From the NCBI GenBank assembly GCA_963762145.1, contig CAVXJS010000014.1:64001-128000 (forward strand): a stretch of 64,000 nt of DNA. Reading direction: 5' to 3'. The translations under genes were made by a program, and so were the position numbers. The notes under the pieces were generated by a model that searched no databases, had not been told where the DNA came from, and saw only the letters and a program-made list of their open reading frames with translations. Shown here piece by piece: positions 1 to 64,000 of the stretch. Numbering within the stretch: the first letter of the stretch is position 1; the number at the start of each line of letters is the position of its first letter. This DNA comes from an uncultured Candidatus Rokubacteria bacterium (lineage in GTDB: Bacteria; Methylomirabilota; Methylomirabilia; Rokubacteriales; CSP1-6).

Positions 1-609
1 CGGCAGGATGTGGGTCAGCGTCGTGCGCACGTGGCCCGCCCCCAGGGCGCGCGCGCTCTCCACGAAGGTGTGCTCCTTGACCAGCAGGGCCACTCCGCGA
101 ACCACGCGCGAGTTCTGGATGCCGAAGGCCACGCCGAGGACGATCGTGATGTTCCAGACGCTGGGGCCGAGCAGCGACATGATGGACAGCAGGAGCAGGA
201 GCGGCGGGAACGCCATCCAGGCGTCCACTCCGCGCTGCACGAGCAGATCGAAGCGACCGCCCAGGTAGCCCGAGACGACGCCGATCATCGTGGCGAGCAC
301 GCTCCCGATGGCGATGGCCCCGAAGCCCACGTAGAGCGAGATGCGCGCTCCGTAGATGAGCCGCGTCAGGAGGTCGCGGCCGAGCTCGTCGGTGCCGAGC
401 CAGTGCCCCGCGCTCATCGAGATGAAGCGCTCCCGGAGGCTCGTCTGCGCGTAGCCGTAGGGCGCGATCCAGTCGGCCAGCAGCGCCGCCGCCAGCATCG
501 CCAGCACGATGAGACCGCCGATCATCCCGAGCGGCTTGCCCACCATCCGCACCCACACGTCGACCCACCACGGCCGCGCGCGCGGGACGCGCCGGGCCGG
601 GAGGGCCAC
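1..609 (-). CDS. ABC transporter permease, DppC/OppC family (runs off window edge)
   Basis: Manual translation from GTG 609: hydrophobic N-term, then HWLGTDELGRDLLTRLIYGARIS, the DppC signature; follows the DppB-like gene. Confidence 0.9.
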   Translation of the reverse strand, partial: MALPARRVPRARPWWVDVWVRMVGKPLGMIGGLIVLAMLAAALLADWIAPYGYAQTSLRERFISMSAGHWLGTDELGRDLLTRLIYGARISLYVGFGAIAIGSVLATMIGVVSGYLGGRFDLLVQRGVDAWMAFPPLLLLLSIMSLLGPSVWNITIVLGVAFGIQNSRVVRGVALLVKEHTFVESARALGAGHVRTTLTHILP

Positions 610-619
610 CGCGCCGGCG

Positions 620-1564
620 CTAGTATCTAATCCGTGGATCGAGGAAGGCATAGGAGAGGTCGATCAGGAGGTTGAGGCCCACCACGAGCGCCGCGATGAT
701 CAGATTCACCGACTGGACCACCGGATAGTCCAGGCGGGTCAGGGCCTCGAAGAAGAAGAGCCCGACCCCGGGCAGCCGGAAGATGGACTCGATGATGACC
801 GAGCCGCCGATGTAGAGCGGCATCTGCAGCCCGATCAGGCTGATGACCGGGATCAGCGCGTTCTTGAGCGCGTGGCGCAGGATGATGGGCCGCTCCGCCA
901 GGCCCTTGGACCAGGCGGTGCGGATGTAGTCCTGGCGCAGCACGTCGAGCAGCGCCGAGCGCATGATGCGCATGACCGGGCCGGCCCGCGTCACCCCGAA
1001 CACGAAGGCGGGCACGAACATGATCTTGAGGTTCTCCAGCGGATCGGTGGTGAAGGGGACGTAGCTCCAGACCGGCGTCCACTTGAACCAGATGGAGGGC
1101 AGCACCACCACCAGCACCGCGAGCCCGAAGTACGGCACGGACAGGGCCAGGATGGCCAGGATCCGGCCCACGTAGTCGGAGATCGAATCCTGGCGCACCG
1201 CGGAGACGATGCCCACCAGGACCCCGAGCACGACCGAGACGACGATGGTGAGGAACGCCAGCTCGAGCGTCACCGGGAACCGGCGCATGAACTCGTCGAG
1301 GATGGGCTGGCGGGTCCAGTAGGAGCGGCCGAAGTCCCCCCGCGTGACGATGCCACCGATCCACTCGAGGTACTGGGTGTGCACCGGCCGATCGAGGCCC
1401 AGGTCGTGGCGCAGGGCGGCGAGGGTCGGCGCGTAGGCGTGACCCTCCACCATGCGGGTGGCCACGTCGCCCGGCATGAGGCGCATGAGGGCGAAGACCA
1501 GGACGCTCACCAGGAAGAGCGTCGGGATCGCCAGGGCCAGGCGGCGGAGCAGGTACCGCTTCAC
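620..1564 (-). CDS. ABC transporter permease, DppB/OppB family
   Basis: DYIRTAWSKGL..HALKNALIP EAA-type loop; IESIFRLPGVG; DYPVVQ. Confidence 0.95.
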   Translation of the reverse strand: MKRYLLRRLALAIPTLFLVSVLVFALMRLMPGDVATRMVEGHAYAPTLAALRHDLGLDRPVHTQYLEWIGGIVTRGDFGRSYWTRQPILDEFMRRFPVTLELAFLTIVVSVVLGVLVGIVSAVRQDSISDYVGRILAILALSVPYFGLAVLVVVLPSIWFKWTPVWSYVPFTTDPLENLKIMFVPAFVFGVTRAGPVMRIMRSALLDVLRQDYIRTAWSKGLAERPIILRHALKNALIPVISLIGLQMPLYIGGSVIIESIFRLPGVGLFFFEALTRLDYPVVQSVNLIIAALVVGLNLLIDLSYAFLDPRIRY

Positions 1565-1595
1565 GGCGTGGGCCGCGGCTCGGGCTAGGTCCCGC

Positions 1596-3206
1596 CTATT
1601 TGTCGAGCCACGTGTACACCAGGCGCATGCCGAGCCCGTAGCCGTCGTGGTGCCGGAAGCCCTTCACGTAGGGCGGGTGCGCCACGTACTGCGGCCACTG
1701 CGGCACGTAGACGTAGTACGCCTTGTCGGCCAGGTAGCGCTGGATGTCGTCCACGATCTGCTTGCGTTTCTTCGGATCCATCTCCCGGCGCTGGGCGACC
1801 AGCATCTTGGTCAGCTCCGCGTCGGCCACCCGGCTCTGATTCGTCGCCAGCTCGGGATAGAAGCGGCCGAAGAGGAAGTCGTCCACCTCGGTGAACGGGG
1901 TCGACGGGCCCATCGCCGCCTTGTCGTACTTGCCGAGCGCGGTGGTCGAGATGTACTTGCCGTACTCCTCCGGCTTCAGCTCGACCTTGATCCCGATCTT
2001 GCCCAGATCCTCCGCGGCCAGCTCGTAGTAGCTGCGCCAGGGCACCACATAGCCCGGCCAGTGATAGATCGGCATCGTGAAGCCGTTCGGAAAGCCGGCC
2101 TCGGCGAGCAGCTTCTTGGCCTCCGCCGGGTCGTGACCGATCACGTACTTGGCCTTCGCGGGCTCGATCTTGGCCGCGTCGAGCTTCCAGTCGGTCAGCG
2201 CGCAGGGCACCGGCCCCGCATCCACGCAGCCCTCGCCGAAGAGGAGCGCGTCGTTCCAGCCCTTGCGGTCGATCGCGAGCGAGACCGCGCGGCGCACCCG
2301 CACGTCGTTGAACGGCGGCTGGTCGGTGCGCATGTAGATGAAGCCCTGGCCGATGACGCGATACGGGGTCACGCTCATGTCCGGCGTGGTCTGCTTGAGC
2401 GACCGGGCCTCCTCCGGGCTGATCCAGCCCCAGACGTGGGGCAGCTCGGCCTTGCCCGCCCGCAGCACGGACAGGCGCGCGGCCGCGTCGGGCGTGATCT
2501 CGATGGTCGCTCCGTCGAGATAGGGGAAGCCCTTCATGAAGTAGTCGGGATTGCGCTCGAAGACCATCTTGACGCCCTTGTCGTACGACTTGAGCACGAA
2601 GGGGCCGGTGCCGATCACCGCGTCGGGATGGTTGAAGTCCTTGAACTTGTCCTCCGCCTCGCGAGCCAGGATGGCGCAGAAGCTCGGGCTCGCGAGGTGA
2701 TTGAGGAACGGCGCGTACGCTTCCTTCAGCGTGATGCGCACGGTGTGGCGATCCACCACGTCGATCGCCTGCACCGGCTCGAAGCGCTCGCGGAAGCCCG
2801 ACTTGGCCATGAAGCGCTCGAGCGAGTACTTGACGTCCTCGGCGGTGACCTCGCGTCCGTTCACCGGCGGCTTGTTGTGGAAGCGCACGCCCTTCCGGAG
2901 AGTGAACGTGTAGACCTTGCCGTCCTTGGAGATCACCCACTTCTCGGCCAGGTCGGGCAGGATCGAGAAGTCGGTGGGCGACTTCTGCTCCGGCCCGTTG
3001 GGAAACCGGACCAGCTGGCTGTAGGCCAGGCTGACGTAGGAGTGCGTGAGGAAGCTGATCGTGAGGTGCGGGTCCAGCCCGGGCGCCTCCCGCTCGGCGA
3101 TCCGGATCACCCCGCCCCGCTTGGGGGTCTGGGCCGGCGCCGGATCCGCGACGAGGAGCACGGCAAGGAAGGCCAGGAGGACAGAGAGAGCGCTGCGCTG
3201 CGCCAT
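1596..3206 (-). CDS. ABC transporter substrate-binding protein, family 5 (peptide/nickel)
   Basis: Signal peptide from MAQRSALS; [23 protein letters not shown]; IGTGPF. Confidence 0.93.
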
Positions 3207-3342
3207 GGGCCGATTCTCCTCTTCCCTGAAGGGGTCAGGTGTACGTCCGAAGAAGGAGCGAATGGGGCCGAAAGTTGGCCTATTTATCCCGAAGGCCGCG
3301 CGCTTGTCAATCCTCGCGTGTCGTGAGCAGTATGGGATCGTC

Positions 3343-3810
3343 ATGGACGCGACGATGTGGCGCCAGCTCGGCTTCGACGTTCCCGACACCCTGGAGTTCG
3401 CCCGCGTCACGATCAAGCTCGTCGTGGCCGCGGTGCTGGGCGGCGCCATGGGCTGGGAGCGGGAGCTCAAGGGCAAGGCGGCCGGGCTCCGCACCCACAT
3501 GCTGGTCGCGGTCGGGGCGGCGCTGTTCGTGATGGCGCCGCTCGAGGCGGGCGTGCCGCTGGGCGACCTCACCCGGGTGATCCAGGGCGTGGCCGCGGGC
3601 ATCGGCTTCGTCGGCGCGGGCGCCATCCTCAAGATGAGCGATCAGGGGCGCGTGGTGGGACTCACCACGGCCGCCGGCATCTGGATGACCGCGGCCATCG
3701 GGGTGGCGGTCGGGACCGGTCGGGTCTGGCTGCCCGTCCTCGGGGTGACGATCGCGGTGCTGATCATGGCCCTGCTCGGCTACTACCGGATCCCCGGCAG
3801 CCGGGATTAG
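3343..3810 (+). CDS. MgtC/SapB family membrane protein
   Basis: [16 protein letters not shown]; [10 protein letters not shown]; GLTTAAGIW. Confidence 0.93.
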
Positions 3811-3826
3811 CTCCGCGCGCCGCGCG

Positions 3827-4717
3827 TCAGGCCGGCGGCCAGGCGATCTTCATCGTGTCGAGCCGACGCAGCCGGTCCTGGCCGAGCGTGCGGTCCCACG
3901 TCTCCGCGAGCTGCTCCGCGGTCCATCGCCCCGGCGTGCTCGCGGTGCGGATCGGCGCCGGGTGGGAGAACACGCTGACCTCGCTGCCGCGCACTCCGAT
4001 CACCTGGCCGGTGATGTGCGGGCCCGGTCGCTCGCGAGGAAGGTCGCGACCGGGGCGATGGCCTCGGGGGGCGTGGCGGTGGCGGCGCCGCGGCGCTCGC
4101 CGGGCAGCCGCTGGGTCATGCGCGTGTCCGCGGTGGGCGAGATCGCGTTGCAGCGCACGCCGTACTTCGCCATCGCGAGCGCGGTGGAGCGGGTGAGCCC
4201 CACGATGCCTTCCTTGGCCGCCGAGTAGTTGGGCTGGCCGGGACTGCCCTCGAGACCCGCGGTGGACGTGAAGGTGATGATGCTGCCGGTCTTGCGCTCG
4301 CGCATGTGGCGGGTGGCCGGCTGCATGACCGTGAAGTGGCCCTTCAGATGGACGGCGATCACCGCGTCCCACTCCTCCTCGGTCATGTTGAAGATCATGC
4401 GCTCGCGCAGGATGCCCGCGCAGCAGACCAGCACGTGGAGATCGCCGAATTCCTTGAGCGCGAGGTCCACGACCGCGCGGCCGCCCGCCATGGTGGCCAC
4501 GCTGTCGGCGGCGGGCGACCGCGCGGCCGCCCGCCTTGCGGATCTCGGCCACCACCGCGTTCGCGGGCTCGCTGGACGGATCCATCCCGTCCACGCTGAC
4601 CCCGTAGTCGTTCACGACCACCGCGGCGCCCGCCGCCGCCAGGCCGATCGAGACCGCGCGTCCGATGCCGGTGCCGCCGCCCGTCACCACCGCCACCTTG
4701 CCGTCGAGCAGTGCCAT
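3827..4717 (-). CDS. SDR family NAD(P)-dependent oxidoreductase, with two compensating frameshifts
   Basis: VTGGGTGIG in one frame, NYSAAK (YxxxK) in ORF 4000-4500, HITGQVI back in the first frame; extra base near 4514, missing base near 4022. Confidence 0.88.
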   Translation of the reverse strand: MALLDGKVAVVTGGGTGIGRAVSIGLAAAGAAVVVNDYGVSVDGMDPSSEPANAVVAEIRKAGGRAVARRRQRGHHGGRPRGRGPRAQGIRRSPRAGLLRGHPARAHDLQHDRGGVGRGDRRPSEGPLHGHAAGHPPHARAQDRQHHHLHVHRGSRGQSRPAQLLGGQGRHRGAHPLHRARDGEVRRALQRDLAHRGHAHDPAAARRAPRRRHRHAPRGHRPGRDLPRERPGPHITGQVIGVRGSEVSVFSHPAPIRTASTPGRWTAEQLAETWDRTLGQDRLRRLDTMKIAWPPA

Positions 4718-4850
4718 TGCGTGCCTCCTTGCGCTGCGGTTGCGTCTCTCCTCGTGCTGCCGTATCGTCGGCGCGTTCACGTCGACCGCCGCCGATCCTG
4801 CGCGACGCCGACCGGGCAGTCAAGGGCGCATCCAGCGAGGAGAGCGAGCC

Positions 4851-5525
4851 ATGGCCAAGACGCGCGGCACCGGGCTGCTGATGCTGTGGACGGACGTGGA
4901 CCCCAGCACGAGGCGGAGTTCAACCGCTGGTACGACGAGGAGCATCTCGACCGGCTGCTCAAGGTGCCCGGGCTTCCTCTCCGCCGCGCGGTACCAGGCC
5001 CTGCGGGGCGGGCCCAAGTACCTCGCGATGTACGAGCTCGAGGAGGCCGGCGTGCTTCGCACCGCCGCGTTCCTGGACGAGGTGCGCTTCCGACCCTCCG
5101 CCCGGCGCCAGCAGTCCTCCGGCGGGCACGTCGGGCGCAACTACCTGCTGAACGGCTACCGCCAGATCTTCCCGGCGCGCACCAACCCGGTGGAGCTGAC
5201 CATGGGGCCGTCGCCGTATCTGCAGATGGGCCGGATGGACATCCCGGCCCACATGGAGGAGGAGTGGAACGACTGGTACAACTGGGTCTACGTCCCGGAT
5301 TACCTCACGGTGCCCGGAGTGATCCGCGCCCGCCGCTTCATGGCGGTGGAGGGCCAGCCCAAGTACCTCACGGTCTACGAGTTCGAGCGGCCCGACGTGC
5401 CGGACGGCGAGGCGTGGAACCGCGTGCGCGACGCCAATCCGTGGACCCGGCGGGTCCGCCCCCACATACGGCTCGACGCGGGCTCGCCGGTCGTCTACAA
5501 GCGGATCAACCCGCGCCTGCCATGA
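4851..5525 (+). CDS. Tandem EthD/DUF4286-like (dimeric alpha-beta barrel) protein, with two compensating frameshifts
   Basis: Two copies of F/WNxWY..VPG..A.R..PKYL..YE; first copy HEAEFNRWYDEEH lies in the alternative frame between about 4903 and 4970. Confidence 0.75.
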   Translation: MAKTRGTGLLMLWTDVDPSTRRSSTAGTTRSISTGCSRCPGFLSAARYQALRGGPKYLAMYELEEAGVLRTAAFLDEVRFRPSARRQQSSGGHVGRNYLLNGYRQIFPARTNPVELTMGPSPYLQMGRMDIPAHMEEEWNDWYNWVYVPDYLTVPGVIRARRFMAVEGQPKYLTVYEFERPDVPDGEAWNRVRDANPWTRRVRPHIRLDAGSPVVYKRINPRLP

Positions 5526-5851
5526 TCAAGCGGATCACGCTGCTCACCCGCAAGGCGGGCATGACGCGCGAGCAGTTCACGCGCCACTGGCTCGAGGTGC
5601 ACGCTCCGCTCGCGCACGCGGTGCCCGGGCTCAAGCGCTACGTGCAGTCGCACATCGTGGAGGAGTTCAAGCGCGCCGACATCCCGACCACGTCGGTCGA
5701 GGTGGACGGCTTCGCGGAGCTCTGGTTCGAGGACCGCGCCGCGATGGATCGCGCGCTGGCCTCGCCCGAGATGGCGGCGCTCCACGCGGACGGCGCGCTC
5801 TTCATCGGTGGCAACAAGACCTTCGTGGTGGAGGAGAAGGTGATCATCTAG
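5522..5851 (+). CDS. EthD family protein
   Basis: MIKRITLLTRKAGMTREQFTRHWLEVHAPL..VPGLKRY..DGFAELWF; ATGA overlap with upstream gene. Confidence 0.88.
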   Translation: MIKRITLLTRKAGMTREQFTRHWLEVHAPLAHAVPGLKRYVQSHIVEEFKRADIPTTSVEVDGFAELWFEDRAAMDRALASPEMAALHADGALFIGGNKTFVVEEKVII

Positions 5852-6457
5852 GTGGACGGGGCCCAGATCCACCTCGGGATCAAGCTCGCCTACACGCTCT
5901 TTCTCCTGATCCTGGTGCCGGTCTACTGGGCGCACTACGGCCCGCGCAACTTCCTCTGGTTCTCCGATATCGCGCTGCTGGGCATGGGCGCGGCGCTCTG
6001 GCTCGAGAGCGGGCTGCTCGCGAGCATGATGATGCTGGCGGTCCTGCTCCCCGAGCTCGTGTGGAACCTCGACTTCTTCGGCCGCCTCCTCACCGGGCAC
6101 CGGATGTTCGGCATGAGCGCCTACATGTTCGAGGGCACCCGGCCGCGCTTCCTCCGCGCGCTCTCCCTGTTCCACGTGCCGCTGCCGCTCGGGCTCGTAT
6201 GGCTGGTCGTCCGGCTCGGCTACGACCGTCGCGCCTGGCTCTACCAGAGCCTGTTCGCTCTCGTGGTGCTCCCGGTGAGCTACTGGCTCACCGATCCGAC
6301 GGAGAACGTGAACTGGGTGCACGGGCTCGGGACGCCCCAGACCGCGCTGGGCCCCTGGGCATACCTCGCCCTGCTCATCATCGCGTTCTCCCTCGTGCTC
6401 TACCTGCCCCCGCACCTCGCCTTCGTCTACTTGCCCTTGAGCGCGATGTCCTCGTAG
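5852..6457 (+). CDS. Conserved integral membrane protein
   Basis: Several hydrophobic segments; NFLWFSDIAL, LSLFH and NVNW motifs; abuts EthD stop. Confidence 0.75.
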   Translation: MDGAQIHLGIKLAYTLFLLILVPVYWAHYGPRNFLWFSDIALLGMGAALWLESGLLASMMMLAVLLPELVWNLDFFGRLLTGHRMFGMSAYMFEGTRPRFLRALSLFHVPLPLGLVWLVVRLGYDRRAWLYQSLFALVVLPVSYWLTDPTENVNWVHGLGTPQTALGPWAYLALLIIAFSLVLYLPPHLAFVYLPLSAMSS

Positions 6458-7983
6458 GGCGCCGAGTAGGCGTGACCCGCGATCAGGCCGAGGCCCGATT
6501 CACGTACCCGGGGCCCGACGCCGTTGAGGAAGGCCAGCTCCCAGATCGGCGCGTACACCGTCTTGTCGTGGACGAGCTGCTGGATGCGCTGCAGCGTGGC
6601 CTCGCGCCGCTTCGGGTCGTTGTCGGCGGCCTGCTCCTGGAAGAGGCCGTCGAGATCCGGGTACCCGCCGTAGACGTAGGCGCCCCCGGTGGCCACGAAG
6701 GCCTCGAGGCGCGTGGCCGCGTTGCCGAAGGCGCCGCTCGAGCCCTGGATGAGGTTCTTGAACTTCTTCTCCGCGTAGCCGCTGAAGAAGGCGGCGCGCT
6801 CGAGCGGGCGTAGCTTGGTGCGGATGCCCACCTGCTGGAGCGAGTTGGCGACCGCCTCGGCCAGATTGGCATAGGAGCCGTCGCAGAAGTACTCGCCCGC
6901 GTCGAAGCCGGCGGGGAACCCCGCCTCGGCGAGGAGCTGCTTGGCCTTCGCGCGGTCGTATGCCGGGGCGGGTGGCTGCCAGAAGTACTCGAACGAGGTC
7001 GGGATGATGCTCCCGTTGAGGCGCGAGTGGCCGAGGGTCAACGCCTGGTTGATGGAAGGGCGGTCGATGGCGAGGCTCGCGGCCTGCCGCACCCGCCGGT
7101 CGTGCCACGGGGACTTCGGGTCCCACTGGTCGGCGAAGTAGAGCCAGAAGGGGGCCTGGATGACCGCGGGCTTGAGGGTCAGCCCGGGCGTCTTCTGCAG
7201 CTCCTCGGCCAGCTCGCCGCGGATCGAGTAGGCGATGTCCACCTCGCCCCGCTTGAGCGCGGCCAGGCGGGTGGACTCGTCGGGGATCACGCGCAGCACG
7301 AGGCGTTTCACGCTCGGGCTCTTGCGCCAGTACTGTTCGAAGGCCTCGAGCACCAGCTCCACGCCCGGGGTGAAGGAGACGAACTTGTAGGGGCCGGCGC
7401 CCACCGGAGCTTTCTTGAAGCCCTCGTCGCCGACCTTCTCCACGTACTTGCGCGGCACGATCCACCCCGCGCCGGTGGCGTTGGTGTAGAAGGTCAGGAA
7501 GTCGGGCCAGGGCTGCTTGAGCCGGATGCGCACGCGCCCGGGATCGGGCGTCTCCACCGCGGCGACGCGGTCCTTCAGCGCCTTGACCGCGGTGCCGCGG
7601 TAGCGCTCCAGCGAGAACTTCACGTCGTCCGACGTCACCGGGTCGCCGTTGTGGAAGAGCGCACCTTTCCGGAGGATGAACTCGTAGACGAGGCCGTCCT
7701 TGGAGACCGACCACGATTCGGCGAGCCCGGGCGCCCGCGGCTGGCCGGGCATGGGCTTCACCAGCGCGTCGTGCAGGGCGTAGAGGACCATGTAGGGCGT
7801 GATCATGCCCGGCGTCTCAGCCGGGTCGAACCACGTCGGCGCCAATGAGATGTGCACGGCCCAGGTGAGCTGGCCCTCGGCGGCGGCCGAGGCTTCCGGC
7901 GGGCCGCCCGCCGAGAAGAGCAGGACACCGAGCAGGAGCGTGACGACGATCGGGACGAGCGCGCGCGAGAGCGGCATGAGCAT
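6427..7983 (-). CDS. ABC transporter substrate-binding protein, family 5 (no adjacent permease)
   Basis: Signal peptide; LAESWSVSKDGLVYEFILRKG..FHNGDP; PVGAGPY. Confidence 0.93.
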   Translation of the reverse strand: MLMPLSRALVPIVVTLLLGVLLFSAGGPPEASAAAEGQLTWAVHISLAPTWFDPAETPGMITPYMVLYALHDALVKPMPGQPRAPGLAESWSVSKDGLVYEFILRKGALFHNGDPVTSDDVKFSLERYRGTAVKALKDRVAAVETPDPGRVRIRLKQPWPDFLTFYTNATGAGWIVPRKYVEKVGDEGFKKAPVGAGPYKFVSFTPGVELVLEAFEQYWRKSPSVKRLVLRVIPDESTRLAALKRGEVDIAYSIRGELAEELQKTPGLTLKPAVIQAPFWLYFADQWDPKSPWHDRRVRQAASLAIDRPSINQALTLGHSRLNGSIIPTSFEYFWQPPAPAYDRAKAKQLLAEAGFPAGFDAGEYFCDGSYANLAEAVANSLQQVGIRTKLRPLERAAFFSGYAEKKFKNLIQGSSGAFGNAATRLEAFVATGGAYVYGGYPDLDGLFQEQAADNDPKRREATLQRIQQLVHDKTVYAPIWELAFLNGVGPRVRESGLGLIAGHAYSAPYEDIALKGK

Positions 7984-8022
7984 GCCTCCTTCGAGAGCGG
8001 ACCGGTCGAAAAGGGTGGCCCG

Positions 8023-8050
8023 ATTATCCGCGGCCCGGCTTTTCTGTCAA
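8023..8050 (-). promoter_or_regulatory. Sigma70-type promoter for SBP gene
   Basis: TTGACA-16 nt-GATAAT on minus strand about 40 nt upstream of start; AGGAGG SD. Confidence 0.65.
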
Positions 8051-8409
8051 CCGGACGATCTTGCCGAAGCCGGGACGCTCCCGCGTGTCACGCGCGTGTC
8101 GCGCGGCGCGCACGGCGGAAGAAATCACGCACGCCCGGCCGAGATTCACGCAACAAGTGCAGCGAATGGGCGAGCGCGGCGGTCATTCGGGTACGCGGTG
8201 GAGACGGCGGTTCCCACTCTGGGAACCCACGACCACGAGACGTCGATGAGGCTCCCAATCGCGCGTCGGATCGAGTCGTACACCGGAAGTCGTAGGGGTC
8301 TCGGCACGAGGTCGGAGGGCGATGACCTTCGTCTAATTGACGGGAATCCGACCGCGCGTGAGCATGCCCTCTCCAAGCGACGCGACGAGACGGCCTCGGA
8401 GGACTGACG

Positions 8410-9543
8410 ATGCTCAAGGCGCGGTACGTGGTGGCGGGTGTGGCGGTGATCTGCCTGGCGGCGTGCGGAGGGGCGCGGTCGACCGGCGTTCCCATCGAGG
8501 GGGGACTCGTCCGGGAGACCAGCGGGACGCCGCCCCTTGCCGTCGACCGTCCGGCGAGATCGGCGGACGCGGCCCGCCCGGCCCCCGAGCCGGCCTCCGC
8601 GTCGAGCACGGCGGCGCTCAACATGCGCTTGATGGAGCAGGCCGCGCGGCAGAGCGAGGACACCGATCTGCCGGTGGGCGCCGGGGACCTGCTGGAGATC
8701 TCCGTCTTCGAGGTGGAGGAGCTCTCGAAGATCCGGCTGCGCGTTCCCTGGCGAGGCGTCATCTCGCTTCCGCTCATCGGCCAGATCCAGGCGGCCGGTC
8801 TGACGACCTCCCAGCTGGAGGACGAGATCCGGACCCGGCTCCAGCGGAAGTTCATGCACGATCCGCAGGTCTCGGTGTTCCTGCAGGAGCACAACAGTCA
8901 GCGCGTCTCGGTCATCGGGGCGGTGCGGAAGGGTGGCGTGTTCAACCTCACCCGGCCGATTCGCCTGGCCGACGCGCTGGCCCTTGCGGAGGGCCTGACC
9001 GAGGAGGCGGATCGGCACGTCTACGTGATCCGGCGTGCGCCGCTGGCCGCGGTCAAAGCGGCGGCGTCCGGCGGAGCCGCGCCGCCGCCCGGGGCGGCTC
9101 CGAAGGGTGGTGACGCGACGGCCGAGGTGATGGCGCCGATCGACCTCACCGAGCTTGCCGACGGACGCGAGGAGCTGAACGTCGCGCTCAGGTCCGGCGA
9201 CGTGGTGCACGTGCCGCGAGCCGGATCGGTGTACGTGGGCGGGTCCGTCGAGCGGCCCGGATCCTTCCTCCTGCGGGGGAAGACCACCGTCCAGCAGGCG
9301 ATCGTCGCCGCGGGTGGCGTCAAGGACGTGGCGGACTGGAGCGACGTACGCCTCTACCGGAAAGCCGCGTCGGGAGACGTCGACGTCACCACCTACGACA
9401 TCGAAGCATTCGAGCAGGGGAAGCCGGCGCCCGAGCTGCAGCGCAACGACGTGGTGGTCGTAGGGAAGCACGCCGGCAAGGCCTTCTTCTACGGATTCCT
9501 CGATTTCTTCAAAGGCGCCCTCGGCGTGGCGAAGGGAATATGA
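8410..9543 (+). CDS. wza: Polysaccharide export lipoprotein (Wza/OPX, SLBB domains)
   Basis: Lipobox LAAC; GAGDLLEISVF; G.ISLPLIGQIQAAGLT; two SLBB repeats. Confidence 0.9.
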   Translation: MLKARYVVAGVAVICLAACGGARSTGVPIEGGLVRETSGTPPLAVDRPARSADAARPAPEPASASSTAALNMRLMEQAARQSEDTDLPVGAGDLLEISVFEVEELSKIRLRVPWRGVISLPLIGQIQAAGLTTSQLEDEIRTRLQRKFMHDPQVSVFLQEHNSQRVSVIGAVRKGGVFNLTRPIRLADALALAEGLTEEADRHVYVIRRAPLAAVKAAASGGAAPPPGAAPKGGDATAEVMAPIDLTELADGREELNVALRSGDVVHVPRAGSVYVGGSVERPGSFLLRGKTTVQQAIVAAGGVKDVADWSDVRLYRKAASGDVDVTTYDIEAFEQGKPAPELQRNDVVVVGKHAGKAFFYGFLDFFKGALGVAKGI

Positions 9544-11795
9544 GCGACTCGACACCGCACCGTCTGACGAACGGCCACGATCTCCTGGCGACTCTTCCCC
9601 CGTCCCGGCTCGAGGCGGATTCCCGCCGATTCGCGGAAAGCGGCGCGCACTTCTGGGACTACTGGACGGTGCTCACCCGGCGCCGCGGGACGGTGGCGCT
9701 GGTGTTCCTGGGCGCCGTTCTCACCGCGTTCGTCTGGAGCGTGACCGCACGACCGGTATTCACGGGAACCGCGATGCTCCGCATCGAGAAGGAGGAGCCG
9801 CGGATCCTGAAGTTCGAGCCGACCGGGCGCGACGAGAACGCGGGCGACTTCGCGCAGACCCAGCTGCAGACGTACCACCGCCTCCTGCAACGCCGCGCGC
9901 TCGCCAACCGGGTCATCGGGCTCGTGGACCTCGAGCGCCAGCCCGAGTTCGCCTCGGTCGGACGTCGGCCGGGGGAGCTGACCGACGTGTTCCTCGAGCG
10001 GCTCCGGGTCGAGCCGGTCCGGAACACGCGGCTGGTCAAGGTCTCGTTCGAGAGCCGTAGCCCCGAGCTGGCCGCCCACGTCGTGAACACGCTGGCCGAC
10101 TCGGTCATCGCCCAGCAGCTCGACGACAAGAAGGACGCGAGCCAGTACGCCACGCGGTTCCTGACCACCCAGGTGAATGACGCCCGACAGGCCCTGCAGT
10201 CGAGCGAGACGCACCTCAGCCAGTTCCTGGAGGAGAACGACATCCTGTTCGTGGGCGGCGAGCGCATCGGCGACCGGGTGGGCGAGCGGCAGGCCCTGGT
10301 CAGCCAGGAGCTGGGGACCCTGTCCGACGCGCTGCTCAAGGCGAAGGCGGAGCGCATCACCAAGGAGAGCATGCTCACCCAGGCGACGCGCGCGACCCCC
10401 GACGCCCTCCCGGCGGTGCTGCAGGACCCCCTGATCGCCCATCTCAAGGAGGAGGCGACGAAGCTCGAGGGGCGGTATCGGGAGCTCGGCCAGTCCTTCA
10501 AGCCCGAGTATCCGCGCATGCAGCGGTTGGCCGAGAACATCCGGGAGGTGCGGCGGCAGATCCACGCGGAGATCCAGCGGTTCGTCGAAGCGGCCCGGGC
10601 GGAATACGGGGCCGCGCTCCAGAAGGAGACCGAGGTCCGGAAGCTCGCGGACGCGCAGCGCGGGCTGGCGCGCAAGCTGGACGGCCAGATGGCGCGGTAC
10701 AACCTGCTCCGGCGGGAAGTGGACACGAATCGCGAGCTCTACAGCGCCCTGTCCACCCGGCTGAAAGAGACGCAGGTGGCCTCGTCGCTCCTGGTCTCGA
10801 ATATCTCGGTGGTGGATCGCGCGGACGTTCCCCTGAAGCGCTCGGGCCCGCGCACCGGGCTCAACCTGTTGGTCGGGTGCATGGTGGGCCTGGTCGGGGG
10901 CGTGGCCATCGCGTTTCTCTTCGAGTACCTGGACACGAGCATCCGCGATCCCCGTGAGATCGAAGCCCTCCTCCGCGTCCCCACGCTCGGGCTGGTGCCG
11001 ACGCGCGCCGCGCTCCCGGTCCGTCTCGATCCCCGGCTCGCCGGGCCGGACGACGGAAACCCGGGCGCCTTCGCGCTGGTCGCCCACCAGGCGACGAGCT
11101 CGATTCTCGCGGAGGCGTTCCGAAATCTGCGGACGAGCGTGGTGTACGCGACACCGGAGCGCCCGCCCAAGACCATCATGGTGACCTCGCTCCAGCAGCA
11201 GGACGGCAAGACCTCGCTCTCGACGAACTTCGCGATCAGCCTGGCCCAGCTCGGGATGGGCGACGTGTTGCTGGTGGACGCCGACATGCGGCATCCCGAT
11301 CTCCACGGGGTTCTCGGCGTCCCCCAGACCCCCGGCCTGTCCGACGTGCTCGTGGGCGGCGTGAGTGCCACGGAGGCCATCCGGCCGACGCGGATCCCCG
11401 GCCTCTTCGTGATCCCGGCGGGGCCGGTGCCCGCGAACCCGTCGGAGCTCCTGTACTCTCCGCGCCTCACGCAGGCCCTGGCCGTGCTCGAGGAGCGGTT
11501 CGTCCACATCGTGATCGATACGCCGCCCCTGCTGGGGGTCAGCGACACGCTCGTGCTCGCGCCCCGGGTGGAAGGCATCCTCCTGGTACTTCGCCACGGC
11601 CACGCGGCTCGGGATGCCGCGCAGCGCGCGGTGCAGATGCTCGGCTCCGTTCGCGCCCGCCTCCTGGGCGTCGTCCTCAATCACGCGGACGCGCGGCGGA
11701 CCCCCGGCGGCTATCAGTACTACCGCAAGGAACCGGTTTCTTCCGGGCCGGCGACGTCGGCCCACTGGACGACGAGAGATCGATCCGCATCGTGA
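9540..11795 (+). CDS. wzc: Polysaccharide co-polymerase / BY-kinase
   Basis: Two TM segments flanking coiled coil; AEAFRNLRTS, Walker A ..DGKTS, VDADMRHP, VIDTPP, C-terminal YQYY. Confidence 0.93.
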   Translation: MSDSTPHRLTNGHDLLATLPPSRLEADSRRFAESGAHFWDYWTVLTRRRGTVALVFLGAVLTAFVWSVTARPVFTGTAMLRIEKEEPRILKFEPTGRDENAGDFAQTQLQTYHRLLQRRALANRVIGLVDLERQPEFASVGRRPGELTDVFLERLRVEPVRNTRLVKVSFESRSPELAAHVVNTLADSVIAQQLDDKKDASQYATRFLTTQVNDARQALQSSETHLSQFLEENDILFVGGERIGDRVGERQALVSQELGTLSDALLKAKAERITKESMLTQATRATPDALPAVLQDPLIAHLKEEATKLEGRYRELGQSFKPEYPRMQRLAENIREVRRQIHAEIQRFVEAARAEYGAALQKETEVRKLADAQRGLARKLDGQMARYNLLRREVDTNRELYSALSTRLKETQVASSLLVSNISVVDRADVPLKRSGPRTGLNLLVGCMVGLVGGVAIAFLFEYLDTSIRDPREIEALLRVPTLGLVPTRAALPVRLDPRLAGPDDGNPGAFALVAHQATSSILAEAFRNLRTSVVYATPERPPKTIMVTSLQQQDGKTSLSTNFAISLAQLGMGDVLLVDADMRHPDLHGVLGVPQTPGLSDVLVGGVSATEAIRPTRIPGLFVIPAGPVPANPSELLYSPRLTQALAVLEERFVHIVIDTPPLLGVSDTLVLAPRVEGILLVLRHGHAARDAAQRAVQMLGSVRARLLGVVLNHADARRTPGGYQYYRKEPVSSGPATSAHWTTRDRSAS

Positions 11796-13732
11796 GATAT
11801 GAGACCCGTTCGGGACGACCGCTCGTCACGACCACGCGCGTGTCGGTGGTCCTCGTGGACCTCCTGCTGGCCGTCGCCGCGAACTACTTCGCCTTCTGGC
11901 TGCGATTCGATGGCGCGATCCCCGCCGCGGCCTGGAGCCTCTGGGCGGCCACCGTTCCCGCGCTCGTGCTGCTTCGAGGACTCAGCTTCGTCCCGTTCCA
12001 CGTCTACGACTCGGTCTGGGAGTACGTGGGGCTCCGGGACCTGCGGGCGATCGTGGCCAGCGTGACCATGAGTAGCCTCCTCTTCTGCCTGCTGATCCGC
12101 GGGGTCCTGGGGCTGCGCGCCTATCCGCGCTCGGTGTTCCTGATGGATCTGGTGCTCGTGGTGTTCCTCATGGCGTCGGCCCGGGTCGGCTGGCGCCTGC
12201 TGCGGGAGCGCCGGGCGAACACGCGGACCCGGAGGGTCTTGATCTTCGGCGCGGGAGACGCGGGGGCCCGTATCGTCCGGGAGCTCCTGAAGGGCGGAGA
12301 GCACGGGTATCACCCGGTGGGGTTCGTGGACGACGATCCGGCCAAGATGGGGCGGCGAATTCACGGAGTTCCGGTGCTGGGAACCCGGGCGGACCTGCCG
12401 CGGATCATCGACAAGACGAAACCCACCGAGGTGCTGGTGGCGATCGCGCGGGCCGCTCCCGCGACGTTCCGGGGAGTGGTGAAGGAGCTCGAGTCGCACA
12501 AGCTGACCATCCGGGCGATGCCGCACCTCCGGGAGATCCTCGATGGGCGAGCGAGGCTCCACGACGTGCGTGACCTCGCGGTCGCGGATCTGCTCGGGCG
12601 GGTGCCGGTGGGGCTCGACATGGATACCGTGCGACATCTGGTCGAGGGCAAGAGAGTGCTCGTGACCGGCGCCGGCGGGACCATCGGATCCGAGCTCAGT
12701 CGGCAGATCGCCGAGCTGGGACCGAAAAGCCTCGTGCTGTTCGAGCGCTACGAGAACGCGCTCTGGGAGGTCGAGCGGTCGGTGGCGGGGTTGAACCGCG
12801 GCGGGCGGGTATATTCCGTCATCGCCGACGTCACCGACGCGCAGCGGGTCGACGAGGTGCTCGCCGATCACCGCCCGGAGCTGATCCTCCACGCGGCGGC
12901 CCACAAGCACGTGCCCCTCATGGAGCTCAATCCCTGCGAGGCGATCAAGAACAACGTGCGGGGCACGCGGATCGTCGGGGAGGCCGCGGTCCGCCACGGG
13001 GTCGAGCGATTCGTCCTGATCTCGAGCGACAAGGCGGTCAACCCTTCGAGCGTGATGGGGGCCACCAAGCGGGTGGCGGAGCTGCTCGCGATGTCCCTGG
13101 CCGAGCGGGGCCCGACCGGATTCGTCGTGGTGCGCTTCGGCAACGTGATCGGAAGCAACGGCAGCGTGATCCCGCTCTTTCTCGAGCAGATCAAGGGCGG
13201 GGGGCCGGTCACCGTCACGCATCCCGACATGCGTCGCTACTTCATGCTGATCCCGGAAGCGGTGCAGCTCGTGCTCCAGGCCGCCACCCTCGGCGAGAAT
13301 GGAGCGCTCTACGTCCTCGACATGGGCGACGAGATCCGGGTGGTGGACATGGCGCGGAACCTGATCCGGCTGGCCGGCTTCATTCCCGAGCGCGAGATTC
13401 CGATCGTCTACATCGGGGTGCGACCCGGCGAGAAGCTTGCGGAGGAACTGGTGGCCTCGGACGAGACGATCGAGCCGTCGAGCCTGGAAGGGATCCGGCG
13501 GGTTCGATCGGCCGGAGGCCTGTCGCTCGCGAGTCTCGGGCGCAGCGTGGCGGACCTCGAGCGCTTCGCCGAGAAGGGGGCGACCGGCGCCGTCATGCAG
13601 CAGCTCGGCGCGATGGTGGCGATGTTCCGGCCCCCCCACGCGCCGCCGGAGGTCGCGAAGGGCCGGGCCATCCTTCCCGCGGACGTGGTGGCGCCTGCCG
13701 CCGCGGTGGGCGGGGCGCGAGGTGCCGCGTGA
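11792..13732 (+). CDS. Membrane-bound UDP-GlcNAc 4,6-dehydratase (CapD/PglF/WbpM family)
   Basis: 4 TM; TGAGGTIGSEL; HAAAHKHVP; SDKAVNP..MGATK; RFGNV; RPGEKL.EEL. Confidence 0.94.
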   Translation: MRYETRSGRPLVTTTRVSVVLVDLLLAVAANYFAFWLRFDGAIPAAAWSLWAATVPALVLLRGLSFVPFHVYDSVWEYVGLRDLRAIVASVTMSSLLFCLLIRGVLGLRAYPRSVFLMDLVLVVFLMASARVGWRLLRERRANTRTRRVLIFGAGDAGARIVRELLKGGEHGYHPVGFVDDDPAKMGRRIHGVPVLGTRADLPRIIDKTKPTEVLVAIARAAPATFRGVVKELESHKLTIRAMPHLREILDGRARLHDVRDLAVADLLGRVPVGLDMDTVRHLVEGKRVLVTGAGGTIGSELSRQIAELGPKSLVLFERYENALWEVERSVAGLNRGGRVYSVIADVTDAQRVDEVLADHRPELILHAAAHKHVPLMELNPCEAIKNNVRGTRIVGEAAVRHGVERFVLISSDKAVNPSSVMGATKRVAELLAMSLAERGPTGFVVVRFGNVIGSNGSVIPLFLEQIKGGGPVTVTHPDMRRYFMLIPEAVQLVLQAATLGENGALYVLDMGDEIRVVDMARNLIRLAGFIPEREIPIVYIGVRPGEKLAEELVASDETIEPSSLEGIRRVRSAGGLSLASLGRSVADLERFAEKGATGAVMQQLGAMVAMFRPPHAPPEVAKGRAILPADVVAPAAAVGGARGAA

Positions 13733-14415
13733 CGGGCGGGGCGGGGGCGCCGGCGCGCCGGTCCGGATGGTGGCCGGGCCGGCCCAAGCGCGTGTTCGAT
13801 CTGGTGGTGGCCTCGGTCGGTCTGATCGTGCTGGCCCCCCTGCTGGGCGTGACCTCCCTGGTGATCCGGCTGTCCCTTGGCCGGCCGGTCGTCTTCGCGC
13901 AACGGCGGCCGGGCCGGCACGGGCGCCCGTTCACCCTCTACAAATTTCGCACCATGAGGGCCACCCGCGGGCCCGACGGGGGGCTCCTGTCGGATCGGGA
14001 GCGACTGACCGGTCTCGGGCGGTTGCTCCGCCGGACGAGCATCGACGAGCTTCCGGAGCTCATCAACGTGATCAGGGGCGACATGAGCCTGGTCGGCCCC
14101 CGGCCGCTCCTGATGGAGTATCTACCCCGCTACACGCGGGAGCAGGCCCGGCGCCACGACGTGCGACCCGGGATCACCGGCTGGGCTCAGCTCAACGGCC
14201 GCAACACCCTGCCGTGGGAGCGCCGGTTCGCGCTGGACGTCTGGTACGTGGAGCACCAGTCGTGCCGGCTCGACATCCGGATCTTGCTGCTGACGCTCTG
14301 GAAGACGCTCGCCCAGGTCGACGTCAGCCAGCCCGGGGAGGGGACCGAGGAGCACTTCCGTGGCCGCGAGACCGCGGCGGACGTGCCCGCGCGCGACATC
14401 GAGGTCGCGCGGTGA
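13729..14415 (+). CDS. Priming phosphoglycosyltransferase (PglC-like)
   Basis: KRVFD; KFRTM; SIDELP..GDMSLVGPRP; RPGITGWAQ. Confidence 0.94.
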   Translation: MTGGAGAPARRSGWWPGRPKRVFDLVVASVGLIVLAPLLGVTSLVIRLSLGRPVVFAQRRPGRHGRPFTLYKFRTMRATRGPDGGLLSDRERLTGLGRLLRRTSIDELPELINVIRGDMSLVGPRPLLMEYLPRYTREQARRHDVRPGITGWAQLNGRNTLPWERRFALDVWYVEHQSCRLDIRILLLTLWKTLAQVDVSQPGEGTEEHFRGRETAADVPARDIEVAR

Positions 14416-14494
14416 GTCGGACTGCGCCGGGCGCCGGCGCGATCGCCGTGAACCTGTCTGCGCTGCGGCGTGTCGAAGCCGCGGAGGCCTCGCG

Positions 14495-15613
14495 ATGGAC
14501 CTGATGCCGATCATTCGCCCGACCCTGCCGGAGTTCCGCGAGTTCGAGGAGCTCGTTCGCCCGAGCTGGGACGAGGGTCAGGTCACGACGGGCCGCATCG
14601 TGCGCGCGTTCGAGGAGGAGATCTGCCGGTACACCGGCGCGCGCGAGGCGGTGGCGATGTCGTCGTGCACCGCGGGGCTCATGCTGGCCGCCCAGGCGAT
14701 GGAGCTGCCCGCGGGGGCCGAGGTCATCGTGCCGTCCTTCACGTTCGCGGCCACCGCGCAGGCGCTGGTGTGGAACGGCCTGGTGCCGGTGTTCTGCGAC
14801 TGCCGGCCGGGATCGCTGACCCTCGATCCGGCCGACGTCGAGCGGAACCTGACGCCGAGAACCGCCGCGATCTGCGCGGCGTACGTCTACGGCCTTCCCC
14901 CCGACATCGAGGCGCTGACCGAGCTCGGCGAGCGCCACGGGCTCCCGGTGTACTTCGACAGTGCCCAGGGACTGGGCGCCGAGTACCAGGGCCGGAAGGC
15001 GGGCGGCTTCGGGTCCTGCGAGATCTTCTCGCTGAGCCCGACCAAGGTCGTCACCGCGATCGAGGGCGGCGTGATCTGCACCAGCGACCCCCGGGTCTCG
15101 GCGCGCCTGCGATCGATGCGCGACTACGGCAAGGATCCGCAGAAGGGGGAGGACATGGTCCACCTGGGCCTCTCCGCCCGGATGAGCGAGCTGCACGCCG
15201 CGGTGGGCGTGCTCTCGCTGAGGCGGGTCGACGAGCTGGTGAAGGCGCGGCGGCAGCTCATCGAGATCTACCGGGCGCGGCTCGGGGCGCTTCCGGGATG
15301 CGGCGTGCAGAGCATGCCGGCCGACCGGTCGAGCAGCGGGAACTACTTCGTGCTGTTCGTCACCGCCCGGGCCCGGGCCGGCCGCGACGCGGTGTACGCC
15401 GGCCTCGCGGCGCGCGGGATCCAGACCAAGCGGTACTTCTATCCCCCCGTCCACGAGCAGACGCTCCTGCGGCGGGTGGCGCATCGGGTGAGCGATCGGA
15501 TGGAGCACACCGTGGCCGCGAGCCGGGAGGCCCTGGCCCTGCCGCTCTACTCGCACATGACGCCGGAACAGGTCGACCGCGTGTGTCGGGAGGTCGAGTG
15601 CCTGCTGGCCTGA
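14495..15613 (+). CDS. DegT/DnrJ/EryC1/StrS sugar aminotransferase
   Basis: EVIVPSFTFAAT; DSAQ; SLSPTK..EGG PLP lysine; LALPLY. Confidence 0.93.
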   Translation: MDLMPIIRPTLPEFREFEELVRPSWDEGQVTTGRIVRAFEEEICRYTGAREAVAMSSCTAGLMLAAQAMELPAGAEVIVPSFTFAATAQALVWNGLVPVFCDCRPGSLTLDPADVERNLTPRTAAICAAYVYGLPPDIEALTELGERHGLPVYFDSAQGLGAEYQGRKAGGFGSCEIFSLSPTKVVTAIEGGVICTSDPRVSARLRSMRDYGKDPQKGEDMVHLGLSARMSELHAAVGVLSLRRVDELVKARRQLIEIYRARLGALPGCGVQSMPADRSSSGNYFVLFVTARARAGRDAVYAGLAARGIQTKRYFYPPVHEQTLLRRVAHRVSDRMEHTVAASREALALPLYSHMTPEQVDRVCREVECLLA

Positions 15614-15648
15614 TCCAGGCCGCCGCTCGCCGCCAGAGGAATCCACGC

Positions 15649-16974
15649 GTGACCGCCGCCACCAAGAGCGAGCTGACCCTGTCGGTCCCGGGCGATTCGA
15701 TCGCCACCCATTTCGCGATCGGCGCCTTCTGGGCGCTGGTCGGCGCGGTGGTGTCGCGCGGCTTGACGCTGGCGTCGTCGGTGCTGGCCGGACGGCTCCT
15801 GGGCACGACGGGCTTCGGCGAAGTCGCCATGATCCAGAGCACGCAAGGCCTGTTCGGGATCGTGGCCGGGGCCGGGATGGGGCTGGCGGCGACCAAGTTC
15901 GTCGCGGAGTCTCGATCGACCGATCCCGCACGAAGCGGCCGCTGCGTCACGCTGACGACCACCATCGCCCTGATCTCGGGCACCCTGATGGCGCTGGTGC
16001 TCCTGATTCTATCGAGAGCGATCGGCTCGAGCGTGCTGAACGCCCCCCACCTGACCATGGAGCTGCAGGTGGCGACCGGCCTGGTCCTCTTCGGCACGAT
16101 CAGCGGGGTGCAGACGGGCGCCCTCGTCGGCTTCGGCGACTTTCGTGCCCTGGCGGTCCTGAGCAGCGTCCGCGGGGTCTGCCTGTGTGTGTTCCTGATC
16201 GCGGGTATCGAGCTGGGCGGCGTCCTCGGCGGGGTCATCGGCCTGGTCCTGACCGAAGCCATCGCGGTGCTCGCCAACCGCGTGGCGCTGCGGCGGCTCG
16301 TTCCCGAGGCCCGCTCCCGGCCGGACCGCGCCGCGGCGTGGAGCGAGCTGATGACGATGTGCCGATTCAGCGGCCTGAGCCTGCTGGGCAGCGTCTGCAC
16401 GATGTCGGCGATGTGGTTCGCCCACGTGCTGCTGGTCGCGCAGCCCGACGGCTATGCCTCGCTCGGCGTCTTCAACGCGGCCGAACGCTGGCGGCAGCTG
16501 CTCCTGTTCCTCCCCGCCTCGTTCTCGCCGGTGATCCTCACGCTGCTCAGCAACCTGCACGGCACGAACGATCCCGGTGCCTATCGACGGATCTTTGGTC
16601 TCAACCTGGCGGTCAGCCTCGGCGTCGTGGTGATCCCGTCGATCGGCGTCATGCTGTGGGCTTCGTCGGCGATGGGTCTGTTCGGCGACGAGTACCGGGA
16701 CGGCGGGGCGACGCTGATCATCCTGGCCGCCTCGTCGGTCGCGGTGGTGCTCAACAACCTGCTGGGCCAGATCCTGGTGAGCAAGGGGGACATGATGGGC
16801 CGGTTCGTCCTCGACGTCGTGCTCGCCGCGGTCCTCGTGATCGCGTCGTGGCACTTGATCCCGATCTACCGGGAACAGGGGATGGCGCTGGGCAGCTTGA
16901 TCGCGTTCGCGGCGGCGTCGGCCGCGTTGATCGTGACGACCACCTACTCCATGCGAAGGCCGGGGAACCGGTGA
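15649..16974 (+). CDS. wzx: Wzx-type oligosaccharide flippase
   Basis: About 12 TM segments; GRLLG..GFG; LGVFNAA; operon context. Confidence 0.85.
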   Translation: MTAATKSELTLSVPGDSIATHFAIGAFWALVGAVVSRGLTLASSVLAGRLLGTTGFGEVAMIQSTQGLFGIVAGAGMGLAATKFVAESRSTDPARSGRCVTLTTTIALISGTLMALVLLILSRAIGSSVLNAPHLTMELQVATGLVLFGTISGVQTGALVGFGDFRALAVLSSVRGVCLCVFLIAGIELGGVLGGVIGLVLTEAIAVLANRVALRRLVPEARSRPDRAAAWSELMTMCRFSGLSLLGSVCTMSAMWFAHVLLVAQPDGYASLGVFNAAERWRQLLLFLPASFSPVILTLLSNLHGTNDPGAYRRIFGLNLAVSLGVVVIPSIGVMLWASSAMGLFGDEYRDGGATLIILAASSVAVVLNNLLGQILVSKGDMMGRFVLDVVLAAVLVIASWHLIPIYREQGMALGSLIAFAAASAALIVTTTYSMRRPGNR

Positions 16975-18413
16975 CGACGGCCTTGACGCGGAACGCGGCG
17001 CCTCGCGCCACCGTCTGGGTGCTCGCGATCAACGCCATCGCCCTGATCGCATTCACGTGCGCGCCGGTGGCGCAGGAGTATCCGCTCGCGGCGGTCGGCA
17101 TCCTGGCCTTTCTGCTCGTGCAGGCGGTTCTGCCCGCGTGTCGAATCCGCGTCACCGCTCCGGTGTGTCCGGCCAACATTGCCCAGGGCTACTACTGGAT
17201 CCAGCTCGTGCTGATCACGGTGCTGGTCGGCTACTTCGGGTTCAGCCAGGGAGTGTTGCCGCATCTGCCGTCGAAGGATGCGATGAATCTGGCCATCGTC
17301 GTGCACGTCGTGGGCTATCTGTCCTTCTGTGTGGCGTACCAATGCGGGAGCCGGGTGACCGTGCGGCGGGGCCGGTCTCACGGCGGGGCCGCCGGCACCG
17401 CCTACTTGATCGTGCCGTTCGCGGTCGTGGGAGTGGTGGGATTCCTGCTCAGCCACGGGGGCCTGGCAGGGTTCAGCGACTACGTCGCGTCGCCGGTCGA
17501 GGGCCGCCTGCGGGCCGAGGAGGCCGCGACGCTGGCCGGGGCCGCCGGCAGCTTCCTGAAGCACTTCCTCGGCTTCGCGGTGGTGCTGGCCTGGAGCTGG
17601 TGGCTCGGGGCGTGGCGGCACCGGAAGGTGTCGATCATCGCCATGACGGCGGGAGTCGTGGTGCTCCTCCTGATCGCCAACTTCAACTACAACCGCGGCA
17701 GCATGCTCGGACCGATCGTCGGCCTGGCCGCCGCATTCTCCCTGCACGTGCGGCGCATTCCGTTCAAGGGCGTGGTACTGGCCGGCGTGCTCGCGCTGTC
17801 GGTGGCGTTCGTGTTCGGGTGGTATCGGTCCACCGATCTCGACATCAGCGAGCTGTCGGCTTCGGCGATGGCGGATTCGTGGAACCCCGAGGAGGTGGTG
17901 GAGTTCCTGCAGATCTACGCGGGGGCGCCCCAGATGTCCGCGTACCTGATCGAGTCCCTCGAGGGGAAGTTCTACTACGGCGCGACCTTGGTCCCCTCGC
18001 TGGTCTATCCGATTCCGGTGCTGGGCAAGCCGTACCGCGACGTCAGCGGGCCCGTGATATTCAACGGGGTGATCTACGGCGATACCGGTGTCGTCGATCA
18101 GATCATTCCGCTGGACGGCGAGCTGTACATCAACTTCCATCTGGCCGGCGTCGTTCTCGGCCACGTGTTGCTCGGGTGGGGTCTCGCCTGGCTGCAGGGC
18201 AGGTTCATGGCCGCCGCGAGCCCGGTGGAGAGCTACGCGTGGCTCATGATCGCGCTGTGGACCGTGTTCCCGGGAAGCCTGTCGGTCAGCAGCCAGATCT
18301 ACGTGTACTCGTTCTGGCCGATCTACGTCTACTTCGCGGTCAAGAGTGTCCGGGCGTGGAGTGCCGCGACGGCCGGCTCCCATGGAGACCGCGCCGCGGT
18401 GAAGTACTCGTGA
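16971..18413 (+). CDS. Putative Wzy polysaccharide polymerase
   Basis: About 11 TM with large loop; RG motif; FYYG.T; GELYINF.LAGV. Confidence 0.72.
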   Translation: MTTALTRNAAPRATVWVLAINAIALIAFTCAPVAQEYPLAAVGILAFLLVQAVLPACRIRVTAPVCPANIAQGYYWIQLVLITVLVGYFGFSQGVLPHLPSKDAMNLAIVVHVVGYLSFCVAYQCGSRVTVRRGRSHGGAAGTAYLIVPFAVVGVVGFLLSHGGLAGFSDYVASPVEGRLRAEEAATLAGAAGSFLKHFLGFAVVLAWSWWLGAWRHRKVSIIAMTAGVVVLLLIANFNYNRGSMLGPIVGLAAAFSLHVRRIPFKGVVLAGVLALSVAFVFGWYRSTDLDISELSASAMADSWNPEEVVEFLQIYAGAPQMSAYLIESLEGKFYYGATLVPSLVYPIPVLGKPYRDVSGPVIFNGVIYGDTGVVDQIIPLDGELYINFHLAGVVLGHVLLGWGLAWLQGRFMAAASPVESYAWLMIALWTVFPGSLSVSSQIYVYSFWPIYVYFAVKSVRAWSAATAGSHGDRAAVKYS

Positions 18414-19507
18414 AGATCTGCCTGGTCGGGGGCATCTTCGATCGGCCGGAGGCGGTTCGGTCGAAGCAGCTGGTGACGCCGGAGACGGTGTTGCTCGACG
18501 GGTTCCGCAAGGCCGGGGTGGAGGTGCACGCGGTCGGGCACGCCGGGTTTCGGCCTTCGGACGACTACGACATCGTTCACGTCCACCACTTCGGGCGGGC
18601 TGCGCTCAAGATGGCGGCCTCGCGTTGCCGGGCCCGCGTCGTCTTCACCGGCCACAACGGGCTGATTCCCACCGGCTGGGAACGCTCGCGGCTGCGCCGA
18701 TACGCCTTTCAGTACGTGGTGGACAAGGCGGAGGCGTACATCGCGCTGTCGCACGCCGAGGCGCGGTACTACGCCGGGGTGACGGACCCCGGCAAGATAC
18801 ACACCATTCCCAATGGCATTCCGGCCGACATCTTTCGTGCTGCCGGAAGCCGCGAGAAACGGGCCGACAAGCCGCGCTACGACGTCCTCTACGTCGGGCA
18901 GCTGATCGACTGGAAGGGAGTCAACTTCCTGCTCGAAGCGATGGAGCGGCTTCGCAAGCGGCGTCACGTGCATCTTCGCCTGGTCTATCACAACGCCGAG
19001 CTGGAGGCGGACCTCCGACGGCAGGCGCGTCACCTGGGCATCGCGGAGGACGTGGAGTTCGTCGGCATCCGCGGGCCGAGCGAGCTGGCCGAGGAGTATC
19101 ATCGGGCGGATCTGCTGGTCCTGCCGAGCTTCGCCGATTGCTTGCCGAGCGTGGTCACCGAGGCCTTCCTGTGCGGCACCCCGGTGGTGGCGGGCGGGGT
19201 GTGCGGTGTGCCGGAGCAGATCGGACCCTACGGCCTGACCGTGCCGCCGGGCGATCCGGTCGCTCTGGCGAGCGCGATGGAGACGGTCCTCGCCGATCGG
19301 CCGCGCTGGCAGCGCATGGCGGGCGAGATTCGAGCGTATGCGGAGCAGCGGTTCAAGCCGGAGACGATGGTCACCCGCCACCTGGCACTGTATCGCGACC
19401 TGATCGAGGGCCGCACCGCGCCGGCCAGACGTCGGGCCGCCTGGCTGGATCCGATGGTGCGGCTGGCGATCGAGGTCTACTGGCGCCCCCGGCGGGCGGC
19501 GGCGTAG
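18410..19507 (+). CDS. Glycosyltransferase family 4
   Basis: IPNGI; YVGQLIDWKG; ADLLVLPS..D..P..EAFLCGTPVV. Confidence 0.9.
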   Translation: MKICLVGGIFDRPEAVRSKQLVTPETVLLDGFRKAGVEVHAVGHAGFRPSDDYDIVHVHHFGRAALKMAASRCRARVVFTGHNGLIPTGWERSRLRRYAFQYVVDKAEAYIALSHAEARYYAGVTDPGKIHTIPNGIPADIFRAAGSREKRADKPRYDVLYVGQLIDWKGVNFLLEAMERLRKRRHVHLRLVYHNAELEADLRRQARHLGIAEDVEFVGIRGPSELAEEYHRADLLVLPSFADCLPSVVTEAFLCGTPVVAGGVCGVPEQIGPYGLTVPPGDPVALASAMETVLADRPRWQRMAGEIRAYAEQRFKPETMVTRHLALYRDLIEGRTAPARRRAAWLDPMVRLAIEVYWRPRRAAA

Positions 19508-19536
19508 GCCGGCGGGCCAGCCCGGATGAGTACCAG

Positions 19537-20652
19537 ATGAAGATCAGCCACATCAGCGTCAGCACGCTGCCGGTCCTGCATCGCTTCGGCGGCGCCATCG
19601 AGCGACGCATCGTCGAGATCGCGCAGGAGCAGGCGCGGCGCGGGCATCGCGTCAGCGTGTACTCGGTCGGCGATACCGCCGAGACGCGCGAAGTGAACGG
19701 GGTGACCTATCGATTCCTGCGATGCCGTACGCGTCTGCCCTTCCGGCACCTGGAGTTTCAGTATCGGGTCGTGCGCGCGCTCCAGAGACGCTCCGAGGAT
19801 GTGCTGCACTTCCACAGCCAGCCGGAGGGCGCGTGGATGAGCCGGGCGGTGGCGGCCCGGAAGGTGCTCTCGTACGATTTCTTCCAGTTCCGCGGCGGTC
19901 GCGGGACGCCGCTCTACCACCTGTACAAGCGTGCGCTCCGCCGCTTCGACCTGCTCCTGCCGTGCTCGCAGTACTGTCTGGACGAGTCGCAGAGCTTCTG
20001 GAGCGTTCCCGCCGACAAGCTGCGGATCCTCTACAACGGAGTCAACACGCGGCAATTCCGGCCCGATCCCGCCGCGGCCGCGCTCGAGCGCGGGCGACTG
20101 GGCATCGACCGGAAGGTGATGCTCTACGTCGGCCGGGTCTGCGAGCAGAAGGGGAGTGACGTGCTGCTGCAGACCGCGAGGAGGCTCCGGGAGCGGCGCC
20201 GCGACGTGCAGCTCGTGATCGCGGGCCCGATCGGCCAGTTCGGCCGGAAGGACGACGCGGGCCGCTGGGCCGAGCGCATCGCGGAGGTCGGCGGCCTCTA
20301 CCTCGGCGCGGTCGAGGAAAGCCGGCTCAATGCGGTCTACAACCTCGCCGACGTCTTCGTGATGCCGACCCGCGTCAACGAGATGTTCGGCATGGCCGCC
20401 GTCGAGGCGCAGGCGTGCGGCAAGCCGGTCGTCTCCAGCGACTCGGGAGGCCTGAGGGAGGTGGTCCCGGCGAGCTGCGGAGCGCGCGTCGCGGTCGGCG
20501 ATTCGGCGACGATGGCGGACGAGATCGAGAAACTGGTGGACGATGCGGACCTCCATGCCGCCTGCTCCGCGAACGCGCTGAGCAACGCGGCGAGCTACGA
20601 CTGGACCCGTATCTGTGATGCGTGTGACGAGCTGTATCGGGCGGCGAGCTAG
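19537..20652 (+). CDS. Glycosyltransferase family 4
   Basis: GGAIE; YNGV; YVGR..KG; EMFGMAAVEAQACGKPVV. Confidence 0.92.
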   Translation: MKISHISVSTLPVLHRFGGAIERRIVEIAQEQARRGHRVSVYSVGDTAETREVNGVTYRFLRCRTRLPFRHLEFQYRVVRALQRRSEDVLHFHSQPEGAWMSRAVAARKVLSYDFFQFRGGRGTPLYHLYKRALRRFDLLLPCSQYCLDESQSFWSVPADKLRILYNGVNTRQFRPDPAAAALERGRLGIDRKVMLYVGRVCEQKGSDVLLQTARRLRERRRDVQLVIAGPIGQFGRKDDAGRWAERIAEVGGLYLGAVEESRLNAVYNLADVFVMPTRVNEMFGMAAVEAQACGKPVVSSDSGGLREVVPASCGARVAVGDSATMADEIEKLVDDADLHAACSANALSNAASYDWTRICDACDELYRAAS

Positions 20653-20668
20653 GGCACCGGAGACTCTC

Positions 20669-21607
20669 GTGAGCGAGCGCGTGTCGGTCACCATCGGCGT
20701 TCCGTTCCTCGACGCCCGTCGACACCTTGCCGACGCGGTGCGCTCGGTCTTCGCGCAGACCCACGAGGACTGGGAGCTGCTGCTGATCGACGACGGCTCC
20801 CGCGACGGCTCGGTGGACGTGGTACGGCCGATCGACGATCCGCGCGTGCGGGTGGTGAGCGATGGGAGCCATCGGGGCCTGTGCGCGCGGCTGAACCAGA
20901 TCGCGTCGCTGGCCCGAGGCACCTATCTGGCCCGGATGGACGCCGATGATCTCATGCACCCGGAGCGCATCGAGCGCCAGGTCGGGTTCCTGCGTGCGAA
21001 CCCGGACGTCGATCTCATCGATACCGCGACGTTCACGGTGGCCGACGACCTGACCCCGCTCGGGATGCGCGGCGATGGCCCGCTGGACGCGCGTCCGGAG
21101 GCGGTGCTTCGACACGGCCTCCTCATTCATCCGACCGTGATGGGCCGCGCGGAGTGGTTTCGCGGCAATCCGTACGATCCGGTCTACGTGCGGGCGGAGG
21201 ACCGCGAGCTGTGGAGCCGAACCTGCGCGACGACGCGGTTCGCCCGGCTGAGGTCGCCGCTGTTCTTCTATCGGGAAGACCCCGCCGGGAACTTGCGGAG
21301 CTATCTCCGCAGCGAGAGGACGGTGCGCGACGTCCTGCGTCGCTATGGGCCGCCGCTGGTCGGGGCGCGGCGTACCCGGTGGCTGGTGCTGCGCTCGCGG
21401 CTCAAGTCGGCGGTCTACCGCGTCGGCACGGGGCTCGGCCTGCAGGCCCGGCTGGTCAGAGGGCGAAATCGCCCGCTGGATCCGGCGGAGACCCGGGAGG
21501 CCCGCCGCGTGCTATCGGCGATCCGAGGCACGGCGGTGGCCGGGCTCGAGGGAGTCCTTCCCGAGGCCGCGGCCGCGCGGCCGGTTCCGGGCGGGGCGGC
21601 GGCATGA
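20669..21607 (+). CDS. Glycosyltransferase family 2
   Basis: IDDGSRD; ARMDADD (DxD); AED. Confidence 0.92.
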   Translation: MSERVSVTIGVPFLDARRHLADAVRSVFAQTHEDWELLLIDDGSRDGSVDVVRPIDDPRVRVVSDGSHRGLCARLNQIASLARGTYLARMDADDLMHPERIERQVGFLRANPDVDLIDTATFTVADDLTPLGMRGDGPLDARPEAVLRHGLLIHPTVMGRAEWFRGNPYDPVYVRAEDRELWSRTCATTRFARLRSPLFFYREDPAGNLRSYLRSERTVRDVLRRYGPPLVGARRTRWLVLRSRLKSAVYRVGTGLGLQARLVRGRNRPLDPAETREARRVLSAIRGTAVAGLEGVLPEAAAARPVPGGAAA

Positions 21608-22812
21608 AGCCGACGGTGCTGCACGTGACGACGGTTCCGATGACGCTGCGCTTTCTCGCCGGACACGTGGCCCACGCCAAGAGCAGGGGGTTCGAGGTCC
21701 ACGCGCTGTCCTCGCCCGGCGAAGCGCTGGACGCGTTCGGCCGTGACATGGGGATCGAGGTGCACGGGGCCCGGATGCCCCGCCGGATCACGCCGCTGGT
21801 GGACCTCGCGGCGCTGTGGCGCATCGTGCGGGTCATGCGGCGGGTGCGACCGACGATCGTGGATGCGCATACCCCGAAGGGGAGCCTCCTGGCGATGATG
21901 GCGGCCACGCTCTGTCGCGTGCCGGTGCGGGTGTATCACCAGCACGGGCTGCCGCTCGTGACCGCGACGGGACCGAGGCGGCGCATCTTGCGCTGGGCCG
22001 AGCGCACGACGTGCCGGTTGGCGCATCGGGTCGTCTGCATCAGCACGGCGCTTCGCGAGGTGCTGATCGCGGAAGGACTGTGCCCGGCGGAGAAGATCAC
22101 GGTGCTCGGGCACGGGAGCATCGACGGCGTCGAGGCGGGCGGCAAGTTCGACCCGAGCCGCGTCGCGACCGAGTCGGCGGAGGGTGCTCGCGCCCGGTAC
22201 GGAGTTCCGTCGGGCGCGCTGGTGCTGGGCTTCGTGGGGCGTATCGTCCGGGACAAGGGCCTCGTCGAGCTCGTCCAGGCGTGGCGCGTGCTGCGCGAGG
22301 AATGGCCGTCGCTACACCTGCTGGTGGCGGGGCCGTTCGAGAGCCAGGACCCGGTCCCGGCGGACGTGGAATCGACGCTGCGCCGCGATCCGCGCATCCA
22401 CCTGGCCGGCATGGTGCACGATATGCCCGGCGTCTATCGGATCCTCGATCTCCTCGTCCTCCCGACGTATCGCGAGGGCTTCAACACCGCGCTCCTGGAA
22501 GCGGCGGCGATGGAGCGGCCGGTGGTCGCGACGCGCGTGCCGGGATGCGTCGATGCGGTTCGCGACGGCGAGACCGGCCTGCTGGTGCCCGTGCGCGACG
22601 TGGTGGCCCTGACCGCGGCGATTCGCACGTACGTGGGCGACCCGGCGCTGCGGCGACGGCACGGCGCCAACGGCCGGGCGAGCGTGTTACGCGACTTCGA
22701 TCCCGGCGTGCTGCGTGAAGCCCTCTTTCGCGAATACCTGCGCCTGCTCGACGAGCGCGGCTGCGAGGAGATCGTGGCCCAGGTACGCCGCGTGTCGCGG
22801 GAGGCCGCGTGA
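21604..22812 (+). CDS. Glycosyltransferase family 4 (CapM-like)
   Basis: HTPK; FVGRIVRDKG; REGF..LLEAAAM.RPVVAT. Confidence 0.92.
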   Translation: MKPTVLHVTTVPMTLRFLAGHVAHAKSRGFEVHALSSPGEALDAFGRDMGIEVHGARMPRRITPLVDLAALWRIVRVMRRVRPTIVDAHTPKGSLLAMMAATLCRVPVRVYHQHGLPLVTATGPRRRILRWAERTTCRLAHRVVCISTALREVLIAEGLCPAEKITVLGHGSIDGVEAGGKFDPSRVATESAEGARARYGVPSGALVLGFVGRIVRDKGLVELVQAWRVLREEWPSLHLLVAGPFESQDPVPADVESTLRRDPRIHLAGMVHDMPGVYRILDLLVLPTYREGFNTALLEAAAMERPVVATRVPGCVDAVRDGETGLLVPVRDVVALTAAIRTYVGDPALRRRHGANGRASVLRDFDPGVLREALFREYLRLLDERGCEEIVAQVRRVSREAA

Positions 22813-24038
22813 AGACGATTCTGCCGCGATTGCCGTTCGTGGCGCTCCTCTGCATCGTGCCGTTTCCGGAGATCGTGGGCCTGCGGCTCGTCTGTCTCGC
22901 CGCCGCGTTCGCGCTCGTGGTGATCTCCTGGCGGGCGCTGGCCGTACCGCCACTCCCCTGCCGGTGGGCAATCGCGCTGTGGGCCGGCGTGGCGATCGCC
23001 TCGCTGGGGTCGGCGGTCGACCCGGCCTACAGTCTGGGCGAGATCACCAACGAGGTCGGCTACGCGCTGCTGGCGTTCGTCGCGTTCCTGGCCTGGACGC
23101 GGGACGAGACGCGACTGCGCGTCGCGGGTCTCGCGGTCCTGGCCGGATTCGCGGTGATCGCGGGGTCGGCCCTGCTCGGCGCCGACCTGCGGCACGGGGA
23201 ATGGCCGGCGGACGCGTACTACGGCGACGTCGGCGGCGTCAGCAACTATCTCGTCACGGTCGGGCCCGTTCTCGCGCTGGTGGTGGGGGTGGCCGGCCGG
23301 CGGCATGCGGGCAAGTGGCTGGTCCTGATGGGGGTGCCCTTCATCGCGGTCGCCGTGCTATCGGCTCAACGAGCCGTGTGGCCGGCGTTGGGCGTGCAGG
23401 CCGCGGTGGTCTGCGTGTGGCTCTGGCGGGTTCGCGCCGTCGCGGTCACCCCGGTTCGCGTGGTCCTGACGGGCACGATCGTGCTCGCCCTGGTGGGCGC
23501 CGGGGTCTATGCCAGCGACCGGTACCGCACCGGGGGCGATCCCGAATCGCCGGTGGCGATGGGGAAGGATCTGCGGCCCCAGGTGTGGAGAAGGGTCGGG
23601 GAGGAGATTCTCGCGCATCCGTTGACCGGGGCCGGGTTCGGGCGCGCGGTCATGGGCAAGGCCTACCCGGCGCTGCCTCCGGCCGAGCGCGAGGTGTTCT
23701 GGCATCCGCACAATCTGGTGTTCAACTACGGCATCGGCGCGGGCGTGCCGGGCATGGTGGCGGTGCTGGCCCTGTTCGGGACGATCGCGTGGCGCTTCTG
23801 GCAGCTGGCCGTTCGCGGAGGGCGTCTCACGCGGCTCTGCGGGCTCGCGGGGACGACGATGGTCGCCGGCGTCCTCGCTCGCAACATGGCCAACGATTTC
23901 TTCGTGCGTGACGGGGCGTTGTTGTTCTGGGCGCTCGCCGGGATGCTCTTCGGATATGCGCTGCGTCAGGAGTCGATGTCCGGGGACGGGCATGTGCGTC
24001 TTCCGGCCGATCGGCTGGCCGGGAAGAGGGCGGCTTGA
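22809..24038 (+). CDS. O-antigen ligase-like (Wzy_C) membrane protein
   Basis: Multi-TM; R.QVW..HPLTGAGFG; HPHN signature. Confidence 0.85.
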   Translation: MKTILPRLPFVALLCIVPFPEIVGLRLVCLAAAFALVVISWRALAVPPLPCRWAIALWAGVAIASLGSAVDPAYSLGEITNEVGYALLAFVAFLAWTRDETRLRVAGLAVLAGFAVIAGSALLGADLRHGEWPADAYYGDVGGVSNYLVTVGPVLALVVGVAGRRHAGKWLVLMGVPFIAVAVLSAQRAVWPALGVQAAVVCVWLWRVRAVAVTPVRVVLTGTIVLALVGAGVYASDRYRTGGDPESPVAMGKDLRPQVWRRVGEEILAHPLTGAGFGRAVMGKAYPALPPAEREVFWHPHNLVFNYGIGAGVPGMVAVLALFGTIAWRFWQLAVRGGRLTRLCGLAGTTMVAGVLARNMANDFFVRDGALLFWALAGMLFGYALRQESMSGDGHVRLPADRLAGKRAA

Positions 24039-24097
24039 TCACCGGCGCCCCGCAGTTCCGCATCTGGCCCGGCGCTCGCGGGAAGAGTCTTGGCCCG

Positions 24098-24742
24098 ATG
24101 GCTCCCGCGGTCAATGAGGACGGCATCGTCGTCATCGGCGCCGGCGGTCACGCCAAGGTCCTCATCGCCACTCTCGCCGCGGGCGGGTTCTCGATCGCGG
24201 GGGTGCTGGACGACGACGACACCAAGTGGGGGACGGACGCCCAGGGCACCCGCGTGGGCCGGATCGAGCGAGAGCGCGGGGGCAGCGGCGTCATCGGCAT
24301 CGGAGACAATGCGCAGCGCCGGGAGATGGCGAGAGCCTTGAACTTCGAGTGGCGGACGGTGGTCCATCCGGCCGCCTACGTGCACCCGGCGGCGAAGCTC
24401 GGGCGCGGCACCGTGATCTTTGCCGGGGCGATCGTGCAACCGGATGCGGTGATCGGCGACCACGTCATCGTGAATACGGGTGCCACCGTCGACCACGACT
24501 GCGTCATCGGCGACTACGCGCACCTGGCGCCGGGGGTACACCTCGCGGGTGCGGTGTACGTCGGCGAGGGCGCGTTTCTCGGCATCGGGAGCGTCGTGAT
24601 TCCGGGCGTCAAGATCGGACGCTGGAGCACGCTCGGCGCGGGCGCGGTGGCGATCCGCGATCTCGCGGACGGTGTCGTGGCGGTCGGCGTTCCCGCCCGA
24701 GCACGGCGAACGAGGAAGGCCCGGGAGGATAATCCGTCATGA
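24098..24742 (+). CDS. Sugar acetyltransferase (PglD/NeuD family)
   Basis: GAGGHAK; hexapeptide repeats; VDHDC; GVPAR. Confidence 0.93.
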   Translation: MAPAVNEDGIVVIGAGGHAKVLIATLAAGGFSIAGVLDDDDTKWGTDAQGTRVGRIERERGGSGVIGIGDNAQRREMARALNFEWRTVVHPAAYVHPAAKLGRGTVIFAGAIVQPDAVIGDHVIVNTGATVDHDCVIGDYAHLAPGVHLAGAVYVGEGAFLGIGSVVIPGVKIGRWSTLGAGAVAIRDLADGVVAVGVPARARRTRKAREDNPS

Positions 24743-25617
24743 GCTCCCTGACCCACGAGCAGCGTGCCCTCTTGCCCGACGACGCGGACGTGGCGTTCTA
24801 CGAGGCGAACGGGTACTACATATCGAAGGCGGGGGTCTTGCCCGATGCCCTGATCGACTCGGCCTTCGAGGGGGCCCAGCGCTTCTATCGAGGAGAGCGG
24901 GACGGGACCCTCCCCTTCGACACCGGGTTCTCCAACTGGAGATCGGGGGATGGGGACGGGCCGCGAAACAACGAGTTCGTCTCGCTGCAGAAGCGGGAGC
25001 TGAAGGACCTTGCCGTGTACCCTCTGCTGGGCGCGATCGCGGCGAAGCTGACCCGGAGCTCGGTCATTCGCGTGCTGGACGATCAGCTCATCTACAAGCC
25101 GTCCGATCCCGGGAACGCGGCGAGCACCGTGACCGGCTGGCACGCCGACCGGGCATACTGGGCGACCTGCAGCTCCGATCGGATGATCTCGGCGTGGATT
25201 CCCTTGCACTCCGTCGAGGTCACTCGCAGTCCGCTCGTGGTGATGGCCGGGAGCCATCGCTGGCAGGGCCTGCAGGACGTTCGGTTCTTCAATCAGCAGA
25301 ATCTCGGCGAGATCGAAGAGACGTTCCGCGCGCACGGCCGGGAGGTGCGCGTCGTCCCCATGACCTTGAGGAAGGGGCAGGTGAGCTTCCATCACGGATG
25401 GACGGTCCACGCCAGCTATCCCAATACGAGCGGCGAGCCCCGGCTGTCGTATGCGGTCCACTTCCAGGATGGCGACAATCACTATCACCCGTACCGCAAC
25501 GCCGAGGGGAGAGAGATCCACATCGTCGATGAACAGATGTGCCGCAAGCTCCCCAACGGCGATCCGGATTTCAGCGACCCGGACGTGTTTCCGACCGTCT
25601 GGACGGAGGGGCAATGA
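24739..25617 (+). CDS. Phytanoyl-CoA dioxygenase (PhyH) family Fe(II)/2OG oxygenase
   Basis: FYEANGY; YKP; WHAD..YW (HxD); SAWIPL; GSHRW; H.S.PN....R. Confidence 0.88.
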   Translation: MSSLTHEQRALLPDDADVAFYEANGYYISKAGVLPDALIDSAFEGAQRFYRGERDGTLPFDTGFSNWRSGDGDGPRNNEFVSLQKRELKDLAVYPLLGAIAAKLTRSSVIRVLDDQLIYKPSDPGNAASTVTGWHADRAYWATCSSDRMISAWIPLHSVEVTRSPLVVMAGSHRWQGLQDVRFFNQQNLGEIEETFRAHGREVRVVPMTLRKGQVSFHHGWTVHASYPNTSGEPRLSYAVHFQDGDNHYHPYRNAEGREIHIVDEQMCRKLPNGDPDFSDPDVFPTVWTEGQ

Positions 25618-26726
25618 TGGACTGTGCCCATCTGGAAGTCGACGATCCGCGATGGCGCGAAGCTCTGGGACGACTCCCCCACGATTTCTACCACCTGCCC
25701 GAGTATGTGCGGCTGGACGGCGAGTGGAACCAGGCTCGCCCGCGGGCTTTTCTGGCCCGGACCGGGGCCGAGGAGCTATTCATTCCGTATCTGCTGCGCC
25801 GGTGTGACGGCCTCTTCCCGGACGTCACGGTCGGCGACGCGGTGTACGACGTGGTCTCGCCGTACGGGTATCCCGGGTTGCTGCTGAGTGACGCGGCGCG
25901 GATGTCGCCGGGGTTCGCCCGGCAGGCTCTGCATCGGCTGAGCGAATCTCTGCGCGAGATGGGAGTGTGCTCCGCCTTCTTCCGCATGCATCCGCTGCTC
26001 AGCCACGGGCTGTCGGAGCTCTTTCCGGAGGGCGTGTTCACCCCCGCGGGCGAGACGGTCGCGATGGATCTGACCCTGGACGAAGGCAAATCGTGGAAGG
26101 GGATCCGGGAGGGGCACCAGTGGACGATCAAGAAATGCCAGAAGCGGGGCTTCGTGGCCCGGTCCGTGTCACTGCGCGACTCCCTCGAGGGCGTGATGGA
26201 GATCTACTGGGACACGATGGATCGGGTCCAGGCCAAGGAGTCGTACTACTTCGGCCGGGAGTACTTCGCCCGACTCGGGGAGATGCCGGAGCAGGTGCAC
26301 TGCTGGGTGGTGGAAGCGGAGGGCCGGCCGGCGGCGGCGTGCATCTTCTTCGAGTGTGGCGGGATCGTCCAGGCGCACCTGGGAGGCACCAGGTCGGAGT
26401 TCCTGAGCCAGTCTCCGTTTCACCTGCTCCTCTATTCCGCGGCGGGATGGGCGAGGTCTCGAGGCAATCGCTATCTCCACCTGGGGGGCGGGGTGGGCGC
26501 CTCGAACGACCGCCTGCTCCAGTTCAAGCTCGGGTTCTCCCAGTTGCGGTTCCCGTTCTCGACCCTGCGGCTCATCACCGATGAAGGGAAGTATCGCGAG
26601 CTGACCGCGCGCCGGGCGCGGGCCGCCGAGGTGCCGGTGGAGGAGTTTTCTCGCCGCGATTTCTTTCCCGCCTATCGGGCGCCCGCCGAGTCCTCGCTTC
26701 GAGGGGTGACGGGCTCCGGGTCTTGA
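25614..26726 (+). CDS. GNAT / FemAB-like acyltransferase
   Basis: DFYHLPEY; SPYGYPG; FFRMHP; LHLGGG; L.FK.GF. Confidence 0.82.
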   Translation: MMDCAHLEVDDPRWREALGRLPHDFYHLPEYVRLDGEWNQARPRAFLARTGAEELFIPYLLRRCDGLFPDVTVGDAVYDVVSPYGYPGLLLSDAARMSPGFARQALHRLSESLREMGVCSAFFRMHPLLSHGLSELFPEGVFTPAGETVAMDLTLDEGKSWKGIREGHQWTIKKCQKRGFVARSVSLRDSLEGVMEIYWDTMDRVQAKESYYFGREYFARLGEMPEQVHCWVVEAEGRPAAACIFFECGGIVQAHLGGTRSEFLSQSPFHLLLYSAAGWARSRGNRYLHLGGGVGASNDRLLQFKLGFSQLRFPFSTLRLITDEGKYRELTARRARAAEVPVEEFSRRDFFPAYRAPAESSLRGVTGSGS

Positions 26727-26730
26727 TCGC

Positions 26731-28749
26731 TCAGCAGGCCGGGCCCGGCGCGGGCGGGCCCGGCGCATACTCGATCGCGAAGATGCGCACGTCGTAGGGC
26801 GGAACGCGACCGGTGACCGTCACGCGTTGCCCGGCCCGCGCACAACCCGCCGTGGTGTCGGCGGTATACTCGCGAACTGCGGTGACCGCGCCGGGTATGT
26901 TCGCGGTGATCACCCCGTTCCAGGCCGAGTCCGAGTTGTTGATGACCGTGGTGATGATCTTGCCGGGCGCGCTCGAGAACATGTACTGAGCGCCGGGACC
27001 GGACACGACGGCGGGCGCGTGCTCGCGGTGCAGGTGGTCGAACAGCCGAACGCCGACCTCCAGGAAGCGATCGCGCGCGGTCGTCTGCAGATAGTCCGGC
27101 GTCGTGAGAATGACCCGGCCCGCCCCGACCGGGTTGGAGGTGATCAGCGGGGCGCCGTCACCGGTGGTCGCCAGCGCGCGAGCGGAGACGAGCGCGACGG
27201 GCTTGTAGCTGAACGGCGCCTCTGGGTACTGCGTGTCGTCCGATAGCCATCTCGAGGTGGTCCCGCGCACGTGGGCGCCGCCGAGGCGAACGCCGAGGAG
27301 CGCCTCGTCCGCGCCCGTCGCCTGTCTGACGTTGACGACGAGCGTTCCCCCGGCCTCCACCCACGACGTGAGGATCTGGCGCAAGCGGGCGTCGATGAGG
27401 ACGTCGCCGGTGAGGGCGATGACCTTGTATCGCCGGAGCGAGGTCGACGTCGCGGTGTTCAGCGTCACATCGAACGTGTCCCCCCAGCGCGTGAAGGGCA
27501 TCGGCTCGTAGGGCCGGGGATCGCGGCCGGACGCGAGAAACGCCTGGTAGCCCGCCGGGGTCGAGAAGGGTGCGCCGGGCAAGGTGCCGTGCCGCCAGTG
27601 GTTGGGATAGGCGAGCTTCAGGAAATTGTCGATCATGAAGTCGCCGGCCGAATAGGCGATGTCCTGATACCAGACCGCGTTCTGCTGGTTGTACGGCCCG
27701 TGCTTGGTGTCGAAGCCGCTGTGAGCGTCGAGCATCAATGCCATCGGGACCACCGGCGAGCCGACATCGGGATGTCGCCGGAGCGCGAAGTCCGCGAAGC
27801 GCTTCACGGCCAGTCCGAACGGATTCGGCGTCGACCCGCCCGGAAGGTAGTAGAGCGTCGGCTCGATCTGCAGGATGTGTGCGCCGGCCATGTAGGCCGC
27901 GTACATGTGGCGAAGCAGATAGCTCGGCGACCAGCCGCCGGTCTGCGTTCCCGCCGCGTCGAAGCTGGTCGCGGAGTCGGCCGCGGTTCGCCACGTCGAC
28001 AGGTCGATGCCCCACGGGCGATCGTATTGACGGCCCGCGCCGCGCATGAAGGCGATGCCGGTCGCGATATCACCGAGCTCGTCGACGCCCCGCTCGAGCA
28101 GGCCGACGTCGACTCCGAGCTCGTAGGCCGCGAAGGCATTCGGGGAATAATCGGTGACGGCGGCGAGGCGGCACGGGCGGGCGCTCGCGGGCTGGCGGAG
28201 GTAGCCGCCGAGCGGAGGGGAGCGATTGAGGTAGTGATCGGCGAAGCGCGCGTGCGCCTGTGCGCGCGTCAGCCCCGTGTATCGCGGCCGTCCGCCGGGG
28301 ACCCAGGCCCCACCGCCCTGGTCCCACTCGATCATCAAGCTCCAGAGATGGTTCCTGGTCGGCTGGGCCGCACAGATGCGCGCGGCGGCGAGGCGCTCGC
28401 TCTCGATCGAGGCGGCGGAGTGATTCTTGACGTGCGTGGCGCCCTGCAGATGAAAGTTGAGCCGCGCTCCGTGGCTCGTGACGAAGCGCTGCATGCCGGC
28501 GTCCGCCGGCGGCCAGAACGCCACCATGTTGGCCATGCGGTTCCGGAGGGTCACGCCGGCGTCGGGATTGGTGTAGCCGAGCGGGCCGTAGAACTCGGCC
28601 GAGAGGAAGAACGCCGAGCGTTCGGAGTCCGCGCGCGCCCCCGGCGGGTGGAGGGCGAGACACGACGCGACGACGAGCAAGCGCAGGGCGATCCCGAGCG
28701 GACGGCCTGGACCTTGCGGGCGAGCCTTGGGTTGCGCGATCTGCGACAT
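26731..28749 (-). CDS. Secreted glycoside-hydrolase-like protein (function uncertain)
   Basis: N-terminal signal from MSQIAQ; AFMRGA.RQY.RPWGID.S.W; C-terminal W.EAGGTLV segment resembling the GH42 trimerization domain. Confidence 0.55.
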   Translation of the reverse strand: MSQIAQPKARPQGPGRPLGIALRLLVVASCLALHPPGARADSERSAFFLSAEFYGPLGYTNPDAGVTLRNRMANMVAFWPPADAGMQRFVTSHGARLNFHLQGATHVKNHSAASIESERLAAARICAAQPTRNHLWSLMIEWDQGGGAWVPGGRPRYTGLTRAQAHARFADHYLNRSPPLGGYLRQPASARPCRLAAVTDYSPNAFAAYELGVDVGLLERGVDELGDIATGIAFMRGAGRQYDRPWGIDLSTWRTAADSATSFDAAGTQTGGWSPSYLLRHMYAAYMAGAHILQIEPTLYYLPGGSTPNPFGLAVKRFADFALRRHPDVGSPVVPMALMLDAHSGFDTKHGPYNQQNAVWYQDIAYSAGDFMIDNFLKLAYPNHWRHGTLPGAPFSTPAGYQAFLASGRDPRPYEPMPFTRWGDTFDVTLNTATSTSLRRYKVIALTGDVLIDARLRQILTSWVEAGGTLVVNVRQATGADEALLGVRLGGAHVRGTTSRWLSDDTQYPEAPFSYKPVALVSARALATTGDGAPLITSNPVGAGRVILTTPDYLQTTARDRFLEVGVRLFDHLHREHAPAVVSGPGAQYMFSSAPGKIITTVINNSDSAWNGVITANIPGAVTAVREYTADTTAGCARAGQRVTVTGRVPPYDVRIFAIEYAPGPPAPGPAC

Positions 28750-28766
28750 GCGGGGGCGGCGTGCTC

Positions 28767-29243
28767 CTAGCGAGAGATGCGTCCGGTGGCGCGCCGCCAC
28801 CGGGCCGGTACGCCGCGGTGCCCGAGGGCGCGATCGCCGATCGCGACGAGGAGGAGCCCGAGGACGAACCCGGCGACCCCGATCCGGACGCTCGTCGGCG
28901 TGCCGACGAGCCGCACGCCGAAGACGTCCAGGCTCAGCCCCAGATCGGCGGTCTCGGGCGGGGGCCAGATCGCGGTCGCGCCGAACGCGAGCGCGGCCGC
29001 CACCGGCAGCGCGAGTGCATGGAGGCCCATGGTGAGGGCCACGCGGCCCCAGATCTGCCTGGGGGGGCCGGGTCTCCAGCAGAACGCGGCCGCCGCGAGG
29101 CCCGCCCCGCCCCAGACGGCCAGCGCGACCGGAATCGTCATCGCGCCCGGCCGGGCCACCGCGAGGATGGTGGTCGCGAAGCCCACCGAGACGCCGCCGC
29201 ACACCAGGCCCGCCAGTGCCGCGGCGCCGAGGCTCCTGGTCAC
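28767..29243 (-). CDS. Small hypothetical membrane protein (about 4 TM)
   Basis: GTG 29243 overlaps dctM stop (GTGA); four hydrophobic stretches. Confidence 0.6.
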   Translation of the reverse strand: MTRSLGAAALAGLVCGGVSVGFATTILAVARPGAMTIPVALAVWGGAGLAAAAFCWRPGPPRQIWGRVALTMGLHALALPVAAALAFGATAIWPPPETADLGLSLDVFGVRLVGTPTSVRIGVAGFVLGLLLVAIGDRALGHRGVPARWRRATGRISR

Positions 29244-30525
29244 TGCACGAAACCCAGCAGCCGCGGGATGAAGAGTACGGTCTCCGGGACGAAGGCCACC
29301 AGCAGCAGCACGGCGACAATGGCGGCCAGGAACGGCATGAGGGGACGCACCAGCTTGTCCATGGGCAGGCCGCTGATCGCCATGCCGAGGAAGAGGCACA
29401 GACCGACCGGGGGTGTGACGTGGCCGATCGCCGAGGCGATCACGCAGACCATCCCGAAGTGGATCGCGTGGATGTCGAGCGCCTGCGCGGCCGGCAGCAG
29501 CACCGGCACCGTGACCAGGATGATCTCCGAGGGGGTCAGGAACGTGCCCAGGAAGATGTAGAGGAAGATCACGAGGATGAGGAAGAGCCACCAGGTCGGC
29601 GCGACCGACTGGATGGCCGCGGCGACCCGGAACGGGAACTTCGAATAGGTCAAGACCCAGCCGAAGGCGCCGACCAGCCCGATGATGAGGCCGATCACGC
29701 CGGACAGCCTCGCGGAGTCTGAAAATATTCCTGGAAGATCGCGCCAGGAGAGCTCGCGATAGAAGATGGGCGGGACCACGAGGGCGTACACCACCGCGAC
29801 GGCGGCCGCCTCGGTCGGGGTGAACCAGCCGATGAGGATGCCCCCCATGATGATCACCGGGATCATGATGGCGGGCAGCGAGTTCCGGAGGGCGGTCAGG
29901 AACTGGGCGCGCGTCGGCGGCGGCTCCTTGGGATAGTTCCGCTTCTTGGCGATGACGAAGACCGGAACCGCCATGCCGATCGCGATGAGCAGACCGGGCA
30001 GGTAGCCGCCCGCGAAGATGGCGGCGACCGACTCGTCGGCCATCCAGGCGTAGATCACCGCGATGATCGAGGGGGGATGATCGGTGCCATGATCGCGGTG
30101 CAGATGGTCAGGATCGTCGCGAAGTCCTTGTCGTAGCCCTTGCGGACCATCTGGGGGATCAGGAAGGTCCCGAGCGCCGACACGTCGGCCACCGCCGAGC
30201 CCGAGATACCGCCGAAGATCATGCTGTCGAGGATGTTGACGTAGGCGAGCCCGCCGCGGAACCGGCCCACCAGCACGGTGGCGAGGTCGATGATCGCGCG
30301 CGCGACGCCACCCCGCGCCGCGATGTTGCCGGCCAGGATGAAGAGCGGCGCCGCGAGCAGGAGGAACGAGTCCGAGAGGAGCCCGACGAACCGGGTGGGA
30401 ATGATGATCGGGTTCAGCGCCGGATAGAGCGTGGCCGCGGCCAGGGCCCCCACGCCGAGGGCGATGCCGATCGGCATGCCCAGCACGACGAAGATGACGA
30501 AGACGATCAGGAGGGTCTCGGCCAC
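29240..30525 (-). CDS. dctM: TRAP transporter large permease, single frameshift at G6 run 30071-30076
   Basis: GGISGSAVAD; one added base restores IIPPS; FTPTEAA; TPPVG. Confidence 0.9.
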
Positions 30526-31022
30526 AGGGTTCTCAGCGCGGCGAAGAGCCGCCACGCCATGGGCAGGATGATGAGCGCGGCGCCGACCGGGACGGCGGCG
30601 TAGACGTAGCCGAGCGGCAGCCCCAGCCCGGCGCTGGTCTGGAACTGGGCGTTGGGGACGAGCACGAGGCTCGTGCGGATCAGGGACAGGAACAGCAGCA
30701 TGCCGACGCCGTTGGTCAGCACGGTGAGCGCGGCCTGTCCGCGGGGGCCGAGCCGCTGCTCGAAGTACTCGAGCCGGGTGTGCTCGGCCCGATGCATGGC
30801 CGCGGCCGCGCCGATCATCACCAGCCAGACGAACAGGTACCGGGGGATCTCGTCGATGCCGTCGATGCCGGCCAGGCCCGTGAAGCGGCCCAGCACCTGC
30901 ACGAAGACCGCGAGGGTCATCACGGCCAGGATCAGGCCGCCGAGCCACCCCAGCCCCTCGTAGAAGCGGCTCCCCCAGGCGCCGAAGGGCGCGCCGCTTC
31001 CGGGTCCCGGCCTGCCGGCCAC
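30507..31022 (-). CDS. dctQ: TRAP transporter small permease
   Basis: 4 TM; DEIPRYLFVWLVMIGAA..H; YAAVPVG. Confidence 0.88.
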   Translation of the reverse strand: MAGRPGPGSGAPFGAWGSRFYEGLGWLGGLILAVMTLAVFVQVLGRFTGLAGIDGIDEIPRYLFVWLVMIGAAAAMHRAEHTRLEYFEQRLGPRGQAALTVLTNGVGMLLFLSLIRTSLVLVPNAQFQTSAGLGLPLGYVYAAVPVGAALIILPMAWRLFAALRTLWPRPS

Positions 31023-31024
31023 GC

Positions 31025-32011
31025 CTACTTGATGCTCAGGATGTAGTCGACCATCGGGCGGGCGTCCTTGCCCGCGGGGGTCGCGTAGAACTCCTCGTAC
31101 ACGCTGATCGTCGCCTGGCGGAACGGGGTGGCGTCCGGCTTGGTGATCGTCACGCCCTTGGCCTTCACCTGCGCCTGGATCTCGCGATCCTCCTCGAGGA
31201 TGAACTTCCGGTTCCACTGCTCGGCGTGCTTGGCCGCGTCCATGATCGCCTTCTGGGTGGTCGCGTCCTGCTTGGCCCACGAGCTCTTGGCCATGATGAG
31301 GGCCACGCACTGGTGGGTGTGGCGGACGTCGGCCACGTACTTGACGATGTCGTAGAACTTGTTGTGGTAGAAGGTGTTGATCCCGCCCTCGGCCGAATCG
31401 ATCACCTTGGTCTGGAGCGACGTCGCGACCTCCGGGAACGCGATCGGCGTGGAGATCATCCCGAGGGCCTTGAAGGTGGCGACCAGGATCTTGTCCTCCT
31501 GCACGCGGATCTTCTTGCCCTTCACGTCGGCCACCGAGTTGACCGGGAAGTGGCCGTAGATGCCCCGGTAGCCTGCGGCGAAGAACGCGACGAGCTTGAG
31601 CCCCTTCTTGTCGAGCACGGCGCCGTAGTACTTCTGGAGCGTGTCGCTGCCGTCCAGCGCCGCGTAGACGTGCTGATAGTCGCGGAAGATGTACGGAAGC
31701 TGGAAGACCGACATCTCCGGCACCAGGGTGGACAGCGGCGCCGTCGTCATCGGGGAGAAGTCCACGGTGCCGAGCTGGACCTGCTGGCCCACCTCGCGCT
31801 CGCCCCCGAGCGCGCCCGAGTGGTGATGGACCACCTTGGTCTTGCCGCCGGTCAGCTCGTCGAGCTTGTCGACGAACTGCTGGGCCGCCAGGGCGGTCCC
31901 GTGCTTGGGCGGATTGACATTGCCCATCACCAGCTCCTTGCCCTGGGCATGAGCGGTGGCGGCGCCCGCGAGGGCGAGGACAGCCAGAACCAGCAGTCTG
32001 AGCGCGGTCAT
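31025..32011 (-). CDS. dctP: TRAP transporter substrate-binding protein
   Basis: Signal peptide; GALGGERE; LPYIF; D.KGKKIRV; EV..SLQT.VID. Confidence 0.92.
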   Translation of the reverse strand: MTALRLLVLAVLALAGAATAHAQGKELVMGNVNPPKHGTALAAQQFVDKLDELTGGKTKVVHHHSGALGGEREVGQQVQLGTVDFSPMTTAPLSTLVPEMSVFQLPYIFRDYQHVYAALDGSDTLQKYYGAVLDKKGLKLVAFFAAGYRGIYGHFPVNSVADVKGKKIRVQEDKILVATFKALGMISTPIAFPEVATSLQTKVIDSAEGGINTFYHNKFYDIVKYVADVRHTHQCVALIMAKSSWAKQDATTQKAIMDAAKHAEQWNRKFILEEDREIQAQVKAKGVTITKPDATPFRQATISVYEEFYATPAGKDARPMVDYILSIK

Positions 32012-32125
32012 GGGCGAGCCTCCTTGGGGTGTGGAGGCCGATGATCATCTGCGGGCCGTGGCCCTGTCAAGCCTCCGGGCCCGTCGCGCTTGGGCCCGCC
32101 GGCCTTCCGTGCTATCCCTACCCGG

Positions 32126-33370
32126 GTGAGCAGCGTCGCTCCGGCGTCGGCCGCCCTGGCCGCGCCCCACGGCTTCGCCGAGATCCTCCGCGAAGCCCCT
32201 TACCGCCGGCTCTGGCTTTCCGGCCTCTGCATCAACGGGGCACGCTGGATGGACCTCGTCCTGCTCGGCTGGCTCGCCTTCCAGCTCACCGACTCGCCGT
32301 TCATGGTGGCGGTGGCCGCGTTCGCGCGCTCGGCCCCGATGATGCTGCTGGGCCCGTTCACCGGACTCGTGGCGGATCGCATGCACCGCGGGCGGGTGCT
32401 CGTCTTCACCCAGGTCCTGGGCCTCGCGACCGGGCTGGCCCTGGCCGCGGTCTTCGCGGCGGGACGGGGCAGCTTCTGGCCGATGGTCGGGCTCGAGGTG
32501 CTCTTCGGGGTCCTGTGGGCGCTCGATTTCCCGGCCCGGCGGACCGCGCTCTACGCCCTCGTGGGCCCGCGCCGGGTGGCCATCGCGGTCTCGCTCGAGA
32601 CCGTCTCGATGCAGGTGGCCAAGATGATCGGCCCGGTGCTGGCCGGCATCGGGCTCGCGCGTCTCGGCCCCGCGCCGTGCTATCTCGCGGTGGCCGCGCT
32701 CTACGCGATCGGGCTGCTCGTCTTCATCGGCCTGCCGGCCCGGATCGGCGGCCCGACCGGCCGCGACAGCGCCTCGGTGGTGTCGAGCCTCGGCGCGGGC
32801 TTCAGCTACGCCTGGCGAGAGCCCACGGTCCGCGCGGTCCTGATCATCACGGTGTTGATGAACGTGCTGTTCTTTCCGTACCAGCACATGCTCCCGGTCT
32901 TCGCGCGCGACGTCCTGCGCGTGGGCCCCGAGTGGCTGGGCGCGCTCGTCGCTGCCGATGGGCTGGGCGCGCTGCTGGGCGCGCTGGCCATCGCCTCGCG
33001 CGGCGGCTTCCTGCCCCACGGGCGCCTCTTCGCGCTGTCGGTGCTGGTCGCGCCGTTCCTGCTGCTGGCCTTCACCAGCCTGCGATGGCCCTGGGCCTGC
33101 CTGCCGGTGCTGGTCGTGATCGGAGCCGCCGAATCGGGGTTCGCCGCGATGCAGAGCACGCTGGTCCTGCTCTCGGCCCCGGAAGCGAACCGGGGGCGGG
33201 CCATGGGCATCCTGTCGGCCTGCATCGGCACCCAGCCCGCCGGCACCCTCTGGATCGGGTTCCTGGCCACCGGCATCGGCGTGCCGGCCGCGATGGCGAT
33301 CAACGCGATGGCCGCGCTCATCGCCATGCTCCCGGCGGCCTGGCCGCTGGCCCGGCGGCCGCGCGTCTGA
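32126..33370 (+). CDS. MFS transporter
   Basis: 12 TM; G.VADRMHR motif A; RGRAMG. Confidence 0.9.
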   Translation: MSSVAPASAALAAPHGFAEILREAPYRRLWLSGLCINGARWMDLVLLGWLAFQLTDSPFMVAVAAFARSAPMMLLGPFTGLVADRMHRGRVLVFTQVLGLATGLALAAVFAAGRGSFWPMVGLEVLFGVLWALDFPARRTALYALVGPRRVAIAVSLETVSMQVAKMIGPVLAGIGLARLGPAPCYLAVAALYAIGLLVFIGLPARIGGPTGRDSASVVSSLGAGFSYAWREPTVRAVLIITVLMNVLFFPYQHMLPVFARDVLRVGPEWLGALVAADGLGALLGALAIASRGGFLPHGRLFALSVLVAPFLLLAFTSLRWPWACLPVLVVIGAAESGFAAMQSTLVLLSAPEANRGRAMGILSACIGTQPAGTLWIGFLATGIGVPAAMAINAMAALIAMLPAAWPLARRPRV

Positions 33371-33478
33371 CCCGCTATTGACCGAAGATACGAGTTACCC
33401 TAAGTTTGTGGCCGATCGCCGCGATCGCCGGGGTGGTCCCGGCCGGTCCCGACCGTTTCCCGTTGCCCAGGAGGGCTC

Positions 33479-34261
33479 ATGAAGAGGATACGCGCCGTGC
33501 TGGTTCTGGTCCTGGTGGTCGCCGTCAGCCTGTCGCTGCCGGGCGCCACCTCCCTCGCCCAGGAAGTGCTCACGAACGATTCCGTCGTCCAGATGGTCAA
33601 GGCGGGGCTGCCCGAAGCGATCGTCATCGCCAAGATCAAGGGGACCCCGTCCAAGTTCGATCTCAAGACCGACTCGCTGGTGAACCTGAAGAAGGCCGGC
33701 GTCTCGGACAAGGTGCTGGAGGCCATGGTCTCGGCGGGCTCGGTCACTGCCGCGCCGACCACCGCGATGCCCGCTCCGCCGGCGCCCGCGGTGGCGGCGG
33801 GGTCGATCAAGAACACGGACGTGATCTACCAGCTCGTCGGCGACCAGTACGTCGAGATGTTCGCGACCTCCGCGAACCTCGAGACCAACATGGCCTTCTT
33901 CCAGAGCAAGAGCGAGGTCGTGCTGGAGGGTCGAAAGGCCCGGTACCGGATCAAGGACAAGCAGCCGGTATTCCTCAGCACGTACTCGCAGACCGACGCG
34001 CCCCTCGTGAAGCTCAAGCCGGGCGACAGCAACGACGATCGCAACCTGAAGATCGGCAGCGGCGCCTTCATGCCCTTCGGCGGCACCCAGAAGATGGGCG
34101 TGCGCAACGAGGACAAGATCGCGATCAACATCGAGCGCGATGCGCGCGGCTTCTACAAGGTGACCCCGGCGGCCCCGCTCCCGCCCGGCGAGTACGGCTT
34201 CATCCTGGCCACCGGGTTCGGAGCGGGCTCGGGCAAGATCTACGATTTCGGAGTGGACTAA
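33479..34261 (+). CDS. Secreted hypothetical protein
   Basis: Signal peptide; LTNDSVVQMVKAGL helical domain; Pro/Ala linker; beta-rich C-domain ending YDFGVD; strong GC3 bias. Confidence 0.8.
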   Translation: MKRIRAVLVLVLVVAVSLSLPGATSLAQEVLTNDSVVQMVKAGLPEAIVIAKIKGTPSKFDLKTDSLVNLKKAGVSDKVLEAMVSAGSVTAAPTTAMPAPPAPAVAAGSIKNTDVIYQLVGDQYVEMFATSANLETNMAFFQSKSEVVLEGRKARYRIKDKQPVFLSTYSQTDAPLVKLKPGDSNDDRNLKIGSGAFMPFGGTQKMGVRNEDKIAINIERDARGFYKVTPAAPLPPGEYGFILATGFGAGSGKIYDFGVD

Positions 34262-35437
34262 ACGGACTCCGGCGAGACCGCGGGCCCGCTCGAGCGGGCC
34301 CGCGCGCTGGCGCCGCTCCTGGAGGACCTGAGCGAGCGCACCGAGCTGGAGCGAAGGCTTCCCGAGCCGGTGCAGCGGGCGCTCTTCGACGCCTCGCTGT
34401 TCCGGCTGCTCCTGCCCCGTTTCCTCGACGGGGGCGAGGTGGATCCCCTCACGTTCGTCCAGGTCATCGAGGAGGTCGCCCGGCACGACGCGAGCGCCGC
34501 GTGGTGCCTCTGCCAGGCCGCGGGCTGTTCGATGACCGCGGCCTATCTTCCGCCCGAGACGGCCCGTCAGATCTTCGGTCCCCCGCGCTCCGTGCTGGCC
34601 TGGGGTCCGAGCAATGACGCGAAGGCGGCGGCGGTGGACGGCGGCTATCGCATCAACGGCACCTGGAGCTTCGCCAGCGGCTGCCGCCACGCCACGTGGC
34701 TCGGCGGGTACTGTCCCATCCAGGAGCCCGACGGCACGCCCCGTCGTCGGCCGGACGGCAGCGTCGAGGGACGCACCATGCTGTTTCCGGCCGCGCAGGC
34801 CACCATCGTGGACGTCTGGCACGTGACCGGGCTGCGGGGCACCGGCAGCGACGCGTTCACGGTGACGGATCTCTTCGTGCCCCACGCGCATTCGGTCTCG
34901 CGTGACGATCCCGCCGAGCGGCGACACCCGGGCCCGCTCTACTGCTTCCCGTCGGGCAGCCTCTACGCGTCGGGCTTCTCCGGGGTGGCGATGGGCCTCG
35001 CGCGGAGCAGCCTCGACGCCTTCGTCGAGCTGGCCCGCGACAAGGAGCCGCGCTCCTCCAAGCGGCTCGTGCGCGACAGCGCGCTCATCCAGTTCCAGGT
35101 GGCCGAGGCGGAGGGGAAGCTGGGCGCGGCGCGCGTGTACCTGCACGACACGCTCGGGCGTATCTGGGCCGAGGTGAGCCGGACGGGCCGGCCGCTCACC
35201 GTGGAGCAGCGGGTGGCGATCCGGCTCGCCTCCACGTACGGCATCCACCAGGCCAAGCAGGTCGTGGACACGGTCCACCACGCGGCCGGGTCGAGCGCCA
35301 TCTTCACCAGCAGCGCCTTCGAGCGACGCTTCCGCGACATCCACACCGTGACCCAGCAGCTCCAGGGCCGCCAGGCCCACCTCGAGACCGTCGGCCGCTA
35401 CCTCCTTGGCCTCGAGCCCGACCAGACCTTCCTATAG
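34262..35437 (+). CDS. Acyl-CoA dehydrogenase-fold flavin-dependent monooxygenase (HsaA-like); start uncertain (ACG 34262 or GTG 34370)
   Basis: GTWSFASGCRHATW; W.VTGLRGTGS; FERRFRDIH; family-like N-helix LERARALAPLL upstream of first GTG. Confidence 0.88.
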   Translation, partial: TDSGETAGPLERARALAPLLEDLSERTELERRLPEPVQRALFDASLFRLLLPRFLDGGEVDPLTFVQVIEEVARHDASAAWCLCQAAGCSMTAAYLPPETARQIFGPPRSVLAWGPSNDAKAAAVDGGYRINGTWSFASGCRHATWLGGYCPIQEPDGTPRRRPDGSVEGRTMLFPAAQATIVDVWHVTGLRGTGSDAFTVTDLFVPHAHSVSRDDPAERRHPGPLYCFPSGSLYASGFSGVAMGLARSSLDAFVELARDKEPRSSKRLVRDSALIQFQVAEAEGKLGAARVYLHDTLGRIWAEVSRTGRPLTVEQRVAIRLASTYGIHQAKQVVDTVHHAAGSSAIFTSSAFERRFRDIHTVTQQLQGRQAHLETVGRYLLGLEPDQTFL

Positions 35438-35615
35438 GCACTCCCGGTCCGGTCTCGCCCGCCCGGCCCGGCCTCCGGAGAATTAGGAGGCAAAATAGTC
35501 TGGTGTGTAGAATGAACGTGAGCCTCGAGCCGGGTCCGGTTGTCACGGGACAGGAGGGTGCCATCGCTCGAAACTCGCGACGAAGTTCCGCAGTCTTCCA
35601 GCGTGGGGGACTGCC

Positions 35616-35864
35616 ATGAGCGACATGCCGGCCGAAACCCCCCGCATTGCCCGCGCTTACTGCCCCGCCTGCGAGCCCGACGCCGACACCCTGCTGGAGA
35701 TCCTCGAAGTGCAATGGTGCAACGTCCACATGCCGATGCGCGAGGGTGTGGACGACGCCCGGGTGATGTCCGACGCCATGCTGACCGGGAGCGCCGAGGC
35801 GGGCGGCGACGAGAACCGGCGCTGGTGCGACATCATTCACGGGGATTCGCACCGCCGGCACTAG
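35616..35864 (+). CDS. Small Cys/His-containing hypothetical protein
   Basis: GGGGGA SD; CPAC, WCNVH, WCDIIH; coding-like GC3. Confidence 0.72.
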   Translation: MSDMPAETPRIARAYCPACEPDADTLLEILEVQWCNVHMPMREGVDDARVMSDAMLTGSAEAGGDENRRWCDIIHGDSHRRH

Positions 35865-36577
35865 ATCAGCGGCCAGGGGTAGCGCAGGCCACTCTTGTCC
35901 ACCGGATATTGCCCCGTGCGCAGGAGTCCGCGCGCGCGACGCTTGAAGGCGCGCTGCTCGTCGGGATCGAGCAGCTCGGCCAGGGCGGGCGGAAGATCAT
36001 CGCTCACCACACGGCGCAGGTCCTCCTGCAGCGCCGGCGCGATCGGCTCCTCGCCGAAGTCCCAGATCACGGTGCGCAGCTTCGGCTCGGCGTGGAAGGT
36101 CAGGCCGTTGTCGATCGCGTAGATCCGATCGTCGGGCACGAGCAGGCAGTGGCCACTCTTGCGGTCGGCGTTGTTGGCCACCAGGTCGAAGAGACAGATG
36201 CGCTGGAGCGTCTCGCGGTGGTCGCCCGACTCGACCAGGGTGAAGTAGTGCTGGCGGAAATCGGCCGGGACGAAGAGCTGGAGCGATCCCTCGCCCAAAG
36301 GGGCGTCGGCGCGCGGCGCCGTCGGCGGCACGAGACCCCAGCCGAGCGCCTCGGAGAGCAGGTACGCCGCGATCTCGCGCCGGAAGAGCCCGGGCGGGAA
36401 ATCCCAGAGCGGCCGCTCGCCGCGCACGGGCTTGTAGACGGCCAGGGCGGTGGCCCCGTCGAGGGCCAGCTCCACCAGGAAGGTGGCATTGCTGCTGCGC
36501 GGCATCCGGCCCTTCACCGTGATGTCGCCGCGGGCCAGCAGATCGAGGGCGATCGCCGGATCCGCTCGTCCCGACAT
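35861..36577 (-). CDS. SCO1664 family protein (PI3/4-kinase-like fold)
   Basis: SNATFL; VYKP.RGERPLWDFP; RE.AAY; NNADRKSGH; IDNGLTF. Confidence 0.9.
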   Translation of the reverse strand: MSGRADPAIALDLLARGDITVKGRMPRSSNATFLVELALDGATALAVYKPVRGERPLWDFPPGLFRREIAAYLLSEALGWGLVPPTAPRADAPLGEGSLQLFVPADFRQHYFTLVESGDHRETLQRICLFDLVANNADRKSGHCLLVPDDRIYAIDNGLTFHAEPKLRTVIWDFGEEPIAPALQEDLRRVVSDDLPPALAELLDPDEQRAFKRRARGLLRTGQYPVDKSGLRYPWPLI

Positions 36578-36579
36578 GG

Positions 36580-37119
36580 CTAGTGCTTCACGTGCCCATT
36601 GGCCCGCGGGCACACGTGCCCTTCGGGGTCCATGGGACGGCTGCACACCGGGCAGGTCGGGCGGCCCCCCTTCATGAGCTCGTTCGCCCGCTCCACGAAG
36701 GCGGCGGCCTGGGCGCGGGTGATGCGGAAGCGGGCCATGGCGGGATCCGGCTCGCGCTCGGGGGCCGGCGCGCCCTCTTCCTCCGCTTCGTCCGCCTCGA
36801 TCAGCTCGCTCGCCTCGACGACGACCCGATCCAGGTTCTCGTCGTAGCCCACCGCGAGCGAGCCCACGTCCCACTCGGCCTCGATCGGCTCGATCAGCTC
36901 GGCCGGGCGCCGCGCCGCACCCGGCGCGGTCTTCACGCGGGCGAGCAGGCCGCTCACGTACTCGGCCAGCGCGCGCACGTGCTCCTTCTCGACCTTCAAG
37001 GTGACGAGGCGGGCGCCGTCGCGCGATTGCAGGTAGAAGACGCGCTGGCCGGGCGGCCCGACCGCCCCGGCCGTGAAGTGGTCCGGCGAGTCGACCTCGA
37101 AGGAGGGGTTGTCGCTCAT
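36580..37119 (-). CDS. DUF3090 family protein with C-terminal Zn-binding motif
   Basis: FTAGAVGPPGQRVFYLQ..EKEHV; GRPTCPVC..P.DPEGHVCPRANGH. Confidence 0.9.
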   Translation of the reverse strand: MSDNPSFEVDSPDHFTAGAVGPPGQRVFYLQSRDGARLVTLKVEKEHVRALAEYVSGLLARVKTAPGAARRPAELIEPIEAEWDVGSLAVGYDENLDRVVVEASELIEADEAEEEGAPAPEREPDPAMARFRITRAQAAAFVERANELMKGGRPTCPVCSRPMDPEGHVCPRANGHVKH

Positions 37120-37754
37120 GCCTTGCCCCCGCCGAGCCAGGTGAGGTCGCCCGCCAGCGAGTTCACGGTGAGGACGGCGGGGCCGCCGCGCCGGTAGGCC
37201 ACCGCGGTGATGGACGTGGGGGCGATCATGATGCGCTGGAAGAGATCGAGGGGCGTGCCGAGGGCCTGGGCCACCGCCGCCTTGATCGGATCGGCGTGCG
37301 ACACCGCGACCACGATCTGGCCCGGGAAGCGGGCCACCAGCCGGCCGAGCGCGGAGGTGATGCGCGCCTGCATCTCGGGGAAGGACTCGCCGTCGGGGAA
37401 GCGGAAGCCGCTCGGGTTGCGCTGCACCGTCTCCCACTCGGGCCGCCGGGCGGCCTGCTTGAGGCTCAGGCCGGTCCACGAGCCGATGTCGAGATCGGCC
37501 AGGTCGCGGTCGATGCGAAGGGCGAGCCCGCGGATACGCGCGATGGGCGCGGCGGTCTCGCGCGCGCGCTCGAGATGCGAGGAGTAGATCGCGGCGACCT
37601 TGGGGAGCGCCTTGATGCGAGCGGCGGCGGCCTCGGCCTGGCGCCGGCCCTCGTCGGTGAGGTGCAGCCCGGGGGCCTGGCCGGGCAGCTTGATCCCGGT
37701 GGTGGGCGTCAGCCCGTGGCGTACGAGCAGGACGACCGTCGCGGCGTCCGCCAT
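37116..37754 (-). CDS. Histidine phosphatase (MSMEG_4193-like phosphoglycerate mutase family)
   Basis: LVRHG; LER..ETA; GES; VSHADPIKA; LDLFQRI. Confidence 0.9.
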   Translation of the reverse strand: MADAATVVLLVRHGLTPTTGIKLPGQAPGLHLTDEGRRQAEAAAARIKALPKVAAIYSSHLERARETAAPIARIRGLALRIDRDLADLDIGSWTGLSLKQAARRPEWETVQRNPSGFRFPDGESFPEMQARITSALGRLVARFPGQIVVAVSHADPIKAAVAQALGTPLDLFQRIMIAPTSITAVAYRRGGPAVLTVNSLAGDLTWLGGGKA

Positions 37755-37766
37755 CGGGCGGGCCGG

Positions 37767-39776
37767 CTAGGAGACGGCCCGACGCTTCGCGCGGACGAAG
37801 TCCACCAGCACGTACTCGCCGAGGCGATCGGACGTCGCGAAGAAGGCGCGGCCGCGATTGATGCGGGTCATCTGCTCGACGAACGCGGCGAGCGCGTGGC
37901 TCTGCTCGAGCATGAACGTGTTGATCGTGATGCCGTCGCGCGTGCACCGCTGGACTTCCTTGAGCGTCTCCTGGAGGGTGCGCCGGGTGGGCGGGTAGGC
38001 GAACTCGGGCTCGGTGCCCTCCATGTGCGCGGTGGGCTCGCCGTCCGTGATCATGATCACCTGCTTGTTGCCGCCCTTGTGCCGGGCCAGGAGCTGCCGC
38101 GCGAGCAGGAAGCCCGCGTGCATGTTGGTGCCCACGCTCCACTCGCCGGGGGCGAGGTGGGGGAGCTGGGCCGCGGTGAACTCGCGGGCGTAGAGCGAGA
38201 AGCCCACGATGTAGAGGCTGTCGCGCGGGAACTGGCCGCGGATCAGCGCGTTGAGCGCGAGCGCGACCTTCTTGGCGGGCAGGAAGCAGCCGTTGAAGAT
38301 CATCGAGCGGCTCATGTCGAGCATGAGCACGGTGGCCGCGTGGGTCTGGGTCTCGGTGCGCACCACCTCGAAGTCGTCGGGGGCCAGCCGGACCGGGACC
38401 CCGGCGCCGTTGCGCTCCACCGCGTTCATCAGGGTCTCGCGCAGCTCGAGCAGGAACGGGTCGCCGAACTCGTAGGGCTTGGTCTGGTCGGTCCGGTCAC
38501 CGCCCGCGCCCCGCCGCTCGATCGCGTGGCCGCCGAAGCGGTCGCGCTTGAGGTGCCCGAAGATGTCGCGCAGGGCCTTGTCGCCGATCTTGCGCATCGC
38601 CCGCGCGGTCAGCTCGAGCCGGTCACCCTTTCTTTCGAGATAGCCGGCTTCCTCCAGCTTCTTGGTCATCTCGCGCAGGCGCTCGAGGTCGCGGACCGCT
38701 TCCTCGCCCAGGAGCTGCTCGACCTGCTCGGGGTCGATCTTCTCCAGGTCGTCGGGGTCGCGCACCTTCTGGATCTGGCGCTCGAGCTCGTCGAGCTGGC
38801 GGAGCTCGTCCATCAGGTCCATGGCCTGCTTCATCGTCAGGTCGTCCTGGCCGCGGAAGTTGTAGCGCTGGCCGTCGGGCGGCGGCATGAGCTGGCTCAG
38901 GTTCATGCCGAGCTGGCGCAGCTCGGCCTCGAGCCGCTCGTCCTGCATGAAGAGCGACTGCATCATGTCCTGGAGCTGGCTGCGCTGCCCGGGCGACATG
39001 CTCGAGAGCAGCGACTGCATCTGACCGGCCTGCTGGGCGATCTGCTCCAGGAGCTGGTCGAGGTTCTGGGCCCCCGGGAAGTGGTCGCCCCACTTCTGCT
39101 TGAAGGCGTCGAAGTCCGGTTCGCGCCCCTCCGCGCGGTCCTGGAGCATGCGGTTCAGATCGCGCATCATCTCCCGCATCCGCTCGAGGTCCTGGGGGGT
39201 CATGTTGCCGAGCTGCTTCTGCATGTTGGAGAGGAACGGCTGCAGCATCTGCTGCTGCAGGCCCTTCATCAGCTCCCAGAACATCCGGTGCGCGTCGGGA
39301 TCCATGAACTCGTAGTTCTGCAGGCCCTGGATGCGTCCCGCGGGAGACTCCGGCATCTCGTCGAGGCTCTTCCGGTGCTCGGCGGCCGCCTGCTCCATGC
39401 CCTGGCGGAACGACTCGGGGGCTTCGCCCTTCTCGGCGCGCTCCTTGGCGTCGCTCACCCGCCGCTCGATGCCCTCGCGCTCGGTCTTCAGGATGTTGTC
39501 GAGCTTCTGCTTGATGTCGTCGAGCACCGAGGACAGATCGTAGCGGTCGAGCTGCTGCTGGCGCTGGCGGCGCAGCCGGTTGAGCAGATCCTGGAGCCCG
39601 GGCAGGTTGGCCCCGTCCGGGTTCTTGGCCCCGCGCTGGAAGAGGCGCCGGAGCGCGCTCCACGGATCGCCGTCCGACAGGAGATCGTCGGACATCGCGT
39701 CGAGGAGCTGATCGGCGTCGAGATCGTCGAGGCGCTGGGAGCCGTCCCAGCGCGAGTACCAGCTCAGGGGTGCCAC
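37767..39776 (-). CDS. VWA domain protein with long coiled-coil N-terminus
   Basis: YSRWDGSQ start; Q/E/M-rich helices; MIDAS DMSRS..T..ITDGEPTAH. Confidence 0.9.
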   Translation of the reverse strand: MAPLSWYSRWDGSQRLDDLDADQLLDAMSDDLLSDGDPWSALRRLFQRGAKNPDGANLPGLQDLLNRLRRQRQQQLDRYDLSSVLDDIKQKLDNILKTEREGIERRVSDAKERAEKGEAPESFRQGMEQAAAEHRKSLDEMPESPAGRIQGLQNYEFMDPDAHRMFWELMKGLQQQMLQPFLSNMQKQLGNMTPQDLERMREMMRDLNRMLQDRAEGREPDFDAFKQKWGDHFPGAQNLDQLLEQIAQQAGQMQSLLSSMSPGQRSQLQDMMQSLFMQDERLEAELRQLGMNLSQLMPPPDGQRYNFRGQDDLTMKQAMDLMDELRQLDELERQIQKVRDPDDLEKIDPEQVEQLLGEEAVRDLERLREMTKKLEEAGYLERKGDRLELTARAMRKIGDKALRDIFGHLKRDRFGGHAIERRGAGGDRTDQTKPYEFGDPFLLELRETLMNAVERNGAGVPVRLAPDDFEVVRTETQTHAATVLMLDMSRSMIFNGCFLPAKKVALALNALIRGQFPRDSLYIVGFSLYAREFTAAQLPHLAPGEWSVGTNMHAGFLLARQLLARHKGGNKQVIMITDGEPTAHMEGTEPEFAYPPTRRTLQETLKEVQRCTRDGITINTFMLEQSHALAAFVEQMTRINRGRAFFATSDRLGEYVLVDFVRAKRRAVS

Positions 39777-39788
39777 TAGACCATCGAA

Positions 39789-39850
39789 GGGGGCCGCGAC
39801 GGCCCCCTCCGAGCCTCCCCCAGAACAGATTGCGCCGGCGAAGCCGGCGC
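39789..39850. repeat. Intergenic double-hairpin (REP-like) element
   Basis: GGGGGCC-GCGAC-GGCCCCC (39789-39807) and GCGCCGGC-GAA-GCCGGCGC (39832-39850). Confidence 0.6.
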
Positions 39851-39873
39851 TCGGACTGCGCTCACTGTCGTTC

Positions 39874-41268
39874 TCACGCCACCCGGTAGCGCGCCTGCCC
39901 GGCCTGCACGTCCTTGTTGAGCTTCTTGCTCAGGTGCAGGCCCTCCAGCACGAACTCGACCGCGGCGGCCACGCTCGCCGGGTCCTGCGCCCCGAGCTTG
40001 CGCACCGCCGCCTGCAGCGGGCGCACCTGGCCGAGGTGCCGGAGGTAGAGATCGGCGGGCATGGAGTCGGAGACCTCGATCTTGAGCCCGTCCTGGAAGG
40101 CGCCCACCACCTCGTCCAGCTCGCCGGAGGTGAAGCTGCGGTTGAACACGTTGAGCAGGGCGCGCTGCATGATCTTGGACATGACCTTGTCCTCGGTCGC
40201 GTCGCCCAGGCTCTCCATCTCGATCTTGCCGCCGGTGGAGGCGGCGATGGCGCCGAGGTCGCTCACCCGGGGGGCGGCCACCGCCTCGCCGAGGCGGATC
40301 GCCCGCTTGACCGCGCTCGACAAGATGTTCTCGTAGTTGCAGATCGTCACGCGCACCGATACCCCCGAGCGCTGGCTGATCTCGGGCGAGCGGCGGGCCA
40401 GATGGGTGACCTCGGCCACGAGCTGCTTCATGAACTCCGGACTCCGGGTCTCGAGGCCCGCGTCGGCGTAGGTGGTGCGCTCCGCCTCCATGATCGCGAT
40501 CTCGTCCTCCACCCGCCTGGGGTAGTGGGTGCGAATCTGCGAGCCGAAGCGGTCCTTGAGCGGGGTGATGATGCGCCCGCGGTTGGTGTAGTCCTCCGGG
40601 TTCGCGCTCGCCACCACGTAGAGGTCGATCGGCAGCCGCACCTTGTATCCGCGGATCTGCACGTCGCGCTCTTCCATGATGTTGAGCAGGCCCACCTGGA
40701 TGCGCTCGGCCAGGTCCGGCAGCTCGTTGAGCGCGAAGATGCCGCGGTTGGTGCGGGGCAGGAGGCCGTAGTGGATGGTGAGCTCGTCGGAGAGGTAGCG
40801 GCCCTCCGCGACCTTGATCGGATCCACCTCGCCGATCAGGTCGGCGATCGTGATGTCGGGGGTCGCGAGCTTCTCCCCGTAGCGCCGGTCACGCGGGATC
40901 CAGGCGATCGCGGCCTTGTCTCCCTGTTCGCCGACGCGCTGGCGGCACGCCGAGCAGATGGGAGCGAGCGGCTCGTCGCTGATCTCGCAGCCGGCCAGCG
41001 CGGGCATCTCCTCGTCGAGAAGGCCGACCAGCAATCGTGCCATGCGGGTCTTGGCCTGGCCGCGCTCGCCCAGGAAGACGATGTCCTGGCCGCTCAGCAC
41101 CGCGTTCTCGATCTGGGGCACGACGGTCTGCTCGTACCCCACGATGCCGGTGAAGAGGCCTTCGCCGCGGCGCAGCCGGGCGATCAGATTGTCCCGCAGC
41201 TCCTGCTTGACGGAGCGAGACACATACCCGCTGTCGCGCAGCTCTCGAATCGTGGTCGGCTTCGCCAT
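39874..41268 (-). CDS. Mg-chelatase-like AAA+ ATPase
   Basis: GERGQAKT Walker A variant; EKLATPD; FALNELPDL Walker B variant; ANPEDYTNRGRIITPLKDRFGS. Confidence 0.9.
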   Translation of the reverse strand: MAKPTTIRELRDSGYVSRSVKQELRDNLIARLRRGEGLFTGIVGYEQTVVPQIENAVLSGQDIVFLGERGQAKTRMARLLVGLLDEEMPALAGCEISDEPLAPICSACRQRVGEQGDKAAIAWIPRDRRYGEKLATPDITIADLIGEVDPIKVAEGRYLSDELTIHYGLLPRTNRGIFALNELPDLAERIQVGLLNIMEERDVQIRGYKVRLPIDLYVVASANPEDYTNRGRIITPLKDRFGSQIRTHYPRRVEDEIAIMEAERTTYADAGLETRSPEFMKQLVAEVTHLARRSPEISQRSGVSVRVTICNYENILSSAVKRAIRLGEAVAAPRVSDLGAIAASTGGKIEMESLGDATEDKVMSKIMQRALLNVFNRSFTSGELDEVVGAFQDGLKIEVSDSMPADLYLRHLGQVRPLQAAVRKLGAQDPASVAAAVEFVLEGLHLSKKLNKDVQAGQARYRVA

Positions 41269-41292
41269 GAGGGCTCCCTTCGCTGTGGGCTC

Positions 41293-41362
41293 ACTATGCG
41301 GCGGGCGCTGGCCGCTGTCAATCCGCGCACAACTTGACACGCTGCGGGAGCCCGGTCAGGAT
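41293..41362. promoter_or_regulatory. Back-to-back divergent sigma70 promoters
   Basis: Minus: TTGACA(41321-41316)-17-CATAGT; plus: TTGACA(41334-41339)-17-CAGGAT(41357-41362). Confidence 0.7.
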
Positions 41363-41369
41363 GCGGATC

Positions 41370-41636
41370 ATGCCGACGGGACGGGGTTGGTGGGGCCGGC
41401 TCCTCCTGGTCATCCTGCTCGTGCTGCCGCTTCCCGTCGCGCTCGACCTGTGCGACGACGCCGCCGAGAGTGACGAGAACCGGCTCCGCGTTGCGGCCGG
41501 CGTGCAGTCCGACTCCGCGTGGGGCCTGCCCGCGCCCACGTCCGCTCGGCCCGCGGGCTGGCCCGATCCCCACGACCCGGTCATCGCCGGCTGGATCTGT
41601 CTCACTCCGTCCGACCGCGCGCCTCCTCGCGCCTGA
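41370..41636 (+). CDS. Putative leader / ribosome-arrest peptide (N-terminal hydrophobic signal, C-terminal RAPP)
   Basis: RLLLVILLVLPLPVA then ..SDRAPPRA*; ATG lies 7 nt after the -10 box; anti-SD in final codons. Confidence 0.7.
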   Translation: MPTGRGWWGRLLLVILLVLPLPVALDLCDDAAESDENRLRVAAGVQSDSAWGLPAPTSARPAGWPDPHDPVIAGWICLTPSDRAPPRA

Positions 41637-41699
41637 TCACTTCGCGCGCACCGTTCCCGTCGCACGATTCATTCCCCGTCACGCGAGGAGACGCACGAC

Positions 41700-41954
41700 A
41701 TGAAGACCATTCTGCTCACCATTGCCGCGCTCGGATTCGCCGTTTCGCCCGCCCTGGCTCACGAGTGCCCGCTGCTGCAGCAGCAGGTCCTCGCCGCCGC
41801 CGACTACCGGCTGGACGACGCGGCGTACAAGGCGAAGATGATGGCCGCCGAGGGCGACGCCCTCCACAAGGCGGGCAAGCACGACGAGTCCGTGGCCAAG
41901 TACGACGAGGCCGCGAAGACGATGGGCATCTCGCTCACCCACAAGCCGAAGTAA
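41700..41954 (+). CDS. Small secreted His/Cys protein (predicted mature N-terminus HECP)
   Basis: GAGGAG SD; signal peptide ending ALA; helical EGDALHKAGKHDES; strong GC3. Confidence 0.85.
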   Translation: MKTILLTIAALGFAVSPALAHECPLLQQQVLAAADYRLDDAAYKAKMMAAEGDALHKAGKHDESVAKYDEAAKTMGISLTHKPK

Positions 41955-41972
41955 AGCCACCGCCGCACGCGA

Positions 41973-42006
41973 CGCGCCCCGGGGAGCCGACCGGCCCCGG
42001 GGCGCG
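41973..42006. terminator. GC-rich hairpin between convergent genes
   Basis: 12-bp perfect stem CGCGCCCCGGGG/CCCCGGGGCGCG; no U-tract. Confidence 0.55.
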
Positions 42007-42017
42007 CTCCGTCCGCC

Positions 42018-42575
42018 TCAGACGGTCTTGCGGGGCGGGAGCAGGTAGCCGATCAGCAGGACGTTCAGGTGGAGCAGCAGCAGCTTGTTCCACGCCACCG
42101 CCGCCGCGAGCGCGGCCGCCGGGTCGTCCAGCTCGTCGCGAAAGATGCCGGCGAGCGCGGTCTGGGTGAGGCTCATCGCGGCCACCATGAACTGCGGAGG
42201 GATCTTGCCGCCCGGCCCGTAGTCGCGGTGGCTGTGGGCGAGGCCGACCGAGAGCAGGTAGTAGACGAAATCGTGGGTCAGCGCGGCCTCGGCGGTCTCG
42301 CGCAGCCAGCGGGCGAGGCTGTGCTTGCGACGGTCGATCCGGCCGCGGTCCGGCGTCCCGTCCGGACCCAGGAAGAAGCGCGCGGTCGCGGGAAATCGGA
42401 GGAAGTGCTCGTAGAGCGCGGTGGTCAGCGCGGCCTCGTGCTTCAGGATCGCGGGCGCGCTCGCGCGGATGGCGGCCGTGTCCGCCTCGTCCAGACCGAC
42501 GAACTCGGCCAGCTCCCGGACGTACCGCTCGAGATCGGCTCCCGGGGGTACTCGCTCGTCTTCCTCGCCGCCCAT
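42018..42575 (-). CDS. Single-domain protoglobin / sensor-globin family protein
   Basis: EFVGLDEAD..LYEHFLRFP.TARFF; VGLAH proximal His; AWNKLL; GGAGG SD. Confidence 0.8.
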   Translation of the reverse strand: MGGEEDERVPPGADLERYVRELAEFVGLDEADTAAIRASAPAILKHEAALTTALYEHFLRFPATARFFLGPDGTPDRGRIDRRKHSLARWLRETAEAALTHDFVYYLLSVGLAHSHRDYGPGGKIPPQFMVAAMSLTQTALAGIFRDELDDPAAALAAAVAWNKLLLLHLNVLLIGYLLPPRKTV

Positions 42576-42610
42576 GAGGTCCCTCCCGTTTGCGTGCGAT
42601 AATACCGTGC

Positions 42611-43132
42611 ATGCGAAACCGCGTCGTGACGATGCTCCTGGCTGGGGTGCTGGCGGGCGCGCTCGCCGCGTGCGCGTCGTCCTCGTCCGGCCTGCCGTAC
42701 AAGCCCGAGGTGCAGCCGCCGGGTGCCACCGTGTCGGCCGCCTACACGATCGTGGGCGACCGGCTCCGCGTCGAGATCGAGGGGGGCGGGCGCCGCGTCG
42801 AGCGGGCGCAGATCGTGATGCCCAACGGGGCCTTGCTCGAGGCGCAGACGATCGAGTACACCCCGGCCGCGAGCAGCGGGGGGAGCCCGGTCAGCATCGG
42901 CTTCGGGATCGGCGGCTTCAGCAGCACCGGCGGCGGCGGCGGGGTGGGCACCGGGGTCGGCGTTTCGACGGGCGGGCTGGTGGGCGGCGGCGGGGCCAGC
43001 GAGGTCGGGAGCAGCATCGCCTCCTTCCCGCTCGCCCCGGCCGGGGCGAGCCCCTGGCGCGTGCGCGTCAAGCTCCAGGGCATCGATTCGGCCGATATCC
43101 TCGTCGGCGGGCCGCTTCCCGCGCCCCGCTGA
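42611..43132 (+). CDS. Lipoprotein with Gly-rich segment
   Basis: Lipobox LAAC; SIGFGIGG..GVGTGVGVS. Confidence 0.75.
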   Translation: MRNRVVTMLLAGVLAGALAACASSSSGLPYKPEVQPPGATVSAAYTIVGDRLRVEIEGGGRRVERAQIVMPNGALLEAQTIEYTPAASSGGSPVSIGFGIGGFSSTGGGGGVGTGVGVSTGGLVGGGGASEVGSSIASFPLAPAGASPWRVRVKLQGIDSADILVGGPLPAPR

Positions 43133-43147
43133 GCGCCGGGCCGCCGG

Positions 43148-44099
43148 TCAGCGCCGGCGACGAGATCGCGGCGCCGCCGGGGCGGTGACCGCCGGCGCCC
43201 CGCCGGGCCGCCGCTCTTCCATCTCCTCGAGCGTGCGCGGCCAGTCCTGGTGGAGCAGCCGCGAGAGCGCGCGGTCGGCCAGGAGGCGCCCCGCGGTCTG
43301 ACACCGCGCGCAGTAGTTGGTCTCGTTCTCCGCGTGCACGATGCGCTGCACGGGAGCGCCGCAGTCGGGGCAGGGACGGCCGTACCGGCCGTGCACCGCC
43401 ATGTCGGGGCGGAACGCGGTCACACCCTCCGGGAACGTCGCCCCCCGCCTCCCGGCGCAGGCGCTCGATCCAGTCGGTCAGCGTGGCCTTCGCGGCCTCG
43501 AACAGGCGCGCGCTCTCCGCTTCCGTGAGCTGGCGCGTCATGCGCACCGGCGAGAGCCGGGCCCGGTGCAGGATCTCGTCGGAGTAGGCATTGCCGATGC
43601 CGCTCAGGATGCGCGGATCGGTCAGCGTCCGCTTGAGCGTGTGGGACTCGCGGGTGATTGCGTCGTGGAAGGCCGCCGCGTCGGCCGTCCAGAGCTCGAG
43701 ACCGCCGGGGTCGTGAGCGGCCAGCGCGGCCTCGCCGCGCACGAGGTGGATGGCGGCGCGACGCTTCGATCCCGCCTCGGTGAGGGTCACCGTGCCGGTC
43801 GAGAAGTCGAGCGCGGCCAGCCCGATCTTGCCGGGCAGCTTCGCGCCCGCGTCCTTCCAGTGCAGCCGGCCCGCGATCATCAGGTGGATGAGCACGAAGA
43901 GCTCGCCCTCCAGCGCGATCACGATCCGCTTGCCCAGGCGCCGGACGCCGGTCACCGTCCGGCCCACGACCTCGGGGGGTGGCGGCTCCACCGAGCGCAG
44001 CACGAAGGGGTTGGCAAGGCGGATGCGCTCGAGCCGCGCGCCGCCAATGCGCGTGGCGAGCGCTTCGATGTAGACCGTGACGTCGGGCAGCTCGGGCAT
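43148..44099 (-). CDS. mutM: Formamidopyrimidine-DNA glycosylase (Fpg/Nei family), frameshift at C6 run 43441-43446
   Basis: MPELPDV; RLGK; HLMIAG; [11 protein letters not shown]; CPDC..YCARCQ zinc finger in shifted frame. Confidence 0.9.
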
Positions 44100-44171
44100 G
44101 GCCGGATCGCGCCAGTGTAGAGACCGAGCGCGCGCCCGCGCAAGCGGGCCCCCTGTGGTACGGTGCGGAGC

Positions 44172-46267
<2,096 letters not shown>

Positions 46268-46271
<4 letters not shown>

Positions 46272-47319
46272 CGGGGACCCGTCCACGTCGGACGTAGCGG
46301 CCGCTCTTCTCGGCCACCTCCGCCGCGAGCTGCGCGCGGCCGATCTCGCCTACGCCGAGTCTCCGGTTCCGATCAGCGGTGGCTTCGACACCTCGATCTA
46401 CGCCTTCCGCCTGAGCGTCGGCCCCGCCGCCTGGACGGGGCCGCTCATCCTGCGCGTGCTCGGTCCGGGCCACGATCCGGTGCGCGCGCTCCGGGAGCGC
46501 GCCACCCAGAACGCGCTCGCCGGGCTCGGCTACCCGGTGCCGCGCGTGCTCATGGCCAGCGCCGACCGCGAACTCCTCGGCGCCGGGTTCCTCGTGATGG
46601 AGCGGGCCGCCGGGCGTCCGCTCCTGGCCACCCGCCGGCCCGGTATCGGGCGGATGCTGGCCGAGGCGCACGCGCGCCTGCATGGGCTCAACGCGGAGGC
46701 GCTGCTGCGCGCGCTGGACGACGAGGGCCGGGCGGCGGGCTGGCGCTTCGACCGCGACGCGGTCGGCTTCGAGAGCCACCTCGCCTCGCTCGACCGGCGT
46801 ATCCAGGCGGCCGGGCTCGCCGGGCTGGCGGACGGGATGCGCTGGCTCCGCACCCGCCAGCCCGTCGAGCGGTCCGCGCGCGTGATCTGCCACGGCGATT
46901 TCCATCCGCAGAACCTGCTCGCGGCGGACGGGCGGGTGAGCGCGGTGCTCGACTGGCCGAACACGCTGGTGGCCGCGCCGGAGTACGACGTGGCCGCGAC
47001 CCGCGTCATCCTGACCCAGACGCCGATCTCGCTGGTGCCGATGCCGGCCGCGCTCCGCCCGCTCGCGGCGGCGGGGCGCCGGCTCGTGGCCGCGCGCTAC
47101 CTGGCGGTCTATCGCCGGCTGCGCCCGCTCGATCGGACGCGCCTGCCCTACTTCGAGGCGGCGGGGTGCATGCGCGGGCTGGTACGCGCCGGCGAGGCGC
47201 GCGTGGCGGAGGCCGCGACGCCCAACCCGCTCGACGTCTCGTCGTTCGGCGAGCGCCTCGCCGCGCGCTTCGGGCGCGCCAGCGGGGTGCCGGTGTCGCT
47301 GCCGCCGCCCCGCGGCTGA
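46268..47319 (+). CDS. Aminoglycoside phosphotransferase family kinase (probable 1-nt indel just after start)
   Basis: CHGDFHPQNLL; LDW; SD AGGAGGAG before GTG 46268, which is out of frame by one base at GGGG/CCC runs. Confidence 0.82.
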
Positions 47320-47367
47320 CCGTGCTACCATTCCCGCGAAAATAGATCATCCGGCTCCGGAGGCCCC

Positions 47368-48774
47368 ATGAACGCGACCGATCTGGCCTACACGCCCGCA
47401 ACCGAGCTCATTCCCCAGATCCGGTCGAAGGCGCTGTCGCCGGTGGAGCTGACCCGGGCGGTGCTCGAGCGCATCGAGCAGGTGAACCCGACGATCAATG
47501 CGTTCTGCACGGTGACCGCGGACGCGGCGCTGGCCGCCGCGCGCGCCGCCGAGGACGCGGTGATGAAGGGCGGCCGGCTCGGCCCGCTCCACGGCATTCC
47601 GGTGTCCATCAAGGACCTGGCCCTGGTGGAAGGCGTGCCCGCGCGCTTCGGCTCGCACATCTTCGCCCAGCGCGTCGGCGAGGTGGACGCGCCGTACGTG
47701 CGCCGGCTCAAGGAGGCGGGCGCCATCCTCACCGGCAAGACCAGCACACCGGAGTTCGGGTGGAAGGCGCTCGGCGACAGCCCGCTCACCGGGATCACAC
47801 GCAATCCGTGGAACCTGGGCATGACCTCGGGCGGCTCGAGCGCGGGGGCGGGCGCGGCCACCGCGGCGGGGCTGGGGCCGCTGCACCAGGGCTCGGACGG
47901 CGCCGGCTCGGTGCGGGTGCCGTCGGCCTTCTGCGGAATCTACGGACTCAAGCCCACCTTCGGACGCGTGCCCATGTGGCCCGTGTCCAACACGGACAGC
48001 GCCTCCCACACCGGGCCGATGACGCGCACGGTGGCGGACGCCGCGCTGATGCTGGGCGTGATGGCCGGGCCCGACGACTGGGACCGCCAGTCGCTCGATG
48101 CGGCGCCGGACGACTACGTGGGCCGGCTGCGCGCGGGTGTGAAAGGCCTGCGCGTGGGATGGAGCCTCGATCTGGGGTGCCTGCAGGTGGATCCCGAGGT
48201 GGGGCAGGTGGCGAAGCGCGCCGCGCTCGCGTTCCAGGAGCTGGGCTGCGCGGTCGAGGACGTGAAGGTGAGCTGGCCGGACACGCGAGAGATGATCCAT
48301 CTCATGTGGAACGCGCACTATGCGGGCAACTACGGGCAGTACCTCGACGAGTTCCGCTCGCGCATGGACCCGGGGCTGGTCGCGGCCCTCGAGGACGGCC
48401 GCCGCTACAGCGCGGAGGCCTACGTGGCGATGCGCGGCCGCAAGCACGTCTACTGCGACGCGGTGCGCGCGACCTTCGATACCTACGATCTGCTGCTGAC
48501 CCCGACCGTCTCCGTCGCGGCCTTCGAGGTCGGGCGTCTCAATCCGGTGGGCTTCCCGCAGCACGCGTGGGACTGGTTCCCGTGGGCCGGGTTCAGCTAT
48601 CCGTTCAACTTCACCGGGCAGCCCGCCGCCACCGTCCCGGCCGGCTTCACCGCCTCGGGGATGCCGGTGGGATTGCAGATCGTCGGCCGGCGTCTGGCCG
48701 ACCTCCAGGTGCTGCAGGCCTCGGCCGCCTTCGAGCAGGCGCGGCCGTGGGCGCAGACGCGGCCCCGCGCCTGA
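47368..48774 (+). CDS. Amidase signature family protein
   Basis: IKD; GGSSAG; GSDGAGSVRVPS; extended -10 TGcTACCAT upstream. Confidence 0.94.
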   Translation: MNATDLAYTPATELIPQIRSKALSPVELTRAVLERIEQVNPTINAFCTVTADAALAAARAAEDAVMKGGRLGPLHGIPVSIKDLALVEGVPARFGSHIFAQRVGEVDAPYVRRLKEAGAILTGKTSTPEFGWKALGDSPLTGITRNPWNLGMTSGGSSAGAGAATAAGLGPLHQGSDGAGSVRVPSAFCGIYGLKPTFGRVPMWPVSNTDSASHTGPMTRTVADAALMLGVMAGPDDWDRQSLDAAPDDYVGRLRAGVKGLRVGWSLDLGCLQVDPEVGQVAKRAALAFQELGCAVEDVKVSWPDTREMIHLMWNAHYAGNYGQYLDEFRSRMDPGLVAALEDGRRYSAEAYVAMRGRKHVYCDAVRATFDTYDLLLTPTVSVAAFEVGRLNPVGFPQHAWDWFPWAGFSYPFNFTGQPAATVPAGFTASGMPVGLQIVGRRLADLQVLQASAAFEQARPWAQTRPRA

Positions 48775-48806
48775 GCCCGCGCCGCCGAGGAGGTTCCCGC
48801 CGCCCG

Positions 48807-49472
48807 ATGAGCGCGCGCCCGTACGACGTCATCACGTTCGACTGCTACGGCACGCTGATCGACTGGGAGGGCGGCATCGCGAGCGCGTTCACGCGCGCGG
48901 TGGTCGGGACCGGCAGCCGGCTCGACCCGACCACGGTGCTGGCCGCCTACGAGCGGATCGAGCCGGTGGTGGAGGCCGAGGCCTACCAGAGCTATCGCGA
49001 CGTGCTCACCGAGAGCGCGCGCCGGGTGGCCCGGGAGCTCGGCTGGGCGCTGCCCGAGGCGCGCGCGGGCTTCCTGGCCGAGAGCCTCCCGTTCTGGATC
49101 CCGTTCCCCGACACCAACGCGGCGCTCGAGCGTCTCTTCCGCGCGGGCTATCAGCTCGGCATCCTCTCCAACGTGGACGACGACCTGCTCGCGGAGACGC
49201 GCAAGCACTTCACGGTCCCGTTCGACCCGATCGTCACCGCCCAGCAGGTGGGCGCCTACAAACCGGCCGACGGGCACTTCACGACCGCGCGCGAGCGCAT
49301 CGGCGGGCGGCGCTGGCTGCACGCGGCCCGGAGCCATTTCCACGACGTCACCCCGTGCAAGCGGCTGGGCGTGCCGGTGGCCTGGATCAATCGCGCGGGC
49401 GAGTCCCGCGGGGAGCCCCGACCCGACCGCGAGCTCTCCACCCTCACCGAGCTGGCCGACTGGCTCACCTAG
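48807..49472 (+). CDS. HAD hydrolase (haloacid dehalogenase type II-like)
   Basis: FDCYGTLIDW; LSNVD; YKP; FHD. Confidence 0.9.
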   Translation: MSARPYDVITFDCYGTLIDWEGGIASAFTRAVVGTGSRLDPTTVLAAYERIEPVVEAEAYQSYRDVLTESARRVARELGWALPEARAGFLAESLPFWIPFPDTNAALERLFRAGYQLGILSNVDDDLLAETRKHFTVPFDPIVTAQQVGAYKPADGHFTTARERIGGRRWLHAARSHFHDVTPCKRLGVPVAWINRAGESRGEPRPDRELSTLTELADWLT

Positions 49473-49494
49473 CCTCGCCCGCGAGAGGATTCCC

Positions 49495-49953
49495 ATGGCA
49501 CTCGAGCAGACGCTGAACGAGACACTCACCCAGGCGATCAAGGCCAAGGACACGCGGACCGCGGACGTCGTGCGCATGCTCAAGACCAAGGTGCAGGAGC
49601 GCCGCACCGCCAAGGGCTTCACGGGCGACGTCGACGACGCCCTCGTCCTCGACGTGATCGGCGCCTACCGCAAGCTGCTGCAGAAGGCGGTGGCCGAGTA
49701 CGACAAGCTGGGCGACCGCGGCGCCGCGCAGGCCGCGCAGCTCCGCTTCGAGATCGACTTCTGCGAGCGCTACCTGCCGAAGACGATGGACGAGGCGGGG
49801 GTGCGCGCGCTGGTGCGAGAGCGCATCGCGGCCCTGGGGATCAGCGACCCCAAGCAGGCCGGGCGGCTGGTCGGCGACATCATGAAGACCCACAAGGGCC
49901 AGGTGGACGCGGGCGACGTCAAGCGCGCGGCGGAGGAGCTGCTGAAGGGGTAG
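49495..49953 (+). CDS. GatB/YqeY domain protein
   Basis: AIKAKD; EI..ERYLPK.MDE; G.IMK..KGQVD. Confidence 0.88.
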   Translation: MALEQTLNETLTQAIKAKDTRTADVVRMLKTKVQERRTAKGFTGDVDDALVLDVIGAYRKLLQKAVAEYDKLGDRGAAQAAQLRFEIDFCERYLPKTMDEAGVRALVRERIAALGISDPKQAGRLVGDIMKTHKGQVDAGDVKRAAEELLKG

Positions 49954-49960
49954 CCGGGCT

Positions 49961-50434
49961 CTAGCGGAAGCGGGCCCGCGGCTCGTTGCGCAGGGCGTCC
50001 TCGATGCGCATCCGGTGGCGGGGCGGCATCGCGGGCAGGGCGTCGGGCGCGAAGTAGCGGATCTCGAGCGACTCGTCGTCGTTGACGCGCGGCTCGCCCG
50101 CGACCGGCCGGCACGCGAAGGTGACGCTCAGGATCGCCGCCTCGTCGCCGTTCGAGTAGCGCACCACGAACTCCGGCCCGCTGTAGACGCCCACGATACG
50201 CTCGGGCACGACCTCGAGCGCGGTCTCCTCGCGGATCTCCCGCACCAAGGTCTCCGCGGGCTCTTCCCCCGGCTCCATGATCCCGCCCGGCAGGCCCCAC
50301 TCGCCGTTGTCGCTGCGGCGCTGCAGCAGGACCTGGCCCGCCGGGTTGACGATGACCGCGGCGACCCCGGGCTGCAGGATGACGTCGTGGCCGATCTTGG
50401 CGCGGAGATCGCGCATGTACGGTGAGATGGCCAT
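49961..50434 (-). CDS. NUDIX hydrolase
   Basis: GGIMEPGEEPAETLVREIREET Nudix box. Confidence 0.92.
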   Translation of the reverse strand: MAISPYMRDLRAKIGHDVILQPGVAAVIVNPAGQVLLQRRSDNGEWGLPGGIMEPGEEPAETLVREIREETALEVVPERIVGVYSGPEFVVRYSNGDEAAILSVTFACRPVAGEPRVNDDESLEIRYFAPDALPAMPPRHRMRIEDALRNEPRARFR

Positions 50435-50462
50435 GGCGGGATCTCCGGACTGGGGCGCGCCG

Positions 50463-51671
50463 CTACTTGCGGCTGCCCGCGTAGCGCTTCTCGACGTAGT
50501 CGTCGAGGATCTTCAGGAAGTCGGCGACGATGGCGTCGCCCTTGAGCGTGAGCTTGAGCGCGCCGTCCACGAAGACGGGCGCCTTGGGCTCCTCGAAGGT
50601 GCCGGGCAGCGAGATGCCGATGTCGGCGTGCTTGGACTCGCCCGGCCCGTTGACCACGCAGCCCATCACCGCGACCTTCAGCTCCTCCACGCCGGTGAAG
50701 CGGTCCTTCCACACCGGCATCTGGTCGCGCAGGTAGGTCTGAATCTGCTCGGCCATCTCCTGGAAGAAGGTCGAGGTGGTGCGGCCGCAGCCGGGGCACG
50801 CGGTCACCAGGGGTAGGAAGCTCCGGATCCCGAGCGACTGGAGGATGAGCTGGGCGACCTGCACCTCCTCGGTGCGATCGCCGTTCGGTTTCGGGGTGAG
50901 CGAGACGCGGATCGTGTCGCCGATGCCTTCCTGCAGCAGGATCGCGAGCCCCGCGGTGCTCGCCACGATGCCCTTGGCGCCCATGCCCGCCTCGGTGAGG
51001 CCGAGATGGAGCGGGTAGTCCGAGCGGGGCGCGAGCTTGCGGTACACATCGACCAGGTCCTGCACGCCCGAGACCTTCGCCGAGAGGATGATGCGATCGT
51101 GGCCGAGGCCGGTCTGCTCGGCCAGCTCGGCGGACTGGATCGCGCTCTCCACCATCGCGTTCATGGTGACGTCGCGCGCGTCGAGCGGGTCCTTGCTCTT
51201 GGCGTTGGCGTCCATCATCTGGGTGAGCAGGTTCTGGTCGAGGCTTCCCCAGTTGACGCCGATGCGCACCGGCTTGCCGTTGTCGATCGCGACCCGGACG
51301 ATCGCGCTGAAGTTCTCGTCGTGGTGCTTGCCGCCCACGTTGCCCGGGTTGATGCGGTACTTGGCGAGCGCCCGGGCGCAGTCGGGATACTTGGTCAGCA
51401 GCACGTGGCCGTTGTAGTGGAAATCGCCGATGACCGGCACCGTGACCTGCTTGACGATCTCGGGGACCGCGCGCGCCGCCGCCTCGGTGTTCACGGTGAC
51501 GCGCACCAGCTCGCTGCCCGCGGCGTGGAGCGCGTTGACCTGGGCCACCGTCCCGGCCACGTCGGCGGTGTCGGTGTTGGTCATGGACTGGACGATGATC
51601 GGCCGGGGGCCGCCCACCTTGACCCCCCCCACGTCCACCGAGATCGTCTTGCGGCGCTGCGGCGCGCTCAT
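50463..51671 (-). CDS. ispG: HMBPP synthase IspG
   Basis: VQSMTNTDT; RINPGN; RIGVNWGS; HLGLTEAG; CPGCGRT; [10 protein letters not shown]. Confidence 0.97.
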
Positions 51672-51718
51672 ATCGGGCCTCATCATAGCACCTCACCCCC
51701 GGGAGTATCATGACGGCC

Positions 51719-53059
51719 ATGGCCGATCCCGACGCCGATCCCGACGCGAGCGTGCTCACGCGGCCGGCCGCCCTCTTCGACGCGCCGGGCCCCGTGCTCG
51801 AGCCCATCGCCCGGGAGCTCACCCGCCAGATGGCGAGAGGGCTGGTCGGCGAGCCCAGCTCGCTCAAAATGTTACAGACCTTTACGCGCCAGCCGTCCGG
51901 TCGGGAGCGGGGTCGGGTGGTCGTCGTGGACTGGGGTGGCACCAAGGCCCGGGCCGGCCTCATCGAGCTCGGCGCGGACGGCGCCGCCCGCGTCGTCGTG
52001 GAGGAGGTACTCACGTTCTCCGACTCCGACAAGCGGGGCGCGCCGGAGCCGGTGCTCGATCTGATCGCGCGGGCGGTCGGCCGCGTGGTCCGGGCCCAGG
52101 GCGTGGCAGTTGCGCCGCTCGGATTCATCTATTCCTATCCGGCCCGCCTCGAGCGCATCGATCGGGCGGTGGCGCTGGCGTCGACCAAGGGCTGGGCCCT
52201 GAAGGACCTCGAGGGGCAGGACGTGGCGGCGCTGCTCTCCGGCGCGCTCCGCCGCGAGGGGCTCGAGCGGATCCGGATCGCCGCGGTGGCCAATGACACG
52301 GTGGCCACGCTGATGCTGCAGAGCTATCGCGCGCGGGGTCGCTCCGCGGAGGCGCGTCCGGCGGACGTGGGGCTGATCCTGGGCACCGGCGCCAACCTGG
52401 CCGCGGACCTGGGGCCGGCGGGCATCCGGAATCTCGAGTCCGGGAACTTCGACGGGGTGGCCGGCGTCGAAACCCCGTACGATGCCGCGCTCGACCGCGA
52501 GCTCGCCGAGCCGAGCCCGGGTGAGCAGCGCTTCGAGAAGATGGTCTCCGGGCACTACCTGGGCGAGATCCTGCGGCGGACATTGCGAGACCTGGGGGCG
52601 CGCACGGCGCGCGCACACTGGGCGGCGCCGTCCGGGCTCGCCGCCCCGTTCGCGCTCGACAGCGAGGACCTCTCGCGCATCGCGGCGGATCGCACCCTCG
52701 GCCTCGACGGCGTGGACGCGCTGCTCCGCGCGCTCGGCGTGCCGAGTACGGTGGAGGAGCGGCGGGAGGTCCGCGCGCTCGGTGCGGCGATCGCCCGCCG
52801 CGCCGCGCGGCTGGTCGGGGCCGCGCTCGTCGGCACGCTGCGCTTCCTCGACGGGGAGCTCGCGGAGCGGCGCACCATCGCGGTGGACGGTAGCCTCTGG
52901 GGCGGCTACCCGGGCTTCGAGGCGCTCGTCCGCGAGGTCCTCGTCGAGCTGCTCGGCGAGGAGCGGGCGGGCCGGATCGAGACCGCGTACGTGAAGGATT
53001 CAACCAGCGCGGGCGCGGCGGTCATCGCGGCGGTGGCGGCCGCGCGAAGGAGCGAGTGA
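51719..53059 (+). CDS. Hexokinase (eukaryote-type family)
   Basis: DWGGT; GFIYSYP; TKGW; NDTVATL; LILGTGAN; NLESG; FEKMVSG.YLGEI; VDGS; GAAVIAA. Confidence 0.9.
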   Translation: MADPDADPDASVLTRPAALFDAPGPVLEPIARELTRQMARGLVGEPSSLKMLQTFTRQPSGRERGRVVVVDWGGTKARAGLIELGADGAARVVVEEVLTFSDSDKRGAPEPVLDLIARAVGRVVRAQGVAVAPLGFIYSYPARLERIDRAVALASTKGWALKDLEGQDVAALLSGALRREGLERIRIAAVANDTVATLMLQSYRARGRSAEARPADVGLILGTGANLAADLGPAGIRNLESGNFDGVAGVETPYDAALDRELAEPSPGEQRFEKMVSGHYLGEILRRTLRDLGARTARAHWAAPSGLAAPFALDSEDLSRIAADRTLGLDGVDALLRALGVPSTVEERREVRALGAAIARRAARLVGAALVGTLRFLDGELAERRTIAVDGSLWGGYPGFEALVREVLVELLGEERAGRIETAYVKDSTSAGAAVIAAVAAARRSE

Positions 53060-53736
53060 TGGCGGCGGTCGTGTTCCTGGTCGACGTGGACAACACGCTC
53101 CTCGACAACGACCGGGTCACCGCCGACCTCCGGCGGCATCTGGACGAGGCGGTGGGGACGGAGGGCCGCGTCCGCTACTGGGCGCTCTTCGAGGAGCTTC
53201 GCGCGGAGCTGGGCTACGCCGACTACCTCGGCGCCCTGCAGCGCTACCGGCGCGAGTTCCCCCACGATATGCGTCTGCTGACCGTGTCGGGCTTTCTCGT
53301 GGACTACCCGTTCTCGGAACGGCTCTATCCCGGCGCCCTCGACGTGCTCGCGCGCTTCCGGAAGTGGGGACCGACCGTGATCCTCTCCGACGGGGACGTG
53401 GTGTTCCAGCCGCGCAAGGTGGAGCGCTCCGGCCTGGGCCGGGCGGTGGACGGCGTGCTGATCTACGTGCACAAGGAGCGCGAGCTCGACGACGTGGCGC
53501 GCCGGCATCCCGCCGACCACTACGTGCTGGTCGACGACAAGCTCCGCGTGCTCAGCGCGGTGAAGGCCGCGTGGGGCGCCCGGGTGACCACCGTCTTCCC
53601 TCGGCAGGGCCACTACGCGCTCGATCCGAAGGCTCTCGCCGGCTATCCACCCGCCGATCTCACCGTCGAGCGCATCGGCGACCTCGCGGACCACGACCTG
53701 CCCGCGCTCCGGGCGCGCGCGGCGGCCGGGAGATGA
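53059..53736 (+). CDS. HAD family hydrolase
   Basis: DVDNTLLD; LSDGD; K; VDDK. Confidence 0.88.
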   Translation: MAAVVFLVDVDNTLLDNDRVTADLRRHLDEAVGTEGRVRYWALFEELRAELGYADYLGALQRYRREFPHDMRLLTVSGFLVDYPFSERLYPGALDVLARFRKWGPTVILSDGDVVFQPRKVERSGLGRAVDGVLIYVHKERELDDVARRHPADHYVLVDDKLRVLSAVKAAWGARVTTVFPRQGHYALDPKALAGYPPADLTVERIGDLADHDLPALRARAAAGR

Positions 53737-53847
53737 CCGCATGGTGCGGTCGGCCGTGCCGGCGCGGGGTGTGCTCACCCGGGAGGACCTGGTGATCGCG
53801 CAGCCCGGCCATGCGATCCTGTTCACGCGAGGGCGAGAGGAGACACC

Positions 53848-55470
53848 GTGATAAGCCAGAGCGAGGCGTGGGCGGCGCTGCGGAAGCACCACGGGCAGAT
53901 GCGGGACGTTCATCTGAGGACGCTCTTCGCGGAGGACCCGAAGCGCGGCGAGCGGCTCGCGCTCGAGGCGGTCTCCCTCTACCTCGACTACTCGAAGAAC
54001 CGGGTCACCGACGAGACCCTGCGGCTCCTGCTCGCGCTGGCCGAGGCGGGCGGCCTGCGGGCGCGGATCGACGCGATGTTCGCGGGCGAGAAGATCAACG
54101 TGACCGAGCAGCGCGCGGTGCTCCACGTGGCCCTCCGCGCCCCCCGGGGGACGCGCAGCCTGGTGGATGGCCAGGACGTCGTCCCCGGCGTCCACGCGGT
54201 GCTCGACCGCATGGCCGACTTCTCCGCCCGGGTCCGGAGCGGGGTCTGGACCGGCTTCACCGGGAAGCCGATCCGCAACGTGGTCAACATCGGGATCGGC
54301 GGATCCGACCTGGGGCCGGTCATGGCCTACGAAGCCCTGCGGCACTACAGCGACCGCCGCCTCACGCTGCGCTTCGTCTCCAACGTGGACGGCACCGATT
54401 TCGTCGAGGCCACGCGCGACCTGGACCCGGCCGAGACGCTCTTCGTCGTCTCCTCCAAGACCTTCACCACGCAGGAGACGCTCACCAATGCCCACGCGGC
54501 GCGGGACTGGTCCCTGGGCACGCTCCGTGACCCGAAGGCGGTCGCGCGGCACTTCGTGGCCGTCTCCACCAACGCCGCGGAGGTGGCGAAGTTCGGGATC
54601 GACACCGCCAACATGTTCGAGTTCTGGGAATGGGTAGGCGGCCGCTACTCGTACGACTCGGCGATCGGGCTCTCGCTGATGATCGCGATCGGCCCCGAGC
54701 ACTTCCGGGCCATGCTCGCGGGGTTCCACGAGATGGACGAGCACTTCCGCACCGCGCCGTTCGAGCGCAACCTGCCGGTGCTGCTCGGTCTCCTCGGGAT
54801 CTGGTACGTGAACTTCTTCGGGTCGGAGAGCCACGCGGTGCTGCCCTACAGCCACGACCTCGCGCGCCTGCCGTTCTATCTCCAGCAGCTCGATATGGAG
54901 TCGAACGGCAAGTCGGTGGATCTGGACGGCCGGCGCGTGGACTACCAGACCGGGCCGGTCATCTGGGGCACGCCGGGCACCAATGGCCAGCACGCGTACT
55001 ATCAGCTCATTCACCAGGGCACGCGGCTCATCCCGGCCGACTTCATCGGGTTCGCGAGAACGCTCAATCCGCTCGGCCGGCACCAGGATCTGCTCACCGC
55101 GAACCTGATCGCCCAGACCGAAGCGCTCGCCTTCGGCAAGACCGCGGCCGAGGTCGCCGCCGAGGGGGTGCCCGCCGCGCAGGTACCGCATCGCACCTTC
55201 GAGGGCAACCGGCCGAGCAATACGATCCTGGCCGACGAGCTCACCCCTGCTGCGCTCGGGCGCCTCGTCGCGCTGTACGAGCACAAGGTGTTCGTCCAGG
55301 GGTCCATCTGGCGCATCAACTCGTTCGACCAGTGGGGGGTGGAGCTGGGCAAGGCGCTCGCGGGCCGGATCGTGCCGGAGCTCGAGAGCCGCGAGGAGCC
55401 CGCGCTCCGGCACGACAGCTCCACCAATGCGCTGATCCGCCGCTACCGCCGCCGGCGCGCCGGCGCCTGA
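53848..55470 (+). CDS. pgi: Glucose-6-phosphate isomerase
   Basis: DYSKN; GIGGSDLG; SKTFTT.ET; GGRYS; MESNGK; [10 protein letters not shown]. Confidence 0.98.
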
Positions 55471-55650
55471 CCCCCGTCGACCCGGGCCACGACCTCCCCG
55501 GCAAGGTGCCGGGCCTCGGCACCCTGGCGGCGGGCCCCCCGGAACAACCGGCGCGCGGGCACCCGCAAGCTGGTGCCGGTACTGACCGTCTGGGCCGGGC
55601 GCCCCTACGGGCGGCCGCCGCCCCCGGTCCCCTTCTCTACTGGGGCCTTG

Positions 55651-55659
55651 TGTTATCCT
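55651..55659 (+). promoter_or_regulatory. Extended -10 promoter for tRNA-Leu/tig
   Basis: TG-t-TATCCT about 46 nt upstream of tRNA. Confidence 0.5.
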
Positions 55660-55705
55660 TCCTTGGCCTGATCCTCCCCGCACCGAGATACCCGCGACCC
55701 GTCGT

Positions 55706-55790
55706 GCGAGAGTGGCGGAACTGGCAGACGCGCTGGACTTAGGATCCAGAGGGGCAACCCGTGGGGGTTCAACTCCCCCCTCTCGCACCA
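55706..55790 (+). tRNA. tRNA-Leu (anticodon TAG)
   Basis: Acceptor GCGAGAG/CTCTCGC + ACCA; anticodon arm CTGGA-CTTAGGA-TCCAG; long variable arm GGG-GCAA-CCC; T arm GGGGG-TTCAACT-CCCCC. Confidence 0.97.
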
Positions 55791-55823
55791 GAACCTGGGA
55801 GTCGCCATGAAGGTGGAAGAGCC

Positions 55824-57098
55824 ATGAAGGTGGAAATCGAAGAGCTGGCGGGCTGCAAGCGGCGGCTGCAGGTCGAGGAGACCCCCGAGGTGGTGTCGAA
55901 GGCCTGGGAGCAGGCCTTCGATCGCGTGCAGCGCGAGGCAAAGCTTCCCGGATTCCGCAAGGGCAAGGTCCCACGCAGCATGATCAAGCTGCACTTCGCG
56001 GACGACGTGCGGCAGGAAGTGGCCCGCCACCTGATCCCCGACGTGTACCGTCAGGCCCTCGCCGAGACGCGCATCGAGCCGGTGGAGGAGCCAGATCTGC
56101 AGGAGGTCACGCTCGAGGAGAACGCGGCGCTGAAGTTCGCCGCGGTGGTCGAGGTCAAGCCCGTCATCACCCTGGGGGCCTACACCGGTCTCGCGGTCGA
56201 GGACACCCCCAAGCCCTTCGCGGACAGCGAGGTGGACGAGGCGCTCGCCACGCTGCAGGAGCAGCACGCGGAGTACCGCGCGGTCGAGCGCGCCGCCGAT
56301 CCCGGCGACCTCGTGATCGTGGACTACACGCTCACCCCCGAGGGCCAGGAGCCCCGCTCCGAGACCGGCTACGGCTTCGTCATCGGGGGCGGCAGCGTGC
56401 TGCCCGAGATGGAGGAGGCGGTGATCGGCCTGGCCGCGGGCGGCTCGCGCCAGACCCGGGTGCGCTTCGGCGACGACCACCGCAGCGAGGCGCTGCGCGG
56501 CAAGTCGGCGGAGGCCACCGTGACGGTGACCGAGGTGAAGGAGAAGGTGCTGCCCGCGCTCGACGACGAGTTCGCCAAGACGGTGGGGGGCAACTTCGAG
56601 ACGCTGGACGCGCTGCGGACCGAGGTCCGCACCGGGCTGGCGGCGCGGCGCGACGCGGACAACCGTCGCGCGCTGGAGACCGCGGTGCTCGACGCGGTCA
56701 TGGCCGGCCACACCTTCGAGGTGCCCGAGGCGCTGATCCTGCGCCAGGTCGGGCATCAGATCGAGCACGCCCGCGAGCACATGCGCCGGCAGGGGGTGGA
56801 CCCGGACAAGGTGCCGTGGGACTACAAGAAGCTGCTGGAGGACCTGCGGCCCGGGGCCGAGAAGGCGGTGAAGCGCGCGCTGCTCATCGAGGCCATCGCC
56901 GAGAAGGAAGGCCTCGCGGCGGCCGACGCGGACGTGGACGCCGAGATCGAGCGCGTGGCCCAGGCCAGCCAGCGCCCGGCGCCCGCCGTCCGCCGGATGC
57001 TCGAGCAGAGCGGGGACCTGGAGGGGATCCGGCACTCCCTGGGTGAGCGCCGGACCATCGATTTCCTTATCGAAAAGAATCAGGCAAACACCGCCTGA
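55824..57098 (+). CDS. tig: Trigger factor
   Basis: PGFRKGKVP; FKBP domain GD.VIVDY; LPALDDEFA; precedes clpPX. Confidence 0.96.
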
Positions 57099-57130
57099 GG
57101 TACACTACGAGCATGGCAAGGAGGCGCCCG

Positions 57131-57754
57131 ATGGGATTGGTCCCGATGGTGGTGGAGCAGACCCCGCGCGGCGAGCGGGCGTTCGACATCTTTTCCCGGC
57201 TCCTCAAGGAGCGGATCATCTTCCTCCCGACCTATATCGAGGATGAGATCGCCAACCTGGTGATCGCCCAGATGCTGTTCCTGGAAGCCGAGGACCCCGA
57301 CAAGGACATCTACCTCTACGTCAATTCGCCCGGCGGATCGGTGACCGCGGGCATGGCCATCTACGACACCATGCAGTACGTGAAGCCAGCGATCTCGACC
57401 ATCTGCATGGGGCAGGCCGCCTCGATGGGCGCGCTGCTGCTGGCTGCGGGCGGGAAGGGCAAGCGCTTCGCGCTGCCCCACGCGCGCATCATGATCCACC
57501 AGCCGCTGGGCGGCGTGCAGGGCCAGGCCACCGACATCGACATCCAGGCCAAGGAGATCCTCCGGATGCGCGAGGAGCTCAACCGCATCCTGGTGCACCA
57601 CACCGGCCAGTCCATGGAGAAGATCCAGAAGGACACCGACCGGGACTTCTTCATGACCGCCGAGCAGGCCAAGGAATACCGGATCGTGGACGAGGTCATC
57701 TCCTCCAAGCCGACCACGCGGTCCGTTCCCGAAGTGGTCGTCACCACCAAGTAG
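57131..57754 (+). CDS. clpP: ClpP protease subunit (alternative start 57113)
   Basis: [12 protein letters not shown]; NSPGG; AASMG; IHQP; DRDFF; AAGGAGG SD. Confidence 0.98.
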
Positions 57755-57763
57755 GGACCCACC

Positions 57764-59011
<1,248 letters not shown>

Positions 59012-59037
59012 GACCGTCCCCTTCCCGGGGGTCTCCG

Positions 59038-59634
59038 ATGAAGTGGCTCTGCCCCGTCCTCTGCTTCATCCTGCTGTTCGCACTCGATGTCGCGGCCCAG
59101 CCGGGTAGCCTCGACGACTATGTCCGGATCCGCCGCGTCCTCGACGGCGCGCGCGATGAGGCCACGCGCGCCCGCCTCGAGCAACAGGCGGCCGCGGCGC
59201 ACGACACGCTGCTCGCCACCGCCCGCCGGAGCTCACGGCTCGTGATCTTCACCGAGCGGCGGACCAGCTACGAGACCCCCGCGGTGCAGACCGCCCGGCT
59301 GGTCGCCCGCGAGGGCCGGGTCACCCTGCAGGCCCTGGCCGGCCCGCGGCCGCAGTCGCCCGACTGGGAGCGCGCGGGCTTGGTGGAGACGGACACGTAC
59401 CTGGCGATGCTGGAGCGGCTGCTGCGCGACCCCGCGCTGGCCGGGGACTGGCCCGCCCCGCGCTTCGACCCGAACGCCCCCGGCCCACGCCGGGCGATCG
59501 TGGTGCGACTGGCCATCGGAGAGGACGAGCGGGAGATGCAGGCGCTCGACGGCCTGCCCTACGAGCGGCTCGCCGCGCTGGCGGGTGCTCTCATGGAATT
59601 CTGTCGTTCCGTGCCGCTCCGGACGGCCCCCTGA
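59038..59634 (+). CDS. Secreted hypothetical protein
   Basis: Signal-like [20 protein letters not shown]; fills clpX-rsmI gap. Confidence 0.7.
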
Positions 59635-59637
59635 TCG

Positions 59638-60336
59638 ATGGCCGGCACCCTCTACGTGGTGGCGACCCCGCTCGGCAATCTCGAGGACATCACGCTGCGC
59701 GCGCTCCGCGTGCTCAAGGACGTCGCGCTCATCGCCTGCGAGGATACCCGCCGCACCCGCATCCTCCTCACTCACTTCGGCATCCACGCGCCGGTCACGA
59801 GCTACTTCGAGCACAACAAGCTGCGCAAGGCGACGCGCCTGCTCGAGACGCTGCAGGCCGGCCAGTCGGTGGCCCTGGTCACCGACGCGGGCACCCCCGG
59901 CATCTCGGATCCCGGCTTTCTCCTCGTCAAGCAGGCGCGGGAAGCCGGCATCGCGGTGGTGCCGGTGCCGGGCCCCTCGGCGGTGGTGACGGCGCTGTCC
60001 GCGGCCGGGGTGCCCGCCGACCGCTTCCTCTTCGACGGCTTCCTGCCCGTGAAGCCGGGCCGGCGCGTGCACCGGCTGGAAGCCTTGCGCGACCTCGAGC
60101 TGACCGTGGTCTGCTACGAGTCGCCGCATCGCATCCTCGCCTCGCTGGAGGCGATCGCGCAGGTCTTCGGAGACCGCGAGATCGTGGTGGCGCGGGAGAT
60201 GACCAAGGCGTTCGAGGAGATCGTCCGCGGGCCCGCCGCCGCGCTGCGGGAGCGCTTTGCGGCGGGGACCGCGCGGGGCGAGTTCACGGTCATCATCCCG
60301 GTCCCCCCCTCGAAGCCCGCCGCCGGTTTCGAGTAG
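59638..60336 (+). CDS. rsmI: 16S rRNA C1402 2'-O-methyltransferase
   Basis: LYVVATPLGNLEDIT.RA; CEDTR; DAGTPGISDPG; YESPHR. Confidence 0.96.
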   Translation: MAGTLYVVATPLGNLEDITLRALRVLKDVALIACEDTRRTRILLTHFGIHAPVTSYFEHNKLRKATRLLETLQAGQSVALVTDAGTPGISDPGFLLVKQAREAGIAVVPVPGPSAVVTALSAAGVPADRFLFDGFLPVKPGRRVHRLEALRDLELTVVCYESPHRILASLEAIAQVFGDREIVVAREMTKAFEEIVRGPAAALRERFAAGTARGEFTVIIPVPPSKPAAGFE

Positions 60337-60383
60337 GAGGTTCTTCCCGCCGCGCCCGGACGTATCCCGTATACTAGGGGGCC

Positions 60384-61172
60384 ATGTTGATCCCCAAGGC
60401 CCTCACCATCGCCGGGTCCGATTCCGGCGGCGGCGCGGGAATCCAGGCGGATCTCAAGACGTTCTCGGCGTTCCGGGTGTTCGGCATGTCGGTGATCACC
60501 GCGGTGACGGCGCAGAACTCCCTCGGGGTCCAGGGTGTGGAGAACCTTCCGCCCGCGTTCGTGGCGCGGCAGCTTCGCTCCGTCCTGGAGGACTTCGGCG
60601 CCGACGCGGCCAAGTGCGGAATGCTCTCGACCGCGCCGATCATCGAGGCGGTCGCCGCCGAGCTCACGACCCGGCGGATCGAGAAGCTGGTGGTGGACCC
60701 GGTCATGGTCGCCAAGTCGGGAGACCGGCTCCTGCAGCCGGAGGCCCGCGCGGCGCTCGCGGACCGCATTCTCCCGCTGGCCCTGCTCGTCACCCCCAAC
60801 CTGCCCGAGGCGGAGGTGCTCGCCGAGATGCGGGTCGCCGAGCCCGAGGACATGGAAGAGGCGGCCCGGCGCATTCACCTGATGGGCCCGCGGTACGTGC
60901 TGGTGAAGGGGGGCCATCTCAAGGGTGACGCGACCGACCTGCTCTGGAACGGGCGCGAGTTCACGCGGTTCTCCACGCCGCGGATCGATTCGCAGAACAC
61001 CCACGGCACCGGCTGCACCTTCTCGGCCGCCATCGCGGCCGGGCTCGCGCGCGGCCAGGCGCTGGGCGACGCGATCCGGTCGGCCAAGGCCTACGTCACG
61101 CGGGCGATCCGCGAGGGCTTCCAGGCGGGCCGCGGCGTGGGCCAGCTCCGCCACTTCATTCCGGACTGGTGA
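60384..61172 (+). CDS. thiD: Hydroxymethylpyrimidine/phosphomethylpyrimidine kinase
   Basis: [17 protein letters not shown]; DPVM; TPNLPEA; THGTGCT. Confidence 0.97.
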
Positions 61173-61960
61173 TGAGCGAGCCCGAGGTGAGCGCCAGCCC
61201 CGACGTGGCGGGGGCCGATGAGCACGGCAAGATGTCGTTCTTCGACCACCTGACGGAGCTGCGCAACCGCATCGTCTGGAGCCTCATCCCCTCGGCCGTC
61301 GGACTCGGCATCTCGCTGTACTTCACCCCCGCGGTGATGAAGTTCCTCACCCGCGATCTCAAGACCGAGCTGGTCTTCACCACGCCCACCGAGGCCTTCT
61401 GGACGTACATGAAGGTGGCCATGATCATGGGCCTCTTCATCGCGATGCCGATCATCCTCTGGAACGTGTGGGCCTTCGTGGCTCCGGGCCTCCACAAGCA
61501 CGAGCGCAAGTACGCGGCGCCCTTCGTGATCATCGGGTCGTTCCTCTTCCTCGCGGGCGGGACCTTCGCGCTCTTCGTGGTCGTGCCCTTCGCGATCAGC
61601 TTCCTGGTCACCTTCGGACAGGACCAGGGCCTGCGGGCCATGATCACGGTCTCGAGCTACATCGACTTCATCCTGAAGTTCACGCTCGCCTTCGGGGTGG
61701 TGTTCGAGATGCCGGTGGTGATCACGCTGCTGTCCATGCTCGGCGTCGTGACGCCCCAGTTCCTCTCCAAGAACCGGAAGTACGCGATCCTGATCAACTT
61801 CGTCATCGCCGCCGTCCTGACTCCGACCCCCGACATCGTGAACCAGTCCCTGATGGCCGGTCCGCTCATCATCCTGTACGAGGTCGGCATCATCTGCTCC
61901 CGCGTGGTCAGCCGGAAGAAGAAGGCCCGGACGCCGGCGGGCGAGGAGGTCGCGAAGTGA
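61172..61960 (+). CDS. tatC: Twin-arginine translocase subunit TatC
   Basis: HLTELRNR; FVAPGL..HE; FEMP; TP.PD; LYE. Confidence 0.95.
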   Translation: MSEPEVSASPDVAGADEHGKMSFFDHLTELRNRIVWSLIPSAVGLGISLYFTPAVMKFLTRDLKTELVFTTPTEAFWTYMKVAMIMGLFIAMPIILWNVWAFVAPGLHKHERKYAAPFVIIGSFLFLAGGTFALFVVVPFAISFLVTFGQDQGLRAMITVSSYIDFILKFTLAFGVVFEMPVVITLLSMLGVVTPQFLSKNRKYAILINFVIAAVLTPTPDIVNQSLMAGPLIILYEVGIICSRVVSRKKKARTPAGEEVAK

Positions 61961-63285
61961 CCCCGCTCTCGTTCTCGTCGCTGGACCTGCCCGGACCGGT
62001 GCGCCGCGGCATCGACGACGCGGGCTTCGTCGCCACCACCGCCATCCAGGAGGCGGCCCTGCCGCTCGCCCTGAGGGGCAAGGACGTGGCCGGCCAGTCC
62101 CAGACCGGCACCGGCAAGACGGCCGCCTTCCTGATCGCGGCCTTCACGCGCTGCCTGACCCACCCCGCGCCCGCCCGTAGCGGGGTGACCGCGCCTCGCG
62201 TGCTCATCATCGCCCCCACCCGCGAGCTGGTGGTGCAGATCGAGGCGGACGCACGGCTGCTCGGCGCGCACACCGGCCTGCGCATCCTCTCGGTCTACGG
62301 GGGCATCGACTACAACAAGCAGCGCGAGGATCTCCGGGAGGGCTGCGACGTGCTGGTCGGCACGCCGGGCCGGCTCATCGACTATCTCAAGCAGCACGTG
62401 TGGTCGCCCGGGCATGTCGAGGTGCTCGTCATCGACGAGGCCGACCGGATGTTCGACATGGGCTTCATCGCCGACCTCCGCTTCATCCTGCGGCGGCTGC
62501 CCAAGCCGGAGAAGCGGCAGTCGTTCCTGTTCTCGGCCACGCTGTCGTTCCGAGTGCTGGAGCTGACCTGGGAGTTCATGAACAATCCGGCCCAGATCAG
62601 CATCACCCCGCTGCAGAAGACAGTGGAGAAGGCGGAGCAGGTGCTCTACCACGTCGGCCGCGAGGAGAAGTTCAATCTCATGCTGGGGCTCCTGCGCCGC
62701 GAGGGGGGCAGCCGCATCCTGATCTTCTCGAACACGCGCGAGGAAGCGCGGCGCCTAGAAGACCGTCTGGGGCGGAACGGCTGGCAGGCGCGCGCGCTGA
62801 CCGGGGACGTGGACCAGAAGAAGCGGCTCAAGATCCTGAACGACTTCAAGGACGGGCAGCTCCCGATCCTCGTCGCCACCGACGTGGCGTCGCGCGGCCT
62901 GCACATCGAGGGCGTGAGCCACGTCGTGAACTGGGACATGCCGCAGGACGCCGAGGACTACGTCCACCGGATCGGGCGCACCGCGCGGGCGGGCGCGGCC
63001 GGCAAGGCGATCAGCCTGGTGGACGAGGCGGGCGCGCTCGCGCTCGAGCCCATCGAGAAGTTCATCAGTCAGAAGATCCACGTGGACTGGGCGGAGGACG
63101 AGCTCTACCTGCCCGAGATCAAGCCGACCAGCGAGGAGCGCCGTCGCTACGCGGAGGAGAAGCGCGCGCGCATGGCCGCTCGGGGCGGCGGGGGAGGGCG
63201 CGGCGGCCCGGGCCGCCCGGGCGGTGGTGGCGGCGGGGGTGGCCGTCGCGACGGCCGCTCCTCCGGCCGCGGCCCCCGCCGCTAA
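61957..63285 (+). CDS. DEAD-box RNA helicase (RhlB-like) with Gly/Arg-rich tail
   Basis: QTGTGKT; PTREL; TPGRL; DEAD; SAT; HRIGRTAR. Confidence 0.95.
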   Translation: MTPLSFSSLDLPGPVRRGIDDAGFVATTAIQEAALPLALRGKDVAGQSQTGTGKTAAFLIAAFTRCLTHPAPARSGVTAPRVLIIAPTRELVVQIEADARLLGAHTGLRILSVYGGIDYNKQREDLREGCDVLVGTPGRLIDYLKQHVWSPGHVEVLVIDEADRMFDMGFIADLRFILRRLPKPEKRQSFLFSATLSFRVLELTWEFMNNPAQISITPLQKTVEKAEQVLYHVGREEKFNLMLGLLRREGGSRILIFSNTREEARRLEDRLGRNGWQARALTGDVDQKKRLKILNDFKDGQLPILVATDVASRGLHIEGVSHVVNWDMPQDAEDYVHRIGRTARAGAAGKAISLVDEAGALALEPIEKFISQKIHVDWAEDELYLPEIKPTSEERRRYAEEKRARMAARGGGGGRGGPGRPGGGGGGGGRRDGRSSGRGPRR

Positions 63286-63364
63286 CCCCTTCTCCCTCTC
63301 CCCTTGGGGAGAGGGCAGGGTGAGGGGTCTGGTGGCGAGAGGTCTGGTGGTGAGGGGTCTGACG
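63286..63364. repeat. REP-like palindrome plus three 15-bp tandem repeats
   Basis: CCCTCTCCCC-TT-GGGGAGAGGG (63294-63315); units GTGAGGGGTCTGGTG / GCGAGAGGTCTGGTG / GTGAGGGGTCTGACG (63320-63364). Confidence 0.75.
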
Positions 63365-63366
63365 AC

Positions 63367-64000
63367 ATGAGCGCCGCCCCGCACGTCTCGCTCCGTCTCC
63401 CCGATGACGAGCGCGCTCTCCTCGCCGCTCTCCTCGCCCCCTGGCGCGACCTTCTCTACGCACCCGGTCCCGACTTCACCTCGCCCCTCGACCCTGGCGC
63501 CTACTGCACGAGCATCGTGATCGTCCCGGTCACCGGCCCCGCCGTGCGCCTGTCCTCGGTGGTCATGCCGGCCTTCGGCAGTGAGGTCTGCCGCCTGCGC
63601 CTCGAAGCACTCCCGCACGACCCGCCGCCGAGCCTCGGCTCCTTCTTCGACCTCGCCCGGCCCGGCACCGTGTACGCGCTGACGCCGGAGCGCGGCATCG
63701 CAGCCGCGCGCGCGCCGGATCGAGCGGAGTGGCGCTACGCCGGGGCATCGCTGGCGTCCCGGCTCGGTCGCATTGGCGGGCTGCGCCTGTTGCACGAGCG
63801 CGGCCGCGGCGCGGCCGGCTCCTGGGAGACCGACCGCGGTCTCGTGATCACCGGCGCCGACGGGGATCTGAGCCTCGTGCTGGCGATGGCGGAGCCGGGA
63901 GAGTCGGCGCTATTCCTGCCGACGCCCGGCCTGTACCGGGCGGTGATCGATCCCGCCGCGGCGCGGCAACCCGGGGTCACGGTATCCGACCTGCTGGGGC
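63367..64000 (+). CDS. Hypothetical protein (runs off window edge)
   Basis: MSAAPHVSLRLPDDERALL..., no stop seen to window end; GAGGGG SD-like upstream. Confidence 0.6.
   Translation, partial: MSAAPHVSLRLPDDERALLAALLAPWRDLLYAPGPDFTSPLDPGAYCTSIVIVPVTGPAVRLSSVVMPAFGSEVCRLRLEALPHDPPPSLGSFFDLARPGTVYALTPERGIAAARAPDRAEWRYAGASLASRLGRIGGLRLLHERGRGAAGSWETDRGLVITGADGDLSLVLAMAEPGESALFLPTPGLYRAVIDPAAARQPGVTVSDLLG

Follow-up and report, generated by a model that had tools for sequence, protein, structure and literature searches.

A Candidate RAPP-Type Translation-Arrest Leader Ahead of a Small Exported Cys/His Protein in Rokubacteria

Organization of the Locus

The DNA analyzed here (the window, 64 kb) carries on its forward strand a two-gene unit in which a promoter is followed by a leader ORF with an apparently leaderless start, a spacer of 63 nt and the gene for an exported protein of 84 amino acids. 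The promoter-like boxes TTGACA (41334–41339) and CAGGAT (41357–41362) are separated by 17 nt, and the leader ATG at 41370 lies 7 nt after the second box in the window sequence, which implies a leaderless transcript. This plus-strand site is absent from the sites listed by a sigma-70 promoter scan because CAGGAT matches only three of the six consensus bases. Among 26 orthologous loci examined, boxes resembling TTGAC[AT]-N17-CA[GCA]GAT occur in 24, and in 23 of these 24 the ATG follows the second hexamer by 6–7 nt. Locus L006 has ATA where the other loci have ATG, no promoter box was found within the available span of L041 and L050, and in L050 the N-terminus of the leader is missing along with the promoter. 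The conserved boxes and their spacing to the ATG, kept in 23 of all 26 loci, make plausible the leaderless start proposed by an earlier sequence-only reading of this DNA.

The leader ORF (41370–41636) encodes 88 amino acids followed by a stop codon, has a coding-like GC3 of 0.88 and is made up of an N-terminal anchor or signal, an acidic patch, a variable spacer and a conserved tail. Residues 11–25 (41400–41444) are its most hydrophobic 15-mer on the Kyte-Doolittle scale, a putative signal-anchor or signal peptide, and are followed by the acidic patch of residues 26–36 (D26, D29, D30, E33, D35, and E36; 41445–41477), which lies 49–59 residues ahead of the first RAPP proline. The putative arrest tail covers residues 72–88 (41583–41633) and includes RAPP as residues 83–86 (41616–41627); the tail sequence of the window leader is V-I-A-G-W-I-C-L-T-P-S-D-R-A-P-P-R-A, the last eight residues (S-D-R-A-P-P-R-A) directly preceding the stop, and its end codons are CGC GCG CCT CCT CGC GCC TGA. 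Two cysteines are present in the 88 residues.

The C-rich intergenic region (41637–41699; 26 C and 15 G in 63 nt) contains a block, CCGTTCCCGTCGC, that is conserved across loci. At its downstream end lies the Shine-Dalgarno (SD) arm CGCGAGGAG (41682–41690), which includes the SD GAGGAG (41685–41690), 9 nt ahead of the target ATG at 41700, and can be extended to 41697. The complementary anti-SD arm CTCCTCGCG (41623–41631, extended arm 41616–41631) falls within the leader codons CCT CCT CGC G. Between the target gene (41700–41954) and a convergent protoglobin gene lies a GC-rich inverted repeat (41964–42015) with 21-nt arms that are 81% complementary. This repeat is possibly a two-way terminator; it has no T-run, and a terminator scan returned weak minus-strand sites only. 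No Rfam family was found at E ≤ 1 over 41250–42050. The boxes, the ORF, the RAPP tail and the 9-nt complement described in the sequence-only reading are thus all present.

The Downstream Protein

The target protein had been described as a small exported Cys/His protein, and the analysis bears this out: a predicted signal peptide ending in A-L-A precedes a mature part predicted to form a three-helix bundle in which Cys23-Pro24, His56 and His61 are invariant. It has no Sec/YidC/Tat family match, in agreement with the earlier view that the target is not a Sec/YidC gene, and no curated family above cut-off in Pfam or NCBIfam. TPR-like matches reached 16 bits against cut-offs of 25–27 and were set aside. 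The family occurs in 39 of 61 related genomes. In precomputed annotation PF27144 (the PA14_33160 family) is assigned to two distant relatives with 41–48% identity, and in one Atlas cluster it is found on 24% of the members; a literature search for PA14_33160 returned nothing.

Foldseek against the PDB gave no match at E ≤ 0.001. In a wide VIA-align search the best match was apo LanD (Z 8.7, rmsd 2.0, 59 aligned residues), followed by other small helical metal-binding proteins, namely a uranyl binder obtained by design (Z 8.1), SmbP (Z 7.0) and Csp3 (Z 6.0). For helical bundles Z values below about 13 may reflect a common arrangement alone; all matches lie in this range, and no function was drawn from them. 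A scan of 37 flanking ORFs around 20 distant homologs revealed no recurring partner. The target is an uncharacterized three-helix periplasmic family.

Conservation of the Leader

Among 33 orthologous loci, 32 carry the RAPP tail; the exception is L011, which lies at a contig start and lacks the RAPP part. A scripted count gave 31 loci, L048 being below the filter length with the tail present; L048 duplicates L047. RAPP is kept in all 28 distinct tail sequences. Across the 21 complete leaders aligned (alignment A3), the ORF is intact throughout, R83, A84, P85, P86 and R87 are invariant, and T79, P80 and D82 are conserved at ≥90%. Each of these leaders is 88–100 amino acids long and has, on the hydropathy scale used, a hydrophobic 15-mer at residues 11–30. 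By blocks, identity reaches 0.86 for the tail versus 0.50–0.68 elsewhere; the middle of the leader is variable with indels, and overall identity to the window leader ranges from 31 to 73%. Across the same loci, identity is mostly 80–98% for the AAA+ and protoglobin genes that flank the unit. As read from the alignment, a conserved tail attached to a free body is the pattern of arrest peptides.

The leader has no Pfam family at E ≤ 1 and no NCBIfam match. The 21 aligned leaders contain between zero and three cysteines apiece, with none in six leaders and no conserved Cys column, and zero or one histidine, none conserved. With neither a family match nor a conserved Cys or His, Cys-based metal sensing by the leader is unsupported, and metal-dependent folding through Cys ligands as a means of releasing the ribosome is without basis.

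In the loci with correct coordinates, the target begins 56–64 nt past the leader stop in the same direction. Inspection by eye of 18 paralog loci of the target family found no RAPP leader upstream, and among 59 further metagenome loci the sole RAPP leader was at L052, itself an ortholog. The leader is restricted to one paralog of the target. In a run search for transcripts, none of the 24 runs listed contained half of the words.

Predicted Pairing of the RAPP Codons With the Downstream Shine-Dalgarno

Bases 41623–41631 (CTCCTCGCG) are the exact reverse complement of 41682–41690 (CGCGAGGAG), and the inverted repeat reaches 16 nt with 88% complementarity (41616–41631 with 41682–41697). The 9-mer occurs eight times on both strands of the window versus 3.56 expected; its presence at the predicted stall codons, less than 60 nt from its own complement, is unlikely to have arisen by chance. 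The minimum free energy (MFE) fold of 41590–41720 includes the anti-SD/SD helix, and the stability of this 131-nt fold as a whole is ordinary (z = -1.06; 27 of 200 shuffles were as good). The RNAalifold consensus of 28 distinct sequences is exactly the 9-bp anti-SD/SD helix, and of its 252 cells 241 hold the common pair, seven a G-U pair and four a broken one. The sequence-only reading would have been refuted by a lack of conservation of RAPP and of the pairing in orthologous loci, and both are conserved, the helix appearing in all 28 sequences. Covariation was not seen, none of the nine pairs showing a compensatory double change in these sequences, which come from a shallow clade and in which both arms are also under coding and SD constraint. 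An alternative GCGCGC hairpin between 41617–41622 and the spacer was rejected, as it is neither kept across loci nor picked by RNAalifold.

Codon choice provides a second line of evidence. The codons within the helix are nearly fixed (first Pro CCT in 28 of 28 sequences, second Pro CCT in 26 of 28, Arg CGC in 28 of 28), and the second Pro codon is CCC in the two remaining sequences, giving a C-A mismatch with the SD side unchanged. The three preceding codons vary synonymously (GAC 15 and GAT 12; CGC 24 and CGG 4; GCG 21, GCT 6 and GCC 1). CCT had been called unusual in this genome, and indeed the 1995 long high-GC3 ORFs examined in the source genome contain 53628 Pro codons, of which 1736 (3.2%) are CCT. 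The duplex between the tail codons and the SD region is calculated at -27.1 kcal/mol, compared with a mean of -17.8 kcal/mol (sd 3.1) for 5000 synonymous recodings of the tail drawn from genome codon usage, 13 of which match or beat the real duplex. The frozen helix codons and the rarity of equally good recodings support the earlier suggestion that the codons are under selection for their pairing. Rare Pro codons could alternatively be selected for slower decoding.

RAPP Leaders Elsewhere in the Genome

Five further small hydrophobic ORFs in the genome end in RAPP plus two to four residues, among them leaders upstream of tatA and tonB. In MFE folds, the SD downstream of the tonB leader pairs with the RAPP codons, and for the tatA leader and two others the SD pairs with a CU-rich tract just past the stop. 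Two of 12 tatA-leader loci are without the post-stop tract, and in these RAPP itself contains CCT CCT. A literature search of limited extent found no published report of a tatA-linked arrest peptide. An acidic patch 49–59 residues ahead of the predicted stall site is common to all six leaders, that of the window included. RAPP in the long ORFs of the genome is mildly depleted (70 seen versus 94.5 expected; ratio 0.74), so the presence of the motif is not by itself proof that these ribosomes arrest; the arrest papers indicate that upstream context matters.

Proposed Mechanism and Alternatives

These features are probably best explained by a RAPP-type translation-arrest leader on which a stalled ribosome unmasks the downstream SD. 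The N-terminal hydrophobic segment would bring the nascent chain to the membrane. Once R-A-P has been made and the second Pro codon occupies the A site, peptide bond formation would fail and the ribosome would pause; by analogy with ApdA, ApdP and CruR, Pro85 (41622–41624) is predicted to lie in the P site and Pro86 (41625–41627) in the A site (PMC10951233, PMC12992588). In the free mRNA, CT-CCT-CGC-G would pair with CGCGAGGAG and hide the target SD, and a ribosome parked on the Pro codons would keep the anti-SD arm inside the mRNA channel, leaving the SD open for translation of the target. The pause would most likely be released by pulling on the translocating chain, with termination two codons later and re-formation of the helix. 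Slow release would thus be expected to increase target output. Seven C-terminal RAPP/RGPP proteins of S. lividans arrest translation in vitro, as does CruR (PMC12992588), and SD unmasking by stalling has been described for SecM and CutF (10.1101/2025.02.05.636593).

Stalling at RAPP could also act on transcription, the ribosome blocking Rho-dependent termination in the C-rich spacer so that its release stops transcription before the target. CruR is described as acting in this manner (PMC9426467), C outnumbers G in the spacer and on either side of it (C/G 1.6–2.0 in 60-nt windows from 41580 to 41730, with the 26 C and 15 G of the spacer), and the conserved C-rich spacer block has no other explanation. 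Such polarity nevertheless leaves the frozen CCT-CCT-CGC codons and the exact complement of the SD unexplained. A spacer of only 63 nt is, moreover, short for Rho loading. We regard termination by Rho in place of SD unmasking as rather unlikely; the two could coexist.

Similarly low odds are given to plain coupling, in which any ribosome on the last leader codons opens the helix and RAPP merely prolongs its stay, setting a fixed proportion of target with nothing being sensed. The helix lies under the last five leader codons, so terminating ribosomes would melt it too, and no conserved ligand-binding residues were seen in the 21 leaders. An invariant R-A-P-P within a conserved 10-residue context exceeds what such coupling needs, however, as does the combination of membrane anchor and acidic patch that recurs in six leaders. 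Translational coupling usually operates through overlapping or abutting stop and start codons, and here the leader stop and the target start are 63 nt apart.

The 88-residue product could instead have a function of its own as a small membrane protein, such as that of a partner or anchor for the 84-residue protein, with its tail and codons conserved for the sake of the protein or of mRNA stability and not for stalling. The ORF is intact in all 21 complete leaders, and the mid-region motifs D-D-G-W and A-W-x-L-P-A-P recur in the closer clade. Yet the leader body has indels and evolves far faster than the neighboring genes, conservation is highest in the last 10 residues, which end in a known arrest motif, and the synonymous freezing points to a constraint at the RNA level; this explanation is accordingly considered very improbable. 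Finally, an R/A/P-rich off-frame in DNA of 70% GC might end in RAPP and complement the SD by chance, given that 795 stop-to-stop frames of the genome have R[AG]PP ≤12 residues from the stop and that 65 of 79 matches of a 21-nt pattern in reference genomes resemble chance frames (the others being 10 orthologs and four independent leaders), but this is effectively refuted by the recurrence of the tail in 32 of 33 loci, together with the coding-like GC3, the maintained promoter-ATG spacing and the frozen codons.

Relation to Known Arrest Systems

The sequence-only reading considered the locus a possible new arrest-peptide module. This is overstated, as a class of small secretory or membrane proteins with C-terminal RAPP/RGPP upstream of diverse genes has already been published (Fujiwara et al., EMBO J 2025, PMC12992588). 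Like its members, the leader is a small protein (<300 amino acids) with a localization signal, RAPP two residues from the C-terminus, a variable upstream body with a strictly conserved core, and a same-direction downstream gene that is not Sec/YidC. The locus differs in its host phylum, as Methylomirabilota/Rokubacteria are not mentioned in the main text or in the supplementary files covered by the search, and in its target family, which is not named in the sections on C-terminal RAPP/RGPP proteins. Some of these downstream groups may already appear in the figure source data of the same paper. The paper does not settle by what route arrest affects the downstream gene, whereas here an SD-masking helix formed by the Pro codons is visible from sequence alone. 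Membership of the locus in this class is judged jointly with SD unmasking, and the two together are considered fairly probable.

CruR (Bp2923, Bordetella pertussis; DUF2946/PF11162) is likewise an exported upstream ORF with RAPP near its end, three residues from the terminus, and exerts RAPP-dependent control of the next gene without EF-P. Unlike the leader, it is a copper sensor with a conserved CXXC placed 45 residues ahead of RAPP and works by way of Rho-dependent termination, and its RAPP uses frequent codons (PMC9426467) as opposed to the rare CCT pairing with the SD here. The leader of the window lacks both a Pfam match and a conserved Cys. Another co-translationally exported leader is CutF of Rhodobacter capsulatus (cutFOG), but it stalls at PPP, is sensitive to EF-P, controls a multicopper oxidase and is a member of DUF2946 with a copper site of the form CxxxC (10.1101/2025.02.05.636593). 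The leader is not a DUF2946/PF11162 protein: there is no model match, and the 21 leaders have no conserved CXXC or CxxxC at fixed spacing. CruR and CutF had both been invoked as precedents for SD unmasking; CutF, with SecM, retains that role, and CruR loses it to Rho-dependent termination (PMC9426467).

In SecM, as proposed here, the ribosome binding site is exposed on stalling and pulling force releases the arrest. The targets of ApdA/ApdP and SecM are secDF or secA, so that the product feeds back on release (PMC10951233), whereas the target here is a small periplasmic Cys/His protein. Unlike the products controlled by the Sec/YidC monitoring substrates SecM, MifM, VemP and ApdA/ApdP, it has no known export role.

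Implications

The 2025 description of RAPP leaders left open whether, and how, arrest controls the downstream gene, and the locus bears on both questions. It is a simple two-gene system in which the predicted stall codons themselves are the anti-SD, and natural variants are at hand, namely a CCC second codon, a leader deletion and a lost stop codon, as well as tatA leaders with the anti-SD either within RAPP or just past the stop. The locus would extend the class to Methylomirabilota and to a new target family with invariant Cys, His and His, in a genome that uses six such leaders, one of them ahead of tatA.

A more speculative and, on balance, doubtful proposal is that the six leaders form one sensor family for translocation force or membrane potential and not for a ligand. 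Each would combine an N-in anchor, an acidic patch 49–59 residues ahead of the stall site, a spacer of variable sequence and RAPP plus two to four codons. In a published force-profile study, a membrane-potential-dependent pull acts on an Asp5 segment about 50 residues from the peptidyl-transferase center (10.1101/310698). A fall in the potential or in Sec activity would leave all six ribosomes parked and their targets unmasked together, among them TatA and TonB, which are both driven by proton-motive force, as well as the periplasmic Cys/His/His protein of the window. If true, this would constitute a regulon run by nascent chains without a transcription factor.

Organization and distribution of the unit

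The leader and its target form a compact two-gene unit on the plus strand, within 41334–41954 of the window. Promoter-like boxes TTGACA (41334–41339) and CAGGAT (41357–41362), spaced by 17 nt, precede the leader ATG at 41370, which lies 7 bases past CAGGAT and leaves no space for a Shine-Dalgarno (SD) sequence. The leader ORF of 88 codons (41370–41636) is followed by a 63-nt spacer and by the target ORF of 84 codons (41700–41954), ahead of which GAGGAG is found at 41685–41690. GC3 is coding-like in both ORFs (leader 0.88, target 0.94; genome 70% GC). Genes for an AAA+/ChlI-like ATPase and a VWA protein lie upstream in divergent orientation, while a convergent protoglobin gene lies downstream, separated from the target by a GC-rich hairpin. 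The region matches no Rfam family.

The leader's promoter boxes are absent from the plus-strand output of a sigma-70 scan because CAGGAT agrees at only three of six bases. Boxes resembling TTGAC[AT]-N17-CA[GCA]GAT occur in 24 of the 26 loci examined, and in 23 of these 24 the ATG follows the second box by 6–7 nt, a spacing which fits a leaderless leader transcript. Promoter-like sites stand back to back across 41293–41339, where a minus-strand TTGACA-17-CATAGT (10/12 matches) points at the AAA+ gene at a distance of 13 nt from the leader's plus-strand TTGACA; orthologous loci keep both TTGACA boxes.

The 84-aa protein was matched in 39 of 61 related genomes, a tally which takes in one unpublished genome (G029). 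Twelve loci, including that of the window, are orthologues at 75–100% identity and belong to one genus, and a metagenome scan contributed 21 further orthologous loci. The RAPP tail is present in 32 of these 33, and 28 distinct tail-to-start sequences remain once duplicates are removed; these comparisons stay within a single genus-level clade plus its relatives from metagenomes, a set that is not independent. Locus L011, whose contig opens 104 nt ahead of the target, retains only the hydrophobic part of the leader and has no RAPP. Locus L041 has lost the leader stop codon, extending the reading by four residues, and L050 lacks the promoter and the leader N-terminus. L005 and L052 retain the tail behind a frameshifted leader body, and these frameshifts may be assembly errors.

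The 21-nt tail pattern was found at 79 places in reference genomes, comprising 10 copies of the module (leader, spacer, and target), four independent leaders, and 65 which look like chance frames. Eight of the 10 module records name Methylomirabilota, Methylomirabilia or Rokubacteria in their titles, and two are labelled otherwise. The independent leaders, three from Thermoanaerobaculia (L133, L149, and L203) and one from Nitrospira (L198), end in RAPPR[AV]-stop before receptor-like genes. These small ORFs share the codons CCT CCT CGC; each precedes GGAGG and then a gene for a secreted protein which, judged by eye, begins like the N-terminus of a TonB-dependent receptor.

A fixed tail on a variable leader

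The leader combines a basic N-terminus, a hydrophobic segment (residues 11–25) and an acidic patch (D26, D29, D30, E33, D35, and E36), and ends in S-D-R-A-P-P-R-A-stop, encoded from the first Arg of the motif by CGC GCG CCT CCT CGC GCC TGA. Across 21 complete aligned leaders (88–100 aa; 31–73% identity to that of the window), M1, P56, and R83-A84-P85-P86-R87 are invariant, and W8, L11, L16, D35, T79, P80, and D82 are conserved in at least 90%. Mean identity reaches 0.86 in the last ten columns versus 0.50–0.68 in the remainder. Since the neighboring AAA+ and protoglobin genes are mostly 80–98% identical across the same loci, the leader body evolves rapidly, in contrast to its constrained tail. 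Acidic residues average 5.9 at 45–64 residues ahead of the first Pro of RAPP. Conserved Cys are absent from the 21 leaders (0–3 per leader, zero in six), each of which contains at most one His. Neither Pfam nor NCBIfam contains a match to the leader, which is therefore not a DUF2946 protein.

Predicted pairing between the RAPP codons and the downstream Shine-Dalgarno sequence

The 9-mer at 41623–41631, within the RAPP codons, is the exact reverse complement of 41682–41690, and the repeat grows to 16 nt at 88% complementarity (41616–41631 with 41682–41697). The window contains eight copies of the 9-mer, with 3.56 expected. The helix appears in a 131-nt fold of unexceptional overall stability (z −1.06), and thermodynamics on its own is no proof of it. 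RNAalifold, applied to the 28 distinct sequences, returned the 9-bp anti-SD/SD helix as the single structure, in which 241 of 252 helix cells hold the common pair, seven hold G-U and four are broken. No pair shows a compensatory double change among these sequences; with one arm constrained by coding and the other by its SD function, there is little scope for covariation, and the lack of it counts only weakly as counter-evidence. A C-rich spacer block outside the consensus helix (C-C-G-T-T-C-C-C-G-T-C-G-C and surroundings, within 41637–41681) is conserved near coding level in the 28 sequences.

Codon choice differs between positions ahead of the helix and those within it. Ahead of it, Asp is encoded by GAC (15) or GAT (12), with one GGC (Gly), Arg by CGC (24) or CGG (4), and Ala by GCG (21), GCT (6) or GCC (1). 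Within it, the first Pro is CCT and the following Arg CGC in all 28 sequences, and the second Pro is CCT in 26 and CCC in two. Across 1995 long ORFs of the window's genome, CCT encodes 3.2% of prolines. When D-R-A-P-P-R-A was recoded 5000 times by genome codon usage and the duplex with the SD region scored, the observed duplex (−27.1 kcal/mol versus a mean of −17.8, sd 3.1) was matched by 13 recodings. The 5′ side of the SD is conserved as well (21 CGCG, 6 TGCG, and 1 other).

Further RAPP leaders in the same genome

A six-frame search of the window's genome for R[AG]PP at most 12 residues from a stop, combined with GC3 ≥ 0.8 and the presence of a hydrophobic 15-mer, reduced 795 raw frames to six ORFs, namely the window's leader and five others lying 57–102 nt from a downstream gene. 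These genes encode TatA (PF02416, 63 bits), TonB (PF03544, 72 bits) and three proteins matching no family, a lipoprotein-like protein of 135 aa and secreted proteins of 475 and 149 aa. For the tonB and window leaders, MFE folding pairs the SD of the next gene with the RAPP codons; for the tatA leader and two leaders on contig C11, the SD is paired with a CU-rich tract immediately past the stop; predicted masking is weak for the sixth, on contig C8.

The tatA leader, a 94-aa ORF on contig C10 (L111:247–531; tatA 608–802), has two hydrophobic segments and ends in R-V-R-A-P-P-R-A-stop. Twelve loci of the genus conserve this leader together with its RAPP, and the two of them without a post-stop tract encode the Pro pair of RAPP as CCT CCT. 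This either/or arrangement is evidence that an anti-SD has been selected for at the stall site. A literature search turned up no report of an arrest peptide ahead of tatA; the supplement or figures of PMC12992588 may list tatA and others of these downstream groups. The tonB leader (contig C9, L114:182–712; tonB 815–1579) contains multiple hydrophobic segments along with a His-rich stretch, and ends in G-R-A-P-P-S-A-I-L-stop; its codons GCT CCT CCC TCC GCG pair with the tonB SD region in a long predicted helix. Two similar tandem leaders on the minus strand of C11 (L112, ends 2301 and 1492) share Y-N-E-E-H-V past the anchor, carry the tails S-R-A-P-P-L-A and S-R-A-P-P-F-A, and lie one ahead of the 135-aa lipoprotein-like gene and the other ahead of the gene for the 475-aa protein. 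The signal-bearing leader on C8 (94 aa, L113:214–498; 149-aa protein 556–1005) has a D-D-D-D-G-D patch and ends in S-R-A-P-P-A-R-stop. All six leaders have Asp or Glu 49–59 residues ahead of the first Pro of RAPP (41445–41477 in the window), in an acidic stretch directly after the N-terminal anchor, frequently Y-x-D-D-D-G. The six could be paralogous, or could have a force-sensing design in common.

Proposed mechanism and alternatives

In published work, RAPP arrest resists EF-P, in vitro stalling is documented for CruR and for seven RAPP/RGPP proteins of S. lividans (PMC12992588), and the stem hiding the next RBS is melted by the stalled ribosome in SecM and CutF (10.1101/2025.02.05.636593). 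During a stall in the window's leader, the P site would lie at 41622–41624. A bacterial ribosome covers about 15 nt downstream from the P-site codon, so the entire arm 41623–41631 would be enclosed and the SD left free.

Release, for which secretion pulling or metal-dependent folding had been envisaged in the sequence-only reading, would find its simplest explanation in a pull on the translocating chain. The anchor lies 60–70 residues from the stall site and is therefore already out of the tunnel, and no conserved ligand site is visible in the leader. A force-profile study reports that the pull exerted on an Asp5 segment depends on membrane potential and peaks about 50 residues from the peptidyl-transferase center (10.1101/310698). 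The acidic patches lie at this distance; since an N-in anchor would be followed by acidic residues in any case, the match is to be taken as a lead only.

Among alternatives, Rho-dependent polarity as described for CruR (PMC9426467) agrees with the C-rich spacer, whose conserved block may be a Rho loading site as one possibility, but does not account for the codon data; SD unmasking may coexist with it. Slow decoding of rare Pro codons at the stall site may be what is selected, but it leaves both the frozen CGC and the conserved CGCG unexplained. Passive coupling between leader and target translation is a less likely alternative to SD unmasking by a stalled ribosome, a free-standing function for the leader protein is unlikely, and a chance origin of the RAPP tail and SD complement is very unlikely.

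The target protein

In an alignment of 33 target sequences, spanning orthologues, paralogues, and more remote relatives with identity as low as 33%, A20, C23, P24, H56, H61, and A71 are invariant. The AlphaFold model (mean pLDDT 86) comprises helices 22–34, 40–57, and 61–75, whose order would place Cys23, His56, and His61, retained family-wide, at one end of the bundle, suggesting a putative metal or cofactor site. Fold searches returned generic small helical bundles only, and the best match, apo LanD (Z 8.7), falls under the tool's meaningful level for bundles. No curated family matches the target; PF27144 (PA14_33160) was found on two distant relatives, and no paper on PA14_33160 was retrieved. 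The gene neighbors of distant homologues have nothing in common.

Paralogues at L013–L027 and at two sites of the window's genome (C11:694137 and C11:868546) are about 50% identical to the 84-aa protein and have a strong SD without a leader. Most are preceded, at about 100 nt, by an ORF with a presumably UvrC-like end. The leader is absent from 18 paralogue loci and, among 59 further metagenome loci, occurs only at L052, itself an orthologue; it is thus tied to a single paralogue of the target family.

Placement among known arrest leaders

At sequence level, the locus shares all features given for the class in PMC12992588, whereas its leader lacks both defining features of DUF2946, and the locus is not a Sec/YidC monitor. 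What the sequence-only reading had considered a potentially new arrest-peptide module is therefore best read as a further case of the known RAPP class. As judged from the sequences, what is new here is the target family, the phylum, and the unusually explicit RNA design.
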